Assembly (NCBI GenBank): GCA_963776625.1
Contig: CAVZNP010000014.1
Location: 123,280 to 187,279 of the forward strand
Source of the DNA: an uncultured Chloroflexia bacterium
GTDB lineage: Bacteria > Chloroflexota > UBA6077 > CF-72
Length of the DNA: 64,000 nucleotides
Direction: 5' to 3'
Shown here: in pieces, positions 1-64,000 of the stretch
Layout: every line of letters begins with the position of its first letter
How positions within the stretch are numbered: the stretch's first letter is position 1
The notes under the pieces: model-generated
Told to the model about the DNA's origin: nothing
Databases searched by the model: none
Seen by the model: the letters and a program-made list of their open reading frames with translations, nothing else
Position numbers and translations under genes: made by a program

Positions 1-1
1 C

Positions 2-271
2 GTGCGCGAGCTACGCCTCACCGACGATCGTCGCGCGACGGCTCGCCAGTTGCTGCACGATTGGGCTAGCACGCCACAGCGCCATGCCAACGTCGAACAG
101 CTGACAGAGGACGACGTCCTCGAGTCGCCGTACATTGCCATCGGCAGCGTCGAGGAGATCGTTGAGCAACTCGAGGTCTCGCGCGCACGCTGGGGCTTTG
201 CCTATCTCGAAGTCAGCAGCAGCGACGCCGAGACTGTGGCGCCGGTGATGCAGCGCTTGAACGGGCGTTAG
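2..271 (+). CDS. C-terminal part of an LLM-class (probably F420-dependent) oxidoreductase, truncated by the window start
   Basis: ESPYIAIGSVEEIVEQL..RARWGFAY..APVMQRL matches the typical C-terminus of LLM F420-dependent oxidoreductases. Confidence 0.7.
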   Translation: MRELRLTDDRRATARQLLHDWASTPQRHANVEQLTEDDVLESPYIAIGSVEEIVEQLEVSRARWGFAYLEVSSSDAETVAPVMQRLNGR

Positions 272-396
272 CCTTCTCTGCTCAACGGTTGTGTAACTGT
301 TCGTTCAACACCGCCTCAACGTCGGTCGGCTTTAACCGTGGACGAGTCCAGAGTCCCAACCCTGGCGCCCGACTGAAATTGGAGGCATCCCCCTAT

Positions 397-1527
397 ATGC
401 GAACCACGCCCTGGCCCGTGCTGGCTGGGATTAGCCTTGCGTTGCTCGCGGCGACCGCCGCGTCGGCGGAGGGTCTACCCAGCACTGCAGCGATCGGCAA
501 CGGTGTTCTGGCGATGGGCGTGAGTTCGGATGGTGGATTGGCGCAGGGCGGACTCGGAGTCAAATTCGCGGCGACGGGCACGGATGGTCTGCCCGCGGCG
601 TGCGCGTGCGACGCCAGTCTGTCGGTGGGCTCGACCATGCTCAGCGAGTCGGTCGAGTCCTTCACGATTACGCCAACGAGCGCGACGTCGAGTGTGCTCG
701 CCACGGATGCGGCAGGTGGCACGCGGCTGCGGATGACGCAGGATTTTCATCCGTCGTTGGTGGCGCCGAACCTGTACGAGGTGGTGGTCACCGTTGAGAA
801 CCTCGGCACGAGCGCGGTGCAGGCCACGTACGCGCGCGGGGTGACGTGGCTCACGCCGACGCAGCAGTATGCCGTGCCGCTGCAGACGATCGCGCCCGGC
901 GGCTCGGAGGAGTTTCGCCTGTACTTCGGGGCGGGGACGAGTGTGCTGGATGCGACGAGTGGCTTTGGCGCGGAGGGGGCCTCGGTGGTGGCGATGCTGC
1001 CTGGGGCGACGACGTTTGCGTTTGGCTACGCGGCTGGGGAGACGCCGAGTGGTGGCTCCGCGGGCAACGGCCCCACGGGCGGCGGCGGCGCTCCGAGCAG
1101 TAACGCGGGTCCTGTCGACCCCGGCACGCAGCCCCAGACGGGCGGACCGTCCACGACGGCGAGTGGCCCCACCGATAACGGCGTGCCGCCGACGGGCAGT
1201 GGCCCCACGGACGGTGACGCTCCAACGAACAGCGCGGGTCCTGTCAATACGGGAAACCCAGCTGGGACCAGCGGTCCGTCCACGGGCAGTGGCCCGGCAA
1301 GCAACAACGCGCCTCCGCCAACCGGTGACGCGTCGAAAGACAGTGGCGCTCCCGCGCTCAACCTCGACCCGCCGTCTCTGACGACCGACTCGCTCCTCGG
1401 CTTCCAGCCCGCCGCAACGCCTGAGCTCGACTCGCTCACTCTGATGGCCAGCGGCCTCGGCGGTTTCGGCATTTACGCCCTCGCCCGCTCGCGCACGCGC
1501 TCGCGTAAACGCGGTAAGCGCCGCTAA
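397..1527 (+). CDS. Secreted/surface protein with S/T/G/P-rich linker and PEP-CTERM-like C-terminal sorting signal
   Basis: GGAGG precedes ATG 397. Signal peptide, domain with CACD and FHPS..PNLYEVVVTVEN, low-complexity linker, then TPELDS + hydrophobic helix + Arg/Lys tail. Confidence 0.75.
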   Translation: MRTTPWPVLAGISLALLAATAASAEGLPSTAAIGNGVLAMGVSSDGGLAQGGLGVKFAATGTDGLPAACACDASLSVGSTMLSESVESFTITPTSATSSVLATDAAGGTRLRMTQDFHPSLVAPNLYEVVVTVENLGTSAVQATYARGVTWLTPTQQYAVPLQTIAPGGSEEFRLYFGAGTSVLDATSGFGAEGASVVAMLPGATTFAFGYAAGETPSGGSAGNGPTGGGGAPSSNAGPVDPGTQPQTGGPSTTASGPTDNGVPPTGSGPTDGDAPTNSAGPVNTGNPAGTSGPSTGSGPASNNAPPPTGDASKDSGAPALNLDPPSLTTDSLLGFQPAATPELDSLTLMASGLGGFGIYALARSRTRSRKRGKRR

Positions 1528-2021
1528 AGCGAAACCTGAGCGGCGGCGGCGCTTCGCTGACGACGCTTCTCGAGTCGCTTCGCGCGCGCCGCCATCGCGA
1601 CTGGCCACGCCGCCGACGCGGCCAGCTTTTCATCGCCTCGCCCGCGTTCGGCGGGGTCGCGATCCGTCGGGTCGTAGACGCCCGCGGCCACGGCGCGATC
1701 GACCAAGCGACGATGCAGCGCCCAGAAGCGCGGCCCGTGGGAGCGATAGCGGAGATGCGCCAGCTCGTGCAGCAGCGTGCCCATGATGGCGCCCTCGCGT
1801 CGCCAGCGGGTGCGGTCGCCGTCGGCGGTGCAGCGAATCGCAATCGAGGGCGGGGTCTGGCCGGGGCCGAACGTGCAGCGACCGTAGGCACGGCGCAGCC
1901 GCAGACCAGGCTTCAAGCCGAATTCGCGTGGCAGAGACTCGCGGAGCAGGATTGGCTCGAGGCGCTGGCGCAGCTCGTCGAGCAGGGCTACCTGCGCTGC
2001 CGCTGAAGGAGGCGTCTCCAA
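1524..2021 (-). CDS. Zinc metallopeptidase-like protein (WLM/SprT/M48-like)
   Basis: TLLHELAHL..HGPRFW is an HExxH motif with a downstream His. Confidence 0.7.
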   Translation of the reverse strand: METPPSAAAQVALLDELRQRLEPILLRESLPREFGLKPGLRLRRAYGRCTFGPGQTPPSIAIRCTADGDRTRWRREGAIMGTLLHELAHLRYRSHGPRFWALHRRLVDRAVAAGVYDPTDRDPAERGRGDEKLAASAAWPVAMAARAKRLEKRRQRSAAAAQVSL

Positions 2022-2280
2022 CCTGGCCAGCTTAGCAACCGGGGAGTCACGCGCGGCGTTGATAGGCTCCGCCGCTGGACGGGGGAGACCCGCTCGGCCG
2101 CGCTACAGGGTGGACAGTGCGTGCCTCTGCGCAGTCGCGCCCTGAAAACGCGACGAGTCCGTAGTTACGGTTCGACACCTCGCAACTTGACCTTTTGTGA
2201 GGTCTTCCGCAACGAATCGATACTCGGCGGATACACGAGCCGCAGCGGGCCGGGCCGGCGGCTGGTACTCTGGCGGGTGA

Positions 2281-2370
2281 GTGCCGATAGTCCTCTTAAT
2301 CCTGATCCTCTTCAGTGGCCTCGCCCTTATCCTCGTGGTACCCGCAATCAAGGGAATGTTCTTCAGATAA
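2281..2370 (+). CDS. Putative 29-aa single-pass membrane peptide
   Basis: GTG..TAA ORF MPIVLLILILFSGLALILVVPAIKGMFFR is strongly hydrophobic and ends 15 nt before clpP. Below the ORF-track length cutoff. Confidence 0.45.
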   Translation: MPIVLLILILFSGLALILVVPAIKGMFFR

Positions 2371-2385
2371 GGACGGACGATTGCC

Positions 2386-3069
2386 ATGCGCCTCACAAAT
2401 TATTCCGTGCCGATGGTTGTCGAGCAGACGAGCCGCGGTGAACGCGGCTACGACATCTTCTCGCTGCTGCTCAAGAACCGTATTGTCTTTCTGGGGACGC
2501 CGATTGACGACGTGGTCGCCAATCTGATCGTGGCCCAGCTGCTGTACCTGGCACAGGAAGATCCGGATCGCGAGATCCAGATGTACATCAATAGCCCAGG
2601 CGGCCAGGTGGACGCCGGCCTGGCGATCTACGACACGATGCACCTGATCCAACCCCAGGTTGCGACCACGTGTATCGGTATGGCGGCGAGTATGGGCGCC
2701 GTGCTCCTGGGCGGCGGCGCCAAGGGCAAGCGCTCGGCACTGCCAAACTCGCGCATCCTGATCCACCAGACCTCAGCTGGTTTCCAGGGCACGGCCGCGG
2801 ACATCGAAGTCCAGGCTCGCGAGATCATTCGCATGAATGCGCGCCTGCAGGAGATGATGGCCGCGGATACCGGTCAGTCAGTCGAACGCATCGCCGGGGA
2901 CATCAACCGCGATTACTGGATGAGCGCGTCGGAAGCGATGCACTACGGCGTCATCGACATGATCGTCGGTCAGACCGAGGCAACCGCGGCTGCCGACCGT
3001 GCCGAAGCCCAGGTCCAGGTCGCCGCGACGGAGGGCGCCGCGAGCTCCTCGAGTAACGGCAAGAAGTAA
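2386..3069 (+). CDS. clpP: ATP-dependent Clp protease proteolytic subunit
   Basis: [36 protein letters not shown] (catalytic Ser), ILIHQ (His), RDYWMSA. Confidence 0.97.
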
Positions 3070-3125
3070 GAACGCCAGAACGCCACCAGGCCATCACGTA
3101 AGCAGGAAACGGGCACTTGCCCGAG

Positions 3126-3158
3126 GGGACCCATCGGGAGGATGTCCCGGTGGGTCCC
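3126..3158. terminator. Hairpin between convergent clpP and infC, probable terminator
   Basis: GGGACCCATCGGGA (3126-3139) pairs with TCCCGGTGGGTCCC (3145-3158), one imperfect pair; short T-run at about 3163. Confidence 0.55.
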
Positions 3159-3217
3159 GCCGTTTTCGGAACACCCCGCCGCGCGAATCGCGTGACGCTG
3201 TCCGAGCGGCAAGGCTG

Positions 3218-4042
3218 CTATCTGAGCGGTAGGCCTACGCCGGGGGTCTGGCGCTCGCCGTTGCTGCCTGCAGCGGGTGGCGTGGCCGGCGACGGATTGG
3301 CTGGTGCGGCCGGTCGGCTCGCTGGTGCAGGTCTGGGGGCAGGCCCCGGCGCGGAACCGTTCGAACCGTTGGAACCGTTGGCTGATGCAGCGCTGGCCGC
3401 TGGCGGAGCCGTGGTCCTGGCCGCTGCTGTACGTGTGGCTGCTGCCGGCGCGACCGGTGCCGAGGCACGGTTGGCGACCGGTGCAGCCTCGTCGGTCTTG
3501 CTTCGCCCACGCGCCAGGATGGCGAACATGGAGCGCCCCTCGAGCGATGGTGACCGCTCGACGATCGCGATGTCGGCAACACCCGCCGCGATGCGCGAAA
3601 TCTGCTCGCGAGCAACCTCTGGGTGTGTGGCTTCCCTCCCGCGGAAGCGCACCTCGACTTTGACTTTATGACCCTCCTCGAGGAATCGCCGCGCCGCGCG
3701 AACGCGGACCTGCAGGTCGTGGTCATCCGTCCGCGGCCGCAGCCGCACCTCCTTGACCTCCGACACGTGCTGGTTCTTCTTCGAGTCCCGCGCGCGCTTG
3801 TCCTGTTCGAACTTGAATTTGCCGAGATCGGCAATACGACACACGGGTGGATCTGCCGCCGCGGCGACTTCGATCAGATCCAGACCGACCTCTTCGGCGC
3901 GTCGAATTGCGTCCTCGAGTGACATGACGCCAACCTGCTGGCCATCGGCATCCAGAAGTCGAACCTGCGCGGCTCGAATCTGGTGGTTCGTTCGCGGCCC
4001 GGTTGGCGTCGGTGGTCGCGCGATGAATGGTGGACGAGGAAT
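3218..4042 (-). CDS. infC: Translation initiation factor IF-3, ATT start, long Ala/Pro-rich C-terminal tail
   Basis: Reading upstream of the ORF-track start gives RTNHQIRAAQVRLLDADGQQVGVM. An in-frame ATT at 4042 lies 8 nt after AGGAGA. Motifs PPVCRIADLGKFKF, KEVRLRP, KVKVEVRFRGRE. Confidence 0.93.
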   Translation of the reverse strand: MPRPPFIARPPTPTGPRTNHQIRAAQVRLLDADGQQVGVMSLEDAIRRAEEVGLDLIEVAAAADPPVCRIADLGKFKFEQDKRARDSKKNQHVSEVKEVRLRPRTDDHDLQVRVRAARRFLEEGHKVKVEVRFRGREATHPEVAREQISRIAAGVADIAIVERSPSLEGRSMFAILARGRSKTDEAAPVANRASAPVAPAAATRTAAARTTAPPAASAASANGSNGSNGSAPGPAPRPAPASRPAAPANPSPATPPAAGSNGERQTPGVGLPLR

Positions 4043-4271
4043 CTGCGTTCTCTCCTGGTTCGACTGGGTTGTTCAGTGAAATGTAAAGCTTCCTGTCGCG
4101 GACTGCATATCGCCGGCGAACGTTTAATCCCTCGACTTTGATGAGGACTTTCACCCTTATCACGCGTCTAACCGTGAATTGCGGCTCAGTTAACACGCGT
4201 GCGCGAGACTTTAGAAGTACGGTCGCGCCCCATGAACGGTGCGCGACCGAGAACTCGAGGTCTTCGCACAC

Positions 4272-5783
4272 ATGCTTCCCGACAACCAGTCTCAATGGCC
4301 TGAGACACCTCGGCCGACAGCCCAGCCGGCGCGGAAGCGCGGCCAGCGCGGCGCGGGCATCGCCGCCACCGTCGCGGGTGTCGCACTCTTCGGCGTTCTG
4401 GTCGGCGTTGGCGCCGATCGCTGGGCCATCACCACATTCCCACACACGCCATTGGGGGTCAGCCTGCCAACGGTGACTACCGGGCCGCGCACCGGCCCCA
4501 TCGCCGCGCCCAACGGCGATACGACGGCGCAGGCGGCGCCAACAGCAGCGCCCACGCCAACCGATCCGACCCAGCAGGCGATCGAGCAGGTCGTCCAACA
4601 GGGTGACAACGAGCAGGCGCAGGCGTTCGAAAGCAACGATCCGACCGTCATGCAGGACACGTCGACCTCCGACTTCTACCAGTCGCAGGTGTCGGCCAAT
4701 CAAGACCTGCAGTCGAACGGGGTGACCGACATCAAGCTGCTCGGCATCGACTGGGGTGATATCAGCGTCAACGGCAGCACGGCCACGGCGACGGCGTTCG
4801 AAACGTGGACGACGACGTACTCGGATGGAACGACCGAGCAGTCGCGCGATCGCAACGTGTACACGCTGGTACAGCAGAACGGCAACTGGGTCGTCTCGGC
4901 CGACGATCATCCGGATGACGACGTCGCCAGCAGCGGCCCCGGTGGCCAGGGTCAGGGCCAGGGTCAGGGTCAAGGTCAGGGCCAGGGCAGCGGCTCTCCG
5001 AGCGGTCGACGCGGTCAGGGTGGTGGCCAGGGCCAGGGCCAGGGCAGCGGCTTCCCCGGCGGGCGCGGCACCGGCAACCCCGGCAGCGGCAACCCGGGCA
5101 GCGGCAACCCCGGCACTGGAAGCCCCGGCGCCATTCCCCAGCCCCGTGTGCCAAGTCAGGATGTTTCGTCCAACTGGTCAGGCTATGCCGCCACCGGCGG
5201 CACCTACACCGCCGTCAATGGCACCTGGAGCGTCCCGCAGTTCGCTCCCGACTCCCCCGCCGGCGCGGACGCCACCTGGGTTGGTATCGGCGGCGTCAAC
5301 ACGCGCGACCTGATTCAGGCGGGTACGCAGCAGACCGTCTCGGGTAACGGGACGACGCAGTACCAGGCGTGGGTCGAGACCCTGCCCCAGGCATCGCACC
5401 CGGTGCCGCTCACGGTCAATCCTGGCGACTCCGTCAGCATCGCGATCAACCAGTCGCCTCAGGCCCAGAACGAATGGCAGGTGTCGTTCACCAACAACAC
5501 CACCGGGCAGACCTACCAGGTCACCGAGAATTACCAGTCGTCAATGTCCTCGGCCGAGTGGATCGAGGAGGCGCCCAGCGCGGCGCGCGGTCGGCAGATT
5601 CCGCTGGATAACTTCGGCACGATCAACTTCAGCCAGGGCTCGACCGTCAATAACGGGCAGACTGTGGACATCGCCGACGCTGGCGCCAAGCCCATCACCA
5701 TGGTGGCGCGGGCGAGCCGCCAGACGGCCAAGCCGTCCAGCCTGGGGTCGGACGGGGCGAGCTTCAGCGTCACCCAGAGCTAA
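4272..5783 (+). CDS. Membrane-anchored G1 family glutamic peptidase with N-terminal NTF2/IMS-like domain and GQ-repeat linker
   Basis: SSNWSGY, WVGIGG, LIQAGT, AWVE and SAEWIEEAP are G1 (eqolisin) motifs. N-terminal TM helix. Confidence 0.85.
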   Translation: MLPDNQSQWPETPRPTAQPARKRGQRGAGIAATVAGVALFGVLVGVGADRWAITTFPHTPLGVSLPTVTTGPRTGPIAAPNGDTTAQAAPTAAPTPTDPTQQAIEQVVQQGDNEQAQAFESNDPTVMQDTSTSDFYQSQVSANQDLQSNGVTDIKLLGIDWGDISVNGSTATATAFETWTTTYSDGTTEQSRDRNVYTLVQQNGNWVVSADDHPDDDVASSGPGGQGQGQGQGQGQGQGSGSPSGRRGQGGGQGQGQGSGFPGGRGTGNPGSGNPGSGNPGTGSPGAIPQPRVPSQDVSSNWSGYAATGGTYTAVNGTWSVPQFAPDSPAGADATWVGIGGVNTRDLIQAGTQQTVSGNGTTQYQAWVETLPQASHPVPLTVNPGDSVSIAINQSPQAQNEWQVSFTNNTTGQTYQVTENYQSSMSSAEWIEEAPSAARGRQIPLDNFGTINFSQGSTVNNGQTVDIADAGAKPITMVARASRQTAKPSSLGSDGASFSVTQS

Positions 5784-5851
5784 GCGCTCGTGGGCGTCCG
5801 CGGCGGTCACTGATTGTCCGCGGACGATCCCCGCGTCTGGCCTCGCGGAGA

Positions 5852-7603
5852 ATGGCTCGGTGGGCCACATGGCCCGCCAGGTCGTCATGCGCTCGAGACG
5901 CCAAAAACCTTGCGCTGAAGAGGTCCCCTCCCGGATCATGGCGGGCGGTGAGTGCCGGCAACGCGTGGCGAGCGACTGCGCTCGCGGCCAGGCCGGTCGA
6001 GGTCCAGCCCGAGCCACGCGCTGGCGTGTTCGGGCTGATCCGTGACCGTCGGGTCGCCGCCATCCTGAGCATCCTGGCCGTCGTCGCCGTTGGCGCCTTC
6101 GCCAAGTTTCCTGAGACCGTCCTGCCCATCGGCTCGGACACGGGCATGTTCGCCACCTACGCGCGGATGATGCTGCACGGCGAGCAGCCCTACGTCGCCT
6201 TCTACGACATCCACCCGCCGCTGACCCACTATTACTGGGTTCTGGTCGAGGCGCTCGCGGGAACTGACTGGACGCGGACCTGCGTCGGCGCCTGGGGCAC
6301 GCTCGTGGCCCCGCAGCCGTGCATCAGCTTGCTCGCGCATGCGTTCGATCTGGCGCTGACGTGCATCGCCGCGGGGTTGGTCTACGCGATTGCCCGCCGC
6401 CTCGAGCTGAGGCCACTCGTCGGCGTGTTCGCCGCCCTGCTGGTGGTGTGGTTCGCCAACGAGTCGATGATCAGTATGGAGGGCAGCACGCCGAGCAAGC
6501 TGACGCTGGTCCCCTGCACACTCGCGGTGTACGCCTACGTGCGGGCGCTGCCAGACGGTCGATTTGGCTGGGCCGTGCTAGCCGGCGCTGCGGCGATGCT
6601 CGGCGTGCTGGTCAAACAGCCAGCGCTGGTCACGCTGGCGGCATTGGTGGCGTACGCGCTGCCAGGTGTGTTCCGTCGCGAGGCGGCAGCCGGACGGGTA
6701 ATGTTCGGGCTTGCACTCGGGGTCGTGGTCGTGCTGGCCCCGGTGGTCGTGTACTTCGCGGCGATTGGCGCACTGGGCGGGTTCGTGGACCAGCCGTGGA
6801 TCTACAACGTTGAGCGTTTCGTGGACGGCTACTGGCAGACGCCAGCGGGTCTGACGTCCCCCGCGACGCGCATCGACCGGGTCGTTGCCGACGCTGGCGG
6901 GCTGCTGTTCGTTGGCGCCGCGCTGGGTGGCCTGGCGCTGTGGCTCGGGCCCGCACGCGCGAACCAACGCCTGCTGCTGGTGTGGGGGCTGTTCAGTCTG
7001 GTGGCGATCGCTGGCTTCCGCGAGTTTGCGCAGGTGGTCGCGGCGCTGGCGTTGCTGGCGGCTCTGGGTATCGGTCGAGTGTGGGACGACGCCGGCCGCG
7101 ACGGGCTTGGCCTGGGTCGACCTGTGGCCGGGCGCCTGGCGCTGGTGGGCATCTTCGGCTCGATCTTCCTCTTGACGTCGGGGTTTCAACTCACGGAGGT
7201 GCGCCGGGCGCTCTACGAACGCGGCCCGCGGGGCACGCCGGCGGACCCGGAGGTCGTTGCCGCCTACCTGCGAGATGTTGCGCCGCCTGGACCGCTGTTC
7301 GTGTGGGGCAACGCCGGGCAGGTCTACGCGCTCTCGAACCGTGAGCCAGCGACGCGATTTGTCATTGCCGAGTTCACCAACACGTCGTCGCCGCGAGTCG
7401 TCGAGAGCCGCGAGGAGGTGATGGCTGATCTGCGGGCGAAGCCGCCGTCGGTGATCGTGGTTGATCCGCGAGCTAGTGAGCCCGGGTTGCAGCTCAGCGA
7501 CTATCCGCCGCTGCAGCAGCTCATTCAGAATTGCTACCAGCGCGCGGGCGGGCAGTTGCCGTCGAACTGGGGCGTGTACACGCGCAACGCAACCTGCGGG
7601 TGA
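5852..7603 (+). CDS. Polytopic membrane glycosyltransferase (GT-C / GT39-ArnT-like); true start probably later, e.g. GTG 6026
   Basis: D..MF..YARMMLHGEQPY..FYDIHPP, VKQP and LFVWGN..VY motifs; many TM segments. Confidence 0.7.
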   Translation: MARWATWPARSSCARDAKNLALKRSPPGSWRAVSAGNAWRATALAARPVEVQPEPRAGVFGLIRDRRVAAILSILAVVAVGAFAKFPETVLPIGSDTGMFATYARMMLHGEQPYVAFYDIHPPLTHYYWVLVEALAGTDWTRTCVGAWGTLVAPQPCISLLAHAFDLALTCIAAGLVYAIARRLELRPLVGVFAALLVVWFANESMISMEGSTPSKLTLVPCTLAVYAYVRALPDGRFGWAVLAGAAAMLGVLVKQPALVTLAALVAYALPGVFRREAAAGRVMFGLALGVVVVLAPVVVYFAAIGALGGFVDQPWIYNVERFVDGYWQTPAGLTSPATRIDRVVADAGGLLFVGAALGGLALWLGPARANQRLLLVWGLFSLVAIAGFREFAQVVAALALLAALGIGRVWDDAGRDGLGLGRPVAGRLALVGIFGSIFLLTSGFQLTEVRRALYERGPRGTPADPEVVAAYLRDVAPPGPLFVWGNAGQVYALSNREPATRFVIAEFTNTSSPRVVESREEVMADLRAKPPSVIVVDPRASEPGLQLSDYPPLQQLIQNCYQRAGGQLPSNWGVYTRNATCG

Positions 7604-7661
7604 GGCTCGCGGACGGCGCGCAACCCGTGGTGCTTGTCGGCCGTCTAACCTCTCGGTAACC

Positions 7662-8168
7662 ATGCAGCGCGTGATCGACAATCCCCGCAGCGGCGAGCGG
7701 ATTGTCATCTGCCAGAGCGGCGCCGACACCGACGGCCAACTGCTGGCGTTCGACCTGATCCTGCAGCCTGGCGCCCACGTCCCGGCGCGTCACTCGCATC
7801 CGCGGCAGGAGGAGCGTTTCAGCGTGCAGGCCGGCCGCGTGCGGTTTCGTGTCGGGCGGGAGCTGTTCGTGGCCCAGCCTGGCATGAGTGTCGGCGTGCC
7901 CGCCGGAACCGCGCACTGGTTTGGGAACCCTGGCCCAGACGTCGCCCGGTTGCGCGTGGAGGTGCGTCCCGCCCTGCGCATGGAGGAGCTGCTGGCGACG
8001 AGCGTCGAGCGCTCGACCGCGCGTACGCTCTGGTGGTCGAAGGTCGTCAGTATGGCGCTCATGCCGTTTGACTTCCAGCGCGAGCTCGGGATCCCGTATG
8101 TGCCCACCCGTCTGGTGACGGCCGTGCTGACCCCACTCGCCTGGCTGCGCCCCCTCTTCGGCGTGTGA
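7662..8168 (+). CDS. Cupin domain protein
   Basis: IDNPRSGERI, HSHPRQEERF, VPAGTAHWFGN. Confidence 0.85.
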   Translation: MQRVIDNPRSGERIVICQSGADTDGQLLAFDLILQPGAHVPARHSHPRQEERFSVQAGRVRFRVGRELFVAQPGMSVGVPAGTAHWFGNPGPDVARLRVEVRPALRMEELLATSVERSTARTLWWSKVVSMALMPFDFQRELGIPYVPTRLVTAVLTPLAWLRPLFGV

Positions 8169-9325
8169 GCAGGCGTCTGGCCGCCGCGCTCGTTGCGGCA
8201 GCGCTCGCCCTGCCGCTTCTGTCTGAAGCGCGCATCTCGCGCCCGGTCCGCGCCGCGTCCGATGGCTGGCAGACACTGCCGATCGAGCCCCGTGGGCAGA
8301 CACTGCTCGGCATCAGCTTTCGCTTGCCGCAGGTCGACGCCGCGGGCCTCGAGCCGCGGGCCGCCCTTGGCCGTTTGCTGGCTTACCCGTTTCAGCTAGT
8401 GCGACTCGGCGCGTATTGGAACCGTCTGGAGCCGGCGCCAGGCCAGTTCGTGACCGACGAGCTGGACGCACTGATCGACGCCGCCGAACGCGCGGGAAAG
8501 CAGGTCGTGCTTGGTCTCGGGGCGGTAAAGACGTTCGGCTACCCGGAGTTTTTCGTGCCACCGCACCGTCTGCCCGAGCCAATCCGCGAGGGCGTGCTCG
8601 TGCACGCCGACGACCACGCGTGGCTGCTGCAGCCCGCGCTCGAACACCTCGTCCGCCTGGTGGAGCGCTATCGGCAGCGCGGTTGCATCGTCGCCTGGCA
8701 GATTGAGCATGAATCTGTTGACCCGCTCGGGCTCGAGCATTCGTGGCGCCTAGCCGCCGACTTCGTGAACGCGGAGATTGCCGCTGTCAGGAACGCGGAT
8801 TCGGGAGGTCGACCGATCCTGTTGAACGGGTTTTTGCCTATGTCCATCCCCGTCGCGGCCCAGCAGTGGTGGCGGACGCGGGACCAGGGTGATTCGCTGG
8901 CCTTCGCCGTGGACAACGCCGACATCGTCGGGCTCGACGTGTACCCGCGCCATGGGCTCGTCAGCATCGGGCCGCTGACGGTCTACCTGGACGGTGGTGA
9001 GCGGCCCACCCAACGCCGCCTGCGCGCCGAGGTTTTCAAGCGTGCCACAGCGAGGGGTCGCAGCGTAATGATCTCCGAGGGCCAGGCCGAGCCGTGGGAA
9101 ACGGTCGTGACGCCGCCCGATCCACGCGGCGGCGTCATGTATAGCTGCAGCCCCGAGCAAATGCTGCGCGCCTACAACGCGTGCATGCGCTGGACATCCG
9201 ACCTGTCTGCCTACCTCTTCTGGGGCGCCGAGTACTGGCTGCTGCGTGAGCGCTCGGGTGATGCGAGCTATCTCCGCGCGTTCGCCCGCGTCCTCGATGC
9301 CTCGGGCGTAGCATCAGCAACGTGA
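8165..9325 (+). CDS. Secreted TIM-barrel glycoside hydrolase (clan GH-A, GH42/GH5-like)
   Basis: Signal peptide, VRLGAYWNRLEP, AWQIEHE (acid/base position), GLDVY, ISEGQAEPW (nucleophile position), LFWGAEYW. Confidence 0.65.
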   Translation: MSRRLAAALVAAALALPLLSEARISRPVRAASDGWQTLPIEPRGQTLLGISFRLPQVDAAGLEPRAALGRLLAYPFQLVRLGAYWNRLEPAPGQFVTDELDALIDAAERAGKQVVLGLGAVKTFGYPEFFVPPHRLPEPIREGVLVHADDHAWLLQPALEHLVRLVERYRQRGCIVAWQIEHESVDPLGLEHSWRLAADFVNAEIAAVRNADSGGRPILLNGFLPMSIPVAAQQWWRTRDQGDSLAFAVDNADIVGLDVYPRHGLVSIGPLTVYLDGGERPTQRRLRAEVFKRATARGRSVMISEGQAEPWETVVTPPDPRGGVMYSCSPEQMLRAYNACMRWTSDLSAYLFWGAEYWLLRERSGDASYLRAFARVLDASGVASAT

Positions 9326-10260
9326 AGGTTGGATTCATTGGCCTCGGGACGATGGGCGCCGGCATGGCGAGCAATCTGCAAAAGGCCGGCTACGCGCTGG
9401 TCGTCAACGACATCCGCGAGGAGGCGGCTTCGCCGCATCTCGCCGCGGGCGCGGAGTGGGGCGATTCCCCCACACAGGTTGCCGAAGCCGCGGACGTTGT
9501 GTTCACCTCATTGCCAACACCACCAGACGTCGAAGCCGTGGCGTTGGGCGACAGGGGCTTGCTCCGCGGCATGGCGCCTGGCAAGGTCTACTTCGACCTG
9601 AGCACCAACTCCCCGACGCTCGTTCGCCAGCTACACGCGACGTTCCTGGAGCGCGGGGTCCACGTGCTGGACGCGCCGGTCAGCGGCGGACCAGCGGGCG
9701 CGCGCTCGGGCAAGCTGGCGATCTGGGTCGGTGGCGATCAAGACGTCTTCAACCAGCACGCGGCGGTGCTGAATGCCATCGGCGATCAGGTGATGTACGT
9801 CGGTCCCATCGGCGCCGGATCGGTGGCCAAGCTGGTGCATAACTGCACCGGCTACATGATTCAGTGCGCGCTCGCCGAAGCATTCACGATGGGTGTCAAG
9901 GCCGGCGTCGAGCCGCTGGCGCTGTTTCAGGCCGTGCGCCAGGGTGCGGTCGGCCGCCAACGCACGTTCGATCGTCTACCTGACCACTTCCTCTCCGCAA
10001 ACTTCGATCCGCCCGCGTTCGCGCTGCGGCTGGCGCACAAAGACGTGAGTCTGGCAACGCAGGTCGGGCGCGAGCACAACGTTCCGATGCGGATGGCTCA
10101 CCTCGCGCTCGACGAGCTTACGGAGGCCATGAATCGCGGCTGGGCCGCTCGCGACTCGCGGGTGGCCATGCTGCTCCAGGAGGAGCGTGCCCAGCTCGAA
10201 ATCAAGGTCGACGAGGAGCGTTTGCGCGAAGCTATGAACACAGCCGAAAACGTGCCGTGA
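9322..10260 (+). CDS. 3-hydroxyisobutyrate dehydrogenase family NAD(P)-dependent oxidoreductase
   Basis: GFIGLGTMG, LDAPVSGG, KLVHN, HKD. Confidence 0.9.
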   Translation: MKVGFIGLGTMGAGMASNLQKAGYALVVNDIREEAASPHLAAGAEWGDSPTQVAEAADVVFTSLPTPPDVEAVALGDRGLLRGMAPGKVYFDLSTNSPTLVRQLHATFLERGVHVLDAPVSGGPAGARSGKLAIWVGGDQDVFNQHAAVLNAIGDQVMYVGPIGAGSVAKLVHNCTGYMIQCALAEAFTMGVKAGVEPLALFQAVRQGAVGRQRTFDRLPDHFLSANFDPPAFALRLAHKDVSLATQVGREHNVPMRMAHLALDELTEAMNRGWAARDSRVAMLLQEERAQLEIKVDEERLREAMNTAENVP

Positions 10261-10304
10261 CTGGAGGTGCCGCCCGGCCGTGTGCATAGCTAGAGCTCTT
10301 AACA

Positions 10305-10356
10305 GAAGTTCGGCCGACAAGCCGGTCCCGGCTCACGTCGCAGCCGGCCGAACTTC
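10305..10356. repeat. Hairpin repeat element type A (REP/MITE-like)
   Basis: GAAGTTCGGCCG...CGGCCGAACTTC is a 12-bp inverted repeat; closely similar to 63184-63236. Confidence 0.8.
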
Positions 10357-10363
10357 GATGTAG

Positions 10364-12076
10364 ATGATTCGCGCACGCGGCCTCGCGCGGCGATTCGGTT
10401 CGCGCTGTGCTGTCGACGACGTGTCGCTGGACGTTGCCGACGGCACGCTTCTGGCACTGCTCGGTCCGAACGGAGCCGGCAAGACGACAACGGTGCGCAT
10501 GTTGTGCGGATTGCTCGCGCCGAGCGCTGGCTCCGCGTCGGTCGCCGGGCACGACGTGGCCGTCGATCCGGCAGGCGTGCGCGCGCGGATTGGCCTGGTA
10601 ACGGACGTGCCCGGCTTGTACGAGCAAATGTCGCCTCGGACGTACCTCGACTTTTTCGGCCATCTGTACGGGCTCGACGCGGCCACGCGTGGCAGTCGCA
10701 TCGAGAGCTTGCTCGACATGTTCGGTCTGGAGACGCGGCGCGGCGACCGCATGGTGACCTTTTCGCGTGGCATGCAGCAGAAGGTCGCGCTTGCGCGCGC
10801 ACTGCTGCACGAGCCAGCGGTGCTGTTCCTCGACGAGCCGACGGCCGGGCTCGACCCGCTGGCCGCGCGAGCCGTGCGAGAGCTGATTCTCAGCATGAAA
10901 CATGCGCGGCGCAGCATTGTGCTGTGCACCCATGACCTGGACGAGGCGGAGCGCCTGGCCGATCAGGTGGCGATCATGCAGTCCGGGCACATCCTGGCGC
11001 TCGACGCGCCCGGGGCGCTGCGGCAGCGTGCCTCGCCGGAGACGCACGTACGGGTGACGCTTGCGCCGCCATTTCCGGCATCGGCGCCGGAAGGGCTCGT
11101 GGAATTCGTGACCACCGAGCCGTCCGTGGCCAATCCGACCGTCGTGGCCGACCTGATCGCCGACGGGGGGCGGATCGTGTCGGTGACGTGCGCCACGCGC
11201 ACGCTCGAGGACGTGTACGCCGCCGCGGTCACCGGCGAGACCACGCCTCTGGCGCCGAAGCTCAACGGGACCGCCGCGATCCGCTCCGAGCCTCGCGCGG
11301 CCACGGATGGAGGGACCGTGGCGCGGGAGGCCGAGGTACTCTCCGCTCGAGCCCCCGGAAACGCGGCGGCGCTGTGGTTGATCGCGCGGCGCGCGGCAGT
11401 CGAATCACTCAGCGATCGGCTCACCCGCCTGATGAACATCCTGTTCGCCCTGGTCGCACCCGTGGCACTGGTCCTGCTGGTGATCAGACCACTTTCGACG
11501 CTCGACCCCGCGTTCCTCGCCAGCCAGCTGCCGTTCTATTTGCTGGTCATCGGCTTGATGCCCGCTGTCGGCGCCGTCGGCATTGCCGCTGGCCAGTTCG
11601 CCGGCGAGCGCGAGCGTGGGGTGCTGACGCCATTGCTGGCCTCACCCGCCAGCAATCTGGCGATTTTCGCCGGCAAGGTGCTGGGCTCGATCCTGCCGCC
11701 GCTGGTGTACTCGTCGATCGCCGTGATCATCTACGTGGGGGGTCTGGCGGTCGTGCTCGGTCCAGCGTCATTCGCGGCCCTGCCCGTTAGCCTGTCGGTG
11801 GCGATGGTGCTGCTGGTGCCGACGGTGACCTGCCTGGCGGCTAGCGTTGGGACGCTGGTGTCGTCGCGCGTGCGAACCTACAACGCGGCCCAGCAGGTGG
11901 CGGGCATCCTGCTGATTCCACTCTGGGCGGGCCTGTTCGCGCTGGCGTTCCGCCTCGACACGTGGGGCGACGCCGGGTTGATCGTGGCCGTAGGTGGCAC
12001 GTTGCTCCTGGACATCGTGCTCATCAGTGTGGCCGCGCGAACCTGGCGACGCGAAGAGGTGCTCTCTCAGCGCTAG
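10364..12076 (+). CDS. ABC-2 type exporter with ATPase fused to permease
   Basis: GPNGAGKTT, FSRGMQQK, LFLDEPT, CTH, then TM domain with AGERERGVL..LL.SP. Confidence 0.85.
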   Translation: MIRARGLARRFGSRCAVDDVSLDVADGTLLALLGPNGAGKTTTVRMLCGLLAPSAGSASVAGHDVAVDPAGVRARIGLVTDVPGLYEQMSPRTYLDFFGHLYGLDAATRGSRIESLLDMFGLETRRGDRMVTFSRGMQQKVALARALLHEPAVLFLDEPTAGLDPLAARAVRELILSMKHARRSIVLCTHDLDEAERLADQVAIMQSGHILALDAPGALRQRASPETHVRVTLAPPFPASAPEGLVEFVTTEPSVANPTVVADLIADGGRIVSVTCATRTLEDVYAAAVTGETTPLAPKLNGTAAIRSEPRAATDGGTVAREAEVLSARAPGNAAALWLIARRAAVESLSDRLTRLMNILFALVAPVALVLLVIRPLSTLDPAFLASQLPFYLLVIGLMPAVGAVGIAAGQFAGERERGVLTPLLASPASNLAIFAGKVLGSILPPLVYSSIAVIIYVGGLAVVLGPASFAALPVSLSVAMVLLVPTVTCLAASVGTLVSSRVRTYNAAQQVAGILLIPLWAGLFALAFRLDTWGDAGLIVAVGGTLLLDIVLISVAARTWRREEVLSQR

Positions 12077-13185
12077 ACGGGCTCGGCGATGCGCTCTTTC
12101 ACGACGCGGTGCTCTTCCAGCGCGGCGTAGTTGGGGTCGGCGCCGAGGCCTGGCACCTCGGGCGGGCTCACGGTGCCGTCGGCATTCACCCGCAGCGTGT
12201 GCTGGTAGATCTTGCCCCACATCGGATCAAAGGAATCCCGATAAAACTCGAGAATGAGCCCGTTCGAGATGGCCGAGACCAGGTGAATGTGGACATCCTG
12301 CGAGCCATGCGGAGCGATGTCGAGGTCGTGTGCCTGCGCGAGCGCGGCGACCTTCATCCATTCGGTCACGCCGCCGCACACGTTGGCATCCGCATTCAGA
12401 ATGGACGCCGACTGGTGTTCGATCAGGTCCCGGAAACCGTAGCGGGTGTACTCGTTTTCACCGGTGGCGATCGGAATCGAGGTCTTGTCCGCGAGACGAC
12501 GCATGCCCTCATAGTCGTCGGGCGCCACCGGCTCCTCGAACCAGAAGATGTCGAAGTCCTCGATCCGCTCGGCAAACTGAATCGCCTCGTAGGCGCGATA
12601 GGCGCAGTTCGCGTCGACCAGCAGCTTGATGTCGGGACCGATCGCCTCGCGCACCGCCTTGACGCGCGCGACGTCTTCGCGCATCGGCACCCCGCCGACC
12701 TTCATTTTGATCGCCCGCGCGCCCAGGTTGACGTTCGTCTCCATCTCCCGCTGCAGCTCGGGCAGGCCTTTGCCTTCCTCGTAGTAGCCGCCGGCGATGT
12801 ACGTCGGCATGCGATTCCGGAAGCCGCCCAACAGCTTGTACAGTGGCAAACCCGCGACCTTGGCACGCAGGTCCCAGAGACCAATGTCGATGGCGCTGAT
12901 CGCACGCGTGGTCAGACCACGCCGGCCCATGATTTTGGGTACCCACATCAGGTGCCACAGCCGCTCGACGTCGATCGGGTCTTCGCCGATCAACTGGTGC
13001 TTGAGCATCTCGATCGTCGCCTGGCCGACCAGCCCGGTGCCGCCCAGGCCAATGCCGGTCACGTTTTCGTCGGTTTCGATGCGTACGACGCCCAACCCCG
13101 AGTGCGTGTAGGTGTGCTTGCCGTTGCGAATCGGCACACGCCGCGGCCAGCGGAATTCCTCGGTGCTAATCGACGTGATCTTCAT
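12073..13185 (-). CDS. Mandelate racemase/muconate lactonizing enzyme family protein
   Basis: SAIDIGLWDL, KMKVG, LLVDAN, WFEEP, IATGENE. Confidence 0.92.
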   Translation of the reverse strand: MKITSISTEEFRWPRRVPIRNGKHTYTHSGLGVVRIETDENVTGIGLGGTGLVGQATIEMLKHQLIGEDPIDVERLWHLMWVPKIMGRRGLTTRAISAIDIGLWDLRAKVAGLPLYKLLGGFRNRMPTYIAGGYYEEGKGLPELQREMETNVNLGARAIKMKVGGVPMREDVARVKAVREAIGPDIKLLVDANCAYRAYEAIQFAERIEDFDIFWFEEPVAPDDYEGMRRLADKTSIPIATGENEYTRYGFRDLIEHQSASILNADANVCGGVTEWMKVAALAQAHDLDIAPHGSQDVHIHLVSAISNGLILEFYRDSFDPMWGKIYQHTLRVNADGTVSPPEVPGLGADPNYAALEEHRVVKERIAEPV

Positions 13186-13198
13186 GCGCTCCCTCCGC

Positions 13199-13660
13199 TC
13201 AGGAAAGGCCCGGCGCGGGCGGTCGTTCGGGCAGCAGCCACGGCAGCGCCTCCGCCATAGCGCTGACCAGCTTCACGTAGGTGGCGTGCGAGATGTGCGA
13301 CTGGGCGAACAGACCCAGTGCCGCTCCGAAGGCGGCGCGCTCCGCCTTGTGGACATGCTCCGAGTGCGTCTGATGCTCGGCACGCCAGGCGACGAGCGCC
13401 GGTCGACGAGGCCCGCCCTGCTCCACCTCTTCGAACAGCCGGCGGCGCCACGCCTCCCAGGCTTCCGCTTCGCCTGCCGTTTCGACGGCGTGGACCGCCG
13501 TGCGCTCGGCGGTGAGGAACTCGTCCGGAGGCTGGTTCTCGTGGCGGTCCCAGCCCCAGGCGGCGCGCTCAATGCCGACGGGCGACAACACGCGCAGGTC
13601 CGAATCGAGACGCTCGAGTTGCGCTTCCGCGAGCGCACGCACGTTGGCCTGGTCCGACAT
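13199..13660 (-). CDS. Hypothetical helical protein
   Basis: 153-aa ORF with GAAGGG upstream, co-oriented with the racemase gene; no recognised motif. Confidence 0.55.
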   Translation of the reverse strand: MSDQANVRALAEAQLERLDSDLRVLSPVGIERAAWGWDRHENQPPDEFLTAERTAVHAVETAGEAEAWEAWRRRLFEEVEQGGPRRPALVAWRAEHQTHSEHVHKAERAAFGAALGLFAQSHISHATYVKLVSAMAEALPWLLPERPPAPGLS

Positions 13661-13823
13661 ACGCCCTTCACCTTACTCGGTCAGGCGCGTCGGGACTCCG
13701 AGCGACGGCAGCTATCGCAACGCCGGCAACGAGCGCAACCCCGGCGGGCGATTCTGTTCAGCCCGCGAGCGCACCGGGGGAATGATAGTCTCGACCGGGA
13801 CAACGCGCAGGGGGTTTGGCGCA

Positions 13824-15548
13824 ATGATCAGTCGCCGTGGTTTGGTTCGGATGGCCGGTGGGGGGGTTCTGCTCGGCAGTGCGGCGTTGCCGTTGCTTCT
13901 GGAGGCGTGCGCCGCGCCAGGTGGGGCCTCGGCGCCAGGTGGGGCCTCGGCCTCGGCTGGGGCGGCGACGTCGGGCACGCCGGCCAGAAGCAAGGCGGAG
14001 GCGGCCCTGCCGACCTATATCCCGCCTACGCAGCTCACACAACCCGACTATCACAGTGCCGATCCGCGCATTACTGATGGCTACGACACGTTCCCCAGGA
14101 ACCCACCGAAGTCGTGGACCAACGCCGCGCCTGGCGCCGGCAGCACCGTCAACGTGTTCATGGTTGCCTACTATCCGCAACCAACCCCGTACGATCAGAA
14201 CCCGACCTGGAAGGAAATCAACAAGCAGCTCAACGCCAACGTGCAGATGAGCCTGGTCACCGGTGCCGACTACGCGGTCAAGATCGGGACGATCATGGCC
14301 GGCAACGACCTGCCGGACATCATGCACATCTACAACGGCATCGGCGCCGCGCCGAACCTGCCGGAGTTTTTCAAAGCCCAGTGTGCTGACCTGACGCCGT
14401 ACCTGTCGGGTGATGCGGCGAAGGACTATCCGAATCTCGCCGCGATTCCGTCCTACGCGTGGACCAATTCCCAGTGCATCATCGAGGGCAAGCTGTACCA
14501 GTGGCCGATCCATCGCTATCTGCCGTTGCTCGGCAACTACAAGAACAGCGACGTCTACGACAAGGCGATCGGCGCGGACTACACGCCGCGGGACCTCGAC
14601 GACTGGAATCGGATTCTGCGCACGATCAACAATCCGCAGGGCAGTACGTGGGCGATGGGCGCCGCGCCAGGCTCGCCGCGCTATTTCGGCATGTACGGCT
14701 ACTCCGCGATGTTCGGGGCTCCCAACAACTGGCGCCTCGACTCCTCCGGGACACTCACCAAAGAGCTGGAAACAGAGGAGTTCAAGCAGACCATCGGCTG
14801 GATGCGTGACACATGGTCGGCCGGGCTGTGGTACCCGGATAGTTTGCAGCTGAGCAACTCTCGTGTCGACGGATTTGTACCGGGCAAATTCGTCACCAAC
14901 ATCGAGGGCTTCGGCAACTCCTGGAACGATTTCTGGCGCCAGGGCATGCAACTGAATCCTCCGCGCCACTTCGGCTTCATCAAGCCCTTCCGTGCACAGT
15001 CAGGCGACCCGCCGCTCGCGTTTCTGACGGGTGGGTTCATCTCCACGAACGTGATGAAGAAGGCCTCGCCGGACCGCATCAAGGAGCTGCTGCGCATCGC
15101 GGACTTCCTGGCCGCGCCATTCGGGACGCAGGAAGACTTGCTGCTGTCGTATGGCCTTCAGGATCAGGACTACACGCTGGATGCCAATAGTCAGCCGCAG
15201 CCGACGAAGGCGGGTGTGTCCAATGCCGGCTATGTGCCCTGGCGATATATCTCACAGCACCCGTACGTGCAGTATCAGGCGGATCTGCCGGGCTATGCCA
15301 GAGCGTCGTTCGATGCCGAACAGATTCAGGTCAACGCTGGGGTGCTGGATCCGACGCTCGGTTACTACTCGCCGACGGCGTACACCAAAGGCACGCTCGC
15401 GGAGATGACGTTCCGGCAGGCAGCGGTGGACGTGGTGGTCGGTCGACGGCCGATGTCCGACTACGATCAGATCGTCACCGACTGGCGCGCGGCGGGTGGT
15501 GACCAGGTTCGCAAAGAGTACCTGGACGCCTTCGCGGCCGCGACGTAG
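13824..15548 (+). CDS. Tat-exported lipoprotein, extracellular solute-binding protein (family 1-like)
   Basis: ISRRGLV..LLEAC Tat/lipobox, AGNDLPD, W..AGGDQVRKE. Confidence 0.85.
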   Translation: MISRRGLVRMAGGGVLLGSAALPLLLEACAAPGGASAPGGASASAGAATSGTPARSKAEAALPTYIPPTQLTQPDYHSADPRITDGYDTFPRNPPKSWTNAAPGAGSTVNVFMVAYYPQPTPYDQNPTWKEINKQLNANVQMSLVTGADYAVKIGTIMAGNDLPDIMHIYNGIGAAPNLPEFFKAQCADLTPYLSGDAAKDYPNLAAIPSYAWTNSQCIIEGKLYQWPIHRYLPLLGNYKNSDVYDKAIGADYTPRDLDDWNRILRTINNPQGSTWAMGAAPGSPRYFGMYGYSAMFGAPNNWRLDSSGTLTKELETEEFKQTIGWMRDTWSAGLWYPDSLQLSNSRVDGFVPGKFVTNIEGFGNSWNDFWRQGMQLNPPRHFGFIKPFRAQSGDPPLAFLTGGFISTNVMKKASPDRIKELLRIADFLAAPFGTQEDLLLSYGLQDQDYTLDANSQPQPTKAGVSNAGYVPWRYISQHPYVQYQADLPGYARASFDAEQIQVNAGVLDPTLGYYSPTAYTKGTLAEMTFRQAAVDVVVGRRPMSDYDQIVTDWRAAGGDQVRKEYLDAFAAAT

Positions 15549-15557
15549 AAAGGACCT

Positions 15558-16277
15558 ATGGAAGCACCACCGTTCTCACAACCGTTCATGTACTGGGTCG
15601 GGATGGACCTCGATCCGGCGATCTCCGCGGCGGAGAAGGAGGAGCTGAGCGACTTCTACTCGCGCGTGCATGCTCGCGAGGTTGTCGCGGCCAACCCCGG
15701 CTTCGTGGGCACAGCACGCTACGAGCTGCTTGATCCGGATCCGCGCGGTGGTGTGCACGCGGGCCCGCGCTGGCTCGCCGTCTACGAGCTGGAAAACGAG
15801 GCCGCGGCGGCGACGTATGCCCAGCGCAATGACGGCCCCGCGGAAAACCGGCCCAGCTATTCGACCTGGCCGGACAGCCGAAAGTACACCAGCACCGTCT
15901 GGCGCATGTTGTGGCGTCAGCTCGCGACATGCGGCAGTACGACGCAGCTACCGGAATCCATTTTCATGGTGGGCATGAATGTCCCGCCGGATACGGACGC
16001 GGCGGGCCTGGCCGAGTTCGACGCCTTCTACACCGGGACGCACGTGCCGGAGGTGATGGCGTACGGCGGTTACGCGCGCGGCACCCGCTTCGAGTTGCAG
16101 CGTGAGTTCGCGCATCCAGAGCCCGGCGGTCCGCGCTTCTGCGCCATCTATGAAGCCGACGCGACGGCTACCGCTCAGCGCAACGAGCGCCGTTCCACAC
16201 GCGCGCCGTTGTCGTCTGGGCCGCCGACCTGGGAGAAGCACGACACCATCTGGCGCCTGGTCTACCAGCGACTGTGA
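15558..16277 (+). CDS. Tandem EthD-like (dimeric alpha/beta barrel) protein
   Basis: Two repeats of FY..H..EV..G...RYEL..P...PR..A.YE. Confidence 0.65.
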   Translation: MEAPPFSQPFMYWVGMDLDPAISAAEKEELSDFYSRVHAREVVAANPGFVGTARYELLDPDPRGGVHAGPRWLAVYELENEAAAATYAQRNDGPAENRPSYSTWPDSRKYTSTVWRMLWRQLATCGSTTQLPESIFMVGMNVPPDTDAAGLAEFDAFYTGTHVPEVMAYGGYARGTRFELQREFAHPEPGGPRFCAIYEADATATAQRNERRSTRAPLSSGPPTWEKHDTIWRLVYQRL

Positions 16278-16984
16278 AGTTCGATAAACGCGAGGAGGGC
16301 CTGGGCCATGCCGCGTGACGCGCGCTGGCGTGGATGGGTGAGGATGAACGCGTGGTCGAGGCCCTCGAACTCGATGAGCTTCGCGCTGCCGCCGGCGGCG
16401 CGGTAGCGCGTCACGAACGCACGCGACCCATCCACCGGGACCGCCGTGTCGCGGGTCCCGTGCGTGATCAAGATCGGTGGCAAGTTCGCGGCAGTCGACT
16501 GCTCGAGGGCGTGGAGCGGACTGCCGTCGACCGTGGCCTCCCACGTCGGCCAGTAGGGGTGGCGTTCCGCATAGGCCGAGGTCTCAGTGATGGGCGCGTC
16601 GGCCGCGACGAAGTCGAAACTTCCGGGCTCGCGTAACGCGGTGAGGAGCACCAGGTGACCGCCGGCGGAGCTGCCCAGGGCGCCCACAGCTGCGCCTGCC
16701 GCGGCGCCGAGGTCCGTCGCGTGGGCTCTGAGCCAGCGGGCGGCAGCCTGGACGTCATGCACTGACGCCGGGTAGGCGTCGGGTGGAGCAAGGCGGTAGT
16801 CGATCGCGGCCACCAGCACGCCGTTGGCTGCCAGCCCGCGATCTAGCTGCTCCTGCTGCAGGCGATCGCCAGAGGTCCAGTTGCCGCCATGGACGTCGAG
16901 TGTCGCGGCGAAGGCGCGCACTCCCAGCGGCCGGTAGACGCGCGCGAGGTAGGCAGGCTGGTACTCGACGTCGAACGTCGCCAC
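16262..16984 (-). CDS. Alpha/beta hydrolase (HSL-like); start may lie upstream
   Basis: VHGG.W, DYRLAP, GSSAGG, HGTRD, HAF. Confidence 0.85.
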   Translation of the reverse strand: MATFDVEYQPAYLARVYRPLGVRAFAATLDVHGGNWTSGDRLQQEQLDRGLAANGVLVAAIDYRLAPPDAYPASVHDVQAAARWLRAHATDLGAAAGAAVGALGSSAGGHLVLLTALREPGSFDFVAADAPITETSAYAERHPYWPTWEATVDGSPLHALEQSTAANLPPILITHGTRDTAVPVDGSRAFVTRYRAAGGSAKLIEFEGLDHAFILTHPRQRASRGMAQALLAFIELHSRW

Positions 16985-17329
16985 CTTGAACTTGCGGGGA
17001 AGCAGCCAGAAGCGGCGGCGGCGCTCCGCGCGAAGCCAGCGCAGCGCGTTCAGCAGGTCAGGACCTTTCCCCAGAGGGGACCCAGAGAGAACTGGATGCC
17101 GCCCCGCCGATCACGCGAAGAGACGTTACTTTCTGTCAAGCGTGGCGAGCATGCCACTTGAATTCCGGCCGATACGCGCGGCCTCGTGCACCCGGTGAGA
17201 AACGCGTCTGACAGTGCGTGCCGCAATATCCCATGACCCCACGGACAAAGCGTCTGGGATGCCCAGGTTCGCCCGGCTCAACTCGATCTTTCTCTTCCTC
17301 CTCGCGGGTCTCCTCTGGGGAAGAGCGGA

Positions 17330-17587
17330 CTAGCTCGCGCGAATGCGCTCCATGTAGCGCTCCGGCGTGATGTCGAACACGCGATAGCGCGCCAGCGTGT
17401 TCAGCAGGTACCCGTGCACCCCCATGCGGTTCAGCGCCCCAACCTCCCCTGACATCAGTGCAGCTCGCTCCTCCTCGGAGAGCGAGAACGCGCCCAGCGC
17501 CATCGTCGGGTTGGTTGCCAGCTCGTCGCGGAAACTGGCGTCGCGTTGAATCCGCTTGAGCAATTTGTGCACACCGTAGACGCTCAT
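17330..17587 (-). CDS. LigA-like small subunit of class III extradiol dioxygenase
   Basis: LSEEERAAL..G....L..MGVHGYLL; lies immediately downstream of the LigB-like gene. Confidence 0.7.
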   Translation of the reverse strand: MSVYGVHKLLKRIQRDASFRDELATNPTMALGAFSLSEEERAALMSGEVGALNRMGVHGYLLNTLARYRVFDITPERYMERIRAS

Positions 17588-17594
17588 CTGGACC

Positions 17595-18422
17595 TCAATC
17601 CCAGCGCCACGCGGCGAAACCGTCGCCGTGCGCCATCAGCTTTTCGACGAAGACCGGCTGCCGCGGCCCGAGCGCACCGAGGAGCGCGATCCAGTTGAGC
17701 AGTTCACCACCGATATTGCCAGCGCGCGCCAGCCGGTCGGCCGTTGCCGCGTTCAGCAGGTCAGCGTGTCGCGCGTGCTTCAGGTAGTCGAGGATTTCGT
17801 CCACCCAGGCCGGATCCGCGACGCCCGCCATCTGGCCTGCTGGCGCCAGCGGGCCGCCAATGTCCAGCGACAGACTGCCACTTGCCAGGATCGCGACACG
17901 CAAGGGTTCTGGCCAGGCAGCGACTGCTTCGCGCACCATCTGGCCCAGCGCAAAGCAGCGCCTGGCCAGCGGCAGCGGCGGCACGATGCCTCCGATGAAA
18001 ATCGGCACGATCGGCACGTGCATCGACGGCGTCAGAAAGTGAAGCGGCACCAGGATCGAATGATCGACTTCGAATTCCTGCGTGACGCCCAGGTCGAATT
18101 CACGGTTGAGCCCGTGGGTCCGAATCGCGCTGGCGAGGCCTTCGTGGACCGGGACCTCGTAGTGCGGCATCGCCGGCGTGCCGTCGTTGGGTCCGCTGGT
18201 CCGCTCGGCGACGCCCACGCTGAGCAGTGGCAGGTTGTCCAGGAAAAACGTGTTGAGATGATCGGAGTCGAACACGACGAGGACATCCGGATCCACGGCA
18301 TCCAGGTGGGCTTTGACCTGCCCGAACAGTTGCGCCGCGGGATGCGCGGTGCCCTGGCGGGCGACTTCGCCTGGGAGCGCCGGCCCGTGTGGAACGCCGA
18401 GCGCCGCGACAATCTCAGCCAT
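17595..18422 (-). CDS. LigB-like class III extradiol ring-cleavage dioxygenase
   Basis: GVPHGP, DHLNTFFLDN.P, VDHSILVPL, ASGSLS, ELLNW. Confidence 0.85.
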   Translation of the reverse strand: MAEIVAALGVPHGPALPGEVARQGTAHPAAQLFGQVKAHLDAVDPDVLVVFDSDHLNTFFLDNLPLLSVGVAERTSGPNDGTPAMPHYEVPVHEGLASAIRTHGLNREFDLGVTQEFEVDHSILVPLHFLTPSMHVPIVPIFIGGIVPPLPLARRCFALGQMVREAVAAWPEPLRVAILASGSLSLDIGGPLAPAGQMAGVADPAWVDEILDYLKHARHADLLNAATADRLARAGNIGGELLNWIALLGALGPRQPVFVEKLMAHGDGFAAWRWD

Positions 18423-18449
18423 CAGCCGGAAGTTTAGAGCAGGCTAGTC

Positions 18450-18726
18450 GAAGTTCGGCGTACAAAGGCGGTGGTCAGCTCGAGTCGCGGCGAGTCGCGG
18501 AGTCTGAGGTCTGGTCCAGCCGCGGGGTGGCTCAGGCTGATGTCACACAGGATTCGGCTGCTCCGCTGGACTTCGGGCTGGTGGCCGAGTCACCTCCCCC
18601 CTTACCTTAATAGTCGTCAATAGTCGTCGACTTCGTCAACAACTACACGTCGTTGATTCACGGTCACGCGCACCCGCGCATCGTCGATGCCGTCATGCGC
18701 TAGGGACGCGGCCGAAAAGCCTGAGA
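18450..18726. repeat. Degenerate copies of hairpin elements A and B in an intergenic region
   Basis: 18450-18490 resembles element A; 18514-18574 is a divergent minus-strand A-like copy; 18696-18726 TGCGCTAGGGACGCGGCCGAAAAGCCTGAGA matches 63248-63277. Confidence 0.6.
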
Positions 18727-18766
18727 GCGAAGGGTCGTCGGCGACAAGGCCGTCGGCCGGAGCCGC

Positions 18767-19009
18767 CTACTCCACAATCTCCCAGCGAATATCCATATCC
18801 ACCCGACCCCCAAGCGCGTTCCGCAACAGCGCCACGACGCCCGCGTCTCCCCCTTCTTCCTCCCAGGCGTCCAGCGTGTCGCGATTCACGTAGTAGTCAG
18901 TATCCTCGACACCCTCAGACACCAGGTGCTCCTGCAAGAACTGGAACTGCGCGTCGGTGAGCACGCCCACCTCCGCGCCGTTCGCCTCGTCAAACAGGTG
19001 CACGCTCAT
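18767..19009 (-). CDS. Small acidic conserved hypothetical protein
   Basis: 80-aa ORF ..QFQFLQEHL..E..EDTDYYVNRDTLD..LR.ALG...MDIRW, closely following the upstream gene. Confidence 0.7.
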   Translation of the reverse strand: MSVHLFDEANGAEVGVLTDAQFQFLQEHLVSEGVEDTDYYVNRDTLDAWEEEGGDAGVVALLRNALGGRVDMDIRWEIVE

Positions 19010-19012
19010 GCG

Positions 19013-20257
19013 CTAGTCGGTGAGCGCCGCATAAATCGTGCTGCGCAGCTCGCGACGGATCGGGTACGTCGACGACGGCCGTAGCTGCGTCAGAAACAGC
19101 ATCACCAGCTCTTCCGCGGGATTGACGAAGAACGCGGTGGACGCCGCGCCGCCCCAGTAATACTCACCCGGTGTTCCGGTGATCTGCGCCACGGCCGGGT
19201 CCAGGAGCATCGCAAACCCGAGCCCGAAACCGATTCCTTCGCGTGAAGTCTCGCCGGCGAGCTGGCCAACCGTGGCGAGGTCCTTGCCAGCGGGCAGATG
19301 ATTGAGGGTCATCAACTTCAGGGTGCGAGGCCCGAGAATGCGCACGCCGTTGAGCTCGCCACCATTGAGCAGCATGCTGCAGAAGCGGTAATAGTCGGCC
19401 GCGGTGGAGACGATGCCGCCGGCACCCGAGAAGTAGGTTCGCGCGCGATAGCCACTGAGCTGCGGGTCGTCGACGTTGCGGTACTGCGGAGTGCCGCCAG
19501 GAACCGGCGCGTACAGAGCAGCGAACCGATCGAGTTTGGAGTCGGGCACGCTGAAGGCGGTGTCTTCCATGCCAAGCGGGCCGAGGATCCGTTCCTGCAG
19601 GAACCGGTCGAGCGGCTGGCCGCTGATGATTTCGCACAGCAGGCCGACGAGGTCGGTGGAAATGCCGTAGATCCACTGCGTACCGGGGTCCACCTGTAAC
19701 GGAATCCCGGCCAGCCGTCGCGGCAGGTCCGCGAGGACAAAATCAGAGTCGCCGCCCTTCAGGCCTGCGCGGCGATAGAGCTCGCCGACCGGTGAGCTGG
19801 TGTCGCGCGCGACCAGCCCCGACATGTGCATCAGCAGGTCGCGAATCGACATCTCGCGGGCGGGCTCGCGCACCTGGGGGTTGTCGGCGGTGCCGCCAGC
19901 GAGGACCTTCAGGTTCTTGAACTCGGGGATGAAGCGCGAGACGGGGTCCTCGAGCTGGAAGCGGCCCTCTTCGTAGAGCATCATCAGGCCGACACTGGCG
20001 ATGGGCTTCGTCATCGAGTAGAAGCGAAAGATCGTGTCGAGCTGCAGCGGCTTGTGGCGCTCGACGTCCATGCTGCCGTAGGTTTCGAGGTGCACGATCT
20101 TGCCGCCGCGTGCGACAAGGCTCAGCCCACCCGGCAGGCGCTGATCGTCGATGTAACCCTGCACCAGGTTCGTGACATTGCGGAGCCGCGCCGAAGACAT
20201 GTTCACGTCCTCTGGTTCGGCATCGATGACGAGTTCGCTGCGTGTCGCAATGGCCAT
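19013..20257 (-). CDS. Serine hydrolase, beta-lactamase class C-like family
   Basis: YSMTK (SxxK), LLMHMSG, PG.QWIYG, YYWGGAAST. Confidence 0.9.
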   Translation of the reverse strand: MAIATRSELVIDAEPEDVNMSSARLRNVTNLVQGYIDDQRLPGGLSLVARGGKIVHLETYGSMDVERHKPLQLDTIFRFYSMTKPIASVGLMMLYEEGRFQLEDPVSRFIPEFKNLKVLAGGTADNPQVREPAREMSIRDLLMHMSGLVARDTSSPVGELYRRAGLKGGDSDFVLADLPRRLAGIPLQVDPGTQWIYGISTDLVGLLCEIISGQPLDRFLQERILGPLGMEDTAFSVPDSKLDRFAALYAPVPGGTPQYRNVDDPQLSGYRARTYFSGAGGIVSTAADYYRFCSMLLNGGELNGVRILGPRTLKLMTLNHLPAGKDLATVGQLAGETSREGIGFGLGFAMLLDPAVAQITGTPGEYYWGGAASTAFFVNPAEELVMLFLTQLRPSSTYPIRRELRSTIYAALTD

Positions 20258-20331
20258 GGCTGGCATTGTGCCACCCGCGGGAAGCTGGATGGCCTGAAGG
20301 CAACCCGCGCGTGAGGTTATGCTCGAATCGG

Positions 20332-21681
20332 ATGAGCAGCGTGGCGATCTACGATGCCGCGCCACGGGGGGGCGTGCTTGGCCTCCTGCCCGAGCTGAGT
20401 CGCGACGCCCTCGGCCTGCTCACCCGCTGCACGCGCGACTACGGCGACCTCGTCCACATCCGCCTGGGCCTCACGCCGACCGTCGTCGTCGGCCACCCTG
20501 ATCTGGTCGAAGAAGTGCTGGTCACGCGCAACCATGACTACCGCAAGAGCTTTTCGACCCGGCGCCTGGACACGCTGCTCGGCAACGGCTTGCTGCTGAG
20601 CGAAGGCGACTTCTGGCTGCGGCAGCGGCGCCTGATGCAGCCGGCCTTTCACCGTGAGCGCGTGGCCCAGATGGGCGAAACGATGGTCCGCTCGACACAC
20701 GAGGTCATCGACGGCTGGCGCGACGGCGAAGTCCGCGCCATCAACGAGGAGATGATCGAAATTACGCTGCGCATCGTGGCCCGGACCCTGTTCGGCAGCG
20801 AAGTTGGCGAAGACCTGGCGCGCATTCGTCGCTCGAGTCCCGCGCTGAACGACCACTTCCGCTCGCGGCTGTACAGCTTGCTGATTCTGTTGCCCGACAG
20901 CGTGCCGACGCCGGGCAACGTTCGCTATCGCGCCGCGCGGCGCGATCTGGAGCAGCTCGTGTATCGCATCGTCGCCGAGCGGCGCGCCAGTGGCGACCCG
21001 GGTGACGATCTGCTCGGCATGCTCCTCGCCGCGCGTGACGAAACGGGTCATGGCATGGACGACCACCAGCTCAGGGACGAGGTCATGACCTTGCTGCTGG
21101 CCGGCCACGATACAACCGCCCTGGCGCTAACCTGGGCCTGGGTGCTGCTGGCCCACCATCCGGCGGTGGCGTGCCGCCTGCGGACCGAGATCGACACCCT
21201 CCTTCAGCAGCGCCCGCCATCGGCGGCCGACGTCCCGCGCTTGACCTGCACCAGCACCGTTATTGCCGAGACGCTGCGACTGTACCCGACGGCCTGGGCC
21301 ATCGGTCGCGAGAGTTTGCGCGACACCCAGATCGGCGGGCAGCGCGTGGCCAGGGGCACCACGGTCCTGATTGTGCCCTGGGCTATTCATCGCGACCCGC
21401 GCTTCTACGCCGCGCCAGAGGAATTTCGTCCCGAACGCTGGGACGACGGACTGGCCGAGCGTTTGCCACGCTACGCGTACCTGCCGTTTGGCGGCGGCCA
21501 GCGCGTGTGCATCGGCAGTAGCTTCGCGCAGCTCGAAGCCGTGTTGGTGCTCGCCAGCGTCGCGCAGCGCTTCGAGCTGGAGCTAGCCGATCCGTCGCAA
21601 CCGGTGCAGCCCTGGCCTGTCGTCACGCTGCGCACGCGCGAAGACGTCCCGATGCGCATCCGATGCCGCCCGCGTGAGTAA
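20332..21681 (+). CDS. Cytochrome P450
   Basis: AGHDTT, ETLRLYP, FRPERW, PFGGGQRVCIG heme motif. Confidence 0.95.
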   Translation: MSSVAIYDAAPRGGVLGLLPELSRDALGLLTRCTRDYGDLVHIRLGLTPTVVVGHPDLVEEVLVTRNHDYRKSFSTRRLDTLLGNGLLLSEGDFWLRQRRLMQPAFHRERVAQMGETMVRSTHEVIDGWRDGEVRAINEEMIEITLRIVARTLFGSEVGEDLARIRRSSPALNDHFRSRLYSLLILLPDSVPTPGNVRYRAARRDLEQLVYRIVAERRASGDPGDDLLGMLLAARDETGHGMDDHQLRDEVMTLLLAGHDTTALALTWAWVLLAHHPAVACRLRTEIDTLLQQRPPSAADVPRLTCTSTVIAETLRLYPTAWAIGRESLRDTQIGGQRVARGTTVLIVPWAIHRDPRFYAAPEEFRPERWDDGLAERLPRYAYLPFGGGQRVCIGSSFAQLEAVLVLASVAQRFELELADPSQPVQPWPVVTLRTREDVPMRIRCRPRE

Positions 21682-21692
21682 GATGCGATCCG

Positions 21693-22805
21693 ATGGACGG
21701 TCAGATTGCCGTTTTGCGCCAGAGCCGTGGGCCCTGGGAATTTCAACGCTATCCGCTGCCTGATCCGGAACCCGGTGCGATCCTGGTCCAGATCAGCTAC
21801 GCCAACGTGTGTGGCAGCGATCTGCACATCTGGCGCGGCGAGACGCCCATTCCCGAAGGGGGACGGGCGCTCGGCCACGAGATGGCCGGGCGCGTGATGG
21901 CGCTGGGCGCGGGCGTTTCGACCGATTCGACCGGTCAGCCGCTCCGTGAAGGCGATCGCATCATCTACAACTATTTCTTCCCGTGCGGCCGCTGCCTGGC
22001 GTGTCTGCGCGGCATGCCAGAGTGCTGTCCCAACAAGCGCCGTCCGGGCAACGGGGTGCCAGGACAGCCGCCGTATTTCAACGCCGGGTTCTCGGAGTAC
22101 TACTACCTCTTGCCCGGTCACGTGTGCGTGAAGATCCCGGACGAGATCACAGACTCTGTCGCGGCGCCCATCAACTGTGCACTGGCACAGGTCATCCAGG
22201 GTCTGGACAGCGGTGGCTTCCGGCAGGGTGACAGCCTGGTTGTCCAGGGCGCCGGTGGACTTGGTCTGAACATGATCGCCGCGGCCAGCGACATGGGTGC
22301 CGGGTTGATCATTGCCGTCGATGGCATCCCGGGCAGACTGAAACTCGCCCGCGAGTTCGGCGCCGACCACACCATTGACATTCGCGACTGTCCGACGCCC
22401 GCCGACCGCGTGGCCGCCGTACGCGAGCTGACGAACGGCCAGGGGGTGACGCACGCGGCGGACGTCGCTGGCGTCAAAGGCGTGGTGGCCGAGGGCCTGG
22501 AGATGCTGACCAACGGCGGGACGTATCTGGAGATCGGATCGATCGTGTCCGGATTTGCGTTCCCGTTCGATCCGGATCAGGCGTGTCGGCGTGGGCTGCG
22601 GCTGATTGGCTTCTTGCAGTACGACACGCGGATCCTGCCGCGAGCGCTGGATTTCGTGAAGCGCAGCCGAGGGTATCTGCCGTGGGACCGCATCATTTCG
22701 CACACGTTTCCTCTCGAAAGCATCCAGGAAGCATTTCAGCAAGCTGAATGGGTGGGCCGCGATCCCGCGGAGGCGTTGATCACGCGTGCCGCGGTGACAC
22801 CGTAG
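21693..22805 (+). CDS. Zinc-binding (MDR) alcohol dehydrogenase
   Basis: VCGSDLH, GHEMAG, CGRCLAC..C, GAGGLG. Confidence 0.92.
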   Translation: MDGQIAVLRQSRGPWEFQRYPLPDPEPGAILVQISYANVCGSDLHIWRGETPIPEGGRALGHEMAGRVMALGAGVSTDSTGQPLREGDRIIYNYFFPCGRCLACLRGMPECCPNKRRPGNGVPGQPPYFNAGFSEYYYLLPGHVCVKIPDEITDSVAAPINCALAQVIQGLDSGGFRQGDSLVVQGAGGLGLNMIAAASDMGAGLIIAVDGIPGRLKLAREFGADHTIDIRDCPTPADRVAAVRELTNGQGVTHAADVAGVKGVVAEGLEMLTNGGTYLEIGSIVSGFAFPFDPDQACRRGLRLIGFLQYDTRILPRALDFVKRSRGYLPWDRIISHTFPLESIQEAFQQAEWVGRDPAEALITRAAVTP

Positions 22806-22847
22806 CGGCGGGCGGCCGAGGTAGATCCTGTCGACCGGCGTAATGCC

Positions 22848-24353
22848 CTACGCGGCGGTGGCTTTGCGCACCATGCGCCCCGCCAACAGGCCGTACTGAA
22901 ACAGCAGTCGCGTCGGCCCATCCTCCAGATCCGCCGACGTGATCTCTTCGATCCGCTTCAAGCGGTACAGCACCGTGTTGCGATGCACGCCCAGCCGCTC
23001 CGCCGTGCGGCGCGTCATGAACGTCTCGCAATATGCCTCGAGCGTGGCCACCAGCTGACTGTCCTGCCGCAGGTCCTCGACCGCCAGCTTGCCGACTGCC
23101 CGTTCGTACAGCGCCCGCAGCTCCGCGGCGCCATGCTGGCTCAGCAAAAACTTGGCCAGCTGCGCATCCGCGTAGCTCGTCACCTGCCCTGGCCCAAACA
23201 GCCGCTCGCCCACGAGGGCGGCCTCCGCCGCCTGCACCACCGATCGCTGTGAGGTGCTCGCGTCGGTCCCGCGGCGGCTCATCGCGTGCCCGATCGTCAA
23301 TGGACCGAGGTCATTCGTGAGCTCCAAATGCCAACGGTCGACGCTGCTGTTCCACTGGTCCACCGATTCGTAAGGCAACCAGGCGCGCACGTCGTCGTGA
23401 CCAACGTTGACCGCGCCGCGGCTGAGGTCGACCACGCGGCGGATGGCATCCACGAGCGCCTCGAGGCCAACCCCCGGCGCGCGCAGCACCATGGCCGCCA
23501 GGGCGCGGCGTCGGTGCGGAAATGCCAGTGGCACGTCGACACGGTTCGGTGTCGAGGTCTGCGCCATCGCGCGGGCCGCGGCCACCAGGGCAAATCGGTC
23601 GCGTGCGCTGAGCTCGGCCGGCCGAGCGAGCAGGGAGATGGCCGCCTCCAGGCGACCGTTGACCCAGATTGGCGCGACAAGCCTGACCAGGCCGAGGCTC
23701 GGCTGCTCGAGGTACTGCACGTTGGCGACGACTGGGTCGGCTGCTTCCTGCATCCAGCGCCGAGCGGCGAGTTCGCCCTCGCGAATGGCGCGCTGGATCA
23801 GGCCGGGCGGCAGGTCCTGCTGCGCCGCGGGCTGAACGTGCTCGATGGCCGTGTTGGCGCCTTGCAGGAACCCGGTCTTGCCTGTTTTTTCGACCATTCG
23901 CTCCAGCACCATCACCGGTGTCGCTCCCGAGCACGCGAGGTCGAGGACGTCGCGTTCGATGTGCTGCTGCTGGAGTGGCAGAACCGAGGCCAGCAGATCG
24001 AAACTGAGCCTGAGCTCGTGCAGGGCCTGCCCGAGCTCAAGGGTCCCGCGCGTGGAGATGAGAGGGGTAGAGGATGTCTCGGCGGCGCGGATCACGCTCG
24101 CGCCCGGCACGACGTCGGTGAGGACGCCCGCCGCTCCGCTGCCGAGCAGCGCCGCCAGAGCGTGATCGGTGAGTTCGATGTTTGTCGCGAAGCCGCCGTA
24201 GACGATCAGATCGCCCGGGCCGACGGACCCGATGAGGTCCGCCGACGACTCCAACCGCTGGAGTCGTCGAACCTCCCGTCCGAGGCCCGCGGCGCCCGCC
24301 AGTACCACGCTGTCGAGCGGGGCACCGCGCAGGACCTCGTTGAGTGTTGCCAC
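22848..24353 (-). CDS. PucR/CdaR family transcriptional regulator
   Basis: N-terminal VLAGAAGLGREVR; C-terminal LVATLEAY..TAERLGVHRNTVLYRLKRIEE. Confidence 0.88.
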   Translation of the reverse strand: MATLNEVLRGAPLDSVVLAGAAGLGREVRRLQRLESSADLIGSVGPGDLIVYGGFATNIELTDHALAALLGSGAAGVLTDVVPGASVIRAAETSSTPLISTRGTLELGQALHELRLSFDLLASVLPLQQQHIERDVLDLACSGATPVMVLERMVEKTGKTGFLQGANTAIEHVQPAAQQDLPPGLIQRAIREGELAARRWMQEAADPVVANVQYLEQPSLGLVRLVAPIWVNGRLEAAISLLARPAELSARDRFALVAAARAMAQTSTPNRVDVPLAFPHRRRALAAMVLRAPGVGLEALVDAIRRVVDLSRGAVNVGHDDVRAWLPYESVDQWNSSVDRWHLELTNDLGPLTIGHAMSRRGTDASTSQRSVVQAAEAALVGERLFGPGQVTSYADAQLAKFLLSQHGAAELRALYERAVGKLAVEDLRQDSQLVATLEAYCETFMTRRTAERLGVHRNTVLYRLKRIEEITSADLEDGPTRLLFQYGLLAGRMVRKATAA

Positions 24354-24378
24354 CCGGTGTCGTTGCGTCCCGACCCGA

Positions 24379-25917
24379 CTACGAAGCCGCTGCCGCGACG
24401 CCGCTGCCAGGCATGGAGCCCTCGACGCCATTGGTCGGCGCGCCGCTCATCATGGCCTGACCGCGCACGGTAACGAACTCGGGATAGGCTGGCGCACCGT
24501 GCTCGTGTACGTCGAGCCCTTCGAGTTCGCCTTCCTTCGAGACGCGCAGGGTGCCGGTTGCCTTGACGGCGTACATGAGCAGCATCGAGACGGCGAAGAC
24601 CGCAATCGCGACGACCACCGTGCCGTAGAACTGGATCCACAGTTGATCGAATCCACCGCCGTAGAACAGGCCGGTCACGACCGAAGACGTGTCCGCGCCG
24701 GTCGCGGTGGAGGCACCGTACTTGCCCGCGGCGAACAGGCCGAGTGAGATGGTGCCGAACATGCCCGCGGCCATGTGGACTGGCACGGCGCCGATCGGAT
24801 CGTCGATGCGGACGTACTCCAGGATGTCAGTTGCCACCACCATGGCTACGGTGCCGATGATGCCAATGAAGAACGCGCCGATCGGATCGACCCAGTAGCA
24901 CGGGCAGGTGATCGCCACGAGGCCTGCCAGGAAGCCGTTGGTCGTGACGCCGAGGTCCCACTTGCCGCCACGGAAGTACGAGATGAACAGCGCGGCGAGA
25001 CCCGCGGAACACGCGGCCAGCGTGGTGTTGAACGCCACGCGACCGATGCCGCCCGCGTCCAGAGCCGAGAGCGTGCTGCCTGGATTGAAGCCGTACCAGC
25101 CGAACCACAGGATCAGACCACCGACAGCACCGAAGATGATGTTGTGCGGAGGCATCGGCCCACCACCGTCGCGCTTGAAGACACGCCCAAGACGCGGACC
25201 GAGTGCGATGGCGCCAGCCAGGGAGATCGTGCCGCCGATTGTGTGCACAACGGTCGAGCCAGCGAAATCGTGGAAGCTGTTGGCCGCCAGCCAGCCGTCG
25301 GGGCCCCAGGCCCAGTGGCCAATGATTGGATAGATGAAGCCCGTGACACCCACGCTGTAGAGCAGGTCGCCGATGAAGCCGCAGCGGCCAACCATTGCCC
25401 CCGAGGTGATTGTCGAAGCGGTGTCGGCGAAGGCAAACTGGAAGACCCAGAAGGCCAGCAGCGGAACGCCGGTGCTGCCGTACGTATCGGGCAGACCCTG
25501 CAGGAAGAAGCCGTGCGTCCCGATGAAGGGCGTGCCGTCTTCGAACATGAAGGCGAAGCCGATGGCCCAGAAGAGGATGCCGCAGATGCACGTATCGGCA
25601 ATGCCTTCAACCAGGATGTTGACGGACTCGCGTTCGCGGGCGAAGCCGGACTCGAGCATGACGAAGCCAACCTGCATGCCGAAAACCAGGAAGGCGGCGA
25701 CCAGGGTCCACGCCGTGTTGACGGCGTTGATGGTGAGCATTGGATCGACGGCGTCGGCCGTCTGCGCGCTCGCAATGGTCGGCAGGAACCAGGTGATGAC
25801 ACCCACGACGGCGGCGAGGCCGAGGAACTTGCCGGTCATCAACCAGGCGATGTTGCGGCGCATTACGGGGTTCTGCGCGTTGTTGCGCAGGGTGCGCCAC
25901 GTCCCAACTACGTCCAT
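24379..25917 (-). CDS. amtB: Ammonium transporter
   Basis: MQVGF..LESG, FQFAFA, HW.W, DFAGSTVVH, LWFGWYGFN, DDPIGAVPVH, ELEGLD. Confidence 0.95.
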   Translation of the reverse strand: MDVVGTWRTLRNNAQNPVMRRNIAWLMTGKFLGLAAVVGVITWFLPTIASAQTADAVDPMLTINAVNTAWTLVAAFLVFGMQVGFVMLESGFARERESVNILVEGIADTCICGILFWAIGFAFMFEDGTPFIGTHGFFLQGLPDTYGSTGVPLLAFWVFQFAFADTASTITSGAMVGRCGFIGDLLYSVGVTGFIYPIIGHWAWGPDGWLAANSFHDFAGSTVVHTIGGTISLAGAIALGPRLGRVFKRDGGGPMPPHNIIFGAVGGLILWFGWYGFNPGSTLSALDAGGIGRVAFNTTLAACSAGLAALFISYFRGGKWDLGVTTNGFLAGLVAITCPCYWVDPIGAFFIGIIGTVAMVVATDILEYVRIDDPIGAVPVHMAAGMFGTISLGLFAAGKYGASTATGADTSSVVTGLFYGGGFDQLWIQFYGTVVVAIAVFAVSMLLMYAVKATGTLRVSKEGELEGLDVHEHGAPAYPEFVTVRGQAMMSGAPTNGVEGSMPGSGVAAAAS

Positions 25918-26102
25918 GGCGAGGGAGCGTAGGCGACAACAATCGCCCGCGTCGTTGGGCACCTCGCCCAGTTTTCTGAGCCAAGACGCCGACACATCGC
26001 ACAAATCCAGGTTCAGGCGCGGGCGTGTATGTAGGCCACGCACAATCGCCGCGCACCACCGCTCTGTCTTGCGTCAGTACGGCGCGGCGCGAGGGCGAGG
26101 GC

Positions 26103-26351
26103 TCAGGCCGCGCTTGCAGCGCGGCGCGGCGTCGGCCGCGCCGTCTTCAAGAACTGCTCGAGCCCATCTGTGTTGGTGCGTACCTTCGCCGCGCGTGTCG
26201 CCAGGTCCGTCCGTCCCTGGTCGCGGAGCCACGGCTCGAACCAGCCAGCGGCGAGATGCTCGCGCGCCACGGCGCGGTTGGACCTGCACAACCGCAGGAA
26301 GTCGGCCACGTTGTCGGCTTGATCCGTGGAGGTGAAATGGTAAGGGTGCAT
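26103..26351 (-). CDS. Small hypothetical protein
   Basis: MHPYHFTS..EHLAAGWFEPWLRDQGRTDLA; plausible coding bias. Confidence 0.55.
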   Translation of the reverse strand: MHPYHFTSTDQADNVADFLRLCRSNRAVAREHLAAGWFEPWLRDQGRTDLATRAAKVRTNTDGLEQFLKTARPTPRRAASAA

Positions 26352-26398
26352 CGTCCGAGTATCGACATAATCCCCAGGCACTTCAAAGTGCCGTGGGC

Positions 26399-27275
26399 TT
26401 ACGACTTCGTACCGAGACTGGCGATTGCGCGCCGCAGTGAGCGACGTCGCTTCGGCACGTCTGCCCACAGGTCGCCCAGGGCCTCGACCCGCGCGGGCAT
26501 CGTCCGCAGCGAGAACGTGCGGGGTCCAACCTGGCCGCTCTCGACCTCCTCCCAGGTGCAGGGCGCCGAGACCGGCGCGCCAGCGCGTGCCCGCAGCGCG
26601 TACGCGGCGGCGAACGTCGCGCTGTAGCCGTTGCGGCCCACGTCCACGTAGATGCGCCCGCCGCGTTCGGCCTTGCTGAACTCGAGGGTCAGATGCCGCG
26701 GGTCGCGGGCGACCAGCACTTTCCCGACGCCCAGGGCAAAGCTGGCCACCTCCTCAAAGCCCAGTGAGCCATCCAGCGGCACGACGATGTGAAAGCCCTT
26801 CGAGCCCGAGGTCTTCACCCAGCTGGGCAGCCCGAGCTCCGCGAGCACGTCGCGGACCAGCAGCGTCGCACCGCGCAGGGTGTCGAGATCCTCTTCCTCG
26901 GTCGGATCCAGATCGAACACGCACACGTCGGGCTGGTACAGCGTGGGCACGCGCGAAGCCCAGACGTGCGGAGTGATGCAATTCTGGTTGGCCAGCCATT
27001 CGAGCGAGCGGGCGTCGTCGACGACTGGATAGTGGACGACGCCGCCGCGCTTGGGCGCCTCGACTCGCTCGAGCCATTCTGGGAAGCCCTTCGAGACGTC
27101 CTTCTGGAGGAAGCCGCCTGCGCCGATGCCGTTGGGGAAGCGTTCCATGGTGACGGGTCGACCGCGCAGGTGCGTCAGCATCTGGGGCGCGATGGCGGCG
27201 TAGTACGCGGCGACGTCGCCCTTGGTGATCCCGTCGTCCGGAAAGAGGACTTTGTCAGGGTGACTGATCGCGCAT
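26399..27275 (-). CDS. ligD: Stand-alone NHEJ LigD polymerase (primase-like) domain; apparent 1-nt frameshift just after the ATG
   Basis: ISHPDKVLFPDDGITKGD..YY upstream of the ORF, RFPNGI, FLQK, FDLDP, KTSGSKGFH, VSAPCTWEE. Confidence 0.85.
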
Positions 27276-27297
27276 CCCCTACGGTACGCTAGGTATC

Positions 27298-28161
27298 ATG
27301 GCCAGTTCGAGCACGGGAATCAAAGTCGCGCGGCTCTCACACGTCGGCTTGCGCGCGAACGATCTGGGCAAGCAAGCGGAGTTTTACACGGCCCGTTGGG
27401 GACTCGAGCCGATCGACGAAGCCAGCCAGGAGGTCTTCTTGCGCGCCGATGGGCCCGATCATCACGTGCTCACGCTTCACGCTGGGACGGAACCCGCCGG
27501 ACTCGATCATTTCGCCTTCGAGGTTGACTACCCGGACGACCTCGAGCGCGCCGCCGACGTGCTGTCCTCGCTCGGCCACGAGATCGTGACCCCGCCGACG
27601 CAGGACCTCGAGCCTGGCATTGCCAGGGCCATCCGCTTCAAAGATCCCGATGGCAACATCGTCGAGCTCGTGGCGGGGGTGGATCGCGTGCGCGACGCGT
27701 ATGGCGTGCGCGACGTCAAGCCCACGCTGCTGAACCACGTGGTGCTGGGCACGGCGAATCGGCCTGCCCTGGAGCAGTTCTACGGTGGCCTGCTCGGCTT
27801 CAAGCTCTCAGACACGCTGCCGAACTTCATGACCTTCTGGCGCTGCAACGCCAACCATCACTCGATCGCGTTTGCGAGCAATCCCGGCGGGCACGTGGGT
27901 CTGAACCACGCGGCCTTCGAGGTGCGCGACTGGAACGAACTGATGCGCGGGGTGTTCTTCCTGGGCGAGCATGGCGTCAAGCGCATGTGGGGCCCGGGGC
28001 GGCACCTCGCGGGGAACAATCTGTTCTCCTACTACTTCGATCCCGAGGGCAACGTGATGGAGTACACGTGCGAGGTGGAGCAGATCACCAACGACGATTA
28101 CGTGCCGCCCATCCGCCCCATGGTGCCCGACCAGTGGGGGTCGTTCCCACCGGGCCGCTGA
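27298..28161 (+). CDS. VOC family extradiol dioxygenase
   Basis: Two VOC domains; HHSIAF, NHAAFE, WGPGRH, FSYYFDPEGN..E. Confidence 0.88.
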   Translation: MASSSTGIKVARLSHVGLRANDLGKQAEFYTARWGLEPIDEASQEVFLRADGPDHHVLTLHAGTEPAGLDHFAFEVDYPDDLERAADVLSSLGHEIVTPPTQDLEPGIARAIRFKDPDGNIVELVAGVDRVRDAYGVRDVKPTLLNHVVLGTANRPALEQFYGGLLGFKLSDTLPNFMTFWRCNANHHSIAFASNPGGHVGLNHAAFEVRDWNELMRGVFFLGEHGVKRMWGPGRHLAGNNLFSYYFDPEGNVMEYTCEVEQITNDDYVPPIRPMVPDQWGSFPPGR

Positions 28162-28164
28162 GCC

Positions 28165-28204
28165 ACGCCAGGACGCCAGGACGCCAGGACGCTTGGACGC
28201 CCGG
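28165..28204. repeat. 8-bp tandem repeat ACGCCAGG x3 plus 2 variants
   Basis: Read directly between convergent genes. Confidence 0.75.
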
Positions 28205-28230
28205 ACGCGCGCCAGCGCACGTCTGGACGC

Positions 28231-29103
28231 TCAGCCCCTGCTCGCCACCCCATGCCGCGCCACGACGCGCTTGTAGACATTCCGGATATTGCGTTCGTTG
28301 AGCGCCTCGCTCATCGGAAACAGGCGCTGGCCTATGGGGTACGGGTCCACGACGCGCACGACGTCGAGTGGCTCGGCGACCGCCTCATCCTCGCTCAGCC
28401 CCCGTCGCACGTAGCCCTCGACCACGCCAACCCAGTTCTCGATGATCTGCGCTTGCTCAACCAGGTAGCGCTTGTCGCATGGCTCGCCGTGGCCTGGAAC
28501 AATGCTTTCCACATCCAGGGAAGCGATGGCCCGCAATGCGTCGAGCCACTCCCAGGGATCCGCTTCTTGCACGAACGTCTTGCATTTGTAAAAAACGTTG
28601 TCACCCGTGAACACCACGCCGCGCGCGGGCACGTAGACCGAGGTTTGCGGTGGGGTGTGCCCGGGGTGGTGCAGCAGGTGAATGTCCAGCGCGCCGAGCG
28701 TCACGTCCAGCGAACTGGAGAACGTGCGAGTCGGAGGATTCGGCGGATAGTCCGGATGGTTGAAGAGCCACACGCTGTCCGGATCGGCCGCCTTGATCGT
28801 CTCCAGCGTCGAAGCGCCGGTCATCATCGGGATCGCGTCCGTGTAGCGCGCCACCATGCGCTCCTGGCCGATGACCTCCACGCCCGGAAAGTACGCGTTG
28901 CCGCGGATATGGTCTGGGTGCGGCTCGGTGTTGACCAGGTGGCGGAGTGGTCCATGCTCCTGCAAACGCTCGCGCCAGCGCAGCGCGTCGATGGGCTGCT
29001 GCGGAGTGTCGACCATGAAGACGCCGTCACTGGAGCTGATGAAGCCCGGGTTGCAGCCCCAGAAGTAGATCTCGGCGTATACGCCCTCTGCTACGCGTCG
29101 CAT
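28231..29103 (-). CDS. MBL-fold metallohydrolase (cyclase-like)
   Basis: NTEPHPDHIRGN, PGHT, FTGD, VPGHG. Confidence 0.88.
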   Translation of the reverse strand: MRRVAEGVYAEIYFWGCNPGFISSSDGVFMVDTPQQPIDALRWRERLQEHGPLRHLVNTEPHPDHIRGNAYFPGVEVIGQERMVARYTDAIPMMTGASTLETIKAADPDSVWLFNHPDYPPNPPTRTFSSSLDVTLGALDIHLLHHPGHTPPQTSVYVPARGVVFTGDNVFYKCKTFVQEADPWEWLDALRAIASLDVESIVPGHGEPCDKRYLVEQAQIIENWVGVVEGYVRRGLSEDEAVAEPLDVVRVVDPYPIGQRLFPMSEALNERNIRNVYKRVVARHGVASRG

Positions 29104-29346
29104 AGCCGTACGTTACGACACCTTTTTCGGAATTCGTCAGGCCCCACGGCGGTTAAGGGTGGGGATGGATGCGCGAATACGCGACGACGAGTCGCCTAGC
29201 CATATTCACATTCCCCGCCCGAGCCGTCGCAAAAGCGAGGTGCCTGTCCGACCCGAGATGCGCTTGAAGTGCGTGCCGGTGCGGCGTGAAGCGGACCAGG
29301 AGCGCGCCCCCGAGTTATCCTGAAGCCCACAGCTCGGAGGTGAGCC

Positions 29347-30594
29347 ATGGTTGTCAACGTCGACCGACCGCCCGCATCTCGCGCACGCGCCCGTTTCGAC
29401 GTCGGCGGCGTGCTGCTCGATCGGCCGTTCCGCATTCGGCGCCTCGGTCACTTCGGCGTCAACGTCGATCACATCGAAGACGGCATTCACTTTTACAGCG
29501 ACCTGCTGGGCTTCGTCATCTCCGACGAGATCGACTTCGGGGCGCGGCTCACCGACGACCAGCGCGCGGCACTGGGCTCCGGTGCGGCGACAACCGGCTA
29601 CTTCACGCGCCACGGCACTGATCACCACGCGTTCGTACTGTTTCCACGCAAGGTCTTCCAGGCGTTTGCACCTGGCGAACCCGACCGCATCACGATCAAT
29701 CAGATCACCTGGCAGGTCGGTAGCCTGACCGAGGTCGTCGCCGGCAGCCGCTTCTTCGAAGAGCAGGGCATCGACGTACGCCGCTCGGGGCGAGACACAC
29801 CCGGTTCCAACTGGCACACCTATCCCCTCGACCCCGATGGCCACACCAACGAGCTGTACTACGGCATCGAGCAGGTCGGCTGGACCGGCTACTCCAAGCC
29901 GCGCTCGATGTACAACCGCGGCTTCCGCGAGCGACCGCCTCTGCCACAGATGTCCGAGTTCGACGAGGTCGACGCGGCACTGGGCGCGGGCGTCAACCTC
30001 GAGTCGGGATTCCGCCCCGTGGAAAAGAATCCGCGCACCTACGATGTGGACGGCATTCTCCTCGCGCGGCCGTTCAAAGTCGTGCGCATTGGTCCGGTGC
30101 GCATCTTTGTCGACGACGTGCAGCGCTCGCGCGCGTTCTACGAGTCGGTGCTGGGGCTGACCCACACGCAGACGGTGAACTGGAACGGCCACGAATGCGC
30201 GTTTCTGCGTGTCAACACGGAGCACCACTCACTGGCGCTCTACCCGATGGCCCTGCGCGAGAGCCTCGGGCTGAGCCCACATACGACCCTGATGTCGTTT
30301 GGCCTGCAACTGGCCAATTATCGCCAGCTGCGTGATGCGGTCGGTTTCCTGCGCGAACGAGGGGTTCAGGTGCGCGACCTGCCGCCAGAGCTGTCGCCTG
30401 GCATCGACTATAGCTGTCTGGCCGTCGACCCGGATGGGCATGCCGTGCAGCTCTACTACTACATGCAGCAGGCTCCGCAGCCCGTCACGACTGTGTCCGC
30501 GCCAGGCGCCGAGCGCATCGACGCGTGGCCGGTCACCGTCGACGCGCGCGCTGACACCTACCTGGGTGAGCCGTACCTTGGACCGTGGGGCTAA
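29347..30594 (+). CDS. Multi-domain VOC family protein
   Basis: RLGHFG, TDHH, DPDGHTNEL, TEHHSL, DPDGHAVQL. Confidence 0.85.
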   Translation: MVVNVDRPPASRARARFDVGGVLLDRPFRIRRLGHFGVNVDHIEDGIHFYSDLLGFVISDEIDFGARLTDDQRAALGSGAATTGYFTRHGTDHHAFVLFPRKVFQAFAPGEPDRITINQITWQVGSLTEVVAGSRFFEEQGIDVRRSGRDTPGSNWHTYPLDPDGHTNELYYGIEQVGWTGYSKPRSMYNRGFRERPPLPQMSEFDEVDAALGAGVNLESGFRPVEKNPRTYDVDGILLARPFKVVRIGPVRIFVDDVQRSRAFYESVLGLTHTQTVNWNGHECAFLRVNTEHHSLALYPMALRESLGLSPHTTLMSFGLQLANYRQLRDAVGFLRERGVQVRDLPPELSPGIDYSCLAVDPDGHAVQLYYYMQQAPQPVTTVSAPGAERIDAWPVTVDARADTYLGEPYLGPWG

Positions 30595-30634
30595 TTACAG
30601 CCAATTCTCAGGTTCACCAGGCAAACTACCTGGT

Positions 30635-31078
30635 GTGACGGTTCTCTCGGGGTGGCGGGCGACGCTGGCGATCCTTGCCGCCCTGGTAGTGGTCGGGCTG
30701 CTGGTCGCGGCCTTCTTCTGGCTGGCGATGTTGGCCTCGGTGATCGTCGCCGTGGCCGCTTTCAACGTGTTGGCCGTGCCGCGCCTGGCGCGGCGTCTGC
30801 ACGTCTCGGAACTGGTGATTGTCGGCGCGCTGCTGGTCGTCCTGGCCGCGGGCGGTTGGCTGCTCGGCGGGCCCGCGGCTCTTGCCGCCGGGGTCGTCGC
30901 CTGGTTAGTGGGCGTCGTCGTGCCGCGGCTAGCGCTGCGCCGCTTCCGTCGGAACCTGGACGCCGCCACGCTGCGCGCGCAGGGCAACCGTCCGTTCATC
31001 GTCGATCTGGAACGTGCGCCCATGTCCGCCGGTCTGGCGGATGACGACTCCGTAATCACGTTCCGCCGCCCCGATTGA
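30635..31078 (+). CDS. Hypothetical membrane protein
   Basis: About 4 hydrophobic segments from GTG 30635. Confidence 0.55.
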   Translation: MTVLSGWRATLAILAALVVVGLLVAAFFWLAMLASVIVAVAAFNVLAVPRLARRLHVSELVIVGALLVVLAAGGWLLGGPAALAAGVVAWLVGVVVPRLALRRFRRNLDAATLRAQGNRPFIVDLERAPMSAGLADDDSVITFRRPD

Positions 31079-31805
31079 GACATACCCGGAGCGCACGTCG
31101 GCCAGCACGTGGCGCGGGTCGCGCTCCAGGGGTGACCAGAAGCCGCCGCCGCCACCCATCTCGGTGATGCACCGGTCGCCGGCCTCGAGTCGCGTCGGAT
31201 TGGCCTTAGCCGTGGGAAAAGTCTGCACGGTTCCATCGCGACGGTCGAGTTCGATCCGATTCGCCAGGCCCGCCTGACCGTCGTGCAGTCCCCAGGGTGG
31301 ACACTGGGACCGTTCGATTTGCGACTGGTACATACCGGCCAGCAGCAGCTCGATGTTGACGCGTACGCCGAGACCGCCTCGGAACTTGGGACTTTTGGCT
31401 TCGCTGGCCTCGACCGGCGTGTTGTGCGTGTCGCCGTCGTTGAGACACACCGTCGCGTTCACGCCGTCGTGGTCTGAGGTTGCGCCCCAGCCGCCGCCCG
31501 CCAGACCGATCGCGCCGCCATCGGGTAGATACGTGTTGCCGGTCGCCGGATCGATATACGCGTACGGGCCGCCGCCGCCCAGGCTGGCGTGGTGGCCGGC
31601 GATCACGCGCTCGGGGCAGGCGGTGGCCAGCGCTTTGAAGACCGTATCGACGACGGTCATCGGAATGGTCATCCACCAGCGCGCGGCGGCAGGCTTGGTC
31701 GCGCTGATGACGCGGCCCGGCGGCAGCACGATGTTCACCGGGCGGAAGGACCCGTGGTTGATCGGCAGCAGCAGCGGACTGGTCAGGCATTTGAAGGCGA
31801 CCTGC
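30929..31805 (-). pseudogene. C-terminal fragment of hydantoinase B/oxoprolinase subunit
   Basis: QVAFKCLTSP..INHGSFRP, GGGWGA, DGDTHNTPVE, FRGGLG, GGGGGFWSPLERDP. N-terminal half missing; internal deletion at EAKSP|KFRGG. Confidence 0.75.
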
Positions 31806-32908
31806 CTCCGCGCCCGTAAGCTGCCGGGCCCGGATCAGCGCCCGCGCTGCGCGGACCCACGTGCAGCGCGGTGCCCTCGTCCAGCCAGGCGATGCTTCCT
31901 CCGCCGGTGCCAACCTCCACGATGTCCAGCACGGGTACCCGAATTGCAAGCCCCTCGTTGTAGCCGCCGATGAAGTAGTCCGGCGACAGGCTCGGCTCAC
32001 CGCGCATTACCACGCATGCTTTGGCGGTGGTGCCGCCCATATCGAAGGCGATGGCATGTTCGATGCTCAGCGCTTCACACAACACCATCGTCCCGACGAC
32101 ACCACCCGCTGGACCGGACTCCAGCATCTGAATGCACTGCCGTCTGGCCAACGCGACGTCGGACAGCCCACCGTTGGACTGCATGATCAGCACGTCGCCA
32201 GTGAAGCCGTCGGCGTGCAGATTGCGCTCGAGCTCGTTCAGGTACGCGCTGACGATCGGTCCGACATACGCGTTCGCCGCGACGGTCGAGGTGCGCTCGT
32301 ACTCGCGATATTCGCGCGACAGCTCGTGGCTGGTGGAGACGAACCACGCTGGGCACGCCTCCAGCAAGACCTCGCGCGCGCGCAACTCGTGTTCTGGTGA
32401 GCGATACGAGTGCAAAAACAAGATGGCAATGGACGCGAAGTTCTCGTCCTGGAGGACGCGCGCGACCGCGCGCACGGCTTCGTCGTCGAGTGGCAGGCGT
32501 ACGCTGCCGTCAGCCAGGATGCGTTCGGGAATCTCGAAGATGTTTTCGCGCGCGACGAGCGGACGATGTTTTCTGAAGCGTGGATTGAATGACTCTGGCC
32601 GGTTGATGCGGCCCATCTCATAGACGTCGCGGAATCCGCGCGTGGTGAGTAGCGCGGTCTTCGCGCCGGTGCGCTCGATGATCGCGTTGATGACGACCGT
32701 CGAGCCGTGGATCAGCGACTGTGCGCGCTCCAGTTCTCCGCCCGAGCGTGCCAATGCCTGGCGGACGCCGCGGGCGAGATCGTCGGGGGTCGACAGCGCT
32801 TTGGCGAGTTTGACCGACACGTCGTCATCGTCAAAGACAACCACTAGCCGAGTCGGTAAAGGTCCCGCCGATATCGACGCCAATGCGCAGCGACCCACGT
32901 GGTTTCAC
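31806..32908 (-). pseudogene. N-terminal fragment of hydantoinase A/oxoprolinase subunit
   Basis: LRIGVDIGGTFTD (frameshifted), HGST, REYERTST, MQSNGG, ESGPAGG, DMGGTT, GPRSAGADPGPAAYGRGG, then an abrupt join to the B subunit. Confidence 0.8.
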
Positions 32909-33276
32909 GGGGGCGGAGCCTCGGCGATCGCCCGTGCAAGTCGCTTCGGCGCATTCAGCACGTAGCTCTCGACCACCAGCTCGCGCACCTCGTCCCAGTC
33001 CAGCGCGCCACCGGCGTCGACGTTGATCCACCCGTGTCGCCCGACGTACGCCGCCACGGAGAAACGCTGGTCGGTAGCCACCAGCGCGGCTTGATGTGCC
33101 TTCTCGACTTTCATGCCGAGCACCGCTCGCTCAGCGTCCGGCGCGGAGCACGACGCAAACATCTTCGCGTTGGGTCCGACGCGAAACGTGGGATGCCCCC
33201 ACGTCTCGACAAAAACTTCGGTTGTCTCCGGCAGACTCAGGCAGATCTCACGGAAGCGTTCGTAGGCGCCCGCCAT
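32905..33276 (-). CDS. MmcQ/YjbR family protein
   Basis: CLSLPE, WGHPTFRV, KMFA, YVGRHGWI, ELVVESY. Confidence 0.88.
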   Translation of the reverse strand: MAGAYERFREICLSLPETTEVFVETWGHPTFRVGPNAKMFASCSAPDAERAVLGMKVEKAHQAALVATDQRFSVAAYVGRHGWINVDAGGALDWDEVRELVVESYVLNAPKRLARAIAEAPPP

Positions 33277-34199
33277 CAGCCAGCAACGATGCGGTTGCCG
33301 AGCGCCCCGACCTGCGGCGATGACACCGTCACCAGATCGCCCACTTTGAGAAACAGGTCCTTTGGCCGGGACCCGTCCGCGTTGCGCACGGTTTTGTCCG
33401 CGGCCGTGCCAGCCGCGGTCCCGCCGGCAATCACATCACCCGGCACGAACGTGAAGTCCCGCGACAGGTACTCCAGCACTTCCGCGTACGAAAACACCAT
33501 GTCACGCGTGTTGAAGCGCTGACGGACTTCGCCATTCACCTGCGTCTCCACATCGACGGCAGACGGCGAGACCTCGCTGACGACGATGCACGGTCCCATG
33601 CACGTCGAGCCGTCGAAGTTCTTGGCCAGGTTGTAGCTCATGGGACGCGGACTGCCCATGCCATCGCGAATGCTGAGGTCGTCGAACAGCGTGATGCCCC
33701 ACACGTAGTCGTCCAGCCGCTCGGCGGGGATGTCCCTGCCGCGTCTGCCGATGATCAGCGCGACTTCGCCCTCGTAATCGAAGTATTCCGTGCGCCTGGG
33801 ATAGGCGACGGCATCCTCCGGTCCGCTGACGAAGGCGGGTACTTTCCAGAAACCCCACTGACCAGCGGCGCGGGCCTGTTCGGTAACCTGCTCGATGGTC
33901 TTCGACTCACCGCGCTCCATGCCGCGCAGGTGATCCGCGAAATTGCCGCCGACGCAGGCGATGCGCCGCTCCGGCCATGGCGCTCGCAGGTGCGCGTCTT
34001 TCAGCGCTATGACGGCGCCGTCGGGTGCGCGGTCGATCGAGTCGATGGCCCGCTGAGCGTCCTCCAGTGCCTGCTGGCCGGCCTCGATGAACTGTCGCAA
34101 CCCGGCCGGCAGCGCGGGGTTGCTGCGCGCCAGGTCGAGGACCCGATCGCCCGCCAGGGCGCCAACGCGCCCCTGATCCCCGAACACCACGATCTTCAT
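33276..34199 (-). CDS. Fumarylacetoacetate hydrolase family protein
   Basis: FDYEGE, DLSIRD, KNFDGS..MGP, PGDVI.GGT. Confidence 0.9.
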   Translation of the reverse strand: MKIVVFGDQGRVGALAGDRVLDLARSNPALPAGLRQFIEAGQQALEDAQRAIDSIDRAPDGAVIALKDAHLRAPWPERRIACVGGNFADHLRGMERGESKTIEQVTEQARAAGQWGFWKVPAFVSGPEDAVAYPRRTEYFDYEGEVALIIGRRGRDIPAERLDDYVWGITLFDDLSIRDGMGSPRPMSYNLAKNFDGSTCMGPCIVVSEVSPSAVDVETQVNGEVRQRFNTRDMVFSYAEVLEYLSRDFTFVPGDVIAGGTAAGTAADKTVRNADGSRPKDLFLKVGDLVTVSSPQVGALGNRIVAG

Positions 34200-34305
34200 G
34201 CCACTCAACCCGATCGTATCATCTCGAACCGCCTGATTCCGGACCGCCGCACGAGTGGTCCCTGACAGGGGCGAGCGGGGTAGGGCGGGGTACGATGAAA
34301 GCCTC

Positions 34306-35391
34306 GTGCGCTTCGGAACCTACTTCTTCCTTCAGGCACCCCCGGACAGAACCGACGCCGACATCCTGCGTGACGAAGTCGACCAGATGGTCCTCTCCGA
34401 GGACCTCGGCTTCGACTCGGTCTGGCTCACCGAGCATCACTACGCCGACTACGGCCTGTCCTCCGCGCCGACCGCGCTACTGGCCACCGTCGCCGCGCGC
34501 ACCGAGCGCATCCGCCTCGGCACCGCCGTCTACGTGATTCCTTTCCATCATCCCCTGCGTCTGGCCGAAGAGACCGCGACCCTCGATATTTTGAGCGGGG
34601 GGCGCCTGATCGTTGGCCTCGGGCGCGGCAACCGTCCAATGGAGTTTTACGGCCACGGTGTGCCGCAGCAGCAGAGCCGCGAACGCCTGCAGGAGGGCGT
34701 GGACGTCCTGCTCCAGGCATGGACACAGGAGCGCGTCGACTTCGACGGCACCTTCTGGCAGATTCACAACGTGCCCGTCTATCCCAAGCCACTCCAGCGT
34801 CCACACCCGCCGCTGGCCCTTGCCGTCACCAGTCCCGAGACCATCGCCTGGACCGCCAGCCGCGGGTACGCCATGCTCAGTTCGGGACTCGGCACGCCGC
34901 TGCCCCAGACGGTCAGAAACCGCGACGCGTACGTGCAGGGGTTGCGCGACAACGGCTTCGGTCAGTCGCAGATCGGCGAATTGCTTGGACGCTGGGTCGT
35001 CACCAAGCACGTGTACGTGGCTCCCACGGATGCCGAGGCGCAGGCCGAGGCGCACGATCCCGAGATGTGGTACCGCGACGCGTTCATTCGTTCGCTCTCG
35101 GCTGAGAGTCTCCACGGCCTGCACCAGTCCGTCTACGATGGTGCCAACGCAATGCTCGGCCGCTTGCGGTCGCAGACCTGGGAAGACCTGCTCCAGTCGG
35201 CGCTGGTGATCGGCTCGCCCGATACTGTTGCTCGCAAGATCGCCGACCTGGACCAGGTGGGAGTGGGTGAGATGGTGTGCTGGATGAATTTCGGAGGTCT
35301 GTCGCCCGACAACGTGCGCCGTTCGATGCGTCTGTTTGCCCGGGAAGTGATGCCGCGCTTTCATCGTGCACAATCGAGTGCGGCCGCATGA
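34306..35391 (+). CDS. LLM class flavin-dependent oxidoreductase
   Basis: GFDSVWLTEHH, HPLRLAEE, LSGGRL, PKP.Q.PHPP. Confidence 0.92.
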   Translation: MRFGTYFFLQAPPDRTDADILRDEVDQMVLSEDLGFDSVWLTEHHYADYGLSSAPTALLATVAARTERIRLGTAVYVIPFHHPLRLAEETATLDILSGGRLIVGLGRGNRPMEFYGHGVPQQQSRERLQEGVDVLLQAWTQERVDFDGTFWQIHNVPVYPKPLQRPHPPLALAVTSPETIAWTASRGYAMLSSGLGTPLPQTVRNRDAYVQGLRDNGFGQSQIGELLGRWVVTKHVYVAPTDAEAQAEAHDPEMWYRDAFIRSLSAESLHGLHQSVYDGANAMLGRLRSQTWEDLLQSALVIGSPDTVARKIADLDQVGVGEMVCWMNFGGLSPDNVRRSMRLFAREVMPRFHRAQSSAAA

Positions 35392-36182
35392 CGACAAGCG
35401 TTGAGTACACCACCGAACAGGTCGGCGTCGGGCAGACGCAGTTATACGTGCTTAAAGGCGGTACGGGAACGCCGTGTCTGGTTCTGCATGGCATCGAAGG
35501 CCACGAGGGTTGGCTGACGTTCCACTCCGCGCTCGCCGAATACGCGAAGGTGCACGCTCCCTCTCACCCCGGGTACGGACAGACGCCCGCTCCCGATTGG
35601 GTAAACTCCGTCCCGCACCAGGCTATCTTCTATCACTGGTACTTGCAGCAAGCCGGGCTCGATGGGGTGGACCTGGTTGGGATCGGCCTCGGTGGCTGGA
35701 TCGCCGCGGAGATGGCCGTCATGGACTCCAGCCGCTTGCGGCATCTGGTGCTGGTCGATGCCGCGGGACTGCGTCCCGAGCAGGGTGAAATCTTCGACAT
35801 CTTCGTGACGCCGTGGCGCCAGGTGATCGAACGCGGCTTTCTGCGTGGTGCCGACGCTGCCGAATACCAGCGCATCTACGCCGACGCGCCGATTCAGGAT
35901 TTCGGTGGCACCCGCGAAGCCGGTCGAACCATGTCGATGCGCATGTGCTTCAAACCGTATATGCACAATCCATCGCTGCCCGGCATGCTCGGCAAAATTA
36001 CGACGCCCACGCTGGTGGTCTGGGGCGAGGACGACGCGATTGTCCCGGTCGAGTGTGGCCAGCAGTACCAGCGCGCCATCCCGGGCGCAACGCTGCGCAC
36101 CCTCGACACCTGCGGGCATTTTGCGCATCTCGACCAACCCGAGCGTCTGGCCGAAGTTCTGCACCCCTTCCTGTCGTCCTGA
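35388..36182 (+). CDS. Alpha/beta fold hydrolase
   Basis: VLHG, PGYG, GIGLGG at the nucleophile position (Gly, not Ser), WGEDD, GHF. Confidence 0.82.
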   Translation: MTTSVEYTTEQVGVGQTQLYVLKGGTGTPCLVLHGIEGHEGWLTFHSALAEYAKVHAPSHPGYGQTPAPDWVNSVPHQAIFYHWYLQQAGLDGVDLVGIGLGGWIAAEMAVMDSSRLRHLVLVDAAGLRPEQGEIFDIFVTPWRQVIERGFLRGADAAEYQRIYADAPIQDFGGTREAGRTMSMRMCFKPYMHNPSLPGMLGKITTPTLVVWGEDDAIVPVECGQQYQRAIPGATLRTLDTCGHFAHLDQPERLAEVLHPFLSS

Positions 36183-36198
36183 ATTCTGGAGTGAGCTG

Positions 36199-37359
36199 AT
36201 GTCAACGCCGGCCGCGTCAACACAAACCAACTATTACTACTTCAGCGAACAGCCCTACACCGCCTACGATCCGGCGATTCAAGCGGAGCATCCCGCGCTG
36301 CGGTTGACACTGCCCAACGAGCTGTTCGATCCGCAGGCCGCCAGCGACCTCTACAACCGCTACCACGACGAATACCAGGTCGCCGACGAAGCCGGCTTCG
36401 ACGGCATCATGATCAACGAGCACCACACCGCTCCGTTCTGCATGCAGGCCTCCATCACCATCACGGGCGCGGTGCTCGCCAAAATCACGAAGAACGTCAA
36501 GATCCTCATGCTCGGCGCTCCGCTGCCGGTGGTCGACAATCCGCTGCGGCTCTCAGAAGAGCTGGCGATGATCGACTGCATTTCGCGCGGTCGGCTGATC
36601 TCGGGCGTGGTCCGCGGTGGAGGCGTGGAGAGCCTGGCCAACAACGTGAATCCCGCCTACAACCGCGAACGGTTCGAGGAGGCGCACGACCTGATCATTG
36701 CAGCCTGGACGCGGCCCGGTCCGTTCCGCTGGGAAGGCAAGCACTTCGAGTATCGCGTCGTGAACCCGTGGGTGCTGCCGCTGCAGAAGCCACACCCGCC
36801 GATCATGGTGCCCGGTACCGCCAGTCCCGAGACGGTCATCTGGGCGGCGCAGCACCGCTATCCGTACGTGGTGCTCGGCTCGTCGATGGAGCAGACTCGC
36901 GAGCTCATCGGTCTGTATCGCGACACTGCCACCGAATGCGGCTACCAGATGGGACCCGAGCACATTGGATACCTGATCCGCGTGTTCGTCGCCGATACCG
37001 AAGAGAAAGCCCAGGAGGAAGGCCACAACTTCTTCTGGCAGAACGGCGCGCTGAACAAGCAGCCGCGCGAGTGGATGGCGCCGCCAGGCTACGCCTCGAT
37101 CGACTTCGCCGGCATCCGCCGCCTGCGCGCGGTCTCGAAGCCGTTTGACAGCCAGGCGTATCAAGAAGCTCAGGACAACTACCAGGTGGTGCTCGGCACG
37201 CCGGACCAGGTAATCGAGAAGCTGCGCTACGTGCGCGACACGCTCGGCATCGGCCACATGTGCCTGTGGGCACAGGACGGCTACATGAGCCACAAAGACA
37301 CGGTTCGGTGTATCGAGCTTTTCGGTAGAGAGGTCTTGCCCGCGCTCCGCGGCGACTGA
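36199..37359 (+). CDS. LLM class flavin-dependent oxidoreductase
   Basis: GFDGIMINEHH, PLRLSEE, SRGRL, P.QKPHPP. Confidence 0.92.
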   Translation: MSTPAASTQTNYYYFSEQPYTAYDPAIQAEHPALRLTLPNELFDPQAASDLYNRYHDEYQVADEAGFDGIMINEHHTAPFCMQASITITGAVLAKITKNVKILMLGAPLPVVDNPLRLSEELAMIDCISRGRLISGVVRGGGVESLANNVNPAYNRERFEEAHDLIIAAWTRPGPFRWEGKHFEYRVVNPWVLPLQKPHPPIMVPGTASPETVIWAAQHRYPYVVLGSSMEQTRELIGLYRDTATECGYQMGPEHIGYLIRVFVADTEEKAQEEGHNFFWQNGALNKQPREWMAPPGYASIDFAGIRRLRAVSKPFDSQAYQEAQDNYQVVLGTPDQVIEKLRYVRDTLGIGHMCLWAQDGYMSHKDTVRCIELFGREVLPALRGD

Positions 37360-37392
37360 CGGGGTCGAAAACGCAAGGTCGCACCCGGTATT

Positions 37393-37406
37393 TTCCGTGA
37401 ACGTAA
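37393..37406. promoter_or_regulatory. Possible MerR-family operator
   Basis: Imperfect dyad TTCCGT-GA-ACGTAA just upstream of a TATACC/TACCCT -10-like box and the merR-type gene. Confidence 0.35.
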
Positions 37407-37427
37407 GAAATCTGCTATACCCTGCGT

Positions 37428-37883
37428 GTGGCTCAGCTCGTTGCCCCGCGTCTTCGCCGTATCGGAGAAGCCGCTGAGGCGACCGGGCTCACCCCGCGCA
37501 CCATCCGCTACTACGAAGAGGTCGGGCTGCTCAAGCCCGCTGCCCACGTCAGCGGTAGCAACCGGCGCTACGACGACGAAGACATCGAACGCCTGACGCT
37601 CATCAGGCAGCTCAAGGACGTCGTGGGCCTCGGCCTCGGGGACATCCACACCTTCCTGGAGACCGAAGCTGAGCGCCGCTCGCTCAGCGAGCAGTACCAC
37701 GCCACCACCGACCCAGCCGTTCGCGTCGACGTGCTCAACCGTGTCGAGCCCGTCTTGCGCCGGCGCGTCGAGCTTCTCGAACGCAAGCTTTCCGCAGTAC
37801 AGGGCCTTCTCGACGAAGAGCGCGCCCGCCTGGAGCGCGTCGATGCGCTCCGCACCACCATCCGCGCGTCCGCGCTCACCTGA
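37428..37883 (+). CDS. MerR family transcriptional regulator
   Basis: RIGEAAEATGLTPRTIRYYEEVGLL..RRY. Confidence 0.93.
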   Translation: MAQLVAPRLRRIGEAAEATGLTPRTIRYYEEVGLLKPAAHVSGSNRRYDDEDIERLTLIRQLKDVVGLGLGDIHTFLETEAERRSLSEQYHATTDPAVRVDVLNRVEPVLRRRVELLERKLSAVQGLLDEERARLERVDALRTTIRASALT

Positions 37884-37911
37884 CTTTTCAACCGGAGGCT
37901 CATCCCTCAGC

Positions 37912-39477
37912 ATGGCTCAATCTGCGATTTCCTCCAACTCCGCCATCCCGCCCACGGAACCGACCCCCGACGACGCCGTCCAGGTACTGCGTCCCGAGGA
38001 ACCCGTGCAGGAGCCCGGCTACGAGTGGGTCGCGCTGTCCGTGACCACCGTCGGTGCGCTGCTGGCGGCGCTGCAGGGCTCGTCGCTGATCATCGCCCTG
38101 CCGGATGTCCTGACCGGCCTGAATGCCACCTTCCTGACCATCATGTGGGTGCTGCTCGGGTACTTGCTGATTACCACGGCGCTGGTCCCGGTGGTGGGAC
38201 GCCTCGCCGACATCTGGGGCCGCAAGCGCCTGTACGTGGCCGGCTTCGCCATCTTCACGCTCGGCTCGCTGCTGGCCGGCCTGGCTCAGCCGGATGCCCA
38301 CGGTTGGGACCTGGTCGCCTACCGGGTGGTGCAGGGCGTGGGCGGCGCGCTGCTGATTACCAACAGCACCGCGATCGTGGCGGACGCCTTTCGGCACGGC
38401 CGCGTCGGCCTCGGTCTTGGCGTGAACCAGGTGGCGGGCGCGGCCGGCTTTCTGCTGGGTCCGGTGGTAGGTGGTCTGTTGACGGCCATCTCCTGGCGCT
38501 GGGTGTTCTTGATCAACGTGCCAATCGGCATCTTCGGCACGATCTGGGGCATGTGGCGTCTGCGCGAGCCAGTGCGCCTGCCGGCTCACCAGCACTTCGA
38601 CTGGCTTGGCAGCCTGACCTTCGTCATCGGGCTGGGCAGCTTGCTGATGGCCCTGTCGCTGGTGGCCTTTCCGATGCTGCCAATGTCGGTCGTCAAGAGT
38701 ATGTTCGTGGTCGCCCTCATCGGACTGGTCGCGTTCGTGGTCGTCGAGTTGCGTTCATCCGAGCCGATGCTGGACCTGAGCCTGTTTAGCGACCGGCTGT
38801 TCGGGTTCGCGGCACTCGCGGGTGGGCTGAACGGCCTGGCGCGCGGCGCGGTGCTCTTTGTGCTGATCTTCTTCTTGCAGGGTCCGTACGGGCAGGACCC
38901 CCTGCACGCGGGTCTGATGATGACCCCGTTCGGCGCCGCGTTCCTGCTGGTCGGTCCGCTGAGCGGGTACCTGTCGGATCACTACGGGTCGCGCACGCTG
39001 GCGACGGCCGGGCTGCTCGTGTCGGCCGTGGGCCTGTTCGGCCTGAGCACGGTGGTGACCGAAACGCCCTACTGGGTCCTCGCCGTGTACATGGTGCTGA
39101 TGGGGGGCGGCTCGGGACTGTTCACGTCGCCGAATGTCAATGCGCTGATGAGCACGGTGCCGCCCCGCCAGCGCGGGACCGCCTCGGGCATCAACACGAT
39201 GGTGGCCAACACGGGGCAGATGCTCAGCATCGCCATTGCCTTCCCACTCGTCCTGAGCCAGATTCCCCAGGAGATCATGTTCCGCGTGTTTCTGTATGGC
39301 GGCGGCATGGCGGACATGCCGGAAGCGCAGCGCGCCTTCGAGCAGGGGCTGCACCACGCGTTTCTGGTGTCGTTCGGGATCACGCTGGTGGCGGCGCTCG
39401 CGTCCGCGCTGCGCCCAGCGCACAGTCCGCGCGAGGCAGCGGCGCGCGCGCAAGAGGCCGCGCCGCGCGCCGCCTGA
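37912..39477 (+). CDS. MFS transporter (DHA2, 14-TM)
   Basis: GRLADIWGRKR, RVVQGVGGA, WRWVFLINVPIG. Confidence 0.92.
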   Translation: MAQSAISSNSAIPPTEPTPDDAVQVLRPEEPVQEPGYEWVALSVTTVGALLAALQGSSLIIALPDVLTGLNATFLTIMWVLLGYLLITTALVPVVGRLADIWGRKRLYVAGFAIFTLGSLLAGLAQPDAHGWDLVAYRVVQGVGGALLITNSTAIVADAFRHGRVGLGLGVNQVAGAAGFLLGPVVGGLLTAISWRWVFLINVPIGIFGTIWGMWRLREPVRLPAHQHFDWLGSLTFVIGLGSLLMALSLVAFPMLPMSVVKSMFVVALIGLVAFVVVELRSSEPMLDLSLFSDRLFGFAALAGGLNGLARGAVLFVLIFFLQGPYGQDPLHAGLMMTPFGAAFLLVGPLSGYLSDHYGSRTLATAGLLVSAVGLFGLSTVVTETPYWVLAVYMVLMGGGSGLFTSPNVNALMSTVPPRQRGTASGINTMVANTGQMLSIAIAFPLVLSQIPQEIMFRVFLYGGGMADMPEAQRAFEQGLHHAFLVSFGITLVAALASALRPAHSPREAAARAQEAAPRAA

Positions 39478-39541
39478 GCCGACGCTCACGCGCCCGCACC
39501 GGGCGTGACGGTCCACTCCGTGAGGTGTGTACTCTGGTCGT

Positions 39542-40666
39542 ATGCCAGGCAAGATCAGGGTCGGCATTGTCGGCGCTACCGTGACCAAGGGTGGTAGTGG
39601 CTGGGGCGCCAATGCGCACGTGCCCGCGCTCCACGCGCTGCCCGATTACGAGCTCAAAGCGGTCTGCACCGCGCACGCCGATACGGCCACGGCCTCCGCC
39701 GCGGAGTTCGGCGCCGAGCTCGCCTTCGACAACTTCGAAGCCATGCTCGCCAATCCAGACATCGACCTGGTGGTGGTCTGTGTCCGCGTCCCCGGCCACC
39801 ACGCGCTGGTCATGCAGGCACTGGAAGCCGGCAAGAACGTCTTCTGCGAGTGGCCGCTGGGCGCCAACCTCGTCGAGGCCCAGGAGATGGCCAAACTGGC
39901 CTCCGCCAGCTCGCTGCGCACCGCGGTCGGCCTGCAGGGCGAGAGCGATCCCAGTTTGCTGTACGTCCGCGAGCTCATCCGCGATGGCTTCATCGGTGAG
40001 GTGCTCGCGGTCAACTTCGTCTCGACGAGCCAGGCCGTTACGGAACGTGGCGCCGGTCGCATCTGGCAGGGTGACCGCCGCAACGGCGCCAATACGCTGA
40101 CCATCGCCGCTGGGCACGCCATCGACGGGCTGTGCTTCGTGCTGGGCGAGTTCGAGGAAGTCTCGGCGCGACTGGCGGTCAACCTCAAGGAGTGGCACAA
40201 CCCCGAGACGGGCGAGACCTTCACCGTCGACTCGCCCGACTGGATCAGCGTCTCGGGTCGTCTGGTCACTGGCGGGCAGGTGGCATTCCTGGTGACGACC
40301 GTGCCGGCCAATCCCAGCGGCACCCGCTTCGAGATTTTCGGCCGCGAAGGCACGCTGGTGCTGACGGCCGGCTCTCTGAATCAGGGCAACACGAAGATTG
40401 TTGGATCGCGCGGCAAAGATCCGCTCGAGCCGATGGACCCGCCCCGCCGCTTCCGTCTGGTGCCCGACGACACGCCGAACGGCTCGCCGTTCAACGTTGC
40501 GCAGGCCTACGTACGGTACGCCGCGAGCGCCAGCCAGGGCCAGGCGTACACGCCCGACTTCGACCACGCGGTGACGCGCCACGCGCTGATCGAAGCGATC
40601 GAACGCTCGGATGCCGCGGGTCGCGCCGTCCGCCTGGACTCGATCATCTCCAGCACGCCCGCCTGA
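39542..40666 (+). CDS. Gfo/Idh/MocA family oxidoreductase
   Basis: VGIVGA, HVPAL, GKNVFCEWPL, GHAID. Confidence 0.9.
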   Translation: MPGKIRVGIVGATVTKGGSGWGANAHVPALHALPDYELKAVCTAHADTATASAAEFGAELAFDNFEAMLANPDIDLVVVCVRVPGHHALVMQALEAGKNVFCEWPLGANLVEAQEMAKLASASSLRTAVGLQGESDPSLLYVRELIRDGFIGEVLAVNFVSTSQAVTERGAGRIWQGDRRNGANTLTIAAGHAIDGLCFVLGEFEEVSARLAVNLKEWHNPETGETFTVDSPDWISVSGRLVTGGQVAFLVTTVPANPSGTRFEIFGREGTLVLTAGSLNQGNTKIVGSRGKDPLEPMDPPRRFRLVPDDTPNGSPFNVAQAYVRYAASASQGQAYTPDFDHAVTRHALIEAIERSDAAGRAVRLDSIISSTPA

Positions 40667-40675
40667 GGTTTTGTC

Positions 40676-41479
40676 TCAGGCCGGTCCCCACGCCGCGCCG
40701 AGCGTGACCGGCACGTCCCACGCGTTGTCGCCGCTCGCCGGCTCCGGCACCCGCAGGTTGATGTGATACTCCGGCTCGGTGGATGACGCATTCCAGTTGC
40801 GATGCGGCATCCCCGCCGGAATCGTCACCAGAGTGTGGGGTCCGACCGTGTAGCGCTCGAAGCCAAGCTCCAGCTCCATGGTCCCGCTGATCAGGTAGTA
40901 GATCTGATCGAAGCGGTGCATGTGCAACGTCGGTCCTTGCGATCCGGCTGGCACGCGGAAGACACCCAGACTCACGCTGTTCAGACCTGTCGCACGGTCC
41001 GCCAGCACCACCTGCGAGAACTTGTCGGGGTCGAAGCGCGCCTCATCCAGTTGCCGCACGACCTCGAACGTGGACCCCGCTCCGGCCACGTGCGAGGCAG
41101 CGGCGCTCGCGTTGTCCGCCACCTGCGTCACGAGTGGAGTCCCCGCGGGTGGCGTCGGGACGATCAGCTCGAAGTGCAGCTCATCCTCGGTGCCCTCGTT
41201 CCAGTTCCAGTGCGGCGTTCCCGCCGGGATGATCACCAGGTTGCCGGGCTCGACGACGTAGGTCTGCTCAGCCACGCGCGCGTGCATGATGCCCGTCAGC
41301 ACGTAGTACAGCTGATCGCTGGGGTGGATGTGGAGTCCCGTGGTCGTGCCCGTCCCGGGTGGCACGCGCGTTGACAGGCACAGGCAGCTGTCCAGCCCCG
41401 TGCTCGCGTCCGCCAGCCGCTGGCTGTGAAAAGCGCCGGCAGGAAAGGCTGAAAAGTCCACCGAGCGTACGTACTGCAT
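40676..41479 (-). CDS. Bicupin protein
   Basis: Two cupin repeats H.H..DQ.YY...IPAG.PH.NWN. Confidence 0.85.
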   Translation of the reverse strand: MQYVRSVDFSAFPAGAFHSQRLADASTGLDSCLCLSTRVPPGTGTTTGLHIHPSDQLYYVLTGIMHARVAEQTYVVEPGNLVIIPAGTPHWNWNEGTEDELHFELIVPTPPAGTPLVTQVADNASAAASHVAGAGSTFEVVRQLDEARFDPDKFSQVVLADRATGLNSVSLGVFRVPAGSQGPTLHMHRFDQIYYLISGTMELELGFERYTVGPHTLVTIPAGMPHRNWNASSTEPEYHINLRVPEPASGDNAWDVPVTLGAAWGPA

Positions 41480-41529
41480 GGCGGTGAGCCATTGTAGACT
41501 CAAGCCACCGCGAAAAGGAGTGCAGGCCG

Positions 41530-42234
41530 ATTCCGTCAGCTATCTCGTCCGAACGCTACGCGAAGGGCATGACCTTCGATGAGTACCTCACGTATTTGGC
41601 CACGCCGGAAAATCTGCAGCGTGAAGGCAGCGGCGGGCCGAGAACCGATCGCAGCGCCTTTTTTCGCCAGGCCTTTCAGAACTCACGGCTGACGGAAGAC
41701 CAGGTAGCCGCGCTGAAGTGGCTTGTGGCCCAGCCGAACGGGCCGGCCAGGATGCTGGTGATTTCCGAAGACTGGTCGTCCGACTGTCGACGCGATGTGC
41801 CAACGTTCGCCCGCATCGCCGCCGAAACGGGCATGGAGCTGCGCATCTTCAATCGCGACGGGCAAAAGTTCTCCGCCTCCAACGTGCCCAGCCTGGCGGA
41901 GGCGCCCGACAGCAATGCGGACCTCATGGCGCAGTTCCTCAACCACAAAGATGGGCAGACGTATCAGTCGATTCCGGTGTGTGCCTTCTATACCCGGGAC
42001 CTGGAGTATCTGTACCACTTCACCGAGTACGCGGCGATGTACGACAAGGACCGCGTGGTCGTGGCCCACATTCGCGCACCGCGCCCGGGCGAAGCGCCGG
42101 ATCAGACGCGCGCTCGCTCCGACCGAGAATTCGCGGCGCTGGTCGATTCACCGTTCTGGCGCATCTGGACCTCGGCGGCGGTCGATGAGATCGTCAGCGC
42201 CCTCCACCGCAAGGCCGTCCTGGGCGAGGTGTAA
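41530..42234 (+). CDS. Thioredoxin-fold protein with SxxC motif; probable ATT start (ATG 41569 is the alternative)
   Basis: ISEDWSSDCRRDVP, SIPV cis-Pro loop. AAAAGGAG lies 9 nt before the in-frame ATT. Confidence 0.8.
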   Translation: MPSAISSERYAKGMTFDEYLTYLATPENLQREGSGGPRTDRSAFFRQAFQNSRLTEDQVAALKWLVAQPNGPARMLVISEDWSSDCRRDVPTFARIAAETGMELRIFNRDGQKFSASNVPSLAEAPDSNADLMAQFLNHKDGQTYQSIPVCAFYTRDLEYLYHFTEYAAMYDKDRVVVAHIRAPRPGEAPDQTRARSDREFAALVDSPFWRIWTSAAVDEIVSALHRKAVLGEV

Positions 42235-42406
42235 GTCCCTCGCCCGCGCGGCTACCGCCAGCAGGACGGCATGTGGCAGATTGTGCACAGCAGCTCGTCG
42301 TGCTGTGTTGGCCGCTCTGCCTCATCCGGCTTCTTCGTCCCGATCGCGTCGGTCTTGTCCGCCGTCGCTGCCTCCTGGGACACCGGCGCCCGAGGCGTGT
42401 CGGCCG

Positions 42407-43153
42407 TCATCGCGCACTCACCAATCGATTCGCCCGCAGGAAAGCGCGCATCTGCTCGACGACGTGTGGAACAACCGCTTCGGTTTTCCAGTCCTCGATA
42501 ATCTCCACCGTCGGCAGCAGTTTGCCGACTTCCACCGAGACGCCGCGCGGGTGCGCACGATCGTTGCCGTACATCAGCAGCAACGGCGTCTGAAACGACT
42601 TCAGCTCGTCGGGTGTTGCGGTGAAAACGAATCCGGAGTCGAACAGTCCATGGCCGAAAGCGTCGACGTCGTCCATGCTGAACGATGCGCCGTTGTCAAT
42701 CAGATTCTGGCCCCATGGCCGCCACATGTCCGGTCCGAAGGCGCCGTCGTTGCTCTCATCGTGACCGATCGGCTGCATCGGAATGCCGGCGACAATGCGC
42801 TCGGGCGCAAGCTTCAGCAGCTCAAAGATAAACGACGACCCGATGCAGCTGCCGATGACGAGCGTCTTGTCGACGCCGAGGTGGTCGAGGACCGCCAGCT
42901 GATCCTCCGCGTACATCCGCCACGCGTCGGGGCTCTCCAGCGGTCCGTGCGATCGGACACCGGCATTGCGTTGGTCCATGCCGATGATCCGGTACTCGCC
43001 GGCGAACGCTTCCAGTGGATTGATAGGCATCCGCGCCCAGAAGTCGACAGTCGAGTTCAGGCCGCCAGGTGCCAGCAGGAACAGCGCTGGTAGAGCAGGG
43101 TCGCCGTGGTCCTCGTAGTAGATCGTCGCTCCGGCACGCTCGATTGTTGGCAT
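42407..43153 (-). CDS. Alpha/beta hydrolase with Cys at the nucleophile position
   Basis: APGG, MDQRNAG, GSCIG, GND..HP. Confidence 0.8.
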   Translation of the reverse strand: MPTIERAGATIYYEDHGDPALPALFLLAPGGLNSTVDFWARMPINPLEAFAGEYRIIGMDQRNAGVRSHGPLESPDAWRMYAEDQLAVLDHLGVDKTLVIGSCIGSSFIFELLKLAPERIVAGIPMQPIGHDESNDGAFGPDMWRPWGQNLIDNGASFSMDDVDAFGHGLFDSGFVFTATPDELKSFQTPLLLMYGNDRAHPRGVSVEVGKLLPTVEIIEDWKTEAVVPHVVEQMRAFLRANRLVSAR

Positions 43154-43211
43154 CGCTACGCTCCTCTCTCGTTGCCAGGTTACCGCGCCCGACTTCGTGC
43201 CCGGGAGTGGC

Positions 43212-45369
43212 TCACGCCTGACAGTCGTACAGCTGCAGTCCGCCGGTCTGATTGCCATCCGCCGTTCTGGACGACGCTGCAGTTCGTCTCGACCCAATCA
43301 ACCACGTCGCTGGTGCCGTCCAGGCTAGAATCGGTCGCCTGGCGATTGCTGCCACCGCGCTGCTGTGCGAGGTAGAAGAAGCGCACCACCCCGTCGCCAA
43401 CCTGCTGGGCGAGCTGGCCGGGTGTGAGGATGCGGTCCCACCCCTGGTAGCCGCCAAGCGCCATTGCCGGCTGACCACTGTCGAGAATGAACAGGCTCGC
43501 GTAGCTGGAGGTGGTGGTGGCAACCAGATAGTCGGCGCTGCCCTGGTTGACTTCGAGATAGCTCACCAGCGCCGGGTCCAGGTGGTTCCAGTCAGTACCA
43601 GCAAAGGTCATGGCGCCATTGCCGCCGCCCCCGAAGCCAAACGCAGCTCCGCCCCCAAACGGCGCGCCACCAGGCCCGCCACCGGCATTGCCAGGATTGC
43701 CGCGCGTTGGGGCTGCTCCGCGGCCGCCGAACGCCTGCCCCGCCGGCGGTCCGCCTCGTCCACCACCCGGACCTCCGAACCCGCCGCCCAGGTTCGGCCC
43801 CGCCTCGACCAGCCAGCCGCCACCACTGCCGTTCTGTACCGAGATGACCGACCACGCCAGCGGCGCAACCAGCAGAGCTGCCATGCCAAGCGCGACCGCG
43901 CCGCGCGCAATGTGCACGTGTCGGACATCCAGCGCGTACTCCAGCAGCAGCGCCGCGATGGCCAGCAGTGTGCCACCAACCAGCACCGGCGTCAGCCAAC
44001 CCCGCACCGTTGGTGCGATCGACACCACGCCCAGCTCCACCCACAGCGACACCAGCAGAGCCGCTGGCAGCAGCCAGCGGGCCAGACCATTTTGCGGGTC
44101 GCGATACATCTGCCACAGGCTGACGAGTCCGATTCCAGTCGATGCCGCCACGGCGGGTCCGAGCATGATCAGGTAGTACACGTGGTAAAAGCGCGCGAAG
44201 CTGAAGACTGCGGACCAGACCAGTAGCCAGCCGCCCCACGCGGTCAGAGCCACCGCCTGCTGGCGTCGCGCACCGCCGCGGTGCGGCTCGTCAACTGCCC
44301 CGCGCCGAGGTACGAGCCGAACAGCGGCCGCGACGAGGCCGACGAACGCAAAAACCAGCAGCCAGCTCGCCTGCCCGGCGAGTGTGGGTGCCAGCAATCG
44401 CAGTAGCCCCGGATTGCCGATGCCAGGAGCCATGATCGGCGCGACTTGCAAATCAATATTTGTCCCGAGAAAACTGAGCGCCGGAACGTGCTGGGCAATC
44501 GCCAGGGTGATGCGGCTGAGCCCGTTGTAGCCAAGTGCCAGACTGAGTGCCGAATTGCTGCCACTCGAGCCGACGTATGGCCGCAAGTTCGCGGGAGTCA
44601 GGTCCACAAATACGGACCATGACAGCGACACGCCGATCAGTACGACCAGTGCCAGCGTGAGGTCTGCCAGACGCCGCGGCCACTTCACCGGCGCGCACAC
44701 CAGGTACGCCAATCCCAGACCTGGCACCACCGGATACGCCTGGAGCATCTTGACGTTGAAGCCAATTCCAACCAGGACGGCGCCGATCAAGAGCCAGCCA
44801 ACCGACCCTCGCTCGGCGGCCAGGCTGACCGCGAAGACGGCCAGCAGTAGCGTCAGCACGAGGACGGAGTCCATGGTGTTATTGCGGTCCGTCACCACGC
44901 TGATGGGTGTGACGGCCAGGACGAGCGCCGCCACGCATGCCGCCGCGGCTCCAAAGACGCGTCGCACCAGCAGGTACACGAGCGCGACGCTCGCGACGCC
45001 AGCCAGCGCTTGCGGAAGCAGGATGGCCACGCCGTTGAATCCGAGCAGGCGGGCGCTCAGCACCTGCACCCACAGTCCGAGCGGCGGCTTGTCAACGGTC
45101 ACGAAGCCGCCCGCGTCGAACGAGGCAAAGAGGAACGCGTGCCAGTTCTGGAGCATGCTCCACACCGCGGCCGCGTAGTACGTATTGCCGAAACCCTCCT
45201 GGTTGAGTGCCACGAGGTTCAGGCCGGCGCTCAGTCCCAGAATGAGGGTGAGCGGGCCAGCCTCGCGCCAGGACAGGCTGCGCCGGCGCGCCCACCGACC
45301 CACTTCAGCGCGATCCGTCGGGCGGGTGTCGTCCCGCGCGCCTGAGTGCGGGATGTCGATAACTGCCAC
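43212..45369 (-). CDS. GT39/ArnT-like membrane glycosyltransferase; frameshift near 43255 (natural end GLQLYDCQA*)
   Basis: YYAAAV.SM, VDKPP, RNNTMD, FNVKML, GYNGL.R, YY..ML.P, MALGGY.G.D. The LYDC terminus is in another frame. Confidence 0.85.
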
Positions 45370-45370
45370 G

Positions 45371-46381
45371 TCAGCTCGCCACGGCCCTGGCCACTGAGAC
45401 GCTTCGCCACAGGTACATCAGTCCGCCGGCGACTGCCAGGCTCAGGTAGTTCACGAGTCGATTGAGCAGCGCGATGGCGCTGGCTCCAGCGGCCGCCACA
45501 CCCAGACTTGTCAGCACCAGCACGATGCCGGGTTCCGTCACGCCAAGTCCTCCGGGCGTGACGGGCTCGACGCTCAGCAAGGATGCCACCAGCCCAGCCA
45601 CGAGCGCGCCGCTGATCGACAGGTCCACTCCAATGGCAGCTGCCAGCAGCAGCAATGTGGCGCCTTCGATGAGCCACGCCAGCGTGGAATACGTCACCAG
45701 CAGCGGCACGCGCTGCAGCGATTGCACCGCGCCGTGCTCGAAGCGGGCGTATGTCGCGTGCCAGCGATCGGGCAGGATCCGCTCGACCAGCCGACGCATC
45801 CTGGGTAACGCTATCAGTGTCAGGAGTCCGAAGACCGACAAGCCGAAGCCGGCCAGCAGCGCGTCGGTGCCTTGTTGTGGGAGTCGTCCGCGATACACGG
45901 TGAGCGCCGCGAGCGACAACAGCCCGACGAGCGTCACCAGGTCGACGAGTCGCTCGGCCAGGATAGTGCCGAGCGTCATCGGGAGTGATGCCTGGGATTC
46001 CTGTTTCAGGAGGTACCCGCGATACACGTCGCCCAACTGCGCAACGCTGACGCTGTTGGCGAATGAGCCGAGGACCAGCATGCGTGTCAGGTGGTTGAGC
46101 GGCGGGATGCGTCGTAGTCCGGCATTTTGCAGGAGCGTGCGCCAGCGCAGGGCTCGCACTGGAAAGCTCAGGTAAAACACGCCGACCGCGAGGATCAGGA
46201 GAAGCGGATTGGCGTCGGTGACCTCCGCCCAGATGGCTGACAGGGAGATGCCGGGCAAACCGTGCGCGGCCAACACGAGTCCGCCAATCGCCACGAGGAC
46301 GGGAATCACGTTGCGCGGCCGGGCGACCTCCGCGAGGAGGTGCTTTTTCTCGCTGGAGATCGTCACGTCAGCAGCCGTCAC
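45371..46381 (-). CDS. Lysylphosphatidylglycerol-synthase-TM / flippase-like membrane protein
   Basis: RALRW, N...QLGDVYR, ERLVD, TPGGLG..E. Confidence 0.85.
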   Translation of the reverse strand: MTAADVTISSEKKHLLAEVARPRNVIPVLVAIGGLVLAAHGLPGISLSAIWAEVTDANPLLLILAVGVFYLSFPVRALRWRTLLQNAGLRRIPPLNHLTRMLVLGSFANSVSVAQLGDVYRGYLLKQESQASLPMTLGTILAERLVDLVTLVGLLSLAALTVYRGRLPQQGTDALLAGFGLSVFGLLTLIALPRMRRLVERILPDRWHATYARFEHGAVQSLQRVPLLVTYSTLAWLIEGATLLLLAAAIGVDLSISGALVAGLVASLLSVEPVTPGGLGVTEPGIVLVLTSLGVAAAGASAIALLNRLVNYLSLAVAGGLMYLWRSVSVARAVAS

Positions 46382-46382
46382 G

Positions 46383-47159
46383 TCAGGCCGCCCGCTCCGC
46401 GACTGTTCCTTGCACTGCTGCCGTCGCATCTGCTTCGCGCGCCGTCCGCATCCGCAGCCGGAACAGTTCCACGAACGCGCGCGCGATTACTCGCGGATTC
46501 GCGCCCGTCGGCGAGCCGGCGGTGCGCGGAAAATGACTGACTGGCACTTCCGCGATGCGAAAGCCGAGTCGACGTGCCTTGATCAAAAACTCGGCGCTGA
46601 AGGTCGCCCCGTGCGACTCCACATGCATGCTCTGCCACACCGTGCGGCGGAAGAGTTTGAACGCACAGTCGATGTCACGCGCGGTGTAGCCGAACAGCCC
46701 ATTGACCAGCTGCTTCCAGCCCCAGGCGTTCAAGAGTCGCATCGGCGGGTCGGCGCGCTGGGCGCGAAAGCCGATCGCCAGGTCTGTCTCGTCGTCCAGC
46801 GCCGCCAGCAGGTGGACGACCTCGGCGACGTCGAACTGTCCGTCGGCGTCGAGCATCAGGATCAGCTCCGCGTGCGCCGCGTCGAAGCCGCTCGCCAGCG
46901 CCGCGCCGTACCCCTGGTTGCGCGTGTGACTGATCGTGCGCAGGTGCAGCTCGGGCTCGGTCGCCATCAATCGGACGAGGATCTCTCGCGTTCGATCACG
47001 AGAGCCGTCGTTGACGACCACGATCTCAAAGTCGTCGACCAGCAGTCTCAGGACTTCGGCGACGTGCTGCACGGTGCGCTCGATGAGCGCCTCCTCGTTG
47101 TAGGCCGGCAGCACGACCGACACGCTGTGTTCCCTTCTGGGATGTTCCAAGGTGTACAT
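46383..47159 (-). CDS. GT2 polyprenol-phosphate glycosyltransferase
   Basis: VVLPAYNEE, VNDGSRD, NQGYGAA, DADGQF, DIDCAFK. Confidence 0.93.
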   Translation of the reverse strand: MYTLEHPRREHSVSVVLPAYNEEALIERTVQHVAEVLRLLVDDFEIVVVNDGSRDRTREILVRLMATEPELHLRTISHTRNQGYGAALASGFDAAHAELILMLDADGQFDVAEVVHLLAALDDETDLAIGFRAQRADPPMRLLNAWGWKQLVNGLFGYTARDIDCAFKLFRRTVWQSMHVESHGATFSAEFLIKARRLGFRIAEVPVSHFPRTAGSPTGANPRVIARAFVELFRLRMRTAREADATAAVQGTVAERAA

Positions 47160-47311
47160 GGGCGACCCTCCTTGCCGTCGGACGTTTCGCTGGCAGTTCA
47201 AAAGCTTGATGAGGTCAGTCTCCTCGCCGCACCTTGGGAATTCCTTGGCCCTGACCGACTTGTTGCCCCTTGACCGAACTGGTCATTGGTGAGATGGTCT
47301 ATTCCCACGCG

Positions 47312-48289
47312 ATGCACCCATCGTCTTTCCGGACGCAGGCAGGTTCCGAGCGGGAGTCGCCGGCTCGCAGGCGGGCCCACGAGCCGTCAGAGTCGACGTT
47401 CGAATCACGAACGGACACGGCCGACGGCATGCTCGACTACCTGCAGCGCACCGCCGGCAACAGCGCGGTGAACGTTCTGCTTCGCCGCGCCAGCCCAGTG
47501 CAGATGGCGGGTGGCCTGCGCGGGCTTGGCTTGCTGCAGCGCGACGACGATCCCGCCCCGAGTCCTGATGCTCAGCCCGCACCGCAAAGTGATGGCGGCT
47601 TGCAGGACGTGGCCGGCGAAGCGCCCGTGTCGCTGCCGCTGCCCGACGCGGTGTCCCTGCCGCTGACCACAGACTATGGTCCCGGCGACTACAACGTGCC
47701 GCCGAGCAATCCGGATACGGCGATGGCCAAGCACGACCTGTCGCTGGCGGGTCCGTTGTCAGGCTCTGGCAGAGCGGAAACGGGAACGCGCACGGGCACG
47801 AGCACGAGCGCGGGGTGGCGCGTGCAGCGCGATGACGACCCGCCGCCCAACCAGGCCTCGGCCCAGAGCGGCACCACGCTCGCTGGGCCGCAGCAGGCGC
47901 CGTATCAGATGCAGGTCACGCGCACGCTCAAGCTGATCCCGCCGCTCAAACTCGAGAACCTGCACCTGGATGTGTTCGGCGATTCACAGATCAGCATCGG
48001 GCTCGACTCACAAGGCACCCTGTCGGGGCAAATCGCCCAGAACTTGCTCACGGCGCATCTATTTCCGAACTGGCGGGTGCCGGTCGACACGACGCTGGCA
48101 GCGATCTACAACCAGAATATTCTGCCGAAGCTCGTTCCACAGCCAGGCGGCCAGGTTCAGGCCGAGGGCCACGTGACCAAGACCTTTAGTGTGACGTTCA
48201 CGATTCAGGGAGTCGGGACCAATTCCGAGGACGGCAAATCGAGGGTGTGGAGCGTGACCGCCGCGGGCGGGATCATTACCTACTTTTAG
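47312..48289 (+). CDS. Hypothetical protein with LQRTAGNSAV / LQR / VQR leader motifs and beta-rich C-terminal domain
   Basis: Motifs read directly from the translation; ends ..GGIITYF. Confidence 0.65.
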   Translation: MHPSSFRTQAGSERESPARRRAHEPSESTFESRTDTADGMLDYLQRTAGNSAVNVLLRRASPVQMAGGLRGLGLLQRDDDPAPSPDAQPAPQSDGGLQDVAGEAPVSLPLPDAVSLPLTTDYGPGDYNVPPSNPDTAMAKHDLSLAGPLSGSGRAETGTRTGTSTSAGWRVQRDDDPPPNQASAQSGTTLAGPQQAPYQMQVTRTLKLIPPLKLENLHLDVFGDSQISIGLDSQGTLSGQIAQNLLTAHLFPNWRVPVDTTLAAIYNQNILPKLVPQPGGQVQAEGHVTKTFSVTFTIQGVGTNSEDGKSRVWSVTAAGGIITYF

Positions 48290-48362
48290 CCACACCTACT
48301 TTTAGCCCCCCTGCTGCGTCGTCGTCCCTGCATCCGGGGACATGCCCAGCTCCCAGGCAGTG

Positions 48363-48734
48363 CTACTCCTGCAGCCGGGTCGTATATCGCGACACGAGCC
48401 CCAGCAGCTCGTCGAGGTCGAATGGCTTCCCCAGATACCCGTCGGCTTCAATCTCCGCCGCGCGCTGCCCGGCGTCCGTCGCCGCGGTGATCACCACGAT
48501 CGGCGCATGCGGTCCTGCCTGCTGCCGATACGTCCGCGCGAACGTCCAGCCGTCCATCACCGGCATGCGCATGTCCAGCAGGATCAGGTCAGGCTGCACC
48601 TGATCCGTCACTTCGAGCGCCTGCGCGCCGTTGCCGGCGGTTGAGACCGCGTACCCAACGCTGTCGAGCGCCATCTCGACAAAACTGCGAATGCTCGTAT
48701 CGTCGTCGACCACCAGGATCCGTGGCTGCGCCAT
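48363..48734 (-). CDS. Single-domain response regulator
   Basis: ILVVDDD, LLDMRMPVMDG, TA, KPF. Confidence 0.93.
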   Translation of the reverse strand: MAQPRILVVDDDTSIRSFVEMALDSVGYAVSTAGNGAQALEVTDQVQPDLILLDMRMPVMDGWTFARTYRQQAGPHAPIVVITAATDAGQRAAEIEADGYLGKPFDLDELLGLVSRYTTRLQE

Positions 48735-48980
48735 AGTCACCATCAGTTATGCCCGCCCGGGCGTGTCGCACGGAGCATACCGGGTCACTGCCGCGCGATA
48801 CTGGATCGCACTCAAACGGGGCCCGCGTCCGCGGCCAGGCGAGCAAATTTTGTTAACGTCTTGTCACAGGTCGTTTGCCATGAGGCCAGGCCATGCCGGT
48901 ACCTTGTTGTCCTGCGCCCCCTTGCACAGCAACCGGTTTCGCGGGGGATTTCCAGCTTTTCGGCCGCGCTCCTGGCTGGC

Positions 48981-49793
48981 ATGACACCGCCGAGCGCGCG
49001 CGACTGGTCCAGACTGCCGCGGACGCTGCGCCGTCGGCGTGAGATTGGCGTCGCGCTCCTGGTCCTCGCTCTCGGCCTGCTCCTCGCTCTTGGCCTGCTG
49101 CGGTCGACGCCTGTCACCGCCGACGCCAACGAACCCCGCATCCTGGTCTTCAGCGAGACCGCCGGCTTCCGCCACGATTCGATTCCAGCAGGCATCCACG
49201 CCGTCACGTCCCTCGGTGCACACAACGGTTTCAGTGTCGACGCCACCGAAGACCCGCGCGCCTTCACCGACGCGACTCTCGCCGCCTATCGCGCCGTCGT
49301 GTTCTTGTCCACCACGGGCAACATCCTCGACGACGCACAGCGCGGCGCGTTTCAGCGCTACATTGAAGCCGGCAATGGCTACGTGGGGGTCCACTCCGCC
49401 AGCGACAGCGGCTACGACTGGCCGTGGTACGGCGGGTTAGTGGGCGCGTACTTCGCCGATCATCCGGACATCCAGCCAGCCGTGCTGCACGTCGAAGACG
49501 CTACCCACCCATCGACAGTTGGCCTGCCGACCGCGTGGTCGCGCACCGACGAGTGGTACGACTTTCGCACCAATCCGCGCGACACGCCGGGAATCCACGT
49601 GCTGATCACACTGGATGAATCCAGCTACTCCGGCGGTCAGATGGGCGCTGACCACCCCTGGAGCTGGTACCACGCGTACGACGGGGGGCGCGCCTGGTAT
49701 ACCGCCGGTGGCCATACCATCGAGAGTTACTCGGAGGAGCTGTTCCTCCAGCATTTGCTGGGTGGTATCCAGTACGCGGCAGCGCTCGACTGA
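48981..49793 (+). CDS. Secreted ThuA-like domain protein
   Basis: LVFSETAGFRHDSIP, GVHSASD, DEWY.F, WYTAGGH. Confidence 0.88.
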   Translation: MTPPSARDWSRLPRTLRRRREIGVALLVLALGLLLALGLLRSTPVTADANEPRILVFSETAGFRHDSIPAGIHAVTSLGAHNGFSVDATEDPRAFTDATLAAYRAVVFLSTTGNILDDAQRGAFQRYIEAGNGYVGVHSASDSGYDWPWYGGLVGAYFADHPDIQPAVLHVEDATHPSTVGLPTAWSRTDEWYDFRTNPRDTPGIHVLITLDESSYSGGQMGADHPWSWYHAYDGGRAWYTAGGHTIESYSEELFLQHLLGGIQYAAALD

Positions 49794-52700
49794 TGGCGAC
49801 GCAACCGCTGCCGCATCAGATTGCCCTGCTTCGTCCGGGCCAGGCGTCGCTCGACTGGCTGGCGACGACGCTGCGCTTCCTCAAACGCGACGACCCGCTG
49901 CAGTCGGTGACAATCGTCACGCCAAGCCCGTATCTATCGTCGGTGCTTCGCCGCGAGGTGGCGCGCATCGGTGTTGCCAACGTCTCGTTCAGCGTGCAGC
50001 TGCGCCCCCTCGCGGAGCGCATCGCGCGTGCGAATGGCAGCCAGGCGTTCGACCATCCGCTGACGGGCCCCCTCGAAGCCGCGGCGATCCGCGTGGCGCT
50101 GCGCGCCTTCGCCGGAGGCGGCCTGCAGCCGCTCGTCAAGAACCCGACACTCCAGAATTCCTTTGCGGTGCTCTTTCGCGACCTGGCTCACCTCGACGAT
50201 CCCGACTCGTTTCTGAGCGGTCTGGCGGAGCTCACCGGCGTGGGCGCGGCCGCGCGAGCCACACACGCGACATTCGCGACACTCACCGCGGCTTTTCCCG
50301 GACGTTCCCCGCCAGCTCCGCCTGACGGCTGAGCTGGTCAGGAACGCCCGCGCGGCCGCGCTGGGCGGCCGACATCGGTGCGCTCGTCGTCTACCTCCCG
50401 ACCCGCCTGGACCCGGCCGATACTGCGTTTCTGGCCGCGCTCGCCGTGCACATGCCAATCCGGCTCGGCCTGCCGCATCTGGACGACCCATCCGTCGATG
50501 CCTACGTCGCGGAGTCTGTCGCCGTGTTAGCTCCTGCCTTGGGAGCCGTTCCGTACCTGGCTGTCGATGCGGCGCCGACCTCGCCGAACACGATCGTGTT
50601 GAGTGCTCCAGATCCGGAGGAGGAAGTGCGCACGATCGTCCGACGCGTCCTCGCCGACGTCGAGGATGGAGTTCCTTTGTGGCGTATTCAGATGCTCTTC
50701 ACGGCCGATGAGCCATACGCGACGCTTGTCCGCGAGACGCTCGACGCCTCTGGCGTGGCGTGGCACAGTGCGCTGGGTCGTCCCGCCAGTCACGGCCTGG
50801 CGGCGCAATCGCTGCTGGGGTTGCTCAGCTTACCCGAGCGTGCGTTTGCCCGCGAAGCCGTCCTCGACTGGCTGGGCGCGCGTCCGACCAGTCTGGACTC
50901 GGTGGCGGTGGACGCTGCGTTGCCAGTTGTCCCGCTGAGCGCGTGGGATCGGCTCTCACGGCGCGCTCAAGTGTTGCAGGGGAGCGACCAGTGGATCGCG
51001 CGTGTCGAGCGACTGATCGAGACGCTGGAGCTCGAACGCCAGCAACAGGCGGACTGGCACGCCGAAGCCTTCGCGCACGATGACGCCGACGCCCCGGCTC
51101 CAGCGCATGACATCGACTACGCACGCGCAATCGTGGAGGCTGTCCGACGGCTGCAGCACGATACCCAACCCCCGCCGGAGCCGAGCACATGGCAGTCATT
51201 GGTGGAGTTTGCGCGTCGACTCCGAAGCAGCTACGTGCGCGACGATCCCACGTGGCCCGCGGCCGAGAGTCGCGCCGCGGAAGCGCTGGATGCCGCCCTC
51301 GACAGTCTGCTGGGCGCCAGCGAGCTGGAGCCAACCACAACCATTGGGACCTTTCGCGAGGCGCTCGCGGCCGCCCTGGACGCGCGCCGTCTGGAGGAGG
51401 GCCAGGCCGGCGTCGGCGTCCTGGTCGGTCCGCTCGGCTCGAGTGTTGGCGCGTGCTTCGATCGGACCTACCTCCTGGGTCTGGCTGAGGGGCTGCTCCC
51501 GGCGCGTATGCCGCCGGATCCACTGATGGCAGGCACTGCCGACCAGCTCGATGCGCTCGGTCGACGCCAACGCCAGCGCGCCATCGAACGCGCTGGCTTT
51601 CTCGCCACGATGACAGCCACCGCGACGAGTGGTTCCCTCCACCTTAGTTACGCGCGCAGCGACGGCGGTGCACGGGCAAGCTTTCCCTCGCGCTGGCTCC
51701 TGGAGCAGGTTGCGAGACTCGAGGGCGTCGCGTTGCTGTCGGCGTCCGATGTCCAGCGCCTGTTCGGGGCGGGTCGCCGTTGGCTCGAATATATTGCGTC
51801 GGCGTACGACGCGGCGCAGCGCGGCACCACGCCGATGCACGTTGCGGACCGACGCTTGCGCCAGGTGGTCGAGGCGCTCGGTCGCGGCCAGCCACTGTCT
51901 GAGACCGCGCTGAGCCCGGCGCGCGCGGACCTCCCGCTGGGCCGCGCGCTGCACGCGGCCGCCGAGCGCCGCTCACGCCGGTTCACGGCTTTCGACGGCA
52001 ACCTGGCGGCGCTCGCCGCGGAGTCTCGCACCATCCGCGCTCCGTTCGACGCCGAGCCCGGTGCCTCGTCGGCGACCTCGCTGCAGCGCTGGGCGGGGTG
52101 CCCGATCAGTACTTCATGGTCAACGTCCTGCGTGTCGAGGCCACGGAGCGTCCTGAAGAGGAATGGACCATCAACCCGCTCGACCGGGGCACACTCGTGC
52201 ACGCGGTGCTGGAACAATTCTTTCGCGAGCGCTTCGAAGCCGGGCGTTCCTCTCCGGAGCATCTATTCACCGCGGCCGATCACGCGCGCCTGGAGGACAT
52301 CGCGCAAACCTTGTTGCTGGACCTCCAGGTACAGGGTCGCACCGGTCACGCGTTGGCCTGGGAGAATGCCCGCGCCGCGTTGGTCCACGACCTCCACCTG
52401 GAGCTGGAGCGTGAGGAGGCCTGGCGCAGCGAAGCGGACGCTCCCGGTACGCCCAGCCTGTTCGAGCGCACCTTTGGCGACTCGCGCGATCCCGAAACCT
52501 GGGCGCCCGTGGAGCTGGACCTCGGCGACGGCAGCATTGTGCGTTTCCGCGGCGCGATCGATCGCGTCGACATCTCGTCGGACCGTGTGCTCGTCATCGA
52601 CTACAAAACTGGCGGTACGTGGGGATACGACGGACTGGAGTCTGATCCGGTCGCTCCCGGTCGACACCTGCAGCTGGCGCTGTACGGCCGCGCCGCGCGC

Positions 52701-53015
52701 GCGAATGTCAGCGCGCCTCTGACTGAGGCCGAGGTCCGCGCCGAGTATCGGTTCGTCTCGAGCAAGGGCCGCTTCGAGCGACGTCAGATCGCCGTCGACG
52801 AATGGACCGACGCACGCTTGGTGGAGGTCGTCCGCCACGCTGCTGACGGCATCCGCTCTGGCGTGTTCCTGCCAATGCCCGGCGCGTGGACGCGCGGTTA
52901 TTTCCAGAACTGTCGCTTCTGCGACTACGACCGGGTGTGTTCGACCACGCGGGACGAGGCCTGGAGTCGCAAGGCTCCGGCGCTTCCCGTTCTGCCGCTG
53001 GAGCCGCGCCAGTGA
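49793..53015 (+). CDS. addB: AddB/RexB-like inactive helicase-PD-(D/E)XK nuclease with Fe-S cysteines; frameshifts near 50300, 50355 and 52103
   Basis: DDPL..VTIV.PS, EEEVR, GLAEG.LP, PSRWL, WAGCP..Y, RGTLVH, GAIDRVD, VIDYKTG, LQLALY, CRFCDYDRVC, spread over three ORFs. Confidence 0.75.
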
Positions 53016-56000
53016 CCGCGGACGCCTCGTCGCGACAGCGCGTGATCACCGACCTGGAGAGCACATTCTTCGTCGAAGCTGGAGCGGGCACCGGCAAGAC
53101 GAGCGTGCTGACCCAGCGGATTGTGCATGTCGTCGCCGCGGGCCGTAGCACCATCGACCGTCTGGCCGCGGTCACCTTCACCGAGGCCGCCGCCGCGGAG
53201 CTGCGCGATCGCGTGCGCACGGGTCTGGAACAGGCCGCTCTCGACACCGGGCGGTCTACTGACGAGAGAGCGCGCTGCCGTGCCGCCGCGCAGGACGTCG
53301 ACCAGGCCTCCATCTCGACGATTCACGCGTTCGCGGGCGAGCTGCTGCGCACGTTCCCCATCGAAGCTGGACTCCCACAGGGCTTCGCCACGCTCGACGA
53401 AATTCAGCAAGCCCTGCTGTTCGACGCGCGCTTCAGGACGTGGTTCTGGCAAGACGCGCTCCACGAGCCCTTGCGCGCGGCGGTCAAGCGGGCACTGCTC
53501 CTGGGTCTCGGGCAGGAGAGCCTGCGCTCGCTCGCCGCGGCGCTCGAGGACGTGCACGATCTGCTCGGACCTGAGACCAGCTGGGAAGCTCCGCCACCGC
53601 CGTCCGCTGGGCGCGCCGCCGCCTTTGCTGGCACGCGACTCACCCAGCTCCAGCGCTGCATGCCCTATGCGCTCGACGGTACCGACGATCCACTGGTGCG
53701 CGTCGTGCTTGGCGCGCGCTCCAGCGCCCGCCAGCTGCTCGCCGACCGGCACGGAGGACGAAGCGCTGTCTGCCCTGCTCGGCGTCGGCAAGCTTCCGTC
53801 GTTGGTAGACGTCTATCCGGACCGCTGGCGTGATGCGCTCGACGGGCGCAACGCCGGACTCGTCGTCAGTGCGACGTTGCAGGCGGTCAACGAGCGGATC
53901 TCGGCGAGGCTGGAGGCCCACCGAACGGCACTGCTCGCCGACGTGCTGAACAATCTGCGCGATTTCGTGCGTCCCGGCGTCGTCGAGCGGCGGACGCAGG
54001 GTGTGGCGACCTTTCACGATTTGCTCACCTGGGCACGAGACCTGCTGCGGGATACGCCGCGGGTCCGCCACGCGGCGCAGTCGCGCTTCCAGCGCGTGTT
54101 CATCGACGAATTCCAGGATACCGACCCGCTCCAGGCGGAAATCGCTTGCTACCTGTGTGCCGACGAACGCGACGGGCGGGCGCTTGCGTCGGACTGGCGT
54201 GATGTGTCGCTGGTCCCGGGCAAGCTGTTCGTGGTAGGCGATCCCAAGCAGAGCATCTACCGTTTCCGGGGCGCCGACATTTCAGTCTACGACGACCTGC
54301 TGGCGCGCTTCAGCGCGCACCGCGCGCAGCTGAGCCAGAACTTTCGGTCGGTGAGTCCGATTCTGGAGTGGGTGAACCACCACTTCGATCGGCACATGCG
54401 AGCGCGAGACGGGCTCCAGCCAGCCTACGCTCCGCTGGCAGCCGACTGGCGCCCGCCTGCCGATACGCGAGGCGGTGTCCGCCGCATAGGCGGCCTGCTG
54501 GAAGGCAGTGTGGCCGAGGCGGCCGAAGCCGAAGCGCGCGCGTTCGCCGCGCTTGCCAGAACCGCCGTAGCGGAGGGTTGGCTGGTGGGTGATACAGAGA
54601 CAGAGAGCAGCGAGCCTGCGGACACTGTGCCGGCGCCCCACCCTCCTCTTTCCGCGCCGACGCTGGCGAGCCGTCCTGAGAGGCCCGTCGAGCTTGGGAC
54701 ACCGCCCGCGTTCCCAGACACCACGTCGCGCCCTGAGCCTGGCGACACGGCGACGCCTCCGGGCCCCTTCCGCCATTCCGACGTGTCCCGACACTGGCGA
54801 CACTACGTTGCGACCTGACCCTCGCGATGCCCCGGAGCGTCGTGAGCTCGGCGAACCGGCGGTGTCTTCGGACCCTTCCCTGGTCGTCGCGCCGCTTGAC
54901 ACTGGCGACACTACGTTGCGACCTGACCCTCGCGATGCCCCCGAGCGCCCCGAGCCCGCCGAGACTGCGGTGTCTCCGGACCCTTCCGCCATTCCGACGC
55001 GTCCCGACACGCGCGACACTTCGCTGCGGCCCGACCCCTACGACGACCCTGCGCGCCGTGAGTTCGGCGAGCCGGCGCGTGCCTGCGGACCCTCCCGTCG
55101 TTGTCGCGCGGCTTGACCCCAGTGACACTGCATTGCGCCCTGACCCGTGCAACCCGGCAGCGCCCCCTGAGCCTGGCGCCACCGCGCGTCTGGTGGACCC
55201 CGCGGAGTTTGCGCTGCGCCCTTACGTTCACCACGTTGCGAGCGCACCAGTAGAGCCTCCTGGCGCCGGCGCGGCAGCCGCGGAGCGCCCTCGAGCGCGG
55301 CCCCTGCGCCGAGCGAGCTACCGCGACATCTGCATCCTCCTGCCTGCGCGCACCCACCTCCGCCGCCTGGAGCGCGCCCTGGAGGACCTCGGCGTCCCGT
55401 ACCGCGTGGAGGCCGGCAAACTCGTGCTGGCCACCCAGGAGGTCCGCGACCTGCTCGCCTGCCTGCGCGCCATCGAAGATCCCTCCGACCAGGTGGCGCT
55501 CGTCGCCGCCCTCCGCTCACCCGCGTACGCCTGCTCAGACGTGGACCTCCTGTTCTGGGTCGAACACGGCGGACAACTCAATCACGAACAACCGGGTGAC
55601 GGCCCGGAGGGTCCAGTACGCGACGCGTTGACCAGCCTCGCGGGGTTCCACCACCGCCGCCTGCTGCTCTGGCCGCCGGCCCTGATCGAGGCGTTCATCG
55701 CCGACCGTCTGCTGGTAGCGTCGGCCCTCGGCGAGGCGCGCCCGCGCGAAGCCTGGCGCCGCCTGCGCTATGTGGTCTCGCGTGCGCGCGCCTTCACCAG
55801 CACCGGCCACCATACGCTGCGGACGTTCCTGGACTGGATCGAGGGCCTCCAGCGCGCCGACGTGCGCGACCCGGAGTCCGGCTCCACGGAGCCCGACGAA
55901 GATGCCATCCACATCCAGACCATCCACGGCGCCAAAGGCCTGGAGTACCCGATCGTCCTGCTCGGGGGACTGGGCAGCCCGAGCCGTGGGGGCAGCTTCG

Positions 56001-56752
56001 GCAGCGTGGAGCTGATCGCGGATCGGCGCACCCGTCGCCTGGCCTGTCGCGTGGGCCAGGCGTGGTACACGCCCGACTTCGCGGAGGCGCAAGCGCGCGA
56101 AAAAGCGATGGCCAGCGCCGAATCGGTACGCCTGCTGTACGTGGCGACGACCCGCGCTCGCGATCACCTGGTGCTGAGCCTGTTCCGCGGGCGTTTCTCA
56201 GAATCGTCCGCCGCCGCGACGATCGAACGCAATCTGGCCGAAGCTCCGCCCGACCTCTGTCCGCCGCTGGACGTGCCCGCGTACGCGCCGCTCGAACCAA
56301 CTGACCACGTACCAGCGCAGGAAAGCTCGTCCGAAACGTCCGAGTCGCTGGAGTCAGAGCGCACCTGGCTCGCGGCCCGCGCAGCGCGACTGGCCTCCGC
56401 GTCAAGTCCGCCCGCCGCCCTTGGCTGGTGGTCCACCGCCGCCGATGACCACCAGCCCCTACCCAACCTGCCAGTCCCACCCAACGCGACCGACGTCCGC
56501 CGCAACGTCTCACTCCTGGCCGAATTGGATGGCATCCTCGTCGAGGAGCATCTCGACTTGGTGTACAGAATCGGGTCGCGCTATGCGGCAGTCACACGCA
56601 GAACGCGAGAGCCCGATCAAGTGTCAATCGCGGCAGGGGCCTTCAACGCATGTACCGGTTTGACATTGGAGACGGTTAATCTCGTTCCCGCCAACGCCAG
56701 CCGCTTCGATTTCATGCTTCTTGACGCTTCCGGATTTGGCGCGGAGCATTGA
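53012..56752 (+). CDS. addA: AddA/UvrD-like superfamily 1 helicase; frameshifts near 53745, 54765 and 55080; repeat insertion; degenerate C-terminal nuclease
   Basis: EAGAGTGKT, TFTEAAAAEL, STIHAF, IDEFQDTD, VGDPKQSIYRFRGAD, QNFRS, TIHGAKGLEY, LLYVATTRARD. Confidence 0.78.
54690..55230 (+). repeat. 108-bp (36-codon) degenerate tandem repeat inside addA
   Basis: Units begin GACACTGGCGACACTACGTTGCGACCTGACCC at 54790 and 54898, with variants at 55006 and about 55115. Confidence 0.8.
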
Positions 56753-56806
56753 GCTCCGCCCTGGGAGGCTTGACGAGCAACGGCGAAGGGATACGCTAAC
56801 AGCGCG

Positions 56807-57736
56807 GTGTCGGGGGAATCTCTTGACTTGGACGCACGGCTGCGCTTGGAAGCCTTTGCGTTCTTGAGTCAACAGACGGAGCGACACGGGACCACCGAAT
56901 TCCCCCGTGAACTCTTGCAGCGAGGGTTCGTCTTCGACGGGCAACGCGTCCCGCTGCTGTCGCCGCAAGGAATCTTCAAACCCGCGTTGTCAGCGGATGT
57001 CCCACTCAGTATTACGACCGCTCCGCCCAGCACACGGAAACCCTCGAGCTATGACGACCAGCTCGCGCAGAGTGGCGTGCTTGCATACCGGTACCGTGGT
57101 ACGGATCCGATGCACCGGGACAACGTGGGATTGCGACTCGCGATGATGCGGAATACTCCGCTCGTTTACTTCTTCGGGATCGTGCCGGGCCGCTACGAAG
57201 CGATTTGGCCAGTGTTCGTCGTTGGCGACGATCCCGTACACCTCACGTTCACGGTGGTCGCCGAAGATCGAGCGTTCGCTCATATGGACGGAACCCCTGT
57301 TGCACCAGGTGAGGAAGCGCGGCGCCGTTACGTGACCACGCTGGTTCAGCGGCGACTTCACCAACAGGCATTTCGCGAGCGTGTTCTGCTTGCATATCGC
57401 GAGACCTGTGGTATTTGCAGACTTCGGCACCGCGAACTGCTTGACGCCGCGCACATTCTGCCGGATCGAGACCCGCGCGGAGAACCGCTGGTCTCGAATG
57501 GTCTCGCGTTGTGCACGCTGCATCACGCCGCGTTTGACCGCCAGTTGCTGGGTGTGCGTCCCAATCTCATTGTGGAGGTCCGCCAGGACGTTCTGCGCGA
57601 GGCCGACGGGCCCATGCTTATCCATGGACTTCAAGGATTTGACGGGGCTCGCCTGATCGTGCCGCGGCGTGAGGAGTTCCGTCCCAATCGCGAGTTTCTC
57701 GCCGAACGTTACGAGTTATTCCGGAAGGCGAGTTAG
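56807..57736 (+). CDS. HNH endonuclease, putative (modification-dependent) restriction endonuclease
   Basis: RLHQQAFRERVL.AY..CGIC..LLDAAHI..NGLALC.LHHAAFD; N-terminal YRYRG..DN.GLR.A..PLVYF. Sequence looks less GC-rich than its flanks. Confidence 0.88.
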   Translation: MSGESLDLDARLRLEAFAFLSQQTERHGTTEFPRELLQRGFVFDGQRVPLLSPQGIFKPALSADVPLSITTAPPSTRKPSSYDDQLAQSGVLAYRYRGTDPMHRDNVGLRLAMMRNTPLVYFFGIVPGRYEAIWPVFVVGDDPVHLTFTVVAEDRAFAHMDGTPVAPGEEARRRYVTTLVQRRLHQQAFRERVLLAYRETCGICRLRHRELLDAAHILPDRDPRGEPLVSNGLALCTLHHAAFDRQLLGVRPNLIVEVRQDVLREADGPMLIHGLQGFDGARLIVPRREEFRPNREFLAERYELFRKAS

Positions 57737-58135
57737 TCGGGCCTGTCGGGCGTGTCTTGCGCTCGTGCTCTACCTGCCCGGACGATGCACGAGCGCTGGC
57801 ATGGTACGCTCGCTATACGGTCCTGGGCGTGGTCGCGCGTGCAGCAACGCACACTTGCGAGCGTGGCGTTGGCTGCGCCCGACGTGGTGCTGCGTGCGGT
57901 CGTGGCGCCGGATCCTGGGGCGTTGCAGCGGCTGGTAATGGAGGGCGTCTCCGAGCTGGCGCAAGCGTCGGGCCGCGCCCGCCCGTACTTCTCGGGGATA
58001 GTCAGGGGGCGTGCCGGGCAAGCCCGGTGCGGGGAATGACGGACTTCCGGACAGGCGCGGATCAGTCTGGTCGAGGCGGGCCGCCGACACATTCACGGGT
58101 ACGATCGCCACGCTTGTCTGAAGTGGACAAAGCGA

Positions 58136-59018
58136 ATGGAGATCATATCCGCCCACATGCATGAGCCTCGGCCGCTCAGGCCGGTGGACGCCAGCCTGAG
58201 CGAAGAGGTCAGCCTGTTGGTGAACGTGTAATTTGAGGCCGCGCGCGCGAAGGCCTGGCCTGCGTCGGCGTGGACGTGGCCCTGTCTTCGCTCCGCAGGC
58301 GTACACGGACGCTTGCGTGGCGCGCTATCCCGATCGGTTTGGCGGCGCCCTTTCCTTTGACTACAACGCCGACGACGCCGACGTACTTCGACGAGCAGCT
58401 GGCCACCTTCAATCAGCGGCCTGGCATGCTGGCCGGCCGCGACCTGGTTGGCAACGCGCGCGACGCGACGCCGCGGCCTGAATTTGGCGAGGGCAAGTTC
58501 GAGCGGCTCTACGTGGCGGCCGAGAAGCACAACCTGCCGCTCTTCTTTTCGACGCAGGGGCACGCGGAGGTAATGGCGTCGGTTGCGCGGGCGCACCGTG
58601 GGCTGACGATGATCATCGACCACCTCGGCGTGAGCCAGTCGCCGGTGTCGCCGCCGCGGGACGAGCCGTGGGATCGGTTGCCCGGGGCTGCTCTCGCTGG
58701 CGCAGTTTCCGAACGTGCACGTCAAATTCAGCGGGGGCGCCGGTGCTCTTGCGCGAGCCCTACCCGCATCATGACGTGTGGCCGTATCTGCACCAGATGA
58801 TCAGCGCGCTTGGGCCTTGAGCGGCCGATGTGGGGCAGCGACTTCACACGGCCGCGGTGGGTGCCAGTGGGCGGCCTGGCGCCGCGCGAGCAGTGGCACT
58901 TTTACAGTGACTCGATGAGCTATCCGCGGGACACAGCGGAGATTTCGCGGCGGACAGGGAACTCATGCTGGGTGGCAGGACCCGGCGCGTGCCGCGGTGG
59001 CCGAAAGTGGCGGGCTGA
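58136..59018 (+). pseudogene. Amidohydrolase family protein, disrupted
   Basis: MEII.AHMHEP, in-frame TAA 58229-58231, IIDHLG, WGSDFTR in different frames. Confidence 0.7.
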
Positions 59019-59019
59019 G

Positions 59020-59796
59020 GCGTCACATGGCGCTCGGAAAGCGTCACGTGCGGCGTTGAAAGCGTCACGCCGAGGCTGAAAAGCGTCACGCGGGCGCTGT
59101 CCAAACGTCACACGGAGACCTCAAAGGGGCACCTCGCGTGGTCGGGGAGGGTCACGGCGCTCGGGCGAGGCCAGGCGTCACGCGGTGAGGGTCGTGTGCC
59201 GTCAAGGAGGTGGAAAGCGTCACGCGGGATCGTGAGACGCCGCAGCGCCGATCAGGGCGTCACCTGCAGATCAAAAGGCGTCACACGGAGACGAGAGAGC
59301 GTCTCGCGCAGTAAGGGAGGCGTCACGGCGCGCGGGCGCGGACAAAGCGTCACGCGGTGAAAGGCGCACGCGCCAGGGGAAAGTGGCGCGGCAAGCCCGA
59401 ACGCGAGACGCCGTGGCGTGGATTGGGGCGTCACCCGGCGTCGAAAAGCGTCACGCGAGACGAAAAGGTGTCTCGCGTGGTCAGGGAGGCGTCACGGCGC
59501 GGGCGCCGCGCGGGTCACGCCGCGCGGTGAGGGCCGTTCGGTGTCACGGCGGTGGAAAAGCGTCACGACGGAAGGTGAGAAGTCGCTGCGGCGTGGATTG
59601 GGGCGTCACGTGGAGACCAAAAGGCGTCACACGGGAACGAAAAAAGCGTCTCGCGCCGTGATGGGAGGCGTCACGGCGCTCGAGCGTCACGTGGAGATGC
59701 GCAAGAGTCACGCGGAGGTAGGGAAGCGTCACGCGGTGGCGGTTGAGACGCTGCGGAGTGTATTGGGGCGTCGCACGAGGACGGTCGAGGCGTCAC
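59020..59796 (+). repeat. Phased GCGTCAC heptamer array (~21-bp period, ~170-bp higher-order unit)
   Basis: About 20 exact and 10 near-match copies on one strand, counted by eye. Confidence 0.85.
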
Positions 59797-60217
59797 GCCG
59801 GCGGACGAGTTGAGAGGCATGGCCCCGCCGCGGCGCGCGGGGCCGGGGCCACACCCGCGGGGCCGCATCGCACCTCGACATCTCGGCAGAGCCTGGCGGA
59901 CAAGCGTGCTTGCGCGACCGACGGAGCGACGGCAACGGGGCCGGGGACGACGCGGTGTGGGTCTGCTCGGCGGCCTGGACGCTTGCCGACGCGGTGTGTG
60001 GGCCTCGGCGGTCTGGACCGTTGCCGACGCCGTACAGGCCGGCTCCGCGAGACGCGGGCTCGGCGGTACCCGCGCGGGCGCCGCGGCCTAAGCCTCAGGT
60101 GGCGCGGCCAGCCGCCTCGTGCTGTGGTGCGCGTCTGGCGCCTGGCGGCATAACCTTGGGCTGCCGGCGCATAGCTCGCCACACGCTCGCTCACACCACG
60201 CCAGGGGGATGCCTGCA

Positions 60218-61645
60218 ATGCACACACACAACGTTCTGTCCGCGGAGGACGCACTGCGCGATGTCTTCGACGGCGCCATGGTCTGCGTCGGCGGTTTTGG
60301 ACCCGTCCGCAATCGGCCCGTCGACTTGTTGACGGCCCTGTCCGATCAGTCGAACGCTCGCAACCTGACCATCGTCTCAAATGGCTTTCCGCATCAGCCG
60401 CTGGCCGAAAATCGTCAGGTCAAGAAGTTCATCGGTGCCTTCGGCGGCTCGGTGTACCGGCGCGCCGCGGCCAGCGAGGAGCAGATTCGCAGCGGCGAAC
60501 TCGAGTTCGAGCCCTCCCCGCAGGGCATCTTCACCGAGCGTCTGCGCGCCGGCGCGGGCGGCATCGCCGCGTTCTTCTCGCCGGTCGGTGCGCACACGGT
60601 CGTCGCCAACAACAAGGAGCGACGCACGATTGACGGTCGCGACTACATCCTCGAGACGGCGCTTCGACCCGACTTCGGCTTGATTCGCGCGGAAAAGGCC
60701 GACGAGCAGGGCAATCTGACGGGCATCGGCTCCACGCTGAACTTCCATCCGTCCATGGCCGCGGCCAGCAAGGTCACGATCGCGGAAGTCGACGAGATCG
60801 TGCCGGCCGGCTCGATCGCGCCCGAGGACGTCAAGATTCCGGGCATCTACGTCGACCGACTGGTGCTCCACGATAGGAGCCGCGACGAGCAGTCGGACTC
60901 TGAGGAGCGCCAGCGCCGGCAGCGGCGCGTCGTCGCCAATACCAAGGAGTTCGGCCTGACGCAGGACCAGATGGCGATCCGCGCCTCGCTGCTGCTCAAG
61001 CCCGGGCAGTACGTCAATCTGGGCATGGGCATTCCCACCAAGGTTGCCAACTACATCACCACCGAGTCGGGCGTGATGCTCCACGCGGAGAATGGCATCC
61101 TGGGCTACGGACCTCAGCCGTCCGAAGACGAGTACAAGTGGCAGTATTTCAACGCGCAGGGGCAGGCGGTGACGGTGCTGCCAGGCGGCGCGGTCTTCGA
61201 CAGCTTCGGCGCGTTCACCATGGCGCGCGGCGGTCACCTCGACGTGGTGATCCTCGGCGGACTGCAGGTCTCGAGCAACGGCGACCTCGCCAACTGGTGG
61301 GCGCCACACATGGCTGCCGGCGGCATGGGCGGCGCGATGGATCTGTGCACCAACGTGCCGGAGCTCATCGTCATCATGGATCACACCACGCGCGAAGGCG
61401 ACAAGAAGCTGCTCAACGAGTGCACCTATCCGCTGACCGCGCCGCGCTGCGTCACCAAGGTCGTGACGGATTTGGCGTACATCGACGTAGCCGACGGAAA
61501 ATTCATCTTGCGCGAGCTCGCGCCAGGTGTCAGCGTGGAGTACGTGCAGGCGCGGACGGAGCCGCAGCTGGTCATCGCCCCGGATTTGCACGAGATGTCG
61601 TTCGCGGAGGTGCCCACGGGCGCGGTGGCGGCCACGGCGGGCTGA
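60218..61645 (+). CDS. Fused A/B 3-oxoacid CoA-transferase
   Basis: VGGFG, PQG..ERLRAG, GIYVD, VNLGMGIP, HAENG, GGMGGAMDL, C.YPLT. Confidence 0.92.
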   Translation: MHTHNVLSAEDALRDVFDGAMVCVGGFGPVRNRPVDLLTALSDQSNARNLTIVSNGFPHQPLAENRQVKKFIGAFGGSVYRRAAASEEQIRSGELEFEPSPQGIFTERLRAGAGGIAAFFSPVGAHTVVANNKERRTIDGRDYILETALRPDFGLIRAEKADEQGNLTGIGSTLNFHPSMAAASKVTIAEVDEIVPAGSIAPEDVKIPGIYVDRLVLHDRSRDEQSDSEERQRRQRRVVANTKEFGLTQDQMAIRASLLLKPGQYVNLGMGIPTKVANYITTESGVMLHAENGILGYGPQPSEDEYKWQYFNAQGQAVTVLPGGAVFDSFGAFTMARGGHLDVVILGGLQVSSNGDLANWWAPHMAAGGMGGAMDLCTNVPELIVIMDHTTREGDKKLLNECTYPLTAPRCVTKVVTDLAYIDVADGKFILRELAPGVSVEYVQARTEPQLVIAPDLHEMSFAEVPTGAVAATAG

Positions 61646-61972
61646 GCGGACAAGCGGGGTGCATGGGAGCCTGACCAACCGGGGCCAGCCAGCCGGGCAG
61701 TGGGACACCAGTGGCGGCTGCAAGAGGCATCCGGATGGTCGGGCATCGCCTCAGTTCGTCCTCGCCCCCGGATTTGCGCGAGATGTCGTTCGCGGAGGTG
61801 CGTACGGGCGCGGTGGCGGCTACGGCGGGCTGAGCGGACAAGCGGGGTGGATGGGAGCCTGACCAACCGGGGCGCCAGCCAGCCAGTGGGACACCAGTGG
61901 CGGCGTGCAAGAGGCGTCCGGATTGTCGGGCATCGCGTCAGTTCGTCATCGCCCGGGTTTGCACGAGATGTC
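61571..61972 (+). repeat. 187-bp tandem repeat (2 copies plus a partial third) that includes the 3' end of the CoA-transferase gene
   Basis: Units start at 61571, 61758 and 61945 (GTCMTCGCCC..TTTGC.CGAGATGTC). Confidence 0.85.
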
Positions 61973-62459
61973 CTCTTGCGGTGCCGGGGAGGGATCCGTA
62001 ACTCCGCGGCCGTGAACCAGAGACGGGTCCTTCGTGCCTCAGATGACACTCGCTGTGGAGACATGGCCGGGGACTCACCAGTCTTTGCGCTGAGCGGACA
62101 ACTGGCGAAGGCGTAAAACGTGGTTCGTGATCAACCCGGGCGTTGAGCAGCCAGTGCGGCATCATTGGCGATGTGTAGAAGCCGTCTGGGTTGACGCGCA
62201 TCACCCTGGTGCCGCGGCTCGCCATGTTCGACGCGCCCAACCCGGAAATGTGGACTCCTGTTGCCGGTCGGTGCAGGACATCGAGACCCGTCGAATTCAC
62301 TGCCGCGCGGGCCTGTAGGTACGGGGGTCAGAGGCAGCAGGTGGGCTCCCCCGGCGAGATTCTGCGACCGCTCGGCGAGTACGCTTTGCGCGCGAGCCAC
62401 TGGGATCCAACCCTGGCGATCGGATGCGCACCGAGTTGCAGCAGGCGAGGGCGTAGCTG

Positions 62460-63080
62460 ATGTATCACGAGGTCAAGGTCCTCGACGTGCACGCCCATCC
62501 GCGGGCGACGGCGGCCTCGGATGCGGTTTTCGCGCGCATGCTCGGCGTCAATGCCGCGGCGGCGCGAGTCGGCAAGCGGGACTGACCGACGACGATTTCC
62601 GCGAGGCGATGGAGCCCTACGTGCGGTACATGCACCAGCATCGACCTGTAATTGCTGGGTCCGGGTCCGACGCCCTGGATGAGCTTCATCGAGCCGCACC
62701 TGATTCCCACCTGGACGCAGCACGTGAACGACACCATTCACAAGCAAATGGAACTGTTTCCACGTCGCTCTGTCGGGGCGGCCCAGGTGCCGATGATCAG
62801 CGAGGCGCCAGACCCGGGCAACGGTCTGGACGTGGTAGACCGCTGCGTCTCCGAGCACGGGTTCATGGCGGTGTATGTCAGTCCGGATCCCGCTGGACGG
62901 CGCACCACGCCGGCGATGCGTGAATCGTACTGGTTTCCCCTGTACGAGAAGTGCCAGGCCATGCGGCTGCCCATCATCGTGCACGCCACCAACACCCAGG
63001 ACCCGCGGCATCGCATCATCCCACTCGGGTACTTCATCGAGGAATACTGGGCCAGCCAGTTTCTGTCGCACGCAGCGCAT
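62460..63080 (+). pseudogene. Amidohydrolase family protein, frameshifted and truncated
   Basis: VLDVHAH, HVND, YW.PLYEKC...LPIIVH; C-terminal part replaced by LLM sequence. Confidence 0.65.
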
Positions 63081-63084
63081 TCGT

Positions 63085-64000
63085 CTGGGCCCCACGTGTT
63101 GATCGTCGCGTACCGACCGCCGCTGCTCACGGCAAAACTGCTCACCATGCTCGACGTGCTGTCCGGTGGGGCGGCTCGTCCTGGAAGTTCGGCCGACAAG
63201 CCCCGTTTCGGCTCAAGTCGCAGTCGGCCGAACTTCTGCACACAGTTTGCGCTAGGGACGCGGCCAAAAGCCTGAGATGGACCTCGAAACCGCGGGCCGC
63301 GTCCCTAGAAGTCTGGCCGACAAGCCCGTTTTCAGCCCGAGTCGCAGTCGGCCAGACTGCTGTGACAGTTTGCGCCAGGAGCGCGGCAGCCGGTTTCGAG
63401 GTGGACTACGGGCTTTTTGGCCGCGCTCCTGGGCGTCGGCGTGGGCTGGATGGAGGAGCAGTTCGAAGCGGTCGGCGCTCCACCCTACGCGGAGCGCGGG
63501 GCGGTTACGGACGAATATCTTCGCATGTTCAAGACGCTTGGACCGAAGAGCATCCCACCTTTAGCGGCGAGTATTGCAGCGTCTCCGAGATTGGCGTTCT
63601 GCCCAAACCGGTGCAGAAGCCTCACCCTTCGATCTGGGTTGGCGGACACACGCCGCCCGCGCTGCGGTGCGCGGCAACGCTGGGCGACCCGTGGCTGCCG
63701 CTCGGAGCGTTTCCGCCAGTTGTTTTCAGGCCGGACGAGCTGCGGCCGATGATCGCTCGTTTGCGCGAGCTGACGCGACAGGCGGGACGAGCGGAAGACG
63801 CCGTCGGCGTATGCCTGGGTGGCATGGTCCGCTTCGAGGGCTCAGCCGGACCTGAGCGCTTGCCGCTCAAAGGAAACGCGGAACAGATCGCGGAAGACAT
63901 TCGCGAGTACCAGGCGATGGGCATCAACGACTTCATCCTGTATCTGCCCGGACGCGAGGCGGCGAGTTGCATGGCCTCGCTGGAGCGCTTCGCTCGCGAG
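63085..64000 (+). pseudogene. LLM F420-dependent oxidoreductase remnant, interrupted by a repeat mosaic; runs off the window end
   Basis: YRPPLLTAK..LDVLSGG | LLGVGVGWMEE.F, TDEYL, PKPVQKPHP.IWVGG in shifting frames. Confidence 0.72.
63181..63432. mobile_element. Mosaic of hairpin elements A-B-A-B (BIME/MITE-like) inserted in the LLM gene
   Basis: Four inverted-repeat modules joined at CTGG/CTAG/CTAG/CCAG/CTGG; TCCTGG at both ends. Confidence 0.7.

Follow-up and report, generated by a model that had tools for sequence, protein, structure and literature searches.

A strand-polarised GCGTCAC array in an uncultured Chloroflexia bacterium as the expanded copy of an interspersed repeat family

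We found that the GCGTCAC array at 59020..59796 of a 64-kb window, the window being the whole stretch of DNA analysed here, is the largest copy of a non-coding interspersed repeat family, and we hold both its family membership and its non-coding nature with high confidence. The array carries 20 exact GCGTCAC cores and nine one- or two-base variants, all of them direct repeats on the + strand. The explanation that we favour on balance is that it is an expanded copy of a genus-wide family whose units are putative DNA-protein recognition sites. Taken part by part, the motif of about 15 bp is probably a recognition site, judging from the sequence, since it is kept while the linkers are randomised and since cores are spaced by multiples of about 10.5 bp, which makes this the most likely role of the unit; that its substrate is DNA rather than RNA is proposed more tentatively.

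Layout, sequence support and locus of the array

All 20 exact GCGTCAC words of the array lie on the + strand, from 59020 to 59790, out of 38 exact occurrences counted in the window, the other 18 being scattered (7 on + and 11 on −). In the source genome (G000), a metagenome bin of 91% completeness and 6% contamination, the word occurs 2431 times in 7.06 Mb, or 0.34 per kb with both strands counted (1152 on +, 1279 on −), so that 20 co-oriented copies in 777 bp are far above chance. Variant cores were read from the sequence at 59105 (ACGTCAC), 59149 and 59512 (GGGTCAC), 59299 and 59646 (GCGTCTC), 59468 (GTGTCTC), 59541 (GTGTCAC), 59705 (GAGTCAC) and 59768 (GCGTCGC). Each of the about 29 units consists of the core, RYGG, five or six free bases and an A/G-rich run, with the first five forming a regular leading tract (59020..59111, + strand) at spacings of 21, 21, 21 and 22 bp.

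Above this level lies a longer period. Tandem Repeats Finder reported a period of 21 in three rows and a period of 171 at 59133-59501 (2.2 copies, 74% matches), and alignment resolved four higher-order copies of about 171 bp and a partial fifth, all on the + strand: H0 (59079..59249, about 171 bp and about eight sub-units), H1 (59250..59420, supported by both methods), H2 (59421..59595, starting with GGATTGGGGCGTCAC), H3 (59596..59760) and the partial H4 (59761..59830), which takes in the last two cores (59768 GCGTCGC and 59790 GCGTCAC) as well as the array's right edge. The higher-order anchors were read at 59250, 59421, 59596 and 59761, and GGATTGGGGCGTCAC occurs without mismatch only in the window array. 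H0 is closed by a core inverted onto the − strand (59234..59240, GAGACGC on the + strand), with counterparts at 59405-59411 and 59745-59751. The first-pass annotation, which had described the 20 exact words, the nine variants, the anchors, the inverted words and both periods, thus proved accurate in every position. Its expectation that cores diverge more slowly than spacers also holds, with core columns 83% identical (244/294 pairwise cells) and other columns 56% (432/777) across the four higher-order copies, and it had rightly set CRISPR aside, the conserved part measuring 7-15 bp and the linkers 5-6 bp against CRISPR repeats of about 23-55 bp that alternate with unique spacers of similar length.

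Upon comparison with public soil-metagenome contigs, eight short-read contig pieces of 151-237 nt, from four runs in two studies, matched 58720-60094 with zero differences, which bears on the earlier concern over whether reads support the array. They include 58978-59127, 59250-59400, 59383-59544 and 59689-59839, and none spans the whole array; one matched run may be the genome's source sample, so the matches support the sequence and are not independent replication. No RNA data set is among the sequencing runs listed. The + strand of the array shows a GC skew of +0.18 to +0.26 and an AT skew of up to +0.38. An Rfam 15 search of 57000-62000 on both strands at E<=1 gave no match, and scans of 58500-60500 found neither a sigma-70 promoter nor an intrinsic terminator. 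Folding of the whole array as RNA gave z-scores of −5.3 (+ strand) and −4.4 (− strand). The few local GAGACG/CGTCTC pairs behind these values are not kept between the higher-order copies.

The array begins 2 nt past the TGA (59016-59018) of the last frame of an amidohydrolase-like gene, right after its stop as had been noted, and the gene itself is broken: it is a pseudogene (Amidohydro_2; 58237..59018, + strand) spread over at least three frames, the last of which ends ...DRELMLGGRTRRVPRWPKVAG* at 59018, and exact short-read pieces cover it at 58720-58870 and 58888-59124. On the other side lies a GC-rich (0.73-0.77) non-coding spacer (59797..60118) with a 38-bp tandem repeat (59948-60030), and beyond it a CoA-transferase gene (CoA_trans; 60209..61645) on the same + strand as the motif, given here as context only. 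The genes upstream of the array include a UvrD-type helicase pair and an HNH_2 gene. Relative to the orthologous locus of G005, in which roughly 100 bp separate the amidohydrolase-like and CoA-transferase genes as read off the alignment, the array and its right-flank spacer are extra DNA. Among relatives of the same genus, whose genomes are fragmented with several contigs breaking at or near elements, the region upstream of the CoA-transferase orthologue has no array in G005, G004, G002 and G001, and none follows the related amidohydrolase genes in G004, G005 and G002. The window array is therefore a lineage-specific hyper-expansion, and its being a conserved feature of this spacer is not supported.

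In line with the earlier statement that no reading frame is sustained, every one of the six frames contains 1-13 stops, units measuring 16-27 bp throw later ones out of frame, and codon-usage scores are below zero in all six (mean −0.16 to −0.57, against 0.12 for the 5th percentile of genes). These results bear on a reading that the first-pass annotation had itself named as a threat to its own, in which the array is a gene for a heptad-repeat protein (7 aa = 21 nt) whose frame was disrupted through sequencing errors or recent decay. The unit length is indeed a multiple of three, the sense-orientation consensus is free of stop codons, and related arrays run in frame through a 1362-aa ORF after ADH domains at G000:C3, a 1518-aa ORF with eCIS_core at G005:C165 and a 540-aa open frame at G004:C88. 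However, the short-read pieces agree base for base with the frame breaks, which are thus not long-read errors; even the open frame of the C3 array has a negative codon score (−0.25, with a GC3 of 0.61); 11-bp spacings are common in relatives; and the core is read as ASR in G000:C3 and G004:C88 but as SVT in G005:C165, indicating that a DNA word and not a peptide is conserved. For the window the reading is largely refuted, and we regard it as highly improbable. The eCIS_core ORF of G005 had no match in G000 by tblastn, and the family illustrates how stop-free repeats are taken into long ORFs as low-complexity linkers.

The repeat family in the source genome and its relatives

The family comprises 26 segments in G000, corresponding to 23 loci including the window on at least nine contigs, and 20 of the 22 other loci fall outside predicted genes, as called with our own crude codon-usage caller. 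A unit profile was built from 39 units genome-wide, and the window units match both this profile and the units of relatives. The 21-bp unit is made of an A/G-rich run (A-tract), GCGTCAC, RYGG and five or six free bases, with the conserved motif spanning about 15 bp; linkers are heterogeneous and cores exact within most arrays. Ordinary members measure 60-170 bp and are modular, with a variable leader, a 12-bp head (GCGTCACGSGRR), a body of one to seven 21-bp units, a pre-tail of 11-12 bp with a weakened core, and a tail (RYGTCACAAWWT). This common head, tail and architecture emerged from alignments of 13 G000 elements together with elements of G001, G002, G004, G005 and G006. In a membership test, the window array was found to be missing the head module (12-bp first spacing) and the tail; it opens with 21-bp units and has its own higher-order unit, anchor and inverted core instead, and is thus an atypical, expanded member of the family. 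The extended word AAGCGTCACRYGG occurs 24 times, almost exclusively inside arrays, compared with once in a reversed-sequence control.

When examining the distribution of the loci, we observed that 15 of the 22 others are packed into three stretches, which together cover 179 kb or about 2.5% of the genome. No element lies beside a tRNA gene, except on C1, where about 225 bp separate a variant array from tRNA-Leu. One inverted element pair, at G000:C7:857613/858750, encloses a gene that we take, from its translation, to be a putative cytidylyltransferase gene; we considered whether elements are transposon ends and rejected this, as the 59-nt outer sequence of the pair has only three copies and most elements are solitary.

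The first-pass annotation had interpreted the array as a multivalent protein-binding platform of iteron, centromere or nucleoid type. The platform is a reasonable reading in view of the core constraint, the survival of the motif, the spacing and the non-coding nature of the array, but its iteron or centromere form does not stand. In plasmid iterons and type Ib/II centromeres, direct repeats of about 21 bp combine a conserved core with phased A-tracts, and the array resembles both, its tandem repeats lying in the range of 17-22 bp around a conserved core. An iteron or centromere of the replicon that carries the window would not, however, be expected to share its repeat with at least 22 other loci, next to unrelated genes and spread over at least nine contigs. 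Furthermore, rep or par genes are not adjacent (the nearest ParB_N match on the same contig, at C14:255094, is about 72 kb away), dnaA lies on another contig (C7:398 kb) away from the clusters, and the orthologous spacer of four relatives is without an array. This reading is largely refuted and retains a very small probability. The GC skew of G000 is weak, and its sign changes are not usable to place an origin.

A more speculative suggestion had been that of a Chi-like or methylation-motif decoy tract tied to AddAB-HNH genes 1.3 kb upstream, taken here to cover restriction motifs as well. A UvrD-type helicase pair and an HNH_2 gene are present there, and part of the core, GCGTC, is a type IIS recognition word in reverse complement. 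Against this, only 18 GCGTCAC words lie outside the array, where about 27 are expected for the whole window from shuffles, and at 0.34 per kb and 1152 versus 1279 by strand the word is neither over-represented nor skewed genome-wide. The extended motif is almost confined to arrays, and no AddAB or HNH domain was found among 22 proteins flanking 11 other loci. A tract of either kind retains a very small probability, and the link with the upstream genes is not supported.

Upon examining the distances between cores, we found that they cluster at 11-12, 20-22, 30-33 and 41-43 bp, that is, at multiples of about 10.5 bp. The G000 elements have spacings of 12 bp (25 times), 21 (34), 20 and 22 (5 each), 30-31 (10) and 42-43 (6), and those of relatives 11 (29), 12 (16) and 21 (54). 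Within elements, 15, 18 and 24 bp account for zero or one case each, 27 for one and 36 for three; background core spacings genome-wide peak at each multiple of 3. The phasing could also be simply inherited from a 21-bp founder unit and an 11-12-bp half-unit.

Partitioning by taxon, a three-core pattern was detected in 6/9 genomes of the genus and in 0/30 other genomes of the order (among them the unpublished G038), and a two-core pattern in 8/9 genomes of the genus, all but G007, and 0/2 other genera of the family, with reversed-pattern controls giving zero, or one in a single genome. When the scan was extended to all species genomes, two Chloroflexi bins were informative among the matches listed, which otherwise were single chance or coding matches in unrelated phyla. 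The matches listed by a literature search on the core word were unrelated to this family. At individual loci, an element is found upstream of the L19 gene in 5/6 species loci and downstream of the prephenate-dehydratase gene in 4/6 by filter, with a fifth recovered by BLAST. At both loci the unit numbers differ, the linkers are unalignable and the flanking genes are only 73-87% identical, and at orthologous loci in other species the motif of about 15 bp alone survives. The T2SSE/T2SSF spacer holds six cores in G000 and nine in G001. The spacer downstream of gyrA carries an element of this family in G000; in G001 it contains a palindromic repeat of another kind, and in G004 and G006 nothing that aligns. 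The array at G005:C303 consists of ten near-identical units and is recently homogenised.

Such turnover is what a selfish or neutral interspersed minisatellite would produce, spreading by an unexplained form of copying, expanding by slippage and having no host function. Its core would be needed by the copying machinery or by gene conversion, and any orientation bias would reflect the purging of harmful insertions. The turnover of the gyrA-downstream spacer, the new array gained in the spacer of the window, the differing unit numbers between species and homogenised arrays such as G005:C303 all agree with this, the 15 of 22 loci within 179 kb fit local spread, and large arrays drift into ORFs as low-complexity linkers, as large BOX elements do according to the part of the BOX description drawn on here (PMC3049150). 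However, no transposase, terminal inverted repeats or target duplication was found, mixed linkers with exact cores are not expected from slippage alone, and elements persist at the same spacer despite the divergence of the flanking genes. We judge this alternative unlikely, though with an appreciable probability. The conservation of the core across species could also stem from continued copying or gene conversion by a mobilising activity, and not from host function.

Orientation and position relative to genes

We stratified the loci by the arrangement of their flanking genes. At co-directional loci, the window included, the motif is antisense in 13/16 and sense in 3/16, and the sense set holds the two largest arrays; the window array, on the same strand as both flanking genes, thus has the unusual sense orientation. 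Four further loci lie in divergent and three in convergent spacers. The tail usually adjoins or supplies the stop codon of the upstream gene, the tail-to-stop distance being −8 to 114 nt in 14/22 loci, and the TGA of the upstream gene falls within the first core in 4/13 loci by automatic distance and 6/13 by eye. Between the head and the next start codon there are frequently no more than about 20-90 nt, a distance that is approximate because of the crude gene caller, and the element is therefore probably inside the transcript. Elements also occur inside likely operons, for example in the T2SSE/T2SSF spacer, where an operator is unexpected. By eye, the leader modules show no convincing −35/−10 promoter.

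These positions are among the grounds for an RNA-level element, in which antisense CCRYGUGACGCUUUU repeats would be transcribed in 3' UTRs or intercistronic spacers and would serve as RNA-binding-protein sites or as an unstructured Rho-loading tract, affecting termination, polarity or mRNA stability at gene ends. The antisense bias, the tail at the stop codon, the TGA within first cores and the head near the start codon all speak for it, as do the C- and U-rich antisense strand and the lack of structure: stems of at least 4 bp occur in 10-16% of 124 units, compared with 18-20% with shuffled linkers, and folding energies are not below those of controls. The same comparison led us to reject mini-terminators, in which each unit, read in gene sense, would form a short hairpin with a U-run behind it. 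Yet a conserved word of 15 nt is long for Rho loading, which needs composition alone, and at the RNA level there is no evident reason for spacings of 11, 20 and 22 nt that follow multiples of 10.5. The loci in divergent and convergent spacers, the opposite orientation of the two largest arrays and the absence of an Rfam match also weigh against an RNA-level role, which we consider rather improbable. The orientation bias and stop-codon proximity would also be expected from an RNA-level or transcription-coupled role and from selection against one orientation of a selfish element.

A proposed mechanism and comparison with known repeats

The preferred reading, an expanded family member made of protein recognition sites, has a geometric parallel in direct-repeat operators. 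OmpR/PhoB boxes consist of a 7-bp core and a 4-bp linker, giving an 11-bp period bound head-to-tail, and BldC of Streptomyces, plasmid iterons and ParR/omega centromeres provide other head-to-tail direct-repeat arrays. This family shares with them the asymmetric 7-bp direct core, integer-turn spacing, variable site number and A-tracts; such operators, however, lie at promoters, origins or centromeres with the cognate gene near, whereas the 23 loci of this family stand beside unrelated genes and many are 3' of genes. From site geometry, OmpR/PhoB- or BldC-like head-to-tail binding may serve as a model for the family. A putative sequence-specific DNA-binding protein would sit head-to-tail on one helix face of the array, and the short arrays at gene boundaries could act as operators, insulators or roadblocks. 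In the window, a block of about eight units would have been duplicated four times by slippage or unequal recombination, in the sense orientation and in a spacer that has no element in relatives, leaving a platform of about 29 sites that may have arisen as a by-product of the family and not as a locus with a purpose of its own.

By analogy, one could go further and imagine a genus-dedicated protein that polymerises head-to-tail on the phased boundary arrays and creates polar barriers (roadblock terminators or insulators), with the array clusters marking a structured chromosome domain and the 29-site array acting as a major nucleation site or as a sink that titrates the protein, a scenario that we consider improbable. 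Oriented Ter and Sal-box sites follow the same logic of polar barriers.

We also compared the family with interspersed bacterial repeats. REP/BIME/REPIN elements are palindromic hairpins, often in inverted pairs, associated with a Y1 (RAYT) transposase. Like them, this family is lineage-specific, multi-copy, intergenic and conserved across relatives, and upkeep by a cognate protein is probably shared; unlike them, it has no palindrome or hairpin enrichment, and a Y1_Tnp (PF01797) profile search of G000, which is 91% complete, yielded no match and hence no RAYT. MIRU units measure about 46-101 bp and contain a short ORF that overlaps the stop and start of the flanking genes, with translational coupling to the gene downstream. 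A MIRU-like coupling ORF was rejected for this family, whose unit is 21 bp, since the three-frame reading of 13 loci was inconsistent and revealed no consistent bridging ORF. Both families, as far as MIRU are covered in part by PMC12548453, have minisatellite-like units in co-directional spacers with a fixed orientation, come into contact with stop or start codons and have variable copy numbers.

BOX elements of Streptococcus pneumoniae, in the portion of their description used here (PMC3049150), have the form boxA-(boxB)n-boxC and span 67 to 637 bp. They and the short members of this family are interspersed intergenic elements with fixed end modules and variable tandem internal modules, whose number varies between strains or species, and large copies of both may create ORFs. 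In contrast, the ends of BOX elements are terminal inverted repeats and their RNA forms a stem-loop (PMC3049150, same portion), whereas our family has direct cores with no terminal inverted repeat found, unit hairpins not above shuffled controls, and an internal module of 21 bp, about 15 bp of it conserved, with no sequence relation to the BOX sequences given there. The heptameric simple-sequence arrays of Xanthomonas and Nostoc described by Rehm et al. 2015 (PMC4692102) consist purely of heptamers and form G-quadruplexes. They too are strand-asymmetric, enriched between aligned ORFs, close to stop codons and variable in unit number. In this family 21 = 3 x 7, but conservation is confined to every third heptamer, linkers vary freely, and the elements have a defined head and tail.

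Membership in a dispersed family changes what needs explaining about the window array, and for annotation the lesson is that neither an origin, nor a centromere, nor a defence-linked feature of the neighbouring genes should be deduced from such an array. Known bacterial interspersed repeats are mostly palindromic, with a function or upkeep tied to hairpins. This family differs in having direct repeats only, a 15-bp word kept across species with free linkers, and helical-turn spacings, a combination that would mark it as a protein recognition array. Should there be a cognate protein, about 130 of its sites per genome are already mapped in an uncultured soil Chloroflexi genus.

A dispersed family of 21-bp repeats

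We searched the whole source genome (G000, a metagenome bin of 15 contigs, 7.06 Mb and 66% GC) and found that the 21-bp unit of the array at window 59020..59796 (+) recurs elsewhere in it. The GCGTCAC repeats are a real, well-defined and new interspersed repeat family, of which the window array is the largest member, a secondary expansion, and not the special locus-specific device that the first-pass annotation had suggested. A fixed-rule scan returned 26 segments at 23 loci, four of the segments belonging to the window array. The unit profile (39 units) consists of an A/G-rich run, GCGTCAC, R, Y, G, G and then 5-6 uninformative positions, the linker. The extended word AAGCGTCACRYGG is nearly confined to the arrays (24 occurrences versus 1 in the reversed control), and the bare core is found 2431 times in the 7.06 Mb, or 0.34 per kb, with 1152 copies on the + and 1279 on the - strand. 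Short members share a common order of subfamily-specific leader, 12-bp head, 21-bp body units, pre-tail (11-12 bp, with a weakened core) and the tail RYGTCACAAWWT. A three-core pattern was observed in 6/9 genomes of the genus versus 0/30 other genomes of the order (reversed-pattern control 0-1; the genome count includes the unpublished G038), and a two-core pattern in 8/9 versus 0/2 for sister genera (controls 0), with the absences being soft, since mostly fragmented bins were surveyed and genus completeness is 57-93%.

Upon examining the gene context with our own codon-usage caller (6232 genes, 83% coding), 20 of the 22 loci outside the window are non-coding. Sixteen loci, including the window, have co-directional flanks, the motif being antisense to the genes in 13 and sense in 3, while four have divergent and three convergent flanks. 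At 14/22 loci the stop of the upstream gene is -8 to 114 nt away from the tail, and the next start codon is frequently some 20-90 nt from the head. The upstream gene ends on the TGA within the first reverse-complement core at 4/13 loci by automatic distance and 6/13 by eye. The flanking genes are functionally unrelated, encoding the GyrA C-terminal domain, ribosomal protein L19, RNase HII, prephenate dehydratase, thiolase, T2SSE/T2SSF, enoyl-CoA hydratase, a luciferase-like monooxygenase, a nickel-insertion protein, NUDIX, PEP mutase and glycosyltransferases. A proposed link to AddAB-HNH was not borne out, as the flanking genes examined at other loci included no AddAB- or HNH-like gene.

Fifteen of the 22 non-window loci fall within 179 kb in total (contigs C2 3-34 kb, C3 316-367 kb and C7 761-859 kb); the fixed filter retained no elements on C1, C4, C5, C8, C10 and C12, and looser scans did recover clusters on C1, C5, C8 and C10, all smaller or variant. 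This clustering, which bin composition could affect, may reflect a heterogeneous bin or regional confinement of the family. C4 carries 24 of the 40 tRNA genes. The variant array on C1 (G000:C1:325833-325992; CCGTCAC ... ATTGGA, period 21-22, about 7 units) is located directly 3' of a putative amidase-like gene and ~225 bp upstream of tRNA-Leu(TAG). At G000:C7:857613-858750, two inverted elements with a common 59-nt outer leader (95% identity) enclose a single ~0.8-kb gene, apparently frameshifted, which we take to be a cytidylyltransferase by likeness of its translation; the relative G001 carries the left element, too, in its orthologous position.

Constraint, spacing and a candidate reader

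A conserved core between divergent spacers had been noted, and among the ~171-bp higher-order copies of the window array core columns are indeed 83% identical (244/294) and other columns 56% (432/777), a contrast somewhat inflated by the aligner anchoring on cores. Orthologous loci are stronger evidence of constraint. Elements were found in the L19-upstream spacer at 5/6 species loci examined, in the spacer 3' of the prephenate dehydratase gene in 4/6 by filter plus G005 by BLAST, and in the T2SSE/T2SSF spacer of both G000 and G001; at these loci unit numbers vary and linkers are unalignable, with flanking genes 73-87% identical. In the gyrA-downstream spacer the GCGTCAC element is in G000 only, and the orthologous-spacer comparison for the window array found it absent in G005, G004, G002 and G001. 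Persistence at some orthologous spacers and absence at others indicate a family that endures over long times at certain sites and can also colonise new sites. The G001 gyrA-downstream spacer holds a different palindromic repeat, rich in GGGAGAGGG/CCCTCTCCC, which is a second intergenic repeat family of the genus.

Core-to-core spacings in G000 elements fall at 12 bp (25), 21 bp (34), 20 bp (5), 22 bp (5), 30-31 bp (10) and 42-43 bp (6), and in relatives' elements at 11 bp (29), 12 bp (16), 21 bp (54), 20 bp (4) and 42 bp (4). G000 elements have only 0-1 spacings each at 15, 18 and 24 bp, one at 27 bp and three at 36 bp, whereas the genome-wide background of the same words peaks at each multiple of three; element spacings therefore track a step of about 10.5 bp and its multiples rather than codons. 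Such spacing fits same-face presentation on B-DNA, or it could be the legacy of a 21-bp founder plus half-unit.

The conserved remainder is a linear, asymmetric word of ~15 nt kept unit by unit, which points to a sequence-specific reader. A word of protein size shows signs of constraint in the family, and we tentatively favour as its reader a candidate DNA-binding protein placed head-to-tail on the units, because of the word length, the A-tract and the helical spacing. Orientation bias and stop-codon proximity also keep alive a selfish-element explanation, which we consider unlikely, and an RNA-level role, which seems less likely still; RNA structure as the conserved feature was ruled out, with unit hairpins no better than shuffled-linker controls, no Rfam match in window 57000-62000 (both strands, E<=1) and no terminator-like sites in window 58500-60500.

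REP/REPIN systems are defined by hairpin or inverted-repeat units, MIRUs by a coupling ORF in addition to their orientation between operon genes, and direct-repeat operator arrays and iterons by a single locus and a cognate gene. By analogy, the GCGTCAC family would work most like the operator arrays or iterons, yet it departs from them on both the single locus and the cognate gene. The closest analogues are REP/REPIN; BOX elements, which are likewise modular, vary in their internal modules and can give rise to ORFs in their large copies (PMC3049150); MIRUs, which are oriented minisatellites between operon genes (PMC12548453); and arrays of heptamers close to stop codons (PMC4692102). The family lacks the hairpins or inverted repeats that define BOX and REP, a MIRU-type coupling ORF was not consistent across loci, and no RAYT was found in G000. 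The family is of interest for work on bacterial repeats, nucleoid proteins and regulatory proteins.

The window array and its neighbourhood

An exact word scan places 20 GCGTCAC copies at 59020-59796, all on the + strand, and bears out every position claimed for them; the nine variant cores, four GATTGGGGCGTC-type anchors and three inverted GAGACGC words were likewise all read in the window. A further 18 of the window's 38 exact copies are dispersed over the remaining 63 kb (7 +, 11 -). Tandem Repeats Finder reported periods of 21 and 171, in agreement with the periodicity of 21 and ~170 bp that had been noted, and alignment resolves four higher-order copies of ~171 bp plus a partial fifth, about 29 units overall. 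The array is atypical: it lies in sense orientation, lacks head and tail, and has a 171-bp higher-order unit of its own, the anchor of which is found without mismatch nowhere outside the array. Raw-read support had been called for, and 58720-60094 is matched with zero differences by eight short contig pieces, drawn from four public soil runs in two studies (the source sample may be among these runs), four of the pieces lying inside the array and none covering it whole; the array sequence, including its frame breaks, is thus not a long-read artefact.

The window array is non-coding: as the first-pass annotation had held, no reading frame is sustained, with stops in all six frames (1-13 each), and mean codon-usage scores are -0.16 to -0.57 over the six frames, compared with 0.12 at the 5th percentile for 1889 predicted genes. 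Other large arrays are likewise sense-oriented and each open in one frame, namely that of G000 contig C3 (C3:230415-234500) within a 1362-aa ORF after ADH domains, those of G005 contig C165 within a 1518-aa ORF before an eCIS_core domain, and that of G004 C88/C51 in a 540-aa open frame. Their codon score is negative where measurable, and the core frame differs between the C3 and C165 ORFs (ASR versus SVT), in which the in-frame repeats became low-complexity protein linkers or fused neighbouring genes. Since the consensus is free of stop codons, nothing would seem to keep sense-oriented arrays from expanding. A predicted 622-aa protein at G000:C3:228553-230418, a putative acyl-CoA-reductase-like enzyme, has a (GVG)n insert of ~12 copies near its N-terminus, which is another simple repeat taken up by a gene.

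As had been described, the window array directly follows the amidohydrolase stop, beginning 2 nt past the TGA of the gene's last fragment. This amidohydrolase-like gene (Amidohydro_2, 58237-59018) is split among three or more frames and is probably a true pseudogene, since exact short-read pieces cover it (58720-58870 and 58888-59124); the best intact relative found, on G004 contig C171, shows 73% identity over 107 aa. We therefore regard the window copy as most likely a sense-orientation expansion in the spacer adjoining a decaying gene. Downstream, 59797-60118 is a non-coding spacer (GC 0.73-0.77) with a 38-bp tandem repeat at 59948-60030; it is not present in the G005 ortholog, and near 60090 there may be a remnant of an earlier amidohydrolase stop. 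At 61578-61954, a ~188-bp tandem duplication (copies 92-95% identical) covers the last ~68 nt of a CoA-transferase gene plus DNA downstream. Upstream, 56500-57750 (GC 0.59-0.62 versus 0.66 for the genome), with an HNH_2 endonuclease gene directly after UvrD-type helicase genes, looks like an acquired insert.
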